Assembly (NCBI GenBank): GCA_965153355.1 | Contig: OZ231126.1 | Coordinates: 8,494,001 to 8,558,000, forward strand | From: Flaccisagitta enflata | Lineage: Eukaryota | Direction: 5' to 3' | Length of the DNA stretch: 64,000 nucleotides | Part shown: piece after piece, positions 1 to 64,000 of the stretch | Numbering within the stretch: the first letter of the stretch is position 1 | Layout of the letters: each line of letters starts with the position of its first letter | Notes under the pieces: generated by a model | Told to the model about the DNA's origin: nothing | Seen by the model: only the letters and a program-made list of their open reading frames with translations | Database searches by the model: none | Made by a program: the position numbers and the translations under genes

Positions 1-1179
1 TCCTCCTCCTCCTCCTCCTCCTCCTCCTCCTCTACCTCTCTCTCCTTCTCCTCAACCTGCTCTTCCAAAAAGTTCTTTCCCATCTTTTTTCTCCAGTCAT
101 AACGCTCATTTGAATATTTGTCTCGACTTCCGCGGGCGCTTGGCGCCACTTCTGCTCCATCCTCCATCTACTCTCCTTCCTCTTCTACTTCCTCTCCTCC
201 CGCCACTGCCTCTTTTTCGTCCTCCTCTTTTTCCTTTTGTACTTTCATTTGCAAAAAGCGCCACTACCGCCTCCTTCTCCTTCTTGTAATATCCTCTCTA
301 TTCCTTCCCCCCTTCCTTCTCTCTACCTACCTCCTCTTCCTCTTCTTTTATTCACCTATCTCCTCTGTATGTCTCCCCTCTTCACCTTCCTCCTCTTCTT
401 CCTCTTTCCTTTCGTCATCTTCCTGCTCTTTATTTCCCTCCTCTTCCTCGTCCACTTCTTACTCCTCCTCACTTTCTTCCACTTCCTCTTTTTCAGCATC
501 CTCCATTTTGCCAATCTTCTCTTCTTTTTCTTCTCCTCACTCATCACTCTTCTTCTCTTCCTCTTTACCACCTTCCTGCTCTTCAGCTTTTTCCTCTTCC
601 TCTTCATCAACCTGCTCTTCAAAACCTTCCTGTGCCTCTTCTACTTCTCCCTCCTCTTCCCCTTCTTACTTTTCCTCTACTTCAGCTTCCTTCTATTTGC
701 CAACTTCATCTTCTTTCTCTTCCTCTTCTTCCTCTTTCTCTTCTTCACCTTCCTTCTCTTCACCTTCTCTCTTTATCCTCTTCTTCCTCTTCCTCTTCAC
801 CTCACTCGCCTCTTTTCTTCTCTTCACCTTCTTCCTCCTCTCCCCTTCCTGCTCTTCCTCCTCTACTCCTTCCCCTCTTCACAAGTTCATCTGCTGTCTT
901 CCTTTTCCTCTTCTTCAGCTTCCTCCTCTTTGCCGCCCTCCTCTTCCTCTTAGTCCTCATCCTCTTTTTTACCTTTCTGCTCTTTAACTTCCTTTTTTTC
1001 TTCCTCTCCACCCTTCTAATTTTCTACTTCTTCCTCTTACTCTTCTTCACCTTCCTGCTCTTCACCTTCTTCCTTCGTCCTCTCATTCCTCTTCCTCTTC
1101 ACCTTCCTCCTTTTCCACTCCCACGATCCTTTGGCGCCACTTCCGGTTCCCTTCATCTGCGTCTTCTCCTGATTCTCAA

Positions 1180-1380
<201 letters not shown>

Positions 1381-1430
1381 TGTTTGTGACAACCACTTCA
1401 CTCCATCCCTTCATTCCGGTTTCATCTTAA

Positions 1431-1743
1431 CGGTCAGCGGACAAAACCTAATAGGTATATATATCATACCTTTAGTTTTGATCCAACATACTGATAATAA
1501 ACAAAATGTTGTATGCAACAACTAGAGGTTAATATCACATCCAGCTGTAATGTTTCAAAATCGTAGCATTACAGCCGGCTGTAATTCTAACAGCCAATTG
1601 TTGCATATAACATTTTGTGTGTTACCGCCGGCTATAATTTGAGTAACTGATAATTGCATACAATGTTTTGTTAATGAGGAATATGTTGCATCAAAGCCAA
1701 TGGTATGATATATATATACCTATGGCGTTTTGTCCACTGACTG
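1431..1743. mobile_element. MITE with ~100-bp imperfect TIRs flanked by TTAA (or TA)
   Basis: ttaa-CGGTCAGCGGACAAAA...ATAGGTATATATATCATACC on the left is the inverted match of GGTATGATATATATATACCTAT...TTTTGTCCACTGACTG-ttaa on the right. Confidence 0.75.
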
Positions 1744-1984
1744 TTAAATAAAGTTGATAGACAATTAATGACAACGGGGCAAGAATGCAACAAGCCCGAC
1801 CGGGCAACAATGCGTCCGGACTGTATCTCAGTGTGTAATGAATTCGGCGCTGAATTTGTGATATATATGGAGAGACAGATGGCTGAAGAGACAAATGAAA
1901 TGACAGATGCTCTTGAAACACGTTTGGTGATCATTTGATTCAATACAGAATCTCACCATGGCCAAAAACAGCCGAGAAACGCGG

Positions 1985-2187
1985 TTTTTAGTCGCGTGCT
2001 ACGCGACTCTACAACCCGCTTTGTCGGTCCGTCGGTCTGTCCATTGGTCCGTCCATCCGTCACACTTTACTTTTTTGGGTTTTTGCGGTCTTTGGCTTTA
2101 CTGCTCCTGCCCAAATGATGGAGTAGCCTCAAATATGGCCCCTGCCCACCCACACGCGACTTGGGTAGCCGTGTATCAGGCCTTGTT
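1985..2187 (+). mobile_element. Helentron-associated non-autonomous element (HINE/DINE-like), family 1
   Basis: 5' TTTTT-AGTCGCGTG-CT-ACGCGACT hairpin/subTIR, GTCC/GTCG microsatellite, 3' subTIR CACGCGACT, then GCCGTGTATCAGGCC hairpin and TTGTT; T-rich target, no TSD; very similar copies at 27095-27342 (-) and 49049-49266 (+). Confidence 0.85.
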
Positions 2188-2510
2188 TTTGCATCGGCAT
2201 AACGGATGGACATAAGGACGGATGGACGGACAGATGGACGGAAAGACCCTCTTATGGAGATGCGTTTCTGACGGACACATCTAAAATCTAAAATCGAAAT
2301 ACCCTCAGTCCATGGTCAATCAGAATGACAAAAAAAAAAAAAAAAAGAAAAAAAAAATAACTTTTCTGTCTGATGCTCCATTTTCACGCGATGACACGTT
2401 TCCATTCATGAGCTTCCTTTCAACTGTCCATTATGGTCATGGCAAGATGACTATTTCTGTTCCACTGATATACAAATTTCAAACAGCACCTCTCTTTAGT
2501 CCATGGGCGT

Positions 2511-2790
2511 CGGTTAGTCGGTCGGTCGGTCGGTCGGTCGGTCGGTCGGTCGGTCGGTCGGTCGGTCGGTCGGTCGGTCGGTCGGTCGGTCGGTCGGTCG
2601 GTCGGTCGGTCGGTCGGTCGGTCGGTCGGTCGGTCGGTCGGTCGGTCGGTCGGTCGGTCGGTCGGTCGGTCGGTCGGTCGGTCGGTCGGTCGGTCGGTCG
2701 GTCGGTCGGTCGGTCGGTCGGTCGGTCGGTCGGTCGGTCGGTCGGTCGGTCGGTCGGTCTGTAGGTCGGTCAGCCGGTCGGTCTGTCGGT
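2511..2790. repeat. (GGTC)n tetranucleotide microsatellite
   Basis: About 60 pure units; same motif as the HINE core microsatellite. Confidence 0.95.
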
Positions 2791-2860
2791 CTTACCTTTA
2801 TTTTGGCTTTAACAATTGATGAGCCTTTGCCTTCACGATTCACGATTGTCGTGCTTGTGT

Positions 2861-3603
2861 CACTGCTCTGAAGCCATACCTTTATGTTCGTTTTGACATA
2901 ACTGCAACTTTTTTCTCAGTTTTACATGCTCAGATGATGTATAAATCCATAGCAAATGATTGCAAAAAAAGTTGTATGGCGCATATATATTTTTTTAAAA
3001 TCCCACTTTTTTACCATGAGGAAGTACAGGTTGTTGTATCTTTTCCAAAACTGCATATATGTCGTTGTTTTGCTTATATCTTTGTACCATATTGATGAAA
3101 ATACTTGCAGATGGGCTCATTTGATAGATCTTTCGATGAGCTTTCCAACTGTCACCAATTTTTTGTAGATTCATCAAAAAACAACCAAATTATGAGTGTT
3201 CAAAGTGATCCTAAGGATACAGGTTGTTGTAGCTTTTTGTATGATGCATGAATGCTTTTGTTTTGCGTGTATCTTTTTGACAAATTTATGAAGATACTTG
3301 CAGATAGGCTCATTCGATAGATCTTTCGATTAGCTTTGCAACTCTCACCAATTTTTTGTAGATTCATCATACAACAACCAAATCATGAGCGGTCAAAGTG
3401 ATCCTACTGGTACAGGTTATAGCAATTTTTTGTATGATGCGTGAATGCTCTTGTTTTGCTCATATCTTTTTAACAAATTGATGAAAATACTTGCAGATGG
3501 GCTCATTTGATAGATATTTCAATGAGTGTTCCAACTGTCTCCAATTTTTCAATTCATCAAAAATAACTGAATTATGCGCTGTCAATGTTTCCATGGTGGT
3601 ACC
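2861..3603 (+). repeat. Left TIR of the Chapaev element, with three 193-bp subrepeats
   Basis: CTTGCAGAT(G/A)GGCTCATT recurs at 3104, 3297 and 3490; inverted match to 18140-18697. Confidence 0.85.
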
Positions 3604-4071
3604 AATGATTGTATCTTTTCATAAATTAAGTAGATGGGTAAAGTTAAACTGTGACAGAAATTCTATTTTGCTTGCTATGTCAAATTTGAAACAAGGCCGT
3701 ATACACGGCCACTCCAGTCGCAAGCGGTAGGCAGGTGCAGTGATAGAATAGGTCACCAGGGCATTTGGGCAGGAGCAGTGAGCTCAAAAAGCTCAAAAAC
3801 GCCAAAACAAGTAAAAAGGGTACCAACCAACCAACTGACGGACAGACCAAGTGGGTTGTTGAGTTGATAAGCGCAGGAATATAAATAGAAGGAGCAATAT
3901 TAATCAGAGGCATAAACCAATAGAGGGTGCATTGCTCAGTTGCAATTAAGAAAAGGAGAAACTTACACCTAGTGGCTTGTTTCTGTTGATAGCAATTAGT
4001 GCTCTCACATGATGCGAATTGGCCTGTTTTTTGTGTTGATTTTTTTTCTGGTTGACTTTTCTTTAACTGAA

Positions 4072-4476
4072 ATGAACGCCGGTAAACTGAGGTCTCATGA
4101 AGATAACCGTCGAATTTGCTGCGCGGGATGCGGCAAGAAAGATCTAAAGTGTCACAACATAACCCCTACCATCGAGACCGTTTTGAAAGAGGAAGTTTAC
4201 GATGGCTACAACTCATCTGATTGCTACTTTCCAAGCGGAATCTGTAGCACGTGCCGGGCAAGTCTTTTTATTGCGAGAAAGGGGAGCGTCGTGCCTGCTG
4301 TTGTCCGCGACCGTTGGAACTCAATGGATTACTCCAAATTTCGCCCGCCTTCACGTTCTACTCCTTGCATGTGTCAAATTTGTCAAGTTGTTCGCTTCAA
4401 GTGGGAGAAAGTTGAAGAAGACGGCAAGCCTGAAATTCCAAGAGTCATCGACACTCAAAACGAAAAAGAGGCCGAG
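4072..4476 (+). CDS. Chapaev transposase exon 1 (Chapa zinc finger)
   Basis: MNAGKLRSHEDNRRICCAGCG...YFPSGICSTCR...PCMCQIC; 3' boundary uncertain (phase-0 GC donor AG|GCATGC, or GT at 4489). Confidence 0.75.
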
Positions 4477-4646
4477 GCATGCTGTCATGTCATACTTGTG
4501 CACGTTTATGAGCGGAGTGTGTGTGCATATCAATGATTTGCTTGTGTAGAACCTAGTAAAGATATTTCTGCTTTGCAACTCGCGGCCACAAAACTAACCC
4601 TTTTTGGTTAGTGTTATTCATTTTGCAATGTTAATGGATTTTTCAG

Positions 4647-4920
4647 CAACCATCCGCCGAACTGAAACCGTCTCAACCAAAGAAAGTTCTTGATTCCGTA
4701 GTGATTTGCCGCAAATGCCGATCTGAAGTAGGTCGCGGAAAACCGCATCATTGCACTGAGGCTCAGGGAGTAAAGAATTTGACTCAAGAAGCCTTGCAAC
4801 TCGGAAGTCATTTTGGTAACGAGGAATCCAAGTCTTACCAAAGAGTCACCACTAACCTCATCAAAGTTGCCGAAACCAAAGAAAATGTTCCCAGAGGAGA
4901 GAAGATGTCATTGGCGACGG
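4647..4920 (+). CDS. Chapaev transposase exon 2
   Basis: tttcag acceptor; ICRKCRSEVGRGKPHHC zinc motif; G|gtactt phase-1 donor. Confidence 0.8.
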
Positions 4921-5055
4921 GTACTTAATAAAATGAGCATTATGCACAAACACGCGCATTTAAGTGCTTATACAAACGCTCAAGCACATTCATATATACA
5001 ATCTCCCAACGCCCATCCCAAATTGTCTCAGTGATTTGCATCAGCTGAAATATCT

Positions 5056-5174
<119 letters not shown>

Positions 5175-5269
5175 AATTCAGTATTGATTGCATTCAACGG
5201 CCATACACTGACAAAAACGACTGGCCTGCTTTGTTTCATGCCTGGTTCCTTTAATAACCGCCATTTTAG

Positions 5270-5910
5270 GGGGAAAGCCTCTCACTGTTGTGGCCGGCAC
5301 AAGTGATAATAAAGCCAAACGTCAAACCGGTCAACGTCAGCTCACGGCAAAAGATCTCCGTGAATTGCAAGCTGAAATAAACGCCCCAAATGAAACCATG
5401 TTCAAGATCATGACCACAGTCCGCAAACGCATTGGTCATAAGGCAATTGAAAAACATGCCAATCAGGCAATTGTTGAAGGTGGAAAGACCCTAGAGGATT
5501 TTTACGTATCCGAAAACATTTTGATGGAAGTCAAGAAGAACGAAGCTGATGTAATGGAGGAAAAAGAAAACATTGAAATCGGCACAGAGAAGACGACAAA
5601 AGGGACGCCGGCAAAGGGGAAGAAGGGAGGAGGAAAAGAACAGAAGGGAAAAGTCTCCACAAAGAAAGTCAGCGTGGAAGAACCCAAGGATATCATCTTC
5701 GTGCAAGACCCTTTAGAGTTTTTCAAATTCATTTGCGAGGCGAGAAGTTTTGATCCATCAAAAGTCATTGTGCGAATTGCGTGGGATGGGGGTGATGGGA
5801 TGTTTCTTGTTGTCGCTTCGGTGTTCGTAATGGGCGAGGAAGATGACGACGACGATGAAGATGACGATGACGATGATAAAGATAAAGATGGCGTGAAACC
5901 GGAAGGCCTT
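5270..5910 (+). CDS. Chapaev transposase exon 3, 5' part (first catalytic D, WDGG)
   Basis: ttttag acceptor gives LATG|GKPLTV; VRIAWDGGDG; ends at the Helentron junction. Confidence 0.85.
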
Positions 5911-6009
5911 TTTAGATGCGTCCTCGCATCTCTATAAGAGGGTCTGTCGTATGTATAGGGAACGCGAAAATTTCAAAATGCGATTTCTAAGGTTTTCTCT
6001 TCATTTCTC

Positions 6010-6300
6010 TTCATGTCTCTTATATCTCTTCATGTCTCTTATGTCTCTTATATCTCTTTTGTCTCAGTTGTCTCAGTTGTCTCTTTTGTCTCTTTTGTCT
6101 CTTTTGTCTCTTTTGTCTCTTTTGTCTTTTTTGTCTCTTATGTCCCTTATGTCTGCTATGTCTCTTATATCTCCTATGTCTCTTTTATCTCCTATGTCTC
6201 TTATATCTCCTATGTCTCTTATATCTCCTATGTCTCTTATATCTCCTATGTCGCTTATGTCTCTTATTTCTCTTATGTCTCTTATGTCTCCCACGTGTCT
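6010..6300. repeat. 9/18-bp minisatellite (GTCTCTTAT / GTCTCTTTT) inside the Helentron 5' region
   Basis: Directly visible tandem units. Confidence 0.85.
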
Positions 6301-6375
6301 CCTAGCTGTCTTCTACGTGTCTTCGTGTCTTCTCTTGTTTCCTTGTGTTTTTTTATATGTCATTACTTTGTGGCG

Positions 6376-6486
<111 letters not shown>

Positions 6487-6512
6487 CGGAATCCGATTTC
6501 GACTGGCTCAGT

Positions 6513-6552
6513 AATATTGCGCAATATTTCCTTATTCGTCATGACTTTATGG

Positions 6553-6626
<74 letters not shown>

Positions 6627-6719
6627 GGAATCCAATTTCGACTGGCTTAGAAATATTGCGCAATATTCCCATCTCAGCTCTCAGTATTTAAGGAGGTTAC
6701 AGTGAGAGCTTCCTCATTC
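6513..6719 (+). promoter_or_regulatory. Putative Helentron promoter: two AATATTGCGCAATATT palindromes, (CT)n tracts, TATA-like box and Inr
   Basis: Palindromes at 6513-6528 and 6652-6667; TATTTAA at 6685 lies 31 bp upstream of the A of TCATTC (6716); ATG at 6857. Confidence 0.45.
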
Positions 6720-6856
6720 TAAAGATTCGATCATTCCACTCAAACAAAAAACTGAAAAATCTTCATCTCCACTTCATTGCTTCATTTATTCTATATTCCT
6801 ACAAAAGATTGTGTGCTTTAAAATCTCTTGTGATTTGGGCTCCAACCACATAAAAA

Positions 6857-8401
6857 ATGTCGCACCAAGTTTTTCCTTCTCTCTTACTAAGAAATGGAGG
6901 GGTGGATAGCAACATGTGTTCTCTTAACAGCGTCCTTCAATTACTGCGTCACACTCCTGAATTTCTTGCGGAATTACATCTTCAGAGAAACTCTTCCCCA
7001 CTTCTTCAAATTCTCAATAACATCTTAACAACTTGTGGATCTGATATCCCAAGAAGTGCATGGAAACTAAGACAAGAACTAGCCAAGGTAACAGCAAGGC
7101 CTGAATTGAATTCTGGCCATCAACTTGATACAATCGAACTATTTGGATACCTTCTTAATTTCTGCCCCAATGAAGTATTCTGCATCCAAACAAGTTTCGA
7201 GTATAGATTCCAAGTCAATGGTCGACCATCATCATGCCCCATCTGTCATTTTCTTCCTAATGCTGCTCCTGGATCTGACACTTTACTCAGGTTGTCACTT
7301 CCTAAATCATGGCCAAAGACCTCTGCCAATCTGTCTCTGCAAACTTTGCTGGACAAACACTTTCAAATTCAGGCCCAAGGAGATGAAAGAACATGTCCAT
7401 CATGTGCAACCAAGCTTCCATATTTTGAAAAAATCCGCATTTCAAAATTCCCTACTTACATCATTATACAAATGCTTCGAATGGACTTCATCAATGGAAA
7501 AACAGTTAAAAATCCGATTGCTGTCCATATTCCAAACATGGTTGTTGTTGACAAAACACAGTATGAGGTGATTGGCACTATCACACATCAAGGCACTGCC
7601 GAAGCTGGCCACAATCGGGCCTATTTGAAGGAAGGATCAGCTTGGTATATTTGTGAGGATGCAAGACACTCCTCACAGAAAAGACCAGTTGATAGTGAAA
7701 AAGAGCAAAATTACTGCCTCCTGCTAAAAAAATCTTCAATTGAAAGTCAACATCAAACAGTATCTACATGTTCATTGACTGATAGTGCAGGACTGTCTTA
7801 CTCAGATGTGATAAATGGGGGAAAGAAGCATCCTGAACGTCGAACATGCTCCATGGAAAATATCCATCTTTCCAGTCCTCCTATGACACAAGACCAAGGC
7901 ATAAAGCGAGCAATGTCAAGTAGTACAATCAGTTCAAGCACAAGTAATGATGAAGAAAAACAACAATCAAGGGAGGTATGTAAAGGCTGTGGAAACACAT
8001 CTGCCAATAATGCACGCTTATTCACTCATTTGACTAAGAATGAACTGTGTCAAAAACGTGGAAACTATGATATGGAACAATTCAAGAAAGAATTGGATGC
8101 TGAAAAGAGGACAAAAGCTAATGAAAGGAAAAAGAAACATCGCCAACAACGAATTCAGAAAGATCCAGAAGAATATCATTCGCAGCGCGCAAAGGAACAG
8201 CAAACTTATTGTTATAAGTCAAAGGAGAAAGACATTGACGCTCATAGATTAAAGCGAAGAACCCAACAGCAAGCAGCCTCCAATGTTGATTCAATACAAG
8301 CGCAGACAAGTATTCCTAGCATCTATCAGGAAGCGAAGAACAGCAAGCTTATCGCCTCCACATTGTTGATTCTTCATACAAGCGCAGACAAGTATTCCTA
8401 G
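6857..8401 (+). CDS. Helentron ORF1: ubiquitin-specific protease (peptidase C19/USP-like), C2HC zinc finger and charged coiled coil; probable N-terminus of the Rep-Hel polyprotein
   Basis: Cys box LRNGGVDSNMCSLNSVLQLL; HQLDTIELF (QQDAxEF-like); FPTYIIIQMLR; His box YEVIGTITHQGTAEAGHNRAY...WYICED; CKGC...LFTHLTKNELC. Confidence 0.8.
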   Translation: MSHQVFPSLLLRNGGVDSNMCSLNSVLQLLRHTPEFLAELHLQRNSSPLLQILNNILTTCGSDIPRSAWKLRQELAKVTARPELNSGHQLDTIELFGYLLNFCPNEVFCIQTSFEYRFQVNGRPSSCPICHFLPNAAPGSDTLLRLSLPKSWPKTSANLSLQTLLDKHFQIQAQGDERTCPSCATKLPYFEKIRISKFPTYIIIQMLRMDFINGKTVKNPIAVHIPNMVVVDKTQYEVIGTITHQGTAEAGHNRAYLKEGSAWYICEDARHSSQKRPVDSEKEQNYCLLLKKSSIESQHQTVSTCSLTDSAGLSYSDVINGGKKHPERRTCSMENIHLSSPPMTQDQGIKRAMSSSTISSSTSNDEEKQQSREVCKGCGNTSANNARLFTHLTKNELCQKRGNYDMEQFKKELDAEKRTKANERKKKHRQQRIQKDPEEYHSQRAKEQQTYCYKSKEKDIDAHRLKRRTQQQAASNVDSIQAQTSIPSIYQEAKNSKLIASTLLILHTSADKYS

Positions 8402-8652
8402 CATCTATCAGGAATGGAAGGATTTACTTTTGCATTTGCTGTCATCGGAGGCTTCATGAGAATCAAGTCATTGAACTCCAGGAGAATTGGCAAGAACAGC
8501 ATGAAAAGCAGTGTCCAGGCTCCATTTCTAAATTCATTGGACCCATTCTTAAAAGAAAATTTTACATTCCAAACCCGATATCTGAAGAGCCACAACTTCT
8601 CACCAGTGATCATATATGTCATACCTGCAAAAAGTATCTGGATAACAACAAA

Positions 8653-11600
8653 ATGGCACCAATGAGCAACAGAAACAAGCTTGAATTTGTCAATATTGAA
8701 GCTCATCCAGAACTTAAACTCAGTGAGCTTGAGCAGCAACTTGTCGCACGCAATCTCATTTTCCAAAAGATTGTTCTGCTGCCCAAAACTCGAATGAATG
8801 CAATGAAAGACAAGACTGTAAGTGTGCCTATAGAGCCTTCAGATGTGATGGAAACTCTTACAATGCTACCGAGAACCCCAACAGATGCAAGATTGGCGGT
8901 GGTTCAGCTAAAAAGAAGGCTCAACTACCCTGGAATACACAATCAACAGCTTATCAACATGAGAAATGTCATGCAGGCCTTGCACACTTTCATTGAAATG
9001 GAAAATCCCCACTACAAAGGCATTGTAGAAGATGTTGGATTTAAGGAACGTTGTATGGAGACTGATCCTGAAGGCTTCAAGATTCTGTTTCCCGATGAGG
9101 AATCATTGTCAAATTCTCCCAACTGTGACCTTTCAACTACCCAACCAACAGTTAACCCACTCATTGTGAACTCATCTCCGGAAATCAATTCTCAGCCAAT
9201 TCCTCAAGATGAAGCGCAAGACCCAAAAAAGTCCGAGCAAGAGTTAGATGCGGAAGAAGAGGAAAAGCAATACAAGACACATGATCCAGTTGGCAAAAGT
9301 CAGTTTAACTACAATCGCTCGACATGCTTTGGCAACAACCATCCAGAAATCTTTGTGGAGGAAAATGTTGAGGAAAATACAGAAGAGCCAACAAAGGTGG
9401 CTCCAGGTGAAGGAAAAATACCACAAAGCATTCTTTACGAGGAAGACTTGGAAGTGAAGTCGTTTCCTTGTTTTTTTCCTGATGGAAAAAATGGAAAGGA
9501 TGAAAAGAGGGATGTCTCTCTGTCAGAGCAAAACTACTGGGTGCAGAGAATTCTTAATATAGATGACCGCTGTGGAAACTGCCCTCCATATGTTTTCATG
9601 GCCGCAGCTCACACAGAGATGAAGCAGATGACACGCAACATCAATTTATCATTTCAAAGAGGACTAGAAAGGGTCAGGCCAGATGGCTCCAGCGTTTACA
9701 CGCTTGAAGACCCTTACATGGTCCTCGATAATATTAAGAACACGCCGAGATACTGGAAACAAGCTCGTGGAGAACTTTTCGCCAAATTGGAGAATCTCGG
9801 TCCGTTCACTTTCTTCTTCACTCTCTCCTGCGCCGACGTTCGTTGGCCAGAAAACTTCACGTCGCTTTTAGAAGGCCATAAAGTTGCATTTGAGAGTATC
9901 AACGGAGAGGAAAAGTACTACGTCGATGGTGAACCATTGGAAGACTTCCTAAAGGCCTATCCATCCAAGCATGAGTTCATCCGCAACAACCTACTCAATG
10001 CAACTTTGAACTTCCAGCACAGATTGAAGATGTTCATAAAGCACATTGTCCTGAGTCGTGTGTCCCCATTGACTGTGGACCACTTCAACTACAGAATTGA
10101 GTTTCAGTTCCGTGGTGCCCCTCACGCCCACGGGACTCTGTGGATGGATTGGTTGCGATTCTCCGCCCTTCCAAATCAGGATATTCGAAACATTGTGGAA
10201 GGTCTCAACCTCATCAAGGCAGGTGACATGTTAACTTCAACACACACAAAATCTTTAGTTTCTTTTGCCGACCTCTTTGTATCGGTCAGTCTGAAAAATC
10301 CAGCGACCAAGGAAATTGTCAAGGAGGTCAACATTCACCATCACACAAAGAAAGCCTGTCAGAAATATGGCACAACCTGTCGCTTCAATTTTCCTCGCTT
10401 TCCAATTCATCAAACAACAATTAGCGCGCCATCCCACATCATTTATCCAGATGAGAAGGAAAGAAAGGAAAAGATGTTGAAGCACGCTATTTTTCTCGAA
10501 GCTGTGAAAGATGTTCTTGAAGACGAAACCAAGATGACGTCAGTATGCCTCCACAATCAAGAGAAGATTCAAGATATTTGCCAAGAACGTCAACTGAAGT
10601 GGCAATTACAAGCTCTCATTGCTGAGAAAAGTCACGAAAAGAGTACCAACGTCCCGGTCGACCTACAAGAATTTCTGCAAGATGTCGTGGGAGATGATGG
10701 TCGCGTCCAGATTAAAGAATTGGAAAAGAAAGAAAGCCAACTTGATGACAGAGAGGAGGAGCTAACTTTGATCATCAAGACAAGAGTTGAAAAAATGCTT
10801 TCTCTCATTGATATCACCAATCTGACACCAGACGCTTTACCCATGTTGGAGAGATACGAAGCTGCCTTATCCGTAAACAAGAGAGGTTACTCTATCCACT
10901 ACAAAAGAGACGTCGATGAAATCATGGTTAACACCTACAATCCAGAGTGGATTCAAGCGTGGAATGGAAACATGGATTTCCAACTATGTCTGGACTATTT
11001 CGCCGTGATTACCTACATAAGCGACTACTATTGTAAAGACGACAGCGGCGCCATGAAGATGTTGCAAGAAGCTCTGAAGGAATTCATGCATGAAGATCTC
11101 AAAACGCAATTGAAGAAAATGGTGTCAGTTTTTCTCACCCACAGACAAATGGGCGAGAGCGAAGCCTATTATCGGATCTTGCCAAGTATGCACATGAAGG
11201 AATCAAGTATTACCACCATTTTTGCCGCAACCGGTTTCAATCCCAGTCGCTACTTGGAAAAAGTGGATGAAAAAGAAGTTCACAAATGTGACAAGATTGT
11301 CGAGGTGGAAGGTCGAACAGGAAAGTACCAGGAGAAACCGTCTATATACGAAAAGTACCTAAGACGGAATTGCTCCAAACAACCACACATCAAGAACTTA
11401 AGTTACGCGCAATTTGTCAAACGTTACCAGTCAGTTGGAAAGATTGATGAAGACTTTGATTTCTCACCCAAAAAAGTAGCGAAGACTTTTGACAAGAATG
11501 GATCGCCAATCTACAACAATCATATCATTACAAGAGAATATGATAACTTGGACGAAGTTCTGGAGTTGCCAAAATTCATTGAAATTACAGATGTGAAACC

Positions 11601-14175
11601 AGGAGAACACCCGTACATGAGGTGCAGATCCCTTCAAGTACTACGTTACTGCAAATTCAATCGTGAAAAAAATCCTCACGAGTACCTCTTCTCTGAGCTG
11701 CAGTTATACCATCCTCATTGCAACTGCAAGAACTCAAATTTGGAAAGAGAAAGAGAGGATATTGAAGTCTGCCAAGTCACATTTTCCAACGCAAACATTG
11801 GTGGAGTAAAAAGCAAGATCATGCCATTTCTCGAGTCGGTGGAAGAGGGACTAGAAAGAGCTCAAGAGCTAATTAACACTATAGGCGATGAAATGGATCC
11901 ACAAAATGAACAAGACAAAGACGAATGCGAAGCGGAGGGTGTTGAAGATCATCCTGATTACTCTCATATCGACCCAGACAATCTACCGCAACAAGAAAAT
12001 GAAGCGAGTACGGGTCTCTTCAAAACTGTAATCCTCGAAACTGAAAAGGATTTGGTGGATCTAACCCGCAAACTGGATCCAGACCAACAGTCTGTATTAA
12101 ACATTTGTCTCAAGTATGCTTTCGAAATCCAAGTAAGTAGGAAAAAACCTACACAGGTGAAACCACCTCTCGTTATTGTTCAAGGAGGTGCTGGTGCGGG
12201 AAAGAGTCAAGTCATCAGAGTGATTTCTCAATGGTTTGAAAAACAATTGCGCCAAGCGGGAGATGATCCAGATAAACCATATGTTTTAATTACAGCGTTT
12301 ACGGGTTGTGCGGCTTCAAACGTGGATGGGATGACACTCCACAGCGCATTCAATTTTGGTTTTGGAAACGAGTTCTTGTCTCTTGCAGACAAAACGAGAG
12401 ACGAGAAAAGAGAAGCCTTGAAAAACCTAAGAATAGTGATCGTTGACGAATACAGCATGATGAAAGCGGACATGTTATATCAACTTGATCTGCGTCTCCG
12501 AGAATTAAAGCAAAATATGGAGGATCCATTTGGTGGCTGTGCCATTTTTCTATGTGGAGACATTCAGCAATTGAAGCCGGTGATGGGCCGATACATTTTC
12601 CAACAACCATTGTGTGCGGATTACCATTTACCATATATGATTGATCCATTGTGGCGCAAATTCCAAATTGTCTTCTTGACTCATAACCACCGTCAAGGCG
12701 AGGACAGAGTCTACGCTGATATTCTGAACCGGATGCGGACAGGGGACCACACCGAGGAAGATTGTCGCACTCTCGAAGGCCGAGTCATCAGTGAAAAAGA
12801 TCCAGCCTTACCCATCGATGCTCTTCATGTGAACTGCACAAACAATGGAGTCAACAAAATAAATAACCAACGACTCAATGCCATGCACGGACAACTTCAC
12901 TCCTTTGTCGCTTCAGTCAGCAGATCTGGCGAGAAGCTGCAGAATCGAGACGGAACCCCTAAAGCTCCAAAATTGAAAGCAGATGGTTGTATCTTCAACA
13001 CGCCACTTCAATATAAGTTGGACTTAAAAATTGGAGCGAGGGTCATGTTGACCTACAACGTCGACACTTTAGATTCCTTGGCAAATGGCGCTCTTGGCGA
13101 AGTTATTGGATTCGAAACATCAAGCAACAAAACCGTGAAATCTATATTGGTCCAATTTGAAAATGTGAAAGTTGGCCAACAAAAAAGAAAACAAAATTCT
13201 AGATCTCTTCAACAGAAATTTCCCAACATCGCCGTGACGCCCATCGCAAAAATTGAATGCCGATTCCACTTGTCCAAAAATCCTACTTCACAAAATGATT
13301 TCATGCTGGCAACGCAGTTTCCTTTGAAGGTGGCATTTGCCAGCACCGCCCACAAGATTCAAGGCTCGACAATCAAAGCTCCAAAGCAATTGATCGCCGA
13401 CTTGAAATCTGTAAGGGAAGCTGCTCAAGGCTACGTCATTTTGAGCAGAGTACAGAAACTTGACCAACTCTTCATCCTCAATGAATTTCCGAAGGACAAA
13501 ATTTATCCTTCAAATACGGCCATGGAAGAACTCCAGAGACTCCAAGAACTAGCAGAGAATGATATTTCAAATCGACAAGAAGTCCTCATTTCTTCCATGA
13601 ACATAAGATCACTGATGAAACATCATAAAGACATTGAAAATAATGCAAAAATTCGATCAAGTGTCATCGCATTGCAAGAGACGTGGTGCGATGGAGGACA
13701 TACTAACGATAATTTCCCACTGCAAGGTTATAACTTGCAGTTGGTCAGCCAAGGTCATGGAAAAGGCGTCGCTGTCTATTTCAGAACGGGATTTGTTGTT
13801 GCTGGAATCTTCAATAAAGAACTGTATCAAATGGTGAAGGTAGCTTGTGATGAATTTGACATCATTAACGTTTATCGATCGAAAAATGCCAATAAATCGG
13901 AGTTTCTCAAAGATCTTGGGTGCCTCGCAAGAGGAACAAAAGCCTGTTACATCGTTGGTGACTTTAACATTGACTTTTCTGTCGAACCAAAGGATTTCGT
14001 CATCAGAACGATTCTCTCAAATGGATTCTCTCAAATTGTTACAACTCCAACTCATCTGCAAGGTGGACTTATTGATCATGTCTATTGCAAAAATGTTTCT
14101 TTCGAACCTCAAGTACGCTTGAGTCATTGTTATTACTCTGATCATGCATTGATTTCTGTTTGTAAACCAATTTGA
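8653..14175 (+). CDS. Helentron Rep (HUH)-PIF1-family helicase-APE/EEP endonuclease transposase
   Basis: Rep motifs FFFTLS, YRIEFQFRGAPHAH, YISDYYCK; helicase motifs GGAGAGKS, IVDEYSM, GDIQQLKPV, HRQ, QFPL...TAHKIQGST, YVILSRV; endonuclease motifs NIRSL, LQETW, GDFNID, IDHVY, YSDH; the frame is open upstream to 8320 and encodes FCICCHR...ICHTC. Confidence 0.96.
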   Translation: MAPMSNRNKLEFVNIEAHPELKLSELEQQLVARNLIFQKIVLLPKTRMNAMKDKTVSVPIEPSDVMETLTMLPRTPTDARLAVVQLKRRLNYPGIHNQQLINMRNVMQALHTFIEMENPHYKGIVEDVGFKERCMETDPEGFKILFPDEESLSNSPNCDLSTTQPTVNPLIVNSSPEINSQPIPQDEAQDPKKSEQELDAEEEEKQYKTHDPVGKSQFNYNRSTCFGNNHPEIFVEENVEENTEEPTKVAPGEGKIPQSILYEEDLEVKSFPCFFPDGKNGKDEKRDVSLSEQNYWVQRILNIDDRCGNCPPYVFMAAAHTEMKQMTRNINLSFQRGLERVRPDGSSVYTLEDPYMVLDNIKNTPRYWKQARGELFAKLENLGPFTFFFTLSCADVRWPENFTSLLEGHKVAFESINGEEKYYVDGEPLEDFLKAYPSKHEFIRNNLLNATLNFQHRLKMFIKHIVLSRVSPLTVDHFNYRIEFQFRGAPHAHGTLWMDWLRFSALPNQDIRNIVEGLNLIKAGDMLTSTHTKSLVSFADLFVSVSLKNPATKEIVKEVNIHHHTKKACQKYGTTCRFNFPRFPIHQTTISAPSHIIYPDEKERKEKMLKHAIFLEAVKDVLEDETKMTSVCLHNQEKIQDICQERQLKWQLQALIAEKSHEKSTNVPVDLQEFLQDVVGDDGRVQIKELEKKESQLDDREEELTLIIKTRVEKMLSLIDITNLTPDALPMLERYEAALSVNKRGYSIHYKRDVDEIMVNTYNPEWIQAWNGNMDFQLCLDYFAVITYISDYYCKDDSGAMKMLQEALKEFMHEDLKTQLKKMVSVFLTHRQMGESEAYYRILPSMHMKESSITTIFAATGFNPSRYLEKVDEKEVHKCDKIVEVEGRTGKYQEKPSIYEKYLRRNCSKQPHIKNLSYAQFVKRYQSVGKIDEDFDFSPKKVAKTFDKNGSPIYNNHIITREYDNLDEVLELPKFIEITDVKPGEHPYMRCRSLQVLRYCKFNREKNPHEYLFSELQLYHPHCNCKNSNLEREREDIEVCQVTFSNANIGGVKSKIMPFLESVEEGLERAQELINTIGDEMDPQNEQDKDECEAEGVEDHPDYSHIDPDNLPQQENEASTGLFKTVILETEKDLVDLTRKLDPDQQSVLNICLKYAFEIQVSRKKPTQVKPPLVIVQGGAGAGKSQVIRVISQWFEKQLRQAGDDPDKPYVLITAFTGCAASNVDGMTLHSAFNFGFGNEFLSLADKTRDEKREALKNLRIVIVDEYSMMKADMLYQLDLRLRELKQNMEDPFGGCAIFLCGDIQQLKPVMGRYIFQQPLCADYHLPYMIDPLWRKFQIVFLTHNHRQGEDRVYADILNRMRTGDHTEEDCRTLEGRVISEKDPALPIDALHVNCTNNGVNKINNQRLNAMHGQLHSFVASVSRSGEKLQNRDGTPKAPKLKADGCIFNTPLQYKLDLKIGARVMLTYNVDTLDSLANGALGEVIGFETSSNKTVKSILVQFENVKVGQQKRKQNSRSLQQKFPNIAVTPIAKIECRFHLSKNPTSQNDFMLATQFPLKVAFASTAHKIQGSTIKAPKQLIADLKSVREAAQGYVILSRVQKLDQLFILNEFPKDKIYPSNTAMEELQRLQELAENDISNRQEVLISSMNIRSLMKHHKDIENNAKIRSSVIALQETWCDGGHTNDNFPLQGYNLQLVSQGHGKGVAVYFRTGFVVAGIFNKELYQMVKVACDEFDIINVYRSKNANKSEFLKDLGCLARGTKACYIVGDFNIDFSVEPKDFVIRTILSNGFSQIVTTPTHLQGGLIDHVYCKNVSFEPQVRLSHCYYSDHALISVCKPI

Positions 14176-14695
14176 TCGTTATTGTATAAGTTCTTGCTAC
14201 TGAAAAAAAGTAATTTGATTCATAAGAGGGTGGAAGAAATATAAATGTTACTAACAAATAAAAGGATGATGATGCTAATACCTTATTCTTCATCATATTT
14301 GTTTGTGACATTTATATTTCCATGCACTATTAGCTGGAGGAAGAAGTTTAAATCTTTAGTATACTTTAATATGATCTGGACTAAATCTATGCCTTTCAGC
14401 TGACAGTGCATGTGGGTGGTATGAATCAAATTATTTTTTTTAATTAAGTTTGCCTTTGCTTACTCATTAAATGTTTCAATTCTCATATTTTCATGATTCA
14501 TATCAAAACTTATTTAGTCATATCATATATTCTCTTATCTTATTTCAAATATCTAAGAGGAATCAGTTTATATCTTTCTCTTTATCTCTGACTCTTTATA
14601 TTTTCATATTATTATATCTTGATATCTTAATAAATTGTATGATAATATCTTACGTCTAAAGAGGACGCATCTATTGGACATCTCTTGGCCTTGTT

Positions 14696-14714
14696 AAACC
14701 TAAACTCGACTCAG
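14696..14714 (+). CDS. Chapaev transposase exon 3, 3' remnant (KPKLDS-G)
   Basis: In frame with 5908-5910 after Helentron removal; GT donor at 14715 splices to 15458 to give DSGVKK. Confidence 0.75.
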
Positions 14715-14723
14715 GTTCAATAG

Positions 14724-15168
14724 AACAAGCCCGGGCGGGAGACTTGATGTGTCATCAGCGCGATATTAGAGGAAGCGTAACGGATATACCGATGGATCGA
14801 CGGAAAGACCGACGGACAGACCCTCTTATAGCAGGCGTGTATAAAGTTGAGCATTACCCCCCCCCGGCGGGGGGGGGGAATAAAATCAAAGGGTTTGGAG
14901 ATGGGGAAAAAAAAAAAGAAAAAAGGAAATTTTTGAGGATTTGGTAGTTCCAAATGGTAGTCTCTGCTTACTACAACACATTTTAACACTATTTAAACCT
15001 ATAATGTACTGTTTTATTGCTTTATGGGGAAGAAAATCATAGATTTTGTAACGCGACGCAATGCGTCGTGGGGAAGAAAATCAAAGGCAGGGGGGGGGGG
15101 GAATAAAATCAAAAGCCGCTCAACTATATACACCCCTGTCTTATAGAGATGCAATGACGCATCTAAAA
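14724..15168 (-). mobile_element. HINE sharing its 5' end with the autonomous Helentron
   Basis: Reverse strand reads TTTTAGATGCGTCATTGCATCTCTATAAGA[MITE]GGGTCTGTC...ATGACACATC...GCCCGGGCTTGTT. Confidence 0.8.
14832..15138. mobile_element. hAT-type MITE (CAG...CTG termini, 8-bp TSD)
   Basis: TIR CAGG(C/G)GTGTATA(A/T)AGTTGAGC; TSD TCTTATAG on both sides. Confidence 0.88.
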
Positions 15169-15332
15169 GGCTGGATGAGGAGCTACTCTACATCCTTAAG
15201 CTCATACTTGCTTAAATACTTGTTTGGACAGACAAACTAATGGACGCACTGAAGGACGGATCAACATAGCAATGTGTGTTAGGGTGGTCACGAAATGGGG
15301 TCAAATTTGTATCACACAACCAAAATTATGAT

Positions 15333-15404
<72 letters not shown>

Positions 15405-15457
15405 TTTTTGTCTCCGTATTTCTGGAAAATATCAAAAATAAAAATGAATATCATCAG

Positions 15458-15621
15458 GCGTCAAAAAATGCTTTCTAATGGCGGTTGTACGGAATATTCC
15501 TGAGACGCACGGCAATCTGGAGAAAATTGTCACAAGGCTTCAACTTGATCGAGTCAAGCTTCTCTTCAAAATCACTTTACCCATGGATCTGAAATGTGGG
15601 AATGAGGGTCTTGGATTGTCG
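15458..15621 (+). CDS. Chapaev transposase exon 4 (second catalytic D, MDLK)
   Basis: catcag acceptor; GVKKCFLMAVVRNIPETHGNL...LPMDLKCGNEGLGLS; gtgagg donor. Confidence 0.85.
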
Positions 15622-15665
15622 GTGAGGATAATCAGATACCTACTTGAATTCACAGGGACAAGTCG

Positions 15666-15924
15666 GGGTGTGTTTCTACTGATTACAAGAATCTCGATTG
15701 TTCCTATGAAACGCGTTTTAGGCGTGAACACATCTTCATGAATTTGAATGGTCCCACAGGGGAGTGAGCAAAGTGAGTGAACAAGCAAAGTGAGTGAGCG
15801 AGCCAATGAACATAGCAAAGCAGAGCGGAGCGAGTGAGCAGATTGAGCGGTGCGAGCGAACGAACATTGCGAGCAACCGAGTGGTCCGTTCAAAACGCGA
15901 TTTTCTGTGACTAGAAACACGCCC
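15666..15924. mobile_element. ~260-bp MITE with 14-bp TIR GGGTGTGTTTCTA(G); superfamily unresolved
   Basis: Ends ...CTAGAAACACGCCC; other copies at 27957-28239, 35409-35993, 43705-43985 and a partial one at 24380-24615; TSD not clean. Confidence 0.75.
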
Positions 15925-16641
15925 TTGGTCGGATGGCCATTCCATCGGTCAGTGACAGAGGAGGAAGAAAAACAGAAAAGGAAAGCAAAAAAGAAAAAGA
16001 AAAGATAAAGAAAGTAAAAGTAGAGACGAGAAAAAAAGAAAAAAAAAGGAGAAGAAGATAAAGCAAAGAAACAAAAAAAAAAGAAAAAGAAAACGAGGAA
16101 GCAGTAGACGAAGCAGTAGACGAAGTAGGGAAGAAGAAGAAGAAGAAGAAGAAGAAGAAGAAGAAGAAGAAGAAGAAGAAGAAGAAGAAGAAGAAGAAGA
16201 AGAAGAAGAAGCAAGGACGAAGAAGAGGAAGACGAAGAAGAAGAAAAAGAAGAAGAAGAAGAAGAAGAAGAAGAAGAAAAAGAAAAAGAAAAAGAAAAAG
16301 AAAAAGAAAAAGAAAAAGAAAAAGAAAAAGAAGAAGAAGAAGAAGAAGAAGAAGAAGAAGAAGAAAAAGAAGAAGAAGAACAACGACGATGACGACGACG
16401 ACGACGACGACGACGGAGAAGAAGCACTAGACGAGGATAAAGGCACAGATGATGGATAAAGGCACAGATGATGGATAAAGGCACAGATGATGGATAAGAA
16501 GAAGAAAATGTGACAAAAGAAAATTTAAAACAAAAACAAAAGGAAAAAAAATGAAGAAAAGAAGAAAAGAGAGAGCAGGAAGGGAGAGTAAGAATTATGG
16601 TTTAGATATTGAAGAATAAATCGCAATGCTTTGATCTGCAG

Positions 16642-17104
16642 CCTCATGGGGGAAAATTTGCTTGTCTATATTGCGAATCGGAACGCGAGCTGAAAGGTGG
16701 TAAAGTCCGTACGTTTGGATCTCTTCGAAAACATCATGCTCAATTCCTGAAGGCTGGGGGAAGACTCCGGGATGCGTCTAAATATGCGAACTGCATTAAC
16801 AAGTGCCTCCTCAACGAAGACGATGCGACGCGCGTGATCGACGTCATTCCACCCGAGGAATTGCATCTGCTGATTGGGGGCGTCCAAGTTCATCTCAATT
16901 TGCTGATCAACATTTACGGTCTTCAGTTCGTGGAAAAGTGGACCAGGCGCGTTGGGGTAGTTAGGCACGGCTACCAGGGTGGGGGATACGACGGAGTCAA
17001 CAGCAAGAGGATCTTGAATCTGGTGGACGATCTCAGCGCCTATCTGCCGCCTAACTGTGCCCCAATCATCGCCTCCTTGAGGGCATTCAAATCGATTGTT
17101 GAAG
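16642..17104 (+). CDS. Chapaev transposase exon 5
   Basis: ctgcag acceptor; PHGGKFACLYCE...RTFGSL...PPEELHLLIG...GYDGVNSKRIL; phase-1 GT donor at 17105. Confidence 0.85.
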
Positions 17105-17316
17105 GTTGTTAAGAAAATTGTCTTTAATTCCAACTATTGTCTCTTGATATCCAAAGACTGTTCATTCTCGTGATTGATATTTTTCGCGTGTGATTTAGTG
17201 AGTGTGTGTGTGCGGAGGGGGGGGGGTTGGTTGTGGTTGGTCGTTGGAGGCCCCTGCCCACCCATCTACAAAGAAATTGTGACACCGCACCACTTGTTGA
17301 CTTTTTCAATTCCAAG

Positions 17317-17645
17317 GATGCTTTGGTGCCCATTTACACGCTGACTACCGCGATTTCATCGATACATTCCGATCCAAGTTTGAGGAACTGATTGATTACG
17401 CCAGAGACATCTTCAATGTAGAGGTCAAAGTTTCGTGGAAAATACACATTGTGGTAGCCCATGTTTCCCAGTGGCTGTACAGTCACCCAACAGGTCTCGG
17501 ACCATATGCTGCCCAGACCTGCGAAAGCGCTCACTCAGACTTTAAGCGTACAAAAAAGCGATTTTTGGTGTCAGAATCAAATCCGACTCATCAGGCCAAA
17601 TTACGTCGATCAGTTGTTGAATATAGCTCACGGCACGTCACGTAA
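17317..17645 (+). CDS. Chapaev transposase exon 6 (catalytic E)
   Basis: ccaag acceptor; GCFGAHL...SWKIHIVVAHV...GLGPYAAQTCESAHSDFK...stop. Confidence 0.85.
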
Positions 17646-18139
17646 ACAAATAATGCCATGCCACGGCCATGTGAGAACAATTTTCCAAATCGGCCTGTAT
17701 TCATAACCATGGGCGTAATTTTGTTTCCTTTGCCCCGTTGAATCATTAACATTGAATTTAATTTCTTTATACATCTGAATTTTGTTGAAACGCATTCTTA
17801 CTATGAAATGTTGAAAAGCTGTGCAGTACAATCTCATACTATCTACTATTGTAATTTGTTTCGTCGCCATCCGGTGGGCAGGGACAATGAAAAATAGGCT
17901 TCACTTTTTTATTTTAACAGTAATGTAAAACTACCAGTAAAGGCCAACAAAACGAGGTTGTATACAAACCAACCAACAGACAGATCAACTGACCGGACGA
18001 TAGACTGACAGACGTGGCAGGTTATCAAGACATGTAGTTGGAGATTTAATCTTTCAAATGAGACCAAGGGCAAATTTTCATGTCTGTTGGTCAAAGAGTT
18101 ACAGGCGAAACAAAAGCAATTACGGAAGATATGAAAAAA

Positions 18140-18697
18140 TACAAAAACCTGTACCACCATAGTAACTTTGACAGCTCATAATTTGGTTATTTTTTTATTA
18201 ATCTACAAAAAATTGGTGACATTTAAAAAACTCTTCAAAAGATCTGTCTAATGAGACAAGAAACAAGAATCTTCATCCATTCCTGCAAAAGTAATGAGCA
18301 AAACAAGAGCATTTATGCATTATACAAAAAGTTACAACAACCTATATCCTTAGGATCACTTTGACCGCTCATAATTTGGTTGTATTTTGATGAATCTACA
18401 AAAAATTGGTGACAGTTGGAAAGTTCATCGAAAGATCTATCAAATGAGCCCATCTGCAAGTATTTTCATCAATATGTTAAAAAGATATAAGCAAAACAAG
18501 GACATATATGCAGTTTTGGAAAAGATACAACAACCTGTACTTCCTCATGGTAAAAAAGTGGGATTTTAAAAAAATGCGCCATACAACTTTTTTTGCAATC
18601 ATTTGCTATGGATTTATACATCATCTGAGCATGTAAAACTGTAAAAAAAGTTGCAGTTATGTCAAAACGAACGTAAAGGTATGGCTTCAGAGCAGTG
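18140..18697 (-). repeat. Right TIR of the Chapaev element
   Basis: Reverse complement of the left end; two subrepeats, the inner one diverged. Confidence 0.88.
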
Positions 18698-18914
18698 GTG
18701 TGGATTTGTTGTTGTCATCTCACACATTTAACCCGCATTCCTTCACAGTTTTGAATCTATAAACCCACATCTCCATACTCCCGACACTTCACATGCCCAC
18801 ACTCCAAATCTCTACACTCTCCACACTCCACAAGTCCACATGCCCACACTTCACATGCCCACACTCAACATGCCCACACTCCACATCTCTACACTCCACA
18901 TCTCCACACTCCAT

Positions 18915-20508
18915 ATTGGGGTGTCGGTATCAATCAAGTTTGGAAATGCCAATTGGACGTATGACCAGGCCATGCCCAATCACAAATCATCTTAATAACG
19001 AGAAGGAAAAGTCCATGAGACTTGATCATGCATATGTACTTGTCTTGGAATGATATGCTTGATGTCATGTCAAAATTGAAAACCGGAAAAGCATCGGCAA
19101 GTTTCATCAAGGCAGAGCATATACTTTACGGATCTCCTAAATTAGCGTGGCATTTGCATCTTTTATTTAACGCAATGATTCAACATTCATATGTGCCGCA
19201 CGATTTCTTGAATGGTGTAATTACACCCCTAATTAAAGATAATGAAGGTGATCACTCTGATCCAAAAAATTACCGTGGTCTGACTTTAGGTGTTGTTTTT
19301 TCATATTTATTTGAACATGCCATGTTGATCAAAATTGGCCATCTTTTATATACTGACTCAGTACAATTCGGGTACAAGAGACATCACTCTACATCACATG
19401 CTATTTTTTCTTTAAAAGAATGCGTTGATTATTTCACTGACCGCGGTTCAAATATTTTTGCTGCCTTTTTAGACTGTTCGAAAGGTTTTGACAAGGTGAA
19501 CCATAGTGGAATGTTTATTAAGTTGATGAAACGAGGTTTACCACTTTGTTTTTTGAATTTACTAATATATTGGTATTCAAATCTAACAAGTATGGTTAAA
19601 TGGAATGGAATATTTAGCAAAACTTTTCGTGTGTATTCTGGTGTTCGCCAAGGGGGCGTTCTTAGTCCGCGCCTCTTTGCAATTTACATTGATGACTTGA
19701 TTTTACAATTGAGAAAGTTAAATGTTGGATGTCATTTAATTGAACTTTTTCTTGCTTGCGTAGTTTATGCCAATGACATTTGTCTATTAGCCCCATGTCG
19801 CTCCGCTTTGCAATTACTTTTAGATACCTGTGTTTCTTATGGACTCTCTTGGTGTTTATCTTACAATCCTACTAAATCGAAAGTAATGTATTTTGGAAAA
19901 GGTGTTCAATCACCAACATTTGAAATGTATGGAAAGCCTCTCGAGTACGTTGATAGGTATAAGTACCTAGGTGTAACTGTTGTTGCTGGTGCTACATTTA
20001 CGACGTCACATTTGAAACCACTAATTAGTTTTCGTTCAACTGCTAATACGATTCTTAATGTCCATCAGAGACCATCCGAACAAATTCTTATGAAAATGTT
20101 GTATGCAGCGTGTGTGCCTCATTTAACCTATGCAGCAGATGTTGTTCAATATTCGGTTGCTCAAATGCAGCAACTTAACGTTGCCTTGAACGACTGTATT
20201 CGCCGGATTTTCACCTACAACAGGTGGGAAAGCGTTCGTTTTTTACGTCTCTCATTTGGGTATCCATCACTGACCGAAATTTTTGATAATCGCTCTCGGA
20301 AATTTGTGAAACAACTCTCGGTGATAGGCAATTCAACCTTAAAACGTTTGCAACAGATACTTTTACAACGCTTAGTTGACTCAAACTGACATGTTGTCTT
20401 TTGGCCTTTTTTTTCCTCCTCCTCCCCCCCTCCCACACTTAGAGTAAACCTAGAGTTAGATGTATGTTGCTGTACGCTCTGTCGCTCATGACGAATAAAA
20501 GATATTAT
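18915..20508 (+). mobile_element. 5'-truncated non-LTR retrotransposon (LINE), clade unresolved
   Basis: RT ORF without an endonuclease domain; short 3' UTR with AATAAA at ~20494; 5' boundary approximate, TSD not identified. Confidence 0.8.
19022..20389 (+). pseudogene. LINE reverse transcriptase (C-terminal part of ORF2), YADD mutated to YAND
   Basis: NYRGLTL, QFGYK..HST, FLDCSKGFDKV, GVRQGGVLSP, YANDI, YKYLG. Confidence 0.9.
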
Positions 20509-21871
20509 ATCTTCAGCTAGCATGTAAAAAAAAAAAAAAATTGTTGAGGGTGGCAAAAAAAAAAGTGATTTCTATGTAAAATTGCATCAGGAATCCATTT
20601 TTGATGTTTTTAGGGCCCTACGAGGGGGCCCCTAAAAACGCACAAAAAAAAAAAACAGCCAAAATTAGCCTATTTTGGCTATTTTTGTTGAAAATATTTT
20701 GCTTAATGAGACCCCAACCCCCAAATTTTTTTGGTGGTAATACTTCTTGATGTAAGAGACTGAAAACAAAATGATCATGATAGTAAGTGATGGTTGGGGT
20801 ACCTAAAAAGGCCCAAAAAGGGCCCGTAAAACATAGAAATATCACTTTTTTATTCATTGCGCGTCTTAAAATGCTTGGATTCCTACAAAATTTGAAATGG
20901 AACTTCTCATTTTATGCAACAAGCTTCCTGCAAAGTTTTGTGGCCACTTTTGAACAGTAGACGTCGGGAAATTATCAAAAAGTCGTGAAAACCCCTCAAC
21001 CACCGGCTTAAAAGATGACCAGATGTGTTGTTATGATATAACAATAATAAAAATTCCTTAAGTTTTAGTATCCTGTCAACGGAAAAAATAATGAGTCAAG
21101 GACTACACGCCAGAGCAAATTGATAAACTTTTTAGATAAATCTTTGGACAAATTCTTTTGTATCTCTGCGATAGCTTATATTCTTAGGCAAGAATCTGAA
21201 TTCATTACGGAATCTAACGTAATTTTCCATGTAGAGTCCAAATCTGTCGTCAAAAATGAGTTTGACTGACGCTAGATGGCGCAAAATGGCGCCTTTTATC
21301 GGCGCGCCACTTCCGGTTATGGTGAAATTGCTAATTTGGAGGTAATTCAGACCAAGCGCATAAGAGAGAGTGGTTACCTATAGGATTCCAGGTATTACAA
21401 ACCCACTGACACTCAGAAAGCCAGCTTTTTTTGATACATTTACATTCTCCCTCAAGTGACGTCACTTCCGGTTAAAAAAGCATTTTTCACAAATTGGCAA
21501 AAATGTAAGACCGAATGATGTATGGCGCAACAAAAGGTTATGCGGAATTACAATGCCGTCGCACACAAGGGGGGAAAGGGCGTGTATTCCTCTAAATACA
21601 CACATGGATGCTCTTTTCGACCGACAGATTGAGAGACCGACAGACAAAGCCTCTCAAAGTCGCATGTTCCAAAAAGGTTTGATGGCGTTATTTCCAGTTC
21701 CCATTACAAAAACAAGGCAACCAACTCTAAGTCGCGTGCGGTCGTCAAGACTAAAAAACGAAAAATCAAAATGTAAACAGCTTAAAAAGCTTAGCGTACC
21801 GACAGACAGTCAGACGGACATAGCGGGTCAGAGTCGCGTGCACGCAACTATAAAACCACAAAAAAAAAGAA

Positions 21872-22468
21872 AAACAAGGTCAACAAACCTTAGTCGCGTG
21901 GTAATAAAGGTAATAAAGGTAATTAAGGTAATCAAGGTAATTACATAATTACTAATAATTACCTAAAAATACTTATCTTTATACCTAAAGTACCCTGAAG
22001 TACCCTAAAGTACATAAAGTACCCTTAAGTACCTAATGTACCCTAAAAAACCCTTAAGTACTTAAAGTTCCCTTAAGTACTCTAAAGTACCCTTAAGTAA
22101 CTTAAGAGGTGACTTAAGTGATCTAAGTGGCTTAAGTGACTTAAGTGACTTAAGGGGTGACTTAAGTGACCTTAAATGACTGAATTTAATTCTAAATGAT
22201 TTATTTTACATTCAAAATGACTTAAATGACCTTAAAAATGAATAAAAAGGCTTTAATCTATTTTGGTTACCGACAGACGGACGGACCGACCGACCGACCT
22301 AAAGTACCCTTAAGTACCTAATGTACCTTGAATTACCCTAAAATACCCTTAAGTACCCTAAAGTACCTTTAAAATGAAGATTAGAGCCATATTTCAAAAA
22401 AGTTACGTTACGGACCGACCGACCGACCGACACAGCGGCTTCTAGAGTCGCGTTCACGCGACTAAAAA
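21872..22468 (-). mobile_element. HINE with central 9-10-bp minisatellites
   Basis: AACAAGG...AGTCGCGTG at the left end, AGTCGCGTTCACGCGACTAAAA at the right; AAGGTAATT, AAGTACCCT and GACTTAAGT repeats inside. Confidence 0.75.
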
Positions 22469-22914
22469 TACTAAGAACAAATGAACCATCATGGTTTGTT
22501 TTTTTTTAGTTGCGGACACGCAACTCTATAAGAGGCTTTGTCAGTCCGTCGGTCCGTTGGTCCGTTGGTCCGTTGGTCCGTCCATTATGGTGATCGAGTT
22601 GAAAAGTGGGAAAATGAACTTTTTTGATACTCTTTGTGTAGGTTTTAATGTTGGGGGTGAATTGGGGTGTGAATGGGGGTTGGATGCCCCTGCATGTATA
22701 CCCGTCCGCAACGATATTGTGACCACGCATTACTTATTTATGTAGATTCCATCGATATTTCATCAGTATTTCAAAATTTCATCAGTATATTATTAGATGT
22801 GAAAGAATGCAACTTTCAAAACATTAGATTGAGTATGAATACAAAGTTCAAAATACAATACAATTAAAACAACGCTCAATCCGTATCTTTTTGACCCAAC
22901 GCCTAGATTATTCC

Positions 22915-23597
22915 TTTCTAGTCGCGTGCTACGCGACTCTATACCCCGCTATGTCGGTCCGTCGGTTGATCGGGCGGTCGGGCGGTCGGTCGGTTGGTTG
23001 GGCAGCAGCCCCAAAGGGGCCGATGACCTATGCTTTCACACAGGAGAAAATTCTCCTCCTTCTCCTTCTTCTTCTCCTCCTACTCCGTCCACCCCCTCGA
23101 CCTGCTTTAAAGCCCAAAATCTAGCCTCGAGGCTCAATTACTAGCGTGAGGCTCGAATTCCAGCCTTGAGGCTCAAATTTCAGCTACTAGCCTCAAATTT
23201 CAGCCTTTAATCTTAAAATCCAGCCTCAAGGCTCAAACTGAGCCTCAAAGCCCAGAATCCAGCCTTGAGGCTAAATATCCAGCCAGATGGCCCCAATTCC
23301 AGCCTCCAAGCTCAAATTGCAGCCTCTAGGCTCAAGTCCCAATATAAAGCCTCCAAAATAACTAAGCATAGGTCATCGGCCCCTTTGGGGCCGCTGCCCC
23401 TCTCACCATCGCACATCCACACACACTCACAGGGGCAACGGTTACCGCTGACCATCTAACGCTTTTGCGACTTACTTTTTCGGCGTTTTTAGCTTTTTGA
23501 GCATACGGCTCCTGCCCAGATGCCCTAGTGACCTTCTCCAGCACTTCTCCTGCCCACCTGCACGCGACTAGGGTAGCCGTGTATCAGGCCTTGTTTT
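22915..23597 (+). mobile_element. Family-1 HINE containing a nested family-2 HINE (~22999-23460)
   Basis: Family-1 ends present; GGGCAGCAGCCCCAAAGGGGCCGATGACCTATGC inverted pair inside. Confidence 0.7.
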
Positions 23598-23599
23598 GT

Positions 23600-23880
23600 C
23601 TTGCGTGTACGGGCAGGAACTTTAGCTATGGCGGCCCCGACAACAGCAAGCGTTGCTTGAGAGTGGTCTTCACTTTGCTTTCCATAGTTGCAATAGAGAA
23701 ACGTGCTCCGGAACTTATGCTCAGTTGCGGCATTGTCTACAAGATGATGAGCAAATTTGTGCAGTTTCTGGTAAACGGGTTCTCCGACCAGGTTTCAATC
23801 GGTTCATCGAGCTCGCTGTAGTCGACTCCGAGTGTAGCGAAAAAGTGTGTGGCAATTGTTCACAAATTCAAAATGCAAGC

Positions 23881-23911
<31 letters not shown>

Positions 23912-24369
23912 CGCGCGCGTGCGTGCGTGCGTGCGTGCGTGCGTGTGTGTGTGTACAATTTGAAATTAAACGAACAATATGGTAGATTCTTATTTTACCA
24001 ATGTAAATTTTTGAGTGAAAAAAATCTTTCAATGTTTCTGTGAATGTTCAAATCTGACCACTCATGGTCGGTAAAGGTGGCTACAGCATCATCACTGGTA
24101 TCTAAATCAATCATCTGGTAGGCTTTTAGCTGGTATTTGCTTATTGATTCATTGGAAGTCACGGTATAGCTCCAATTTCTTGAAGAAAACCAGAAACTGA
24201 GTGGCAGATAACACTCACTTATAATAATCCAGGCGTCATGAAATGAGTCCAAAGTGTCATTTATGACTGTAATTAGTGTAACCCATGTAAACATGAGCCA
24301 ATCCATATGCAGGAAGCCATATTCTAACATTTCAGCTGTTTCCGAATTAGTACCCCATGGCCCCACCAC
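23600..24369 (-). pseudogene. Degenerate hATm-like transposase, C-terminal remnants
   Basis: Minus-strand fragments YLPLSFWF...LKAYQMID...AVATFTDHEW; FFATLGVD...PIETW; then after a frameshift YQKLHKFAHHLVDNAATE...EDHSQATLAVV; recognised by eye. Confidence 0.55.
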
Positions 24370-26750
24370 AATTCACTTTGGGTGCACTACTAGTCAGAGA
24401 CAACCGCGTTTTAACGGGCCACTCGGTCGCTCGCTAAGTTCGTTCGCTTGCACCACTCACTTCACTCACTTGCTCCGCAGCTCTTTGCTTTGCTACGCTC
24501 GCTGGCTTGGTTCATGGGCTCGCTCACTCACTTCGATCGATCCCTCGTGGGACGGTTGCAATCCTTGATTATGTGTTCAACTGTTCATGTTGTAATCACA
24601 GAAAGAAACGCGTTTTTGAACAGACAGACCTACGCAGCATTTGTGAGTTGGGGATGGACAGAGCCGCTTACCGGTTGCAACATTGCAGTCTGCAGAAAAC
24701 ATTTTGACGCAAGTTGTGACAAAGAGAGATGCGACATGGCAAAAAACAAGGCCGGATCAACAGCTACCGAAGGCGCGTGTGGGTGAACAGGGGCAGTGAT
24801 GAAAAGGCTAACCCAAACATTTGGGCAGGAGCAGTAATGCGAAAATGTTCCATAAACGTCAAAAACGCAAACATTGACAGACGGACCGACAGATTGACAG
24901 ACATAGCCGGTTATAGAGTTGCATGCACGCAACTAAAAATCATGATTCAAAGCGTTTTTAGCCAAACCAAATGTGGCGCATTGCTCGGGAGTAGCATTCA
25001 ATTACACATGGAGACTCCTGTTTTACAAAGTTAGGCTAGATACACGGCTGCCCGAGTCGCGTGCAAGTGGGCAGGGGCACTGATAAAAAGGTCACTAAGG
25101 CATTGAGGCACGACCAGTGAACAATAAAAGCTCAAAAATGCGGAAAAAATATAAAGAGGACTGACTGACTGACCAACAGACCGATAGACGGACGGACGGA
25201 CGGACGGACGGACGAAGCGGAGGCAGAGTCGCGTAGCACACACCTAAAAATACATTCTGAACCACTTTCCAGAATGCGCTACCGCTAATCTAGTCTCAAA
25301 AAACATTTTTCCGCTGACCGGAAGTGACGCGCGCCATTTTGACGTCATTTTTTTGCCACTTATGGTCGTCAAAAAGTTTTTTTGACGCAAAATTTGGATT
25401 CTACATTGAATTCTGCATCGCATTGGGTAGTCAGCTCAGATTTTCTCTTCAAAGGAAGAAGCTTATTCATGTATAAAAGTAGATTTTATAAAGAATCTTG
25501 AAAATTACTTGGTCAATCTAACCTGGCTTGTAGTCCTTGACGCATTATTTTTTCCGTTGACAGGATATTAAAAGTTAAGGACTTATTCTGATTGTTATAT
25601 CATAATAACACATCTGGTCATCTTTTAAGCCGGTGGTTGAGGGGTTTTCACCACTTTTTGATAATTTCCCGACGTCTATTGAACAGCTTCATGTTGAAAT
25701 TATGCTAAAAAAACTAAAATTTGACCAAAAAAACACCAATTTTTGAGTTTTCTTACATGAAAACACTATTTCAAGGTCCCTGAATCAAATTTTTTTTTTT
25801 GAAAATGGTTAGTCAGGCATCTTGAGAGATCCCAGAAAAAATTTCAGCAGATATTTCCAAAAAATGGCCGAGTTATTACGGTTCAAAATGACCTGGTAAA
25901 TGAAAAAAAAACACAATTTTGTAACTTCAAGGCTGTAGAACTGAAAAATTATACTAAAACTACCTGGAAAATAGACATATTTAAAAGAAAATGCATGGGG
26001 AATCCATTACTGGTGGTTTGGGGGCTCTACAAGGGGGCCCCTGGAAACACCCCCCCAAAAAAAGCTAAAAATGGCCTATTTTGGCTATTTTTTGTAAAAA
26101 TTTCTTGTTTAAAGAGACCCAATCCTTCCAAATTTTTTTTGGGCTATACTTCTTGATGTAAGAGACTGATGGAAAGAGAATCATGATGGTAGGTGATGGT
26201 TGGGGTACCTAATAGAGCGGTTTCTACATGACCTAATTTTCTCGCTTTCTACGGCATCAAATGGGGACTTCCATTACGTCCACTGAGCATAACTCTCAAA
26301 GCTTTTGCCTCTAGGAGATCGAGGAAACTGTCCGGAATAAGATCTAAGGATGAAAGAAATGGGTGGAAATGTTACCATTTTTTTTAAGTCTTAATGTAAA
26401 TGCCATACTATTTCTTGTGTCCAATACCGTTAAATGAAGGTAAAACATCAAGAATGGCGTTGCCAAAAAAAGGGGTCCGTGTCAGTGGGCAGGGGCAGTG
26501 AGGAAATAGGTGACAAAAGAACTGTGGCAGGATCCGCAAGGAAAAATCTCAAGATTAAGAAAAAAAATAAGTGACGGGTGCAGATGGCTAAACTTATGGA
26601 CTGACCATCCGACCTATATAGTTATGTGCGTATCACTGATTATAACAGTTAGACAAGTTACAAGGCCCCAAATTTTTTTCTGGTTAAACAGATCTAACAC
26701 AAACACATCTAACATTTGAAATTGACCAATTCTTTGAAACTTGATGATAC

Positions 26751-26783
<33 letters not shown>

Positions 26784-26867
26784 CGGTTGTTGTTGTTGTT
26801 GCGGTTGTTGTTGTGTTTGTTGACATTTATTCACACCGATTGTGGATCTTCTTTTTCCCCTATTGCG

Positions 26868-26939
<72 letters not shown>

Positions 26940-27094
26940 TTGTTGTTGTTGTTGTTTTTGTTGTTGTCAATGCTATTGTAGTTCAGTTCTTTCCGTAGTT
27001 TCTTTCCTCTCCGATTGTCACATTGTTGTTGTTGACTACTATCTGGCTCAAAAGTATAGACACAAGCGTTTTGGGCAATATCTCCACTCAGAAT

Positions 27095-27342
27095 AAACAA
27101 GGCCGGATACACGGCTACCCCAGTCGTGTGTGGGTGGGCAGGGGCCGTATTTGAGGTCACTTGATCACTTGGGCAGGAGCAGTGAGGCCGTAGACTGCAA
27201 AAAACCAAAAAAAGTAAAGTGTGACGTATGGACGGACCAACGGACGGCCCAACGGACGGCCCAACGGACCGATGGACCGACGGACGGACGGACGGACGGA
27301 CCAACAAAGCGGGGTGTTGAGTCGCGTAACACACGACTAAAA
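27095..27342 (-). mobile_element. Family-1 HINE
   Basis: AACAAGGCCGGATACACGGC...(GACG)n...AGTCGCGTAACACACGACTAAAA. Confidence 0.82.
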
Positions 27343-28478
27343 ATCGATAAAGAAATTGGTGAGATTCAGAAACTAGATCAAATTTCTGATCAAATGGCAC
27401 CAACCGCGTTTTTCCAAGTCCGAGCTTTTAGAAATGACAGATGAAACAAGATTGCTACTCCAAATCAAAAATGGCAAAAACATGGCAGTTAGTTGATAGA
27501 AGATGGCGCTCTAATACATTAATATTATAATGATTTGAGAATATAAATCATTTTGCTCTTTACGGTCAGTCTTGTCTCTCAAATCACTCCTTTGCAATGA
27601 TGCCCTTGCCCTTGTCATTTATTTCACTGCCCCTGCCTACTTCCTCTGCCCTTCTGCTCGAGAAACATGCGTTTACCTTTAGAGATCAGGATAGATTTGA
27701 AGGTTGAAAATCACCCTTAAGGGGGAAAATGATATTTTGTAGATTTAACATAAACGAGCACCGCCCCAAACGGAAAAAGAATACAACAACCAAATTGATT
27801 CCTTATTAAAGAGTAGTCAATGATCTTACAAACGCGATCCATTTGGAATATGCAGCTTCAATTATTTAGGGGATGTAAGCTGGAGATGTATTACTTAATG
27901 AGGTGCTGAGAATCTAAATCATGCTAAGTCATTCTGTAAGTCTCGCACGTGACACTGGGTGTGTTTCTAGTGACCGCCAAAAACGCGTTTGTTCCTGTGA
28001 AACGCGATCACAGCATGAACACATATTCAAGAATTTCAACTGTCCCACGAGGGAGTGAGCAAAGTGAGTAAGCGAGCCCGTGAATAGAAAGAGCGAGCGA
28101 AGCCAGCGTAGCGAAGTGAGCGTAGCGAAGCGGAGTGCTGCAAAGCAAGTGAGCGGAGTGAGCGGTGCAAGCGAACAAATGTAGCGAGCGACTGAGTGGC
28201 CCGTTTAAAACGCGATTGTCTGTGACTAGAAATGCCCCCTTATCTTAGCCCAAAATTTATTACTAATGCAATAAAAAAGATATTCCACTTTGTCAGGAGT
28301 CTTGACAATTTTATACAACCTAGGGTTTATTCCTGGACCCCGTGATTTTTCAATTCATAGCATCATCTTTGAAATAGTGCTGCTTCTAAATGAATTAAGG
28401 TACAGCAACCGGACTGCTGGTGCCAAATCAAAATGCGTTTGAAAGAAGCGAGCTCTCAAAGTTAAAAGGGTTTTTGCC

Positions 28479-28637
28479 TTATTAGTTGCGGACACGCAAC
28501 TCTATGAGAGGCTTTGTCTTTCCGTCCGTCTGTCCGTCCGTCCGTCACCATCGAGTCGAAAAGTGGGAAAACGCGCATTTCCGCCCCTGCCCACCCGTCC
28601 GCAACTGATGGCCGTGTATCCGGCCTTGTTTTTTTTA
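28479..28637 (+). mobile_element. HINE (AGTTGCGGAC subTIR subfamily)
   Basis: TAGTTGCGGACACGCAACT...GTCCGCAACT GATGGCCGTGTATCCGGCCTTGTT; relatives at 22500-22740, 58271-58445, 59566-59729. Confidence 0.8.
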
Positions 28638-30904
28638 ACTTTGGAAGACTTCTGCTCCTCAGCAAATTGAGCTACAGACCTCAACTTGGGCTCATTTTAA
28701 AGAGCCGTGTCTGCTCTTTAAAATAAGCTCAAGTTGATCTCAATCACTCAATTCATTAGGGAGAAATAAGCTTAAGAAGTTGTAAGGGTATTTGCCACTG
28801 ATCAGAAAAAAAATCAACTTCTAGAGCTTATATCTCTAAAACGAATTGAGCAATTGAGCTCAACTTAAGCTCTTTTTAAAGAGCTGTGTCTGCTCTTTAA
28901 AATGAGCCCAAGTTGAGATCAATCGCTCAATTCGTTTAGGAGATATAAGCTTTAGAAGTTACCTTCTTCTTATGCAAAAGGCTGATAATGGCCTGTTCCA
29001 CCCATCCATCCTGACATGAAGCTGTATCAAAATTCGCTCTGCCAAACATTTAAATTCCTTTTGAACATTGATAGTTAACCCAAATAGTGTACAAAACCGG
29101 CACAAAAACCAGAGTATTCTCAATTTTAACCCCAGGTCTAGGTATGACACTTGTGACTGACTTTCAAGAAAATGATAAAATTATCAACCATTTTCCTTCT
29201 TTCTAAATTGTATTCCGGACAGTTTTCAGTGTCTTCTAGAAGCAAAAGCTTTGAGAGTTATGTTCTGTGAACGTGATGGAAGTCCCCATTTAATGCCGTA
29301 AAAAGCGAGAAAATTAGGTGACGTAGTGACCACTCTAGTACCTAAAAAGGCCCAAAAAGGGCCCGTAAAACTTAAAGATATCATTTTTTTATTCACTGCG
29401 CGTCCAAAAATTAACAGTGAGCTTTTTGCATTAAATGCAAAGTTCTATTTCAATTTTTTGAAGAAATCCAAGCATTTTTGAAGCATAATGAATAAGAAAT
29501 TTGTATCATTGTTTTATCACCCGTTTTTGGGCCTTTCAGGTACCCCAAACATCACCTACCATCATGATTCTTTTTTTCAGTCTCTTTCATCAAGAAGTAT
29601 TCTTACCTTAAAATTTAGAAGGTTGGAGTCTCATTGATGAATTTCTTTTTACCAAATATAACAAAAACAGGCCATTTATGGCAAGTCTTTTTGGTGCGTT
29701 TCTAGGGGCCCCTTATAGGGCCCTTAAACCATCTGAAATAGATTCACCATGCATTTTTAAATACATTTAACTTTTTTCCAGGTACTCATAGTAGATTTTT
29801 TCATGCAAACAGCCTCTTTACTTTTTTCATTAACCAGGTCATTTTAAACAGTACTAGCATTTTTTAAAAATATCTGCTTAAATTTTTTCTGGGACCTTTT
29901 AAGATTCCTGAGAAACCATTAAGAAAAAACAAGGCCAACACCTATAAGTTGCGTGCGAGACATAGATAACTTATGATGACTCAAATTGACTTAAAATGAC
30001 TTAAGATGACTAAAAATAACTTAAAAAGACATAAAATGATGATAAATGACTTATACAACTAAATTGACCAAATTGACATAAGCGACTTTATATAATGTAA
30101 AATGACTCAAAATGACTTACAATGACTTACGATAACTTAGAATGACTTAGAATGACTAAAAATGACCTAAAATAACTAAGAATAACTAAAAGTAATAAAA
30201 AGAATAATGTTTGACCAACGGACTGACGGACAGACAGAGGGATGGACAGAGGGACGGACAGAGGGACGGACAAAAATTGGACGGACAGAGGGACGGACAA
30301 AAATTGGATTCCATGACCTTGAAATAGTGTCTACATGTGAGAAAACTAAAAAATTGGCTTATTTAGGGGCAAATTTTTTTTTTTACATAAAATGAGAATC
30401 TCTATTTCAAATTTTTTTGGAATCCAAGCATTTTTGGACGCGCAGTGAAAAAAAAATGATATCTTTAAGTTTTACGGGCCCTTTCGGGCCTTTTTAGGTA
30501 CCCCAACCATCATCTACCATCATGATTCTCTTTCCATCAGTCTCTTACATCAAGAAGTATAGCCCAAAAAAATTTGGAAGGATTGGGTCTCTTTAAACAA
30601 GAAAATTTTTCAAGAAATGGCCAAAATAGGCCATTTTTAGCTTTTTTTTGGGGTGTGTTTCCAGGGGCCCCCTTGTAGAGCCCCCAAACCACCAGTAATA
30701 GATTCCCCATGCATTTTCTTTTTAATTTGTCTATTTTCCAGGTAGTTTTAGTATAATTTTTCAGTTCTACAGCCTTGAAGTTACAAAATTGTGTTTTTTT
30801 TTCATTTACCAGGTCATTTTGAACCGTAATAACTCGGCCATTTTTTGGAAATATCTGCTGAAATTTTTTCTGGGATCTCTCAAGATGCATGACTAACCAT
30901 TTTC

Positions 30905-31330
30905 AAAAAAACAAGCCCAAGAGGGCAACAGTCGCGTGCGTCTGGAAATGACAAACAAAAGAGCAAAAACAAGTTGAAATGTTAAGAATGTTAGAAAAAG
31001 TTAAAGAATGTTAAAAAATGTTAAAAAGTGTTAAAAAAACTTAGAAATGTTAAGAAATTTGATAAAATGTTAAAAAAATGTTAAAAAATGTTAAAAAATG
31101 TTAAAAAATGTTAAAAAATGTTAAAAAATGTTAAAAAATGTTAAAAAATGTTAAAAAATGTTAAAAAATATTTAAAAAATGTTTAAAAATGTTAGAAAAT
31201 GTTCAAACATGTTAAAAAACGTTAAAACACGTTAGAACGATAAAATATTTAGAAATATTTGTTTCGGACGGACCGACCGACCGACCGACCGACAGACCAA
31301 GGTGTAGAGTCGCGTGCACGCGACTAAAAA
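30905..31330 (-). mobile_element. HINE with (AAAAATGTT)n minisatellite, inserted in the right foldback arm
   Basis: Absent from the matching left arm (~25790); HINE ends AACAAGCCC...AGTCGCGTG and GCACGCGACTAAAA. Confidence 0.8.
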
Positions 31331-31906
31331 TAGGATTCAGGGACCTTGAAATAGTGTTTTCATGTAAGAATACTCAAATAATGGTTTTTTTTTGGTCGAA
31401 TTTTGTTTTTTGGAGCATAATTTCAACATGAAGCTGTTCAAAAGCGGCCACAAAACTTTGCAGGAAGCTTGTTGCATAAAATAAGAAGTTCCATTTCAAA
31501 TTTTGTAGGAATCCAAGCATTTTTAGACGCGCAATGAATAAAAAAGTGATATTTCTATGTTTTACGGGCCCTTTTTGGGCCTTTTTAGATACCCCAACCA
31601 TCACTTACCATCATAATCATTTTTTTTTCAGTCTCTTACATCAAGAAGTATTACCACCAAAAAAATTTGGGGGTTGGGGTCTCATAAAGCAAAAAATTTT
31701 CAACAAAAATAGCCAAAATAGGCTATTTTTGGCTGTTTTTTTTGGTGCGTTTCTAGGGGCCCCCTCGTAGGGCCCTAAAAACATCAAAAATGGATTCCTG
31801 ATGCAATTTTACATAGAAATCACTTTTTTTTTTGCCACCCTCAACGATTTTTTTTTTCTTACAAGAAATAACGCAGCTAGCTGAAGATATGCATGTGAGG
31901 GATTTA

Positions 31907-32010
31907 CAGTCGTGCCAACCCGGCCTTTCCTATACTTATGTACAGGAGTTTCCTCTTTCTCTTCCTTCTCCCTATTTAATACAACGCAAATAATGGATGT
32001 GGCACAACTG
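31907..32010. mobile_element. Tiny Tc1/mariner-like MITE
   Basis: TA-CAGTCGTGCCA...TGGCACAACTG-TA. Confidence 0.5.
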
Positions 32011-32554
32011 TAAATGATATGGTGCAACCCCTTTTTAGGCAGCGGCCCTAAAGGGCCGATGTCCTCTAGAACACGGGGAATTACCAGACGTCCGTCCGTC
32101 CATCCTTCCATCCATCCTTCAGTCCGTCCCCCCCTGTTGGCCATCAAGGTCTCAAAGATGCCCTTCCATTCCTCAATTTAGCCCTCCAGGCCTCAAGTCA
32201 GCCTTCCAGGCTTCAAGTCAACCCCCCCAGCCTTAAATCTGACCTTAGAGCTCAAATCTGCCCTCTAGACCTTCAATTAGCCCTCCAAGCATCAAATCAG
32301 CCCTCCAAGCCTTAATTCTGCCCTCCAGCTTTCCAATATGCCTTCAATGGCCTAAATCAGGCATCCAAGGCCTAAAATATGCCCCCCAGGACGTCTGGAA
32401 ATTTCCCCCCTGTGTTCTGCCCTGCTCTCACTCCACTTCTTCACTTGATCACTCCCACTCGCTGACCATGTGCGATCCTTGGATGACTAGTTCCTTTATA
32501 CAGTGGGGCCTTATGTCCGAGTGGCGTTTCCAAAGTTGTTGATACCAACCCCCC

Positions 32555-33402
32555 ACTCCACATGCCCCTACTCCACATGTCCACACTCCACCTCCCCACA
32601 TTCCACATGCCCTCTCTCCACATGCCCACACTGAAACCCGCTTCTCAGATCTAAGTCACACTTTCTTTCCAATTCTCCCTCATCGATGCAACTCCACATA
32701 ACCACACTTCAGATCTCCAGACGCCACATCCCCACACTCCACATGCTCACAATCCACATGATCACACGCTTCCCAGATCTAAGTCAGACTTTCTTTACGA
32801 CTTTCTCTCGTCAATGCAACTCCATATGTCCACACTCCACATGCCCACACTCCACATGCCCACACTGAAACCCGCTTCTCAGATCTAAGTCACACTTTCT
32901 TTCCAATTCTCCCTCATCGATGCAACTCCACATAACCACACTTCAGATCTCCAGACGCCACATCCCCACACTCCACATGCTCACAATCCACATGATCACA
33001 CGCTTCCCAGATCTAAGTCAGACTTTCTTTACGACTTTCTCTCGTCAATGCAACTCCATATGTCCACACTCCACATGCCCACACTCCACATGCCCACACT
33101 GAAACCCGCTTCTCAGATCTAAGTCACACTTTCTTTCCAATTCTCCCTCATCGATGCAACTCCACATAACCACACTTCAGATCTCCAGATACCACATCCC
33201 CACATTCCACATGCTCACAATCCACATGATCACACGCTTCTCAGATCTAAGTCTTTCGACTTTCTCTCGTCAATGCAACTCCATATGTCCACACTCAACA
33301 TGCCCACACTCCACATGCCCTCTCTCCCCATGCCCACGCTGAAACCCGCTTCTCAGATCTAAGTCACACTTTCTCTCTGATTCTCCCTCGTCAATGCAAC
33401 TC
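32555..33402. repeat. 234-bp tandem repeat (~3.5 copies) built on CCACATGCCCACACT subunits
   Basis: CTGAAACCCG at 32631, 32865, 33099 and 33339. Confidence 0.92.
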
Positions 33403-33514
33403 AGTTCTCCGCCGGGCATCGTTTAAAATGTTAGTCCCCGGTCTCTTTCAAGTTGAGTCAGGCTGTCCCTATCAATTGCTTGACTTTCTGTCTTCCTGCC
33501 TCTCTGTCTGCCTC

Positions 33515-33589
<75 letters not shown>

Positions 33590-33918
33590 AATATTTTCGT
33601 TTTCCACAGTTTTTTTTATCCTTCCCCTCTTTTTGATTTCACTCGAGGGCTTTTGGAGTTTTCCAATTTCAAAATAAACGCCACTTTCTTAAAAAGAGAG
33701 AAAAATAGTCGCTTAAACGTTTGATGGTCAGCGGTACTTGATGCAATTAGGTTGGTGTAGTCGCTAAAGCTTTGATGGTCAGCGGGACCCAATGCAACTA
33801 GGTTGGTGTATGTGGACATGAGATGGAGAGAGGGGCAGCGGCCTGATGGGACTAATGACCTTGGAGAAATTTCCCATATGTGGAATAGGTCATCGGCCCC
33901 TTCGAGGCCACTGCCCAA

Positions 33919-34252
<334 letters not shown>

Positions 34253-35128
34253 GAAGAATAAATTCACCATTCTTTTTGTATCCCGGCACAATTTGGGTTC
34301 AATATCCTGTTTTTAGTCGCTTGCTAAGCGACTCTTTAAGAGGGTGTGTCCATGGGTTTGTCCGTCCGTCCACCGTCTGTCCGTAACCGGAAAGTTTGAG
34401 TGACGCGAAATTGGCAGGAAAAGTAATTTCTGAATATTTCTGTCCCTGCCCAGCCACATTACGGCACCTGCTCACTTACATACTACCCTGCCCACCTGCG
34501 CCACTGCCCCTACCCATCCGCAAGCGACTACCTACTAGCCGTGTATCCGGCCTTGTTTTCTTAGTAGCGGACTATATTGGTCCGTCAGTCCATCCGTCAG
34601 TTCATCGACCGATCTGAAATATCATTGAAAGTTTGTCTTTTTCATAGCGTTAATGGTCATTGTAAAGTACGCAAGTGTGAAATACAACTGACAAAAGACT
34701 GACAAAAGACAGACTCATTTTTCTATTGTTAAGTCAGTAAATACCATCATGCTCATAAATAAAAAGGTAATTGACTAAGGAATGAGGTTTTTACTAAACA
34801 AATGAAGCTCGATAAACCAGATTGGCCCCATTTAGAAGAGCTGTTCAGATTCTTTCAAATGCGACCAATCTGGAGTCAGTGGCCATTTTTGTTAAAGACA
34901 AAGTAGTTCTTAAGACATTGTTATATCTGATTCATCAGCTTTAGAAAGATTGTATACAGACAAAAACATTAACAAGTCTGATTCTGATTGAATGCGTTAA
35001 AGAATAAAAAAGCACACTTAAATTTTTAGGCCGTTGAATTGAACCTCATTTGTCGGTCTTTCTTTCCGTCTGCTTGTCTGTCTGTCTGTCTGTTTGTCTC
35101 TTTCTGCCTCCGTCTCTGGTTTTTGTCT

Positions 35129-35182
<54 letters not shown>

Positions 35183-35408
35183 GCTTTTCCTCATACAAAG
35201 GTAATGGGTGTATGAATAAAAGATATCATTCCTCAAAAATACATTTCTTTTCTTTGGGCATCAAGACCAGTCCACTTTTCAACAATTGCCAAAAAAGGAG
35301 TTTGTTTTTCTCAATTTTTCGTCCATATTTTTTCACTCCAGAGCCATGCATCATCTCTTTTCTTTCAATTGTCACTCAAAACTTGAGAAAAACGGAAGAA
35401 AAATGAGT

Positions 35409-35993
35409 CTGGGAGTTTCTAGTCAAAGATAATCGCGTTTTCAACGGGCCACTCGGTCGCTCGCTACGTTCGTTCGCTCTCACCGCTCACCGCTCACGGC
35501 TCACTTGCTTTGCAGCGCCCCGCTTTGCTACGCTCACTTCGCTACGCTCATTTCGCTACGATCACTTCGCTACGATCACTTCGCTACGCTCACTTCACTA
35601 CGCTCACTTCGCTATGCTCACTTCGCTGCGCTCACTTTGCTACGCTCACTTCACTACGCTCACTTCACTACGCTTACTTTGCTAGGCTCACTTCGCTATG
35701 CTGACTCTGCTAAACTCACTTCGCTACGCTCACTTCGCTACGCTCACTTTGCTACGCTCACTTTGCTACGCTCACTTCGCTACGCTCACTTCGCTACGCT
35801 CACTTCGCTACGCTCACTTCGCTACGCTCACTTCGCTACGCTCACTTCGCTACGCTCACTTCGCTACACTCACTTCGCTACACTCACTTCGCTCTCTCCC
35901 TGGTGGGACAGTAGAATCTAAAGATATGTGTTCACGCTGTAAATGCGTTCAATGGGAACAAGCGCTTTTTTCATCTTAACTAGAAACACACCC
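35409..35993. mobile_element. MITE copy with an expanded 14-bp minisatellite (CGCTACGCTCACTT)n
   Basis: Same ends and body as 15666-15924 in reverse orientation; about 26 units at 35525-35893. Confidence 0.8.
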
Positions 35994-36290
35994 ACAGAGT
36001 TTGGGAGTTTCCGAAGGCGATGAATTTTCGATTGTCGAGTCAAACGCAGATCTGGAAACGCTTTTTAAAGCCCCTCAAAATATATAAAAGGCTTTTCAAA
36101 ATCTGTAATGTTACAAAATGCATTGGTTGAACAATGAACAGTGACATACAGTTGAGGTTCAATAGAGCGCATGTCAAGAGATTCAGCGAAACTGTGACTA
36201 ATAGTGAAGCTGCGTTCAGACCTCTTGATTTTGGAGCAGCGGGCAGCGGCGCTTCTCGGCAGGGAAACAGAGATGTCGGCAGGTCTCGAT

Positions 36291-36326
<36 letters not shown>

Positions 36327-36348
36327 AGAAGAAGAAGAAGAAGAAGAA

Positions 36349-36413
<65 letters not shown>

Positions 36414-36898
36414 GGAAGAAGAAGAAGAAAAAGAAGAAAAGAGGAGGAAGAAGAAGATGAAAAAAAAAGCGAAAGAAGAGGGAAATGGAAATAAGGGCGA
36501 TTACAGTCAGCATTGATATCATTTGCATATTGCAGTTTTATGATGACTACTCTTGTGTAACTTAGTTTTTTTTGGAAGACGGTTAGTTAAAGTTGAAAAG
36601 ATAACTTGAAATTGATTTTTGTTGTTGTGAACTAGATGAAAAATAAAAACCTTATGCGCATGTAAAACTTCTCAACATCGTCATGTGTTTCATAAAGCCT
36701 CCCGCAAAAAAGTTTAAATTGATGATATAATAACTGAAAAAAATCAAGCCAATTTGAGATGGGTCCTAGGTTTGCACAATTCCGCAATCAAACGGGCAAG
36801 GCGCCTGCATTCGCCTGGATCATCCAGGGGATGGTATTTCAGGGCTGTCACTTGATCCGAGTCAATTGTGTTCTAGCGGTGGATGCTGGATGGGGAAG

Positions 36899-38859
36899 TC
36901 TATTACCAACTTAGCTACTAACCTTCCAGATTTAGCTACTAAAAGAGGTACCTTAGCTATTGGATTAAGCATCTGGAATCTAGCTATTTTTTTAGCTACT
37001 TTCAGGATAAAAGTTTAGCTACTTTTAGCTACTAAAGAAAGCAGGCTGCACAATGCGAAAAATGTTTTGTTTAGGGGCTAGAATTTAGGCCCAAGAAGGT
37101 TATTTAAGCTTAATTAAGCTGATTCAAGGTGTTACGTTGGCAATTCTGGGGCTTGAAATACCTTGTTTAGGCAAAAAAAGCACAATTCGAGTTAAGAAGG
37201 GTTAAATCAAGAGGAAGGCTAGACGAAGTCCTCAATTGGCAGCATTTTTGCAAATAAGAGCATATTTCAAACCAAAGGCAGATATTTTTAGCCTGACAAT
37301 TTTAGGCAATAAAAAGTAAATTTCAAGCTCTGACAGAGTTGATTTACGAATTAGGTTCTATGATAACTTGATTCAAGATGTTGCTATCACAAAGACACCA
37401 TGGACAGATGAACAGAAGAAAATTCCCCTTGCATTTTAAAGGATATTTGCTCTATACTGCTGCCACCCAAAATACAAAGTGGTATAGTTTAACCCTTGAA
37501 TGGATGCTTAGCGACTTACAAATTTTGGTTGTTAAATGAGGATTTCTTTCTCAGCTCCTACGTGAGACTGAGGAAATGGAGCGAAGTAGGACTCCATGAT
37601 ATATTTTTTTTCTTATTTATCCCCCCCCCCTTATCTCTTTTTTTATCCTTTTCCGTTTCTGAACAAACTTTAGTTGTAGCACTGTGACTATGATTGCTGT
37701 ATGGAATTGTCGCATTTATGTTGACAAAAATAAACGTAATAATAATAATAATAATAATTATCAATTGATGAAATAAACACAAAACAAAGTCGGAAACTCA
37801 GCACCACAGTTGCATATGGCAACTGCTCACAATTCAGGATTGCAATGGATGGACCAACGGACCTACCAACCTATTGACCTACCTACCCACACAGCAAGGT
37901 GTTGTCACACATCTGCGACTAAAAATATACAGGGATCCAAATTCCATATCCAATAGTAGTGGATATAACGGTTCCAATTATCTGATCATTAGAGGGACAG
38001 ATTGACTAAGGGAACAATCTATACTTGTGACATGTGCAACAATTCATCCTAGAAAACTCATACAATTACCAAAGTAAAAATAAAATAAAAATCTATTGAA
38101 AAATTGAAAAGAATATGGACATTTATATAGTGTAAGCTTCCATTACATACACATACATACCTAAAATATGGTTTTTTGAAACACTATCAAAATTCCTTAG
38201 GTATATACTTTTTACTAAATGTATCATATTTTTTCTATCTTAAGAACTTTTTTAGTGTATTTTATGAGATACAATTCATTTTAGGGTAAGGGTATTGTTA
38301 GAGCCGTCTTCTGGCATTGATCGGGATCATCAACTCATGTTGAAACAAAGGCAGATGTGTATATAATTGCGTTGTCTTTGAATCCCCCACTCCCCCCCTG
38401 CCTTTGATTTTTGATGCGTCGCGTTTTAAAATCTTTGATATTATCACCCATAAGGCAATGAAACAGTAAGCTAAGGTTTAAGTAGTGTTAAATTGTGTTT
38501 TACTAATCAGCCTTTATGATTTAGTACAGCCAAAAATTATTTCCCCCAAATTTTCTTTTTTTCTCTTTTTCCCCCTTTGACTTCTTTCCCCATCTCCAAA
38601 CCCAACATGGGGGGGAACCTAATTATATACAGGCCTGAACAAAAGTCATAAGCATTTTTTTTCATTAAAGGTTGAAAGAATAATGGTCCAGAATGAAAGA
38701 AATAATGTTTTTATCATCAATTCTAACTCATTTTCCCCATCTAGAATAAACAGTAAATCTAGCTACTAATCTGGAATGTTCGAACAATTTTTTAGCTACC
38801 ATCTGGAAGGCTGGAGCACTCCATCTGGAATTTTGAGCCCAGGCCAGGTTGGCATCAGA
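36899..38859. mobile_element. Non-autonomous TIR element with a 10-bp direct-repeat flank (MULE- or hAT-like)
   Basis: GATGGGGAAG on both sides; imperfect TIR TCTATTACCAACTT / TCTGATGCCAACCT; subterminal TTAGCTACT and ATCTGGAA repeats at both ends. Confidence 0.6.
38352..38637. mobile_element. hAT-type MITE (same family as 14832-15138)
   Basis: CAGATGTGTATATAATT...AATTATATACAGGCCTG; TSD AACAAAGG / AACAAAAG. Confidence 0.78.
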
Positions 38860-39616
38860 GATGGGGAAGTAAAGCCCGCCTACTTTTCAACTGATCTCAA
38901 TGCTTATATTTAGTCGGCAGCGTTTAAACTACAATTTTGATTGTCGGCACAAAAGAAAAATCAAAGAGGCCTGGCTGCGTTATTCCTAATTTATATATAA
39001 CTTCAAAATCATTCATGGAACAGGGAGTTGTATCACTTTTATGTCATATAGGTGGACATGCCTTATTAGCAGAAGCGCTCTTGCGGTGCTCTACTGCTCT
39101 ATTGTTGTATTAGTTCTAGAATTTAGGACAATGGAGTTATTGGACGACTGGCCCACAGACCACCAAATCCCACCCTGATGGGAAATAAGCCCCTAACGAC
39201 ACTTTATCCCGCTCAAGCCACCTCACTCATGGCCACAGAGAGGACAGGGAAATCGTTAATTAGAGCGTGAACTAAAAATGGGCCTGAAAATCGCGCGCGG
39301 GAGGGCAGGGGCCGAAACCTTAAAAAAAAAAAAATCGACCAATGCAAAGGACGGATCGACCGGGAATTTGCTCCTAGAGTGGCGTGCACGCGACGAAATA
39401 TAGGACTTCTGAAGATAGGGGAATGAACTGGACTTCGGGCGTTTGTAAGTTGAAAAAAAAAATTCTCACTGCCATTTTGCTATTTCTATTCTTTGTAGAA
39501 TGCTATTTTTCCATTTGTTTGTTCAGCTTGTTTTCCCATTTCCTGGTAAATTGACAAGCTTAATCGTCGGATAGATTCTTTGGTCATATGTTTGATAATT
39601 TTTCAGCTCAGTTGTA

Positions 39617-39835
39617 CTATCGTCACAAATAAAATCTTCCCACCTCAAAACAAGCATATACTTTGAAAATGTGCTGCTCTTAGACAAATAAAGCTACTGA
39701 CCCAGATTGGTCCCATTCTAATGAGTTTAAACAAATCTTTCAAATAGAACCAATCTGGTTGTCATAACTTTATTTGTTTAGGAGCAGCACTCTGATAATA
39801 GTTATCAGGTGGGAAGATTCTTTTTATGAAGATAG
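39617..39835. mobile_element. TA-flanked MITE (Tc1/mariner-like)
   Basis: TA-CTATCGTCACAAATAAAATCTTCCCACCT...AGGTGGGAAGATT...GAAGATAG-TA; second copy at 62237-62591 interrupted by a HINE. Confidence 0.72.
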
Positions 39836-40095
39836 TAGAGTCAAATGCTTGCTCAATTACGGCTCATCTCTTTATCCTATTTTAATTGTCCCACTCATTT
39901 GTTGTAGAACTGGAAGAGACCATTGGCACAATCTGATTTGCTTCATTTTCATTCATTTAAACACTTCCTGCCAAACTCGTCCACGGTTTTATCCCAACGA
40001 AATTTATCACATCGGCGCAGTGTCCACGATGGGAAACCGAACCCCCCCCCCCCCTCCGACCCCACTTTCCCCCTCTCGCCTCCTTAGCATCTTAC

Positions 40096-40556
40096 TAGGA
40101 TTCGAAATAGTTAACTTTAACTAGCTAGTTAACTAGTTAAAATTCTGAAAACCCCCACAGTTGACTACGAGAAATTGACTAGTTAAAACATTAAATGATT
40201 TCCATAGAAAAAATGGAAAAATCAACTATTTTGTCTGTCAATGATATGGTTTTCAGTGATTTTTAATGATTTTTAATGATTTCAAAGCGAATTCTTTTTA
40301 CTAAAAGAAAAAAATATTTGAGATCATAACATGCAAACATGGAAACTTGAAGATGTTTTGCCATAAACAGTAAAGTAAATATTGCAAAAAATGATTGCTC
40401 TATGAATTGTATCAAGATACTGATAATTCTACTAAGATTTTGCCTTTTTTATTAGGTAAATATTTTTTACTATCTTAGCTAGTTAACTAACGAAAATTGT
40501 AGTCAGTTAACCATTAACTAGTTAATCTGAAAACCTTAACTATATTGCGAGTCCTA
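40096..40556. mobile_element. MITE with TAGG termini and subterminal TAGTTAA repeats
   Basis: TAGGATTCGAAATAGTTAA...TTAACTATATTGCGAGTCCTA; no clear TSD. Confidence 0.55.
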
Positions 40557-41437
40557 CTGATCATCGGTCCTTCTCCAATCTCAACCCTCCCTCTCAGCCA
40601 CTCTCTCTCTCCTTGTTTGTCAGAGCACACGGCCGATCGCGATCACGGAGCAGTGAGCAATTAGTGTGACTGCCCTTCTGCGGTTCTCAAGTCCTCTCGA
40701 CACGTTTCAGTCGGAATGACCTTCAATCCCGCATTCCATCGTAAAATGCGCTCTCATTTCACCGGAAATAGAAGATGGCGGTGGTAGTGTGGGCAGTGGT
40801 GGTGATGGTGGCAGTGGTGGTGATGGTGTCAGTATTGGTGATGGTAGTGGTGGTGATGGTGGTAGTGGTGGTGATGGTGACAGTGGTAGTGATAGTGGTA
40901 GTGGCTGTAGTAGCGATAGTGGGAGGAGCGGTGGTGATGGTGGCAGTGGTGATCATGGTGGTAGTGGTGGTGATGGTGCCATCATGGTGGTAGTGGCGAT
41001 GGCGGCAGCGGTGGTGATGGTGGTAGTGGTGGTGATGGTGGTAGAGGTGATGATGGTGGCAGTGGCTGCAGTAGCGATGGTGGGAGGAGCGGTGGTGGTG
41101 GTGGTGACAGTGGTGGTGGTAGTGGCATCAGCGGTGGCGTCGTTGGCCCTCTTGATCTTATTTCACCGGAAATGGTTCCACTGAGTCAAGACTCAAAATG
41201 GAAACTCCTCAAGGTCAATGGGGGGGGAGGAGGTGGAGGATGAGGGGGAGGGGGAGTGGGAGGGATAGTATGATATGTGAGGATAAAACAGAGGAAAGAG
41301 GGATGGAGGAATGGTTGTGAGGTATGTGGAAAACGAAAGAAAGAAGAGAAGAGTGTGCTTTATTAGGGAAATGTAGGGCAAATAGACCAAATGAGTGCAT
41401 GCTACGTGGATGAAATGCGGAGGAGAGAAAAATAGGG

Positions 41438-42560
41438 AACAGGTCGCCCAAGGGCAATACCATCTTGGTCAAAAATATCGTCTCAGTAAAACATTAAAGT
41501 TATTTTTTGTTATTATCTTTTACAATAAATTTAATTTTTTTGTAGCAATGTTTTGTCTAGGCTTTCTAGGTACTAGATATTATTTGTAATTATTTGGGAA
41601 GACATAGATAAAGGATTTTTGAACAATTTTGTACAACAAGTCCTTTGATTTTCATAAAGATTTTTTTCATTAGCATTTTCAAACTAAGGTATATTCATTT
41701 TTAGATAAAATCCAAACGGTTTGAGTTAAAAAAATCTGGTTGGTGTCATTAGGCAGATTTTTTGAAGCTCTTTCTAATGGTCACCGATTTATATATGATT
41801 TTATCATGATAAGCCCTCAAAATATGAAAATAGACAGGTCAATATTTTTCCTCCTATTTCTTTGCATATTTTCTGTTCTTTGTTGAAATGAATGTTTTTA
41901 CTCTTTTGGCTCTAAAATCTAAACGAATTGAGTTACTGAACTCTGCTTGGCGGCATTTTAAAGATTTTTTCAAGCTCTTTTCAATGATCACTGATTTTAA
42001 TATGGTTTTTAAAGTAGTTTTATCTTCAATTAGACATAAAGGTGAGACGATATTTTTGACCAAGATGGTATGTGGTCAGCGATACCCGATGCCCTGCTTT
42101 GCATTATTGAAAATTGGAGTGAGATGAAGCAGGGCAGCAGTTCCGAAGGGGACGAAGTCCTGTAGAACACAGGGGGACTTTTGTTTTTCTGTCACACCGT
42201 CATTCCGTCCATTCCCCCAGACATTCTCAGGCCTTAAATCTGCCCTATCAGGCCTGAAATCTGTCTTCTCGGGACTGAAATCTGCCCTCTCAGGCCTTGA
42301 ATCTGTCCTCTTAGATCTGAAATCTGTCCTCTTAGATCTGAAATCTGTCCTCTCAGATCTGAAATCAACACAGATTCAAGGTCTGAGAGGATAGATTTCA
42401 GGCCTGATAGGGCAGATTTTAGGCCTGATAGGGCAGATATCAGGCCTGAGAGGGCCTGGGGGGGGGACGAACGGAATGACGGAATGACGGAATGACGGAT
42501 AAACGAAAGTGCCCCTGTGTCCTACAGGACTTCGTCCCCTTTGAAGCCGTTTCCCAAAAA
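41438..42560 (-). mobile_element. Family-2 HINE-like element with ~45-bp subTIRs and inverted 21-bp repeat arrays
   Basis: Homologous to 56716-57573; AACAGGTCGCCCAAGGGCAATA end; GAAGGGGACGAAGTCCTGTAGAACACAGGGG inverted pair. Confidence 0.75.
41460..42068. mobile_element. Tc1/mariner-type MITE with 26-bp perfect TIR and TA TSD
   Basis: CCATCTTGGTCAAAAATATCGTCTCA TIR; the empty site GGCAATATGTGG is present in the paralogous host copy at 56731. Confidence 0.92.
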
Positions 42561-45500
42561 GGGATGGGATGAGGGCTTAAAGGACAAACAGAGGAAAGAA
42601 AGAAGGGAGGATGTGTTTTATGTGTTTATAATATGGGGGAAAGAAGATGCTATGTGGGGGTAAAACGGAGGAAAGAACGAAAGTGGAAGGGGAAAGCATG
42701 AGGGTGGAAAACGGAGGAAGAGATGTAAGGCAAAAAAGAGGAGAGAAGAAGAGATATGTGTATAATATACATGTGATGTGGAGGTCACATGTAAGACTGA
42801 AGGAAAAGATGATAGATAAGATGTGGGTGGAAAAGGGTGACAGAAGGTTGAAAACCATAGAACCTGTCGTGATGTCATCAATGGACCCCTTGTCCAGCTT
42901 AAGTTAAGTTTCAAAGTAGTAGAGTCAGAGTAAGAGAACTTAGGAGTAAATACCCACATCTCCATCGGGGGAAGGGGGCAGCAATAAGCTGAGCAGGCAA
43001 GAAGGAGGCTTAGTAGAGGCTTGGAATGTGCTCGGGAGGCCATAAAAGAGTTCTGAAACAGTTTGAAGAGACTTGAATGGCAAGTGTGGAGGGGGAGGGA
43101 TAAAGGCGGATAAAGGAGAAGTGACATGAGACATATGCTTGGAGGGGACGGGGGGGGGTAAAGGCAGATGAGAAGAAGGGACATAAGACATATGCTGGAA
43201 GGAGGCGGGGGGGGGGTAAAGGCAGAAGGGGGAGAAAGTAAGTTTTGGGGAACGAAGGCAGAAGGAGGAGGAAGCGATAAGATGGGTTTGTGAACGCCAA
43301 TGGATGGGGGTGGGGTGGGAGAGAAAGGAGAGAGAGAGATGAGGAACGTTGAGAGAGATGGGTTTTGAGAAACAAAGGACGGAGGAGGAAGCGATGTGTT
43401 GGGTTTGTGGTTGCCAATGGAGGGAGAGGGGGTGAGGGTGGGAGAGGAAGGAGAGAGAAGAAGAACGATGAGAGAGAGGGTTTTTTGAGAAACAAAGGAC
43501 GAAGGAGGAAGCGATGTGTTTGTGAACGCCAACAATAAACAGGTCGCGTAGAGTTGAGGAAGGACCTAAGAAGCATGATGGCAGTCAAACGGTCAATCGG
43601 CGATATCAATGAGAGGCTTTAAGTGGGTGTGGTCGATAATGACAACTTTGAAGGAAGTTGTAAAGAAGGCGGGACACGAGGAGGTGAAGATAAAGGGAAC
43701 GTAATGGCGAGTTTCTTGTAACCCCCCAAAACACGTTAGTTCTTGTGAAACGCGACCTCAGCGTGAACACATATTTATGAATTTCACTGTCCCAAGAGGG
43801 AGTGAGCGAAGTGAGTGAGCAAGCCCGTGAATGGAGCGAGCGAACGAGCAAAGTTTGCGTTGCGAGCATAGTGAAGCAGAGCGCTGCAGAGCGAGTGAGC
43901 AGAGTGAGCGGTGCGAGCGAATGAACGTAGCGAGCGACCAAGTAGCCCGTTCAAAACGCGATTGTCTCTGACTAGAAACGTCCCCTTAGTATGGGATGAG
44001 AGTGTTCATGTGTTCATGACAGGGATTGTCGGCGGGGTCTTGCGTTGGGGGAAGTTGGGGGAAAGCAGGGAGAAGAGGTGAGGGAAGTTAGGATTAAGGG
44101 GCTCAGCTGGGGATATGGACACCCTGGTTTCTTTTTTTCAATTAGGTAATTTTAACCAAAATTGGGCTGAGTTGATGGTCCCGATCAATGCCAGAAGACA
44201 GCTCTAACTATACCCTTCCCCTAAAATGTTTTATATATTTTTCTAAAATACACTTAAAATTTTGTTTTAAATAGAAGAAATATGACACATTTAGTAAAAA
44301 GTATATACCTGAGGATTTTTGATAGCGTTTCAAAAAACCATATTTTAGGTATGTATGTGTATGTAATGGAAGCTTACACTATATAAATGTCCGTATTTTT
44401 TCAGATTTTCTTTTAAGTTTAATGTTTTTTATTGGATAATTGTATGAGTTTTATATAGGATGAATTGTTGCACATATCACATGGAGATTTGGGGGGGGGG
44501 GTCAATTTGCCATTTTGCTGCTCTGTGTCACAAAAAGGTAAAAGATTCACCAAGCAAAATAAAAAAGTTTTAAATTCATTAAATCGTAAAATCTTTCGAC
44601 GGGCGTCAAAGTTGCTACAATCTCACTGGCCCAGAAAACATTTTTTGTCTCTTCATATATCCAAGCAGAAAATGATATGTAAGTCAATACTTAGCTGACC
44701 AGTTGGGTTTGAGAAAAAAAAAGGTCTTCGTGCCTAATGTTTGTCTCTGCCCTCAACGTCTCTGTGTCTGTTCTCTGTCTCTTCTGGCACATTTCTGTCA
44801 TATAGCGTTTGTCTCAGCTAGCTATATAGTCTCCTTGTTTTCGTTGCTTTCGTTTTGATCTTTTTTGCCTCAACTTGGCGAGTGTCTCTGCGGTTGTCTT
44901 GGCCTTTGTTTCTTCCTCAGTCTCTGTCTCTGTTTCTGTCTCTGTCTCTGTTCCTGTCTCTGTCTCTGTGGTTGTCTTTGCCTCATCCTCATCTCATTCT
45001 GTGTCTCAGACTGTCTCAGTCTCTGTCTCAGTCTCTGTCTCACTCTTTCTTAGTCTCTGCCTCCGTTACAGCCTCTGTCTCCATCTACGTCTCTGTCTCC
45101 ACCTCTGTCTTCGTCTTTGTCTCTGCCTCTTTCGGCATTTTCCGGTAAAAATGTCGGCTAGACCGCTCGGCCGATTGCTGGCCGGTTTACCGGTATTCTG
45201 GCCTTCTTTGAGTTTAACTGGAGCGGTAACAGAGGTGACGGTGGTGATGGCGGCGGTGGTGGCGACAGCGCAGGCGGCACGGCGGCGGCGGCGGCAGCGG
45301 TAGTGACTGCGGCGAAAGCGGCTGCATTGAAAGTGGCACGATGGCGGCAGCGGCGGCGGCAGTAACAAGTGCGGCAAAGGCGGCGGCGGCGGCGTCGGCG
45401 ACAGGCAGTATAGGCATGAGGTGGTCAGCTGCGTCAATGTCAGCAGATGCGGCGGTGGCGGCGGTGGCAGCGGTGGTGGCAGTTGAGTAAGGGTGGTGAA

Positions 45501-45791
45501 ATTGATGGATTGGATGTGGAGGATGCTGCAGTACCAGAGGAAGACGAGGAGCCGGGACAGCGATGGTAGACTTGATGGTGGTGGTGGTGGCGTTGGCGGT
45601 GGCAGCGGCGTTGGAAGTTACGCAGGAGGAGGAAGAGGCGGAGGCGGTGGCGGAAGAAAAAAAGGTGAAGGAGGAGGAGGCGGCGGAGGCGGCGGTAGCC
45701 GCGCAGTCTCGGTAACAACACAATGGCCTTAAAGGGACTTGACGCGGCACGGCCGAAGTCCAGGAACCAAATTTGGACTCTGTGCCGGAAG

Positions 45792-46000
<209 letters not shown>

Positions 46001-46061
46001 CGTGCGTGCGTGTGTGCGTGTGTGCGTGCGTGTCGTGTCTGTCTGTCTGTCTGTCTGTCAG

Positions 46062-46167
<106 letters not shown>

Positions 46168-46352
46168 CCTTTCCGTCTCTCTCAATCTGGTTTTGGTATA
46201 AACATTCAGGAGCCCTATTTTATGCTTGGGTCCATTTTGTTGTTTCTCGGTTGATTAGTCAGGAGACTCAGAACGTAATCAATGTGGCGGACAAAATGGC
46301 CACATTAATCTTCAACCGGAGCTCATTGAAAAATAGCTCCATGATTCAGGAG

Positions 46353-46555
<203 letters not shown>

Positions 46556-47436
46556 AGTGGCCTTGTCAAGGGGATCCATGCTGTGACGATGATGAATTGA
46601 AAAATGCATGTAAGCAATTCTCTTCATGATTGATCGATCCGCTTTCTTTTTAAAAAGTTCCACCCCTTCATTTATCAGCGTGCTCATGAATTCATTCACC
46701 TTCAAACTCTCACTCTCACACCATCTTGGCTGTCTCACCAGCATATCAGCGAACTCATAAATCTATTCACCCTTAAACCCTTTCATACTGTCATCTTTCT
46801 TTTCCCCCCAAATTACTGAAACATTCATCCAAAATCTCGTCCTCACGCCATTATTAGCTTCTCTCCCATATCACCAAACTCATAAATCCAGAAATCCGCT
46901 CCCCATCCATTATTTCACCCTCTCACCATCTTAGCTCGACCGCAAAACAACCCTCTTACCATTGCTCTGGAACCCTCCCACTATATTCAAACCACCACTT
47001 TTCTAAGGCAGATTTCCGTTATACTTTGATCCTTTATAGCTGATCTATCTGTATAAATTTCTTCATCCTTTTTCCGTACCAAAAACATCCCCTTTCTACT
47101 ACGCTACGTGCTACATACTTAACTAACACCACCATTTATCCACTGCACCCTCATCGCCAAATTTCCGCTGCAACACAAACCGCTCTCTCTCCACTACGGC
47201 GAAACCACCATCTTTCCACCACACAACAAGAAGTACCACCTTTCTACTCCACCTTCAGTTTTATTTCCTCCAATCATTGTTATTCCTTTCTCTCTCTTTC
47301 TTTTTTTTATTGGCCTTCTGCCAAATCCCCGCCCAAGCAAAGGAAAAAATTGAAGAGATAAAATTCATCGACTTTTGAGATGATTTATGAAAAATCCCGT
47401 CCAACTATTTCGGCGCTTCACAACGCAGAGGGTCAT

Positions 47437-48333
47437 GACCACCTATGGTTTAGCTACTGTGTGATTGACTGTGTGGTTTTCTTGACCACCTATGGTTTAG
47501 CTACTGTGTGATTGGCTGTGTGGTTTTCTTGACCACCTATGGTTTAGCTACTGTGTGATTGACTGTGTGGTTTTCTTGACCACCTATGGTTTAGCTACTG
47601 TGTGATTGGCTGTGTGGTTTTCTTGACGACTTATGGTTTAGCGACTGTGTGATTGGCTGTGTGCTTTTCTTGACCACCTATGGTTTAGCAGTTTAGCTAC
47701 TGTTTGATTGGCTGTGTGGTTTTCTTGACCACCTATGGTTTAACAACTGTGTGATTGGTTGTGTAGCTTCATGACCTCCTATAATTTAGCGACTGTGTGA
47801 TTGGTTGTGTGGTTTTATGACCACCTATGGTTTAGCGACTGTGTGATTGGTTGTGTGGTTTTCTTGACCACCTGTGGTTTAGCGACTGTGTGACTGGTTG
47901 TGTGGTTTTCTTGACCACCTATATTTTAGCAACTGTGTGATTGGTTGTGTGGTATCTTGACCACCTATGGTTTAGCGACTGTGTGACTGGTTGTGTGGTT
48001 TTCTTGACCACCTATATTTTAGCAACTGTGTGATTGGTTGTGTGGTATCTTGACCACCTATGGTTTAGCGACTGCAATTTGTTCTGTGGTTTCATGACCA
48101 CCTATGGTTTAGCAACTGTGTGATTGGTTGTGTGGTTTTCTTGACCACCTATGGTTTAGCTATTGTGTGATTGGCTGTGTGGTTTTCTTGACCATCTATG
48201 GTTTAGCGACTATGTGATTGGTTGTGTAGTTTCATGACCACCTATGGTTTAGCGACTGTGTAATTGGTTGTGTGGTTTTCTTGACCACCTATGGTTTAGC
48301 GACTGTGTGATTGGTTGTGTGGTTTTCTTGACC
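47437..48333. repeat. 47-bp tandem satellite, left block (~19 units)
   Basis: Unit GACCACCTATGGTTTAGCGACTGTGTGATTGGTTGTGTGGTTTTCTT, head to tail. Confidence 0.95.
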
Positions 48334-49461
48334 CAGGTAGTCCGCCAGCGAATTTGGGTGCGTTCAGCAACGGGGAATGAACGCCTGTTCAGGAACAATA
48401 CCATACAAGTGTTGCTTAACACAATTAAAGAGACCTTTGGCCAACGATTTTGTTCAGTGAGGGCCATAAAAAGTGCGTTCATGAACGGGTAAAAAATCCA
48501 CTCCACCACTAATTATGTTGGTGGAGTGGTAATTAACTCCACTTAATACAAAATATCTTCATACTCAATGTGTATTATCTTCAGTCTTAAATGTAACATT
48601 TATCTACTCAATGAACAAAACTATTCATCAAAAGGTAAAATTTAGTATTTCATGAACAGCCAGATAAGCATCATTTATGGTATAACAATTTTGAAGAAAG
48701 TGTCAAATCCAATCTATTTATAGTCTCTTTCATATGTGCCCATAAAAGGTTTATTCATTCACTGGATTATATATCCACTCAATAATGAAATTTTGTTGTT
48801 CATGAACAGCCAAAAAGCAGCATCGATGAACATAGTCCCAAGATCACTTCATCACTAATAAAATATCTTTTAACCCAGCCATTCATGCAGTCAAAAAAGT
48901 TTCCTTAATGAACTCTTTGTTAGATTAAACTAGATGCTCAAAACTGTTTATCAAAAAAAAATTTTTTTGCTGTTCTTTAACAGCCAGATGAGCATTTTTC
49001 ATGAATAGGTAAAAAACCCATTCCACCATCAAAACCATTGGTGGAGTGTTTTTTAGTCGCGTGCACGCGACTCTACAACCCGCTTTGTCGGTCCGTCGGT
49101 CCGTCTGTCGGTCCGTCCGTCGGTCCGTCCGTCCGTCCACTTTACTTTTTTTGGGTTTTTGCGGTCTTTGGCCTCACTGCTCCTGCCCAAATGATGGAGT
49201 GGCCTCAAATATGGCCCCTGCCCACCCGCACGCGACTTGGGTAGCCGTGTATCCGGCCTTGTTTTTACCTGTTCAGCAACGGCTTTTTTTACCCCTCAAT
49301 GAATGGTCGTTCATGAACATGTCTTTTTGGGCCCTCCATGAACAAAATTGTTTGCCAAGGGCCTCTTTTTAGTCGTTCATGAACAGCTCTATGGCATTGT
49401 TCAGCAACATGCGTTCATTCCCTGTTGATGAACACCCCCAAATTCGCTGGCGGACTATCCC
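48334..49461. mobile_element. Non-autonomous TIR element with 8-bp TSD (Merlin- or hAT-like) inside the satellite
   Basis: TAGTCCGCCAGCGAATTTGGG inverted at both ends (imperfect for over 100 bp); TSD TCTTGACC; nested HINE at 49049-49266. Confidence 0.85.
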
Positions 49462-50416
49462 TCTTGACCACCCATGGTTTAGCGACTGTGTGATTGGTTG
49501 TGTGGTTTCATGACCACCTATGGTTTAGCGACTGTGTGATTGGTTGTGAGGTTTTCTTGACCACCTATGGTTCAGCGACTGTGTGATTAATTGTATGGTT
49601 TTCTTGACCACCTATGGTTTAGCGACTGTGTGATCAGTTGTGTGGTTTCATGACCACCTGTAGGTTAGTGACAGTGTGATTGGTTGTGTGGTTTTCTTGA
49701 CCACCCATGGTTTAGCATATGTGTGATTGGTTGTGTGGTTTTCTTGACCACCTATGGTTTAGTGACTGTGTGATTGGTTGTGTGGTTTTCTTGACCACCC
49801 ATGGTTTAGCGACTGTGTGATTGGTTGTGTGGTTTTCTTGACCACCTATGGTTTAGCGACTGTGTGATTGGTTGTATGGTTTTCTTGACCACCTATGGTT
49901 TAATGACTGTGTGATTGGTTGTATGGTTTTCATGACCACATATGGTTTAGCGACTGTGTGATCAGTTGTGTGGTTTCATGACCACCTGTAGGTTAGTGAC
50001 TGTGTGATTGGTTGTGTGGTTTTCTTGACCACCCATGGTTTAGCGACTGTGTGATTGGTTGTGTGGTTTTCTTGACCACCTATGGTTTAGCGACTGTGTG
50101 ATTGGTTGTGTGGTTTTCTTGACCACCTATGGTTTAGCGACTGTGTGATTGGTTGTGTGGTTTTCTTGACCACCTATGGTTTAGTGACTGTGTGATTGGT
50201 TGTATGGTTTTCATGACCACATATGGTTTTGCGACTGTGTGATTGGTTGTGTGGTTTTCATGACCACCTATGGTTTAGCAACTGTGTGATTGGTTGTGTG
50301 GTTTTCTTGACCACCTATGGTTTAGCGACTGTGTGATTGGTTGTGTGGTTTCATGACCACCTCTGGTTTAGTAACTGTGTGATTGGTTGTGTGGTTTTCT
50401 TGACCGCCTATGGTTT
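49462..50416. repeat. 47-bp tandem satellite, right block (~20 units)
   Basis: Same unit, resuming in register after the TSD. Confidence 0.95.
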
Positions 50417-50857
50417 GTTGTACATACCACGTGGTTAAAAAAAAAAGACGCACCCATCTATTAATTGATAAAATAGATATAAAAAATAATTTTAAATGTT
50501 TTGAAGTAAAGCAATTTGAAAGATTTTCAAAAATCTTTAAATCTAGACCAATCCCTGATCTGTATCCCAAGCGGTTTAGGAGCTAGAGCCTTCCAAAGAG
50601 AAGCTCTGTTTTGCTAAAATGCACTTTTTATATAGGGATTGCGAAACTGAAATGGGCAATATTTTCACTCAAACTAATGTTATTTCTAAATGAAAAAAGA
50701 TAGCAATACCAGCTTGGCGCCAATTGAAAGTACTTTTACAGAGCTTTCAGATGACCTATGATTTTCATAAGTTTCTGTATATTCATAAGCAAAATTAGCC
50801 ATTCAAAAGTGCAACTTTTTTTTTGAGTCGTATGGTACTACATATATCTGTGATAGA

Positions 50858-54960
<4,103 letters not shown>

Positions 54961-55571
54961 GATAGAGAGACGCAATTGAAAATATTCAAGCAGCCATTTC
55001 GTTTGATGAGGAAATGGTGTATGACAAAACAAAAGTCAAAGAAAAGAGACTACAATCTGAAGAAGACGAGAAAATTTTGTTCATAAAACCTGTGTTTTAC
55101 CCCTTCCATTGTGCCTACATTGATATGTCTCACTGTCTTTCGATTGTGTTTCTTGTCATGGGTTTTAAATAGATCTTTGTTAAATTCAAAATTTGGTGTA
55201 TGGCAAAGCAAGAACAACGACAACAACGATAGGAGTATTGAGAAGAACAATGATAATATGAACGACAAGAGTATTGACAAGGATAATGATAAGAACAATG
55301 ACAGGAGAATTGACAAGAACAATGATGAGAACAATGACAGCTGGAGCAATGGACCATTGATGATGATTTCCTACGACAGCTACAAGGGTGAAAATTATAG
55401 CATCGATAATGTTAACTATGACGTTTTGATATCTTGCCAACAGATATACGTACATCTGATATTGGTCTGTAAAGAAGCAGCAACTTTAGACTAAACAAGG
55501 CTAGATACACGGCTACCTCAGATGCGTGCGGGCGGGCAGGAGCAGTGAGGCCAAAGACCACAAAAAACCTA

Positions 55572-56175
55572 ACAGGGTGTCCAATAAATTTGGCAAAAAA
55601 TAAATTGCACTCAAACTATATTTATAAGCGGCCCATTCAGCTGAAATTTGGTATGTAGCCTCCCAATTAGTTTTATTAGATGTTAGAATGCGCAGTTTCT
55701 CATCTGGACTCCCTTGGGTTGAAAGGCAAGGGATTATGCCTCAGACAAACTTTCCAATTTTGGGGAAATTTTTACCAAAAAAAACATGGCAGAGGATAGC
55801 AATCTACTAGACCTCTTTAGCATCAAGTTAAGAACCCAAATGTGGTCAATAAATAGGTTGATATACATCATTAAAGCAGGACAATCCTTTTTACTCAAAA
55901 TCGGCTGAAGGCAATAAAAGAATTTAGCTGAAATAACTTGAAATGAATGATCAGTTGTCATTTGTTCATCAAAGCAAATTTTTTGTGACAACTTAAAACG
56001 GACCTTTCCTGCCTTGTATTGACCTATTCTTTTGGATTTTTGCTGCCTGTTGGATGATAAGTATTCAAAATTAACTAACCATTATGGTTGACCATTAGTT
56101 GAATAAAAACAAACAATTTAGAATAGCTTTTTGAGGCTATCTTTAAGATTTTGCCAAATTTATTGGACAGTCTGT
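55572..56175. mobile_element. Tc1/mariner-type MITE with TA TSD
   Basis: TA-ACAGGGTGTCCAATAAATTTGGCAAAA...TTTTGCCAAATTTATTGGACAGTCTGT-TA. Confidence 0.85.
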
Positions 56176-56715
56176 TACAGGGTCATCAATCTGGATTGGG
56201 AAAAAGTATTAAGCTTTTACCCTCAGATGCTTCTTCTCAAGGTCCTGGAATTGATTTTCCTATAAAGTACTATGTTTGACATTTTTCATGTCAAAATTTC
56301 ATTGGTCTGTGTCAAGTATCATTTCCACAACATCAATTTGAAGTAAAACAAGTATTTGTGGCTTAAGCTAGGGAAGTAAACGAAGAAAATTTTTTTTCTC
56401 CAAACCCCTAATGACTGGTATGAGTCGACGCAGTATTGCAAGGGCTTTCATTTGATACCTCATAACACACATTTTTTTGTATTTTATGTCGTTTTGACTA
56501 AAAAGTTGTAAAATCGCCCTATTGGTTGTTTCTGTCTACTTTTTCTTGATCACCGTCGCATTCTTCTTGGGCTAATCAATGAACAAGGTTAGCCAAAAAA
56601 GACCAAAAATGTTGTTTCTATTGGGAGGAATGGTAAAATGCCCATTTTTAAAAAAAAAGGCATTTAACACTATTAAAGCAATGATGAACAAATAATGGGA
56701 AAAGGCCCAACCATG

Positions 56716-57573
56716 AACAGGTCGCCCAAGGGCAATATGTGGTCAGCGATACCCGTTGCCCTGCTTCGCATGGGTGTAAATCGGAATGAGAGGCAGAGCA
56801 GCGGCCCCGAAGGGGACGAAGTCCTGTAGAACACAGGGGACTTTCGTTCGTTCGTCCGTCCATCCATCCGCCCCCCCCCAGACCCTCTCAGGCCTGAAAT
56901 CTGTCCTCTCAGGCCTAAAATCTGCCCTCTCAGGCCCGAAAACTGCCTTCTCAGGCCTTGAATCTGAGAGGGCAGATTTCAGGCCTGAGAGGGCAGATTC
57001 AAGGCCTGAGAGGACAGGTTTCAGGCCTGAAAGGCAAGGGTGTATATTCTTGAGTCGCTTTTGATTTTTTTGCCCCCCCTGCCTTTGATTTTCTTCCCCG
57101 CGACGCGTCGCGTCACATTTTTATATCCATGATTTTCTTCCCCATATAGCAATAAAACTATGTAGTTAAGGTTTAAATAGTGTTAAATTGTGTTTTACTA
57201 ATTGAGATTTATGATTTGGTACTGTAAAAACTTATATTTTCCCCAAATTTCCTTTTTTTCTCTTTTGTCCCCCTTTGATTTTCCTCCCCATCTCCAGACC
57301 CTTTGATTTCCCCCCCCCCCCACCGGGGGGGGGGAAACTCAAGAATATACAGGCCTGCTGAAAGGACAAATTTCAGGCCTGAGAGGGCAGATTCAAGGCC
57401 TAAGAGGGCAGATTTCAGGCCTGAGAAGGCAGATTTTAGGCCTGAGAGGGCAGATTTCAGGCCTGAGAGGGCCTGGGGGGGACGAACGAACTGACTGACA
57501 AACGGACGGACAATGAACGAAAGTCCCCTGTGTTCTACAGGACTTCGTCCCCTTCGGGGCCGCTGCCCAAAAA
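56716..57573 (-). mobile_element. Family-2 HINE-like element
   Basis: GCAGCGGCCCCGAAGGGGACGAAGTCCTGTAGAACACAGGGGACTTTCGTTC inverted pair; (AGGCCTGAAATCTGCCCTCTC)n followed by its reverse complement. Confidence 0.78.
57035..57357. mobile_element. hAT-type MITE (same family as 14832-15138)
   Basis: CAAGGGTGTATATTCTTGAGT...ACTCAAGAATATACAGGCCTG; TSD CTGAAAGG. Confidence 0.88.
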
Positions 57574-57644
57574 CGCTGAATTCTTATGACAAGCATGGAG
57601 AATTGAATGACGACTACACTGATGCTGATTGTCTCTCCTCTCGC

Positions 57645-57719
<75 letters not shown>

Positions 57720-57992
57720 TGTCGTTGTTGTTTTGTTGTTGTTGTTTTTGTGTTTTTGTCGTTTTCTGTTGAAGTCGTTTTTGTTGTGGTTGTTTTTGTG
57801 GTTGTTGTCGTTATTGCCCTTGTGGTTGTTATTTTTGTTGTTGTTGATATTGTTATTGACGTTTTTATTGCTTTCGTTGTTTTTGTTGTTGTTGTCAGTG
57901 CTGCTATTAATGTTTTTGTTACTTTGTTATTTTTGTTTTCGCTGTTGTTGTCACTGTCATTAATCTCGTTGATATTCTCGTTGTTGTTGTTT

Positions 57993-58050
<58 letters not shown>

Positions 58051-58110
58051 GGTTGTGGTTGTTTTCTTTGTTATCGTTCATTTTTGCATTGTTGTTGTCA
58101 TTGTTGTTAT
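57645..58110. repeat. (TTG)n microsatellite and degenerate tract
   Basis: Directly visible; similar tract at 26755-26965. Confidence 0.9.
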
Positions 58111-61100
58111 CTGTTTTTGTGGCAGTTGTGTACGGTGCTTTGATTTCTGAGTCTTGTTACTTTTGCCTTCGATTTGATCCTTCTTGACTGCGCACAAAAC
58201 ATTGAATACGAGAATATCTTGTTGATTTGTGACTATCTGGTGGTAGCTTTTGCTAGGTCATGGGCTGGTTCTTTTTAGTTGCGGACATGCAACTCTATAA
58301 GAGCCTTTGTCCCTCCGTCCATTGGTAAGTTGGTCCATCCGTTGGTCCGTCCATGCGCATGAGTCAAAAAGTTTGAAAACGCGCATTTCTGCCCCCGCCC
58401 ACCCGTCTGCTACCGGTATGGCCGTGTATCTGGCCTCGTTTTTTTAGTGGTATGCACGCGACTCTACACCCCGCTTTGTCTGTTGGTCTGTCCGCCTTCT
58501 GTCTGTTGGTTGGTCGGTCGGTCCGTCACACTCTTTTTATCAATTGTAATTTAAACGTCCGTTACCAACGGTCCGAACTACAGAACAAGCGAAATGTGTG
58601 ACTTAACTCTTTAAAGATGATTTTGATTTAATGTCAGTGTCATATGCTGTTTCTCTCGTCGATGGCGCGTTACGGCGTCATCGCACATAGAAAATGAAAA
58701 GAGATATGAAATCAGCACACTTCAGGGATACTACAGGCAGTCGACGTCAACTCACGGCGGCGAAGTTTGGCCGCAGTAACCATTTTTGTGAAGCTTTGTC
58801 ATATCTCAAGTTTTTTACGTATTCAAAAAATGAAAAAAAGATTATCTGGAGACTATTTATGTAAAAACTGATAACCTGGCGCTATGCCGGTAACATATTT
58901 GACCATATTTGACTTACGGGACATCCTGGAATGCAGGTTAAAATTTCTGATATTGCATTTTATCTCGTTTCTCTTGTAACATGAGCCATGGTTCATTCCC
59001 TACTTAAGCTCAATTTATCCCTTTTTCATCAAAAATATTTTCCCTCATTTTTGATCAGTTTGAACTACAAATGCTAAAATAGTCTCAACTTAAAGATGTT
59101 TTTTAAAATTCATTAAAATATCTTCAACCGAGACAAATCTGACATTTGCTGCTCAATCCAATTAAAAGAGCAATTCCAAGAAAAACAGTTATGATAAACT
59201 GAGGCTAATTTGAGCTATATCTGAAAAGGCTTGTTTTTCTTCAAAATGATGTTGTGGACAAATTATTGAACTCAGACCAATAAAATTTTGGTACCAAAAC
59301 GTCAAACATAGTACTGCAAAAGAAAACAATTTCCGAATCAGTGAGAAGGAGCAGCTGAGAGCAAAAGCTTAACACTTTTTCCCAGTCCAGATTGATGGCC
59401 TGGTAAAAAAAGTAAAGAGTGATGGATCGACCGACGGATGAGCGGACCGACCAACGGACCGACAAAGCGGGGTGTAGAGCCGCGTAGCACGTGACTAAAG
59501 ATTCTCATTGTATGCCCCATACCGTAAAAACACCCTCAATTTCCTCCGTGTTGAGGGTGTCCGTCTTTTTAGTCGCGGACACGCGACTCTACACCTTGCT
59601 GTGTCGGTCGGTAGGTCGGTTGGGAGGTCGGTCCGTTCGTCCATAACATTTCTGAATTCCGAGCGGTTTTCGCATCATTGCTCCTGCCCAACCATCCGCG
59701 ACTGGATTGCCGTGTATCCGGCCTTGTTTCCATTAAGAAAAACTGCGCTAGTAGATGGAACTGGCGCACCCACTGACGTTTCTTTGAGTAGTGAAGTAGT
59801 GATTTTCCAAGCACTTTGTCCGTATTCTTAGCCAAGTCGATGCCGTCGGCTCTGTGAGTCGCGACCAGCAACTCTATAAGAGGCTTTGTCTGTCTGTCTA
59901 TCGGTCTGTCAGTCTGTCTATCCGCAATAATTGAGTTGAAAAATGCAAAATGCAAAATAATGACCTTAGATACATGTGTGGGGGTTGGGGTTAGGGTGTG
60001 AATGAGAGGTGGACGCCCCTGCCCACCCATCCCCGAAGATATTGAGATTTCGCATTTTTTTTAAAAATGAGCATAAGTTGAGGTCTGTAGCTCAATTCGT
60101 TTAGGAGATATAACCTCGCTAAGATGTAAGAGTTTTCGCCATTTTTCTGGGAATAATCAACTTTGAAAGACTGTTGCTCCTAAACAAATTGAGCCACATA
60201 TCTCGACTTGGGCTCAATTTAAAGATTTGTCTCTGCTCTTTAAAATGAGCCCAAGCTGAGGTCTGTGGTTCAATTCGTTGAGAAGATATGAGCTGTTGAA
60301 GTAACCTCTTGATAATGGAAGAAAATAGGCATCTACCACTTTTCCCACTCTCCCTTATCCTACTCCGCATCATTTGAATCGGATAGAAGAGTCGTCAAAC
60401 TTGGGAAATATACTCAGTAATAGTGATGTGATACCCCGTTAAATGCCGTAAAGAGCAAGGTATTCGAGTCATGTAAGACCACTCTAATATAGACCATTTG
60501 AAAATCATGAACAAATCGAAACATATGTGAGATTCTATGCAGACTAAGAAACAACAACTTAGACATAAGGCCTAGGATGACAAAGATGGCGAAAGACGAT
60601 ACAAATCTAAGAATAATTGGTATGCGCCAAGCGATTTAGGCCAAAAATGTCTATTGTCATGCTCCTAATACTTGGCAAGTGTCACGCTTCGGCAGCAAGC
60701 AAGGGTGCCCGACTCTCCAACATCTTAAGAGTAACCAGGCTTGAGCTATGGCTTTGAACTATGAATCAATGGTTTGATGTCATTCCTAATAGTCAGGTGT
60801 ACATTATCGAACCTATTTTTGAGACACTCGTGACCCCTAGGGGGCCCTTAATTAGGGTCAAATGGTCAAATTTGGCTTGTCTCCTGCATGTCTCCACATG
60901 AAAAGTGCAAGCAGAAGCAATCAAAAAATGTCTAAATGGACCGTATCATGACTCCTTATCATTTATCATTAATCACTTGAAACGTACAAAAAATTTGTTT
61001 GAGCTCCGTTGACAATAAGTTCCTTAAAAACGGTTTTCTAGCGTTCAGTACACCCTCTCTATTTTTGAGCAAAATTTCACTCAGATCACAGTATAATAAT

Positions 61101-62849
61101 TATTATTTTTTAAAACTTAACTTTGCTTCATAGTTAAGCATATTATGTTTGTTTGTCTGAAAGACAACTACTTGAAGGGTATATTTCCCAAATTTCATGT
61201 TTCCAAGTGGCTCCAAAGCGGCTCAATTGCATTTTTTCTAGAGCGTATCAATTTGCACACACCCCCAGATTTGTTCCTAACGCATACCTAACGCTTAAGA
61301 TATGCCACTATGGCGTGAAAACGAAACAATTTACACAAAATCTGATCACACCACGTGAAAGAGCGTGAAATTCTGAATCTAAACTGAAAATTTCAAGTCT
61401 TAACTACCAGACGTTTGGTCACAATGAAATTTTACATTTTGTTGGTCCTGAAGTGTGAACAGAATTGATACGCTCATCGACGGCTCATCGTAGTTAATTC
61501 TTTGTTTCCACACAGCGCTCCTCACACAAATGCGCGATGCTTTTTTGTCTTAATTTGATAAAATTTCTTAAAATTAGAATTGGCATATCTCAGGAACTGT
61601 TCGAGCTAGCCCATTGAAATTTTGCATGGTTAGTACCTAGACCAAGAGGGTCTTTTTCTTAAATTCTAATGCGACCTACAGAATGTCAAGCAGTCCAACC
61701 AGACCAACCAGCCTACCAGATGAAAAAATGAAAAAATGGCCTAACTTCTAAAGTAATTGTCCGATTTGGTTGAAATTTTTCATGAAGCTTCCTTTAAAGT
61801 TTCCTCGTCACTGACATAAAAAAGAGCTTGGGGAAAAAATATTTTCTTCCGACAGCCCACCCAGCCAGAAATGGTACTTATAGAGATTTTTTTTAAAAAC
61901 TATAAAAATTCAAAAAAATTTCAGAAACATGATCTCACATGTTTGCTTAAACATGTTTGCTTAAACCTTATCAATAAGAATTCAACTGTCATATTGATTT
62001 CTTAGTTGTATTTAGCTAAATTTTCTAGTAATAAAATTGCCAACAATATCTATTTAAGCCTAATTTGCATGAAAAATGAGCTTACTTAAGAAAATCCAAG
62101 TATGGATTCATATGTAAGAATAGGTAAGCTACATGATGACGTATGGTTTTGTTCAATATTCAAACATGTAAATTTGATGAATTTCATCCCGTCCATGTCG
62201 GGTTAGCATGACACAAGTTTCTAAACGTATGTCTTACTATCTTCACAAATAAAATCTTCCCACTTCATAACAAGCATGTACTTTGAAAATGTGCTGTTCC
62301 TAGGCAAACAAAGCTACTGACCCCAGATTGGTCCCATTTTAATGAATTTAAACAACTCTTTCAAAAGGGACCAATCTGGTTGTCATAGCTTCATTCATTT
62401 AGGAGCAGCAGTCTTTTAAAGTTGATGGTAGTTATCAGGTGGGAAGATTTTTAGGGGAGGCAAAGCACCTGTATAATTGGCTGTGTCCGTCAGTTGGTTG
62501 GTCAGTTGTTTGGTTGAATGGTAACGCATTTGTTCTACGATGCTCAAGTTGCACCTATTGGCCTACTTGGCCTTGTTTTTGTGAAGATACCTATTCTTAT
62601 TTCAGTGAGTTAGATTGCTAATCATCATCCAGTTGTCCGTATACTGTCTTGGTAAAAGTATATCGACAAGATGCAATACAGTTCAATATTTCATCAAATA
62701 ATGCATTTAACATTTGTAATTTGTAAAATATTACTTCTATTTCATGTGACCTTCCTTGGCAAAAATTTCAGCTTTCATATGTCTTAGTATGCTTTCGTAA
62801 AGTAATCTGAGGTAAGATGGCGTGGTGTTCTCCCACATCTTGAGAGCGA

Positions 62850-63085
62850 TTTTTAGTCAGGTGCACGCGACTCTACGACCCACTCTGTTGGTCTCTCTGT
62901 TCGTCGATCTGATGGTAACCCTTAGCTTTTTTTCGTCGTTTTACGCCATATTAAGTCATTTTGAGTTATTTAAAGTTAATCTAAGTCAATTTACGTTTGG
63001 TCTCTTAGTCTTTTAGTCTTTAAGTCTTTTGGTCTAATGGTCTTAACAACCGCACGCGACTGTAAGGTAATGGCCTTGTTTTTTT
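62850..63085 (+). mobile_element. HINE
   Basis: TTTTTAGTCAGGTGCACGCGACTCTAC...GCACGCGACT...GGCCTTGTT. Confidence 0.7.
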
Positions 63086-63667
63086 TTTTCAGCGTGGCCT
63101 ATTCTTAATCTTGCAGTTTCTTAATTTGAATTCACAATGCAATCAATTTGAGGACTGGACTGTTCCATGCCAACCTGGAAAAAAACTGACGCCATGGTGA
63201 AATCTTCGTTTTTACGGCACAGCGGGCCAGAGCAACACTCTCCCTCAACTGGTGTCTTACAGTCTAGAACAGCTGATGATGTCGTAGCCATATACGATGA
63301 AAATATCTGTTTTTTTTTCAATAAAAACATCATATGTGATTCCCAAAAGCAATGTTTTTTTCCATCACTATGCACCATACGAGCAATGTCACTTAATGAA
63401 TATAAGCAAGATAGTTGTTGTTTCGTGGGTAGCATCTATTTAAGAGGGACGCCGTCCAAGTTGATGCTTCTCAGTCTGAAAGAAGACGCAAAAAAATATT
63501 AGTCATTACTCATTAATCAATGTTTCGATTATCTTTAGGATTTGTTTATGATTTTTCTACTTGACGAGAGCATCAGAACATGTTTTTTTCCGTTTTCAAA
63601 TCCTTCAGCTCTGTCTCTGTCTATCTGTATGTTTCTATCTGTCTGTCCGTCTGTCTGTATGTTTCTA

Positions 63668-63840
<173 letters not shown>

Positions 63841-64000
63841 CAGTTTTCGACGTTTTCTCTCGCCTCCCTCACGCGCCTTCGCGTTTGCCAACAACGAAAA
63901 CAAGATTCGCCCCCTCATACCGGAAGAACAACGACTCTGAGCGCGCGCGCGAGCCTACGCGTGTGCCCGCGTGCGTTTGCGTGCGCACGTGAGTGTGCGT

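Follow-up and report, generated by a model that had tools for sequence, protein, structure and literature searches.

A Helentron with a USP-type protease domain ahead of its Rep-helicase-endonuclease transposase

The locus at positions 6857-14175 (+) of the window (here, the whole 64,000-nt stretch of DNA that was analysed) is almost certainly one copy of a multicopy autonomous Helentron, an HLE2 with a C-terminal APE endonuclease, whose coding part begins with a ubiquitin-specific protease (USP, peptidase C19) domain. The intact form of this family is a single open reading frame of about 2,414 amino acids that encodes, in order, the USP, a C2HC zinc finger, a basic linker, a CxxC/DUF6570 region, an HUH Rep, a PIF1 helicase and an AP endonuclease. 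The window copy is itself a damaged one, either dead or crippled. The break in its frame falls where the linker gives way to the Rep N-terminus. In its present state it cannot make the fused protein.

The USP catalytic domain occupies amino acids 1-300 (6857-7756, +), an assignment based on Pfam, an AF2 model, Foldseek and a profile alignment. Pfam UCH (PF00443) matches residues 19-288 with an E value of 1e-16 and 61.8 bits against a cut-off of 23.9, covering profile positions 8-252 of 254. The AF2 model of the domain is of high confidence (pLDDT 89.4, pTM 0.87) and gave 456 Foldseek matches in the PDB at E <= 0.001; all matches listed are USP catalytic domains, with a best E value of 3.9e-19 and TM values of up to 0.78. 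The frame carries the Cys box NMCSLNSVLQ at amino acid 19 and GHNRAY at amino acid 251, and in the profile alignment C21, H252 and D268 coincide with the catalytic triad residues (Cys, His and Asp) of USP15 and USP8. GHY is the usual form of this His motif in USPs, and the close subfamily has GHNRAY in its place. Two CxxC pairs make up the zinc ribbon of the fingers subdomain. Each box is spanned by 19 family sequences of the alignment, and all 19 retain its catalytic Cys, His or Asp; among them are the fused relatives P0220, P0217, P0237, P0280, P0313 and P0080. At E <= 0.01, a Pfam search of both frames gave no match to OTU (PF02338) or Herpes_teg_N/VTD (PF04843). An initial annotation, made from the letters, had described the USP boxes as lying in order with their catalytic residues kept and had assigned the domain to C19 rather than OTU; both readings hold.

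Cellular USPs (USP18, USP12/46, USP30, USP21, USP2 and Ubp8) share with this domain the fold (TM 0.67-0.78), the catalytic triad, the Q-x-D-x-x-E box and the Cys4 zinc ribbon. Identity in the structural alignments is nevertheless only 14-20%, and the Helentron USP is a minimal domain of about 300 amino acids that has none of the accessory domains of cellular USPs and is fused to a transposase. We suspect that it is most likely an active thiol deubiquitinase (DUB), or a protease of ubiquitin-like modifiers (UBLs), tethered to the transposase. It would strip ubiquitin either from the transposase or from host proteins in its vicinity, and would thereby shield the transposition machinery against degradation by the proteasome or against host restriction that depends on ubiquitin. 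This mechanism is proposed by analogy with the role that Erven et al. proposed for the VTD domains of Helentrons, and we regard it as about evenly balanced between right and wrong. The explanation as a whole, in which this role and the identity of the locus are blended, is in our judgement probably the best one. The initial annotation had offered processing of the polyprotein, stabilisation of the transposase or the countering of silencing as candidate functions.

The substrate, whether ubiquitin, ISG15 or another UBL, is not readable from the fold matches, among which USP18 comes first by a negligible margin. Specificity for a UBL such as ISG15, with the USP blunting an interferon-like or other UBL-based host response, would fit the top Foldseek match, which is the USP18-ISG15 complex at the E value given above. 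It would also fit the best-scoring named cellular representatives, fish proteins with 6-7 tandem UCH domains, in whose cluster one member is named 'ubl carboxyl-terminal hydrolase 18-like'. However, the scores of USP12, USP30, USP21 and USP35 lie no more than tenfold from that of USP18, several of them with higher TM values, and the best PDB matches by sequence are Ubp8, USP15 and USP8. The scores of the fish proteins are sums over 6-7 domains at 26-28% identity, and the host may be without ISG15. We consider specificity for such a UBL over ubiquitin unlikely.

Downstream of the USP, a C2HC zinc finger (amino acids 375-398; 7979-8050, +) is recognised by its motif and by conserved columns in the family alignment (A1). 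This finger is common to the family, including relatives that have an OTU domain instead of a USP; it is aligned in P0080, and the BLAST coverage of the OTU-bearing P0254 and P0257 begins at polyprotein amino acids 374 and 364, respectively. It is followed by a basic helical linker rich in Lys, Arg and Glu (8051-8264, +; read from the translation), in which the number of repeats differs among relatives (variable blocks in A1 columns 500-600). The remaining polyprotein, from the CxxC..CxxC region to the stop codon at 14173-14175, spans 8339-14175 (+). On the same strand it includes DUF6570 (8647-9033; Pfam E 1.8e-8, 35.3 bits against a cut-off of 24.3), a Rep of the Helitron_like_N type with HAH and YISDY (9703-10134; Pfam E 1.1e-15), a PIF1 helicase (12160-12756; Pfam PIF1 E 6.3e-25, plus Pif1_2B) with the Walker A motif GAGAGKS at amino acid 1290 of the second frame (ORF2), and an APE-type endonuclease, Exo_endo_phos (13606-14145; E 3.2e-10, 40.6 bits against a cut-off of 24.5, ORF2 residues 1763-1942). 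Motifs and Pfam thus reproduce the order that had been read by eye, the earlier 'coiled coil' being the basic helical linker. An HUH, paired-tyrosine Rep, a fused PIF1-type helicase, an AP-type endonuclease at the C-terminus and DUF6570 are all Helentron features, and DUF6570 is proposed as an HLE2 marker in the HELIANO study (Li et al., NAR 2024, PMC11417382).

The USP forms the very N-terminal end of one very long ORF, and between it and the C2HC finger lies a long linker of poor conservation. Such a layout could suit a cis-acting protease that cuts the 2,414-aa polyprotein, for example to release itself from Rep-Hel-EN, like the viral papain-like protease/DUBs. USPs cleave after a ubiquitin-like C-terminal Gly-Gly. 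However, Pfam found no ubiquitin-like domain in either frame, and the sole GG of the window linker (amino acids ~321-322) is not kept in aligned relatives. In addition, OTU and VTD domains, which take this slot in relatives, are described as DUBs, and Erven et al. showed VTD to act in trans on ubiquitin chains (PMC9741609). Processing in cis is thus an unlikely role for the USP.

Two long + strand frames are open in the window copy, one at 6854-8401 (515 aa, ATG at 6857) and the other at 8320-14175 (1951 aa). The USP frame stops at 8399-8401, and Rep-Hel-EN lies in a different frame that overlaps it at 8320-8401. The coding region had been taken to be intact; in fact the polyprotein is split into two frames because a 74-nt extra segment (8265-8338, +) shifts the frame. 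This segment is one arm of an imperfect tandem duplication, the arms of which (8252-8338 and 8331-8420) are 81% identical by self-BLAST. The joint 8264->8339, without 8265-8338, occurs in one contig each of the public runs X1, X3 and X5 (three of the four runs compared), and the frame is open for 2,414 codons once the segment is removed. P0007 likewise has the single-copy arrangement, with the USP leading to the CxxC region of the Rep N-terminus in one frame.

The split form would be functional if the 74-nt duplication had given rise to a means of restoring the fusion, either a frameshift site or a short intron of the GT..AG type (8310-8401, 92 nt). Splicing of 8309 to 8402, checked by hand, does join both frames in phase, and both long frames are still open despite a duplication of some age, which is not very recent because its arms are only 81% identical. 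Splicing would, however, remove residues that P0007 and the copies without the duplication conserve, chance would be expected to put a GT and an AG at this distance of 92 nt, and the 3′ inverted repeat of the window copy is disrupted as well. No intron is needed to join the frames in the unduplicated form, as found in P0007, the run contigs and the 2,414-codon frame; we keep functional splitting as a very unlikely alternative to a broken copy of a fused family.

The 5′ end of the element (5909-5948, +) was read from the sequence as five T (5909-5913), followed by a palindromic subterminal repeat of 18 nt (5914-5931) and a further 17 bases of the inverted repeat, a layout that agrees with the Helentron hallmarks given in PMC4067079. 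Positions 5910-5948 pair in inverted orientation with 14815-14831 and 15139-15168, as two repeat pairs of 30 nt (I2, 93%) and 17 nt (I20, 100%). The 3′ inverted-repeat arm (14815-15168, +) consists of these two pieces and includes the palindrome 15147-15164, the inverted partner of the 18-nt repeat. It is interrupted by a nested repeat of ~310 bp (~14832-15138), bordered by the 8-nt direct repeat TCTTATAG, and this small repeat is an insertion into the 3′ inverted repeat of the window copy. Between the 5′ end and the ATG, the non-coding region (5949-6856, +) contains a minisatellite (~5993-6300) as well as two long tracts of (CT)n, and part of it is internally duplicated (5993-6531 against 6111-6670, 72%). 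The same source lists palindromic subterminal inverted repeats, a terminal T run, tandem repeats inside, a 3′ stem-loop and a TT insertion as marks of Helentrons (PMC4067079). The T run, the 18-nt palindromic repeat with its inverted partner and the tandem repeats are present here, and by these marks the true 3′ terminus is expected some tens of bases past 15168. The USP ORF thus lies within the inverted repeats at ~5909 and ~15168.

Homologues of the USP made up 20 of 1,242 candidates, at 43-72% identity, and an HMMER search of representatives with the USP gave 669 matches at E <= 1e-3 and 21 at E <= 1e-30. A word-based search recovered none of the longer fused USP proteins among 1,209 candidates, weak evidence that is contradicted by the HMMER search of representatives and by the Rep-Hel searches. 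Fused forms are P0007, P0220, P0217, P0237, P0313, P0280 and P0080. The full-length relatives P0220, P0217 and P0237 have the same architecture as the polyprotein: P0220 aligns from its residue 1 onward to polyprotein residues 5-2410, and P0237 has UCH, DUF6570, Rep, PIF1 and Exo_endo_phos by Pfam. The closest Rep-Hel relatives (P0195-P0201) are 53-68% identical. When the USP alignment was used to scan metagenome contigs of JGI, 30 pattern matches came up, none of them confirmed.

We consider the element multicopy because 612 contigs of run X1 fall on 6700-14300 and spread over the identity classes (162 at 99% or more, 173 at 95-99%, 176 at 90-95% and 101 below 90%). Among the 40 best-supported of 765 differences, which were chosen by the tool and come from metagenome contigs that possibly mix copies and individuals, 15 are listed for the USP domain, 10 of them synonymous where 22% would be expected (p 3e-4), and 22 for Rep-Hel-EN, 17 of them synonymous. 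The USP domain is an integral and selected part of the transposase and not private cargo of the window copy. The initial annotation had allowed for a USP present in this copy alone and decaying there; 20 homologues, the fused relatives, the invariant catalytic residues and the mostly synonymous differences say otherwise. A captured host gene fragment that decays neutrally, or a separate host gene adjoining the Helentron, would agree with the separate ORF in another frame in the window copy, with the statement of the HELIANO study that UCH, like 16 further accessory domains, is encoded outside the RepHel ORF (PMC11417382), and with the empty word-based search, but the USP lies inside the inverted repeats, is joined in frame to Rep in other copies and in seven fused relatives, and has invariant catalytic residues and mostly synonymous listed differences, which makes this alternative scarcely credible.

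A USP that is integral to the transposase is not universal among close relatives. In the Rep-Hel tree, the USP is visible in just 4 rows of the 29-row USP clade, and none was detectable in the 279-513-aa N-terminal extensions of the full-length-looking members P0205, P0209, P0214, P0215 and P0216. Some lineages can therefore dispense with the USP or replace it.

The USP sits in the N-terminal slot that is taken by OTU or VTD in related Helentrons. Precomputed Pfam assignments in the 120 Rep-Hel relatives listed include UCH in five, OTU in three and Herpes_teg_N in two. OTU-bearing relatives are P0250, P0254, P0257 and P0265, and VTD/Herpes_teg_N occurs in P0226 and P0229; an N-terminal OTU is above the cut-off in P0265 and weaker, under the cut-off, in P0276 and P0296. 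The initial annotation had proposed the capture of a second deubiquitinase class. A USP in the place that OTU or VTD takes in relatives fits the filling of one slot by a different class; a third class, VTD, had already been found active in Helentrons. We tentatively suggest, as a possibility that falls somewhat short of even, that the slot was filled independently by USP, OTU and VTD, unrelated thiol-protease folds, ahead of a shared C2HC/linker/Rep core, with the USP form making up its own clade of endonuclease-bearing Helentrons in which it is one protein with the transposase. If so, the removal of ubiquitin or a UBL at the site of the transposase would be a near-obligatory and repeatedly reinvented step of Helentron transposition and not an incidental capture, and the compact USP would be a third, tractable enzyme with which to look for the host target.

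Helentrons occur widely among animals, and we know of no established reason why they carry deubiquitinases. HeliNoto, reportedly described by Capriglione et al. in 2014, is by its title a Helitron2 of the icefish Chionodraco hamatus with 'three deubiquitinase-like domains', and to that extent comparable with the present element. Erven et al. (Nat Commun 2022, PMC9741609) report that Helentron VTD domains cleave Ub-AMC and K48, K63 and K11 chains in vitro, note OTU domains, and argue that Helitrons gain from deubiquitination via different DUB classes, the proposed role being protection of the transposition proteins. Like those domains, the USP, a putative thiol DUB with conserved catalytic residues, lies within the ORF of an endonuclease-bearing Helitron; unlike them, it belongs to C19, another fold and family.

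The USP had been regarded as outside the usual Helentron cargo and possibly novel, yet UCH is already catalogued by HELIANO, which counts it among 20 domains that are stable components of Helitron-like elements, nearly exclusively of HLE2 (PMC11417382). The elements described there resemble ours in that UCH lies upstream of RepHel, is stable in Helentron/Helitron2 types and goes with DUF6570. They differ in that UCH is enriched in HLE2 subgroups c and d, mostly of lungfish and axolotl, and is in a non-RepHel ORF, with the endonuclease almost exclusively in subgroup b. In the family of the window element, the USP and the endonuclease share one polyprotein frame, and the host is marine and seen in marine metagenomes. 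In the literature on Helitrons or Helentrons and ubiquitin or deubiquitinases, covered mostly at the level of titles and abstracts, HELIANO was the only study found that ties UCH to such elements (PMC11417382).

Because both the presence of a USP in such elements and the general DUB idea are already in print, we claim no new category; the modest novelty lies in the USP being fused in frame in an element that also has the endonuclease, and in a distinct clade of USP-bearing elements. The in-frame fusion, the invariant catalytic residues and the OTU/VTD slot strengthen the argument for a functional link between deubiquitination and rolling-circle transposition, and the USP domain, small and well folded, suits biochemical work.

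A protein-atlas look-up returned UCH clusters that are mostly from giant viruses, which we note as a lead only. Apart from a reverse transcriptase at 19019-20389, Pfam identified no family in the upstream ORF (5212-5937) or in a further 13 long ORFs of the window. The nested repeat of ~310 bp has further copies in the window at 57031-57359 (-) and 38348-38603 (-).

The copy studied here has two open frames on the + strand, ORF 1 (6854..8401, 515 aa, with its first ATG at 6857) and ORF 2 (8320..14175, 1951 aa). ORF 1 has a Pfam UCH match (PF00443; E 1e-16, 61.8 bits, cut-off 23.9) that extends from residue 19 to 288 and covers the profile from position 8 to 252 of 254. ORF 2 matches DUF6570 (E 1.8e-8), Helitron_like_N (E 1.1e-15), PIF1 (E 6.3e-25), Pif1_2B and Exo_endo_phos (E 3.2e-10), and neither frame has a Pfam match to OTU or Herpes_teg_N at E <= 0.01. 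The motifs named in the initial annotation could all be located in the two frames by motif search: NMCSLNSVLQ (residue 19), GHNRAY (residue 251) and a C2HC finger (residues 375-398) in ORF 1, and HAH and YISDY in the Rep and GAGAGKS in the helicase of ORF 2.

The USP domain was modelled with AlphaFold2 from a 21-sequence alignment (mean pLDDT 89.4, pTM 0.87). Foldseek returned 456 PDB matches to the model at E <= 0.001; all of those listed are USP catalytic domains, with a maximum TM-score of 0.78 (USP30). When the family profile is aligned with USP15 and USP8, C21, H252 and D268 coincide with their catalytic Cys, His and Asp, and the Q-x-D-x-x-E box is likewise matched. The catalytic residues are retained in 19/19 sequences covering each box, and conservation among family sequences extends to both zinc-ribbon CxxC pairs. 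With Pfam, AlphaFold2, Foldseek and the USP15/USP8 alignment in agreement on a C19/USP domain with its catalytic residues, as proposed earlier, the identification of this domain in the element's first frame is solid. A less likely reading of this USP is a UBL-specific enzyme, for example a USP18-like deISGylase; the Foldseek ranking, in which USP18 comes first (3.9e-19), does not discriminate.

The proposed USP-Rep-helicase-endonuclease element is present, but its frame is broken rather than intact in the window copy. ORF 1 and ORF 2 overlap at 8320-8401 in different phase, and there is an imperfect tandem duplication (8252-8338 versus 8331-8420, 81% identity). When contigs from four public DNA runs were aligned to 6700-14300, one contig in each of X1, X3 and X5 (runs from two studies) joined 8264 to 8339, skipping 74 nt. 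Without this segment, the ATG at 6857 opens 2,414 codons up to a stop at 14173-14175. P0007, a related protein whose USP domain is 72% identical, has the single-copy arrangement where the window copy is duplicated, and runs in a single frame from USP through finger and linker to the CxxC region of the Rep N-terminus. Together, the shorter contigs, the restored frame and P0007 indicate that the ancestral product is a single predicted polyprotein and that the window copy is frame-shifted. Within such a polyprotein the USP might cut its own chain in cis, but neither a ubiquitin-like cleavage site nor a ubiquitin-like domain was found there.

A near-length search recovered 20 USP homologues from 1,242 candidates (43-72% identity), all with PF00443 and all from short ENA contigs. 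In an exhaustive search of representatives, the USP matched 669 proteins at E <= 1e-3; the number falls to 75 at <= 1e-10 and to 21 at <= 1e-30. The Rep-Hel query found 134 relatives at E <= 1e-10; in the best 120 of these, precomputed Pfam annotation places UCH in five (P0217, P0220, P0237, P0280 and P0313), OTU in three and Herpes_teg_N in two, and the profile of the close USP family matches four. P0220 covers polyprotein residues 5-2410 from its own first residue, P0217 covers 9-2410, and P0237 (2,592 aa) has UCH, DUF6570, Rep, PIF1 and Exo_endo_phos in one protein. P0080 (3,191 aa), a distant USP-RepHel fusion, carries UCH, DUF6570, Helitron_like_N and PIF1 and has the C2HC finger in common with the element, with no endonuclease match. 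Its C-terminal residues ~3069-3163 resemble a USP a second time, though weakly (BLASTP E 0.11 to residues 179-270 of the window USP). In run X1, 612 contigs align to the element at identities from >99% down to <90%, and the element family has many copies, which differ in age. Differences are synonymous in 10/15 cases in the USP domain (~22% expected, p 3e-4) and in 17/22 cases in Rep-Hel-EN (~21% expected, p 2e-8), an excess that is supportive rather than decisive, given that the test used 40 tool-chosen differences of 765 from metagenome contigs. The rival reading of a pseudo-enzyme or neutral cargo is contradicted by the homologues, the fusions and the invariant catalytic residues.

In intact family members, these comparisons show that the predicted transposase begins, in one translated frame, with a USP domain that has its catalytic residues complete and appears to be under selection. 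We suspect that it is an active deubiquitinase (DUB), which would free the transposase or nearby host factors of ubiquitin and would thereby counter degradation or ubiquitin-dependent restriction. This role follows Erven et al. 2022 (PMC9741609), a study which reports that VTD domains of zebrafish Helentrons react with Ub-PA and cleave Ub-AMC as well as K48, K63 and K11 chains, and argues that different DUB classes benefit Helitrons, as in herpesviruses.

For the Rep-Hel tree (FastTree, 90 rows, window sequence added), the input was 123 proteins with a BLAST hit; P0007, P0165 and P0167 were left out by choice, and 30 more, including P0313, were dropped for incomplete coverage. The window sequence falls with P0217, P0220 and P0237 in a 29-row clade (support 100) with zero OTU- or VTD-labelled rows. 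P0280 is sister to a 42-row clade with 5 OTU rows, the VTD rows form a separate clade, and P0080 sits on a very long branch and its placement is unsure. The USP label changes at least twice, on the starred branches; unlabelled rows are mostly N-terminally truncated predictions. The USP is not universal even within the 29-row clade, since five members (P0205, P0209, P0214, P0215 and P0216) each carry an N-terminal extension (279-513 aa) in which no USP is detected. Alignments of OTU-bearing relatives to the polyprotein start at the C2HC finger, so the finger and linker belong to a shared core and the first ~300 residues form an exchangeable module.

Among named cellular proteins, the highest scores against the Helentron USP (26-28% identity) go to tandem-UCH proteins with 3-7 domains each, some of them from fish (P0023 from Pempheris klunzingeri and P0025 from Antennarius striatus, with P0076 and P0071 also in this group); one cluster member has a USP18-like name. 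By language-model features, the clusters nearest to 6857-7756 are compact UCH proteins (262-409 aa, score 0.95-0.96) recorded mostly from Nucleocytoviricota, a possible lead to other mobile elements or viruses that carry a minimal USP domain.

The initial interpretation was right in substance but is not novel, as HELIANO (Li et al. 2024; PMC11417382) already lists UCH among 20 additional domains with a stable place in Helitron-like elements, nearly always HLE2 (Helentron/Helitron2); UCH is enriched in subgroups c and d (lungfish and axolotl for the most part). The same survey assigns the endonuclease almost exclusively to subgroup b and counts UCH with domains in ORFs other than RepHel, whereas in the window's family USP and endonuclease share a single frame and the host is a marine organism, itself detected in marine metagenomes. 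The element belongs to an already known kind of UCH-carrying Helitron-like element, with a somewhat unusual domain combination. Beyond HELIANO, no paper tying USP to Helitron-like elements was found in the literature covered, partly by title and abstract. According to its title, a 2014 paper describes HeliNoto, the Helitron2 of an icefish, with "three deubiquitinase-like domains"; it may bear on priority.

The segment 5909-5948 consists of five T, an 18-nt palindromic sequence and another 17 bases; its inverted complement is found in two parts, at 14815-14831 and 15147-15168. The stretch from this 5' repeat to the ATG contains a minisatellite and two (CT)n tracts. These repeats and tandem tracts agree with the Helentron layout described by Thomas et al. 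2014 (PMC4067079), in which palindromic repeats lie subterminally, a few bases from a T-rich 5' end, tandem repeats are internal, and a stem-loop follows the 3' repeat by some tens of bases. The 3' inverted repeat of the window copy is split by a ~310-bp repeat (14832-15138) bounded by the 8-nt direct repeat TCTTATAG. Other copies of this interspersed repeat recur at 57031-57359 and 38348-38603 (both -); the three window copies are 69-75% identical and contain G-runs and C-runs.

Upstream, a 241-aa frame at 5212-5937 (+) terminates in a stretch of acidic D/E residues and extends into the 5' inverted repeat; it matches no Pfam family at E <= 0.01 and could represent either a host exon or a different repeat that was the target of the Helentron insertion. 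Just downstream of the element, long low-complexity tracts at 15900-16600 (poly-A/T and GAA/GAG-type repeats) yield spurious ORFs, 150-350 aa in length, on both strands. About 4 kb downstream, a 456-aa frame at 19019-20389 (+) with a reverse transcriptase match (RVT_1, E 2.3e-24) is a retroelement fragment.
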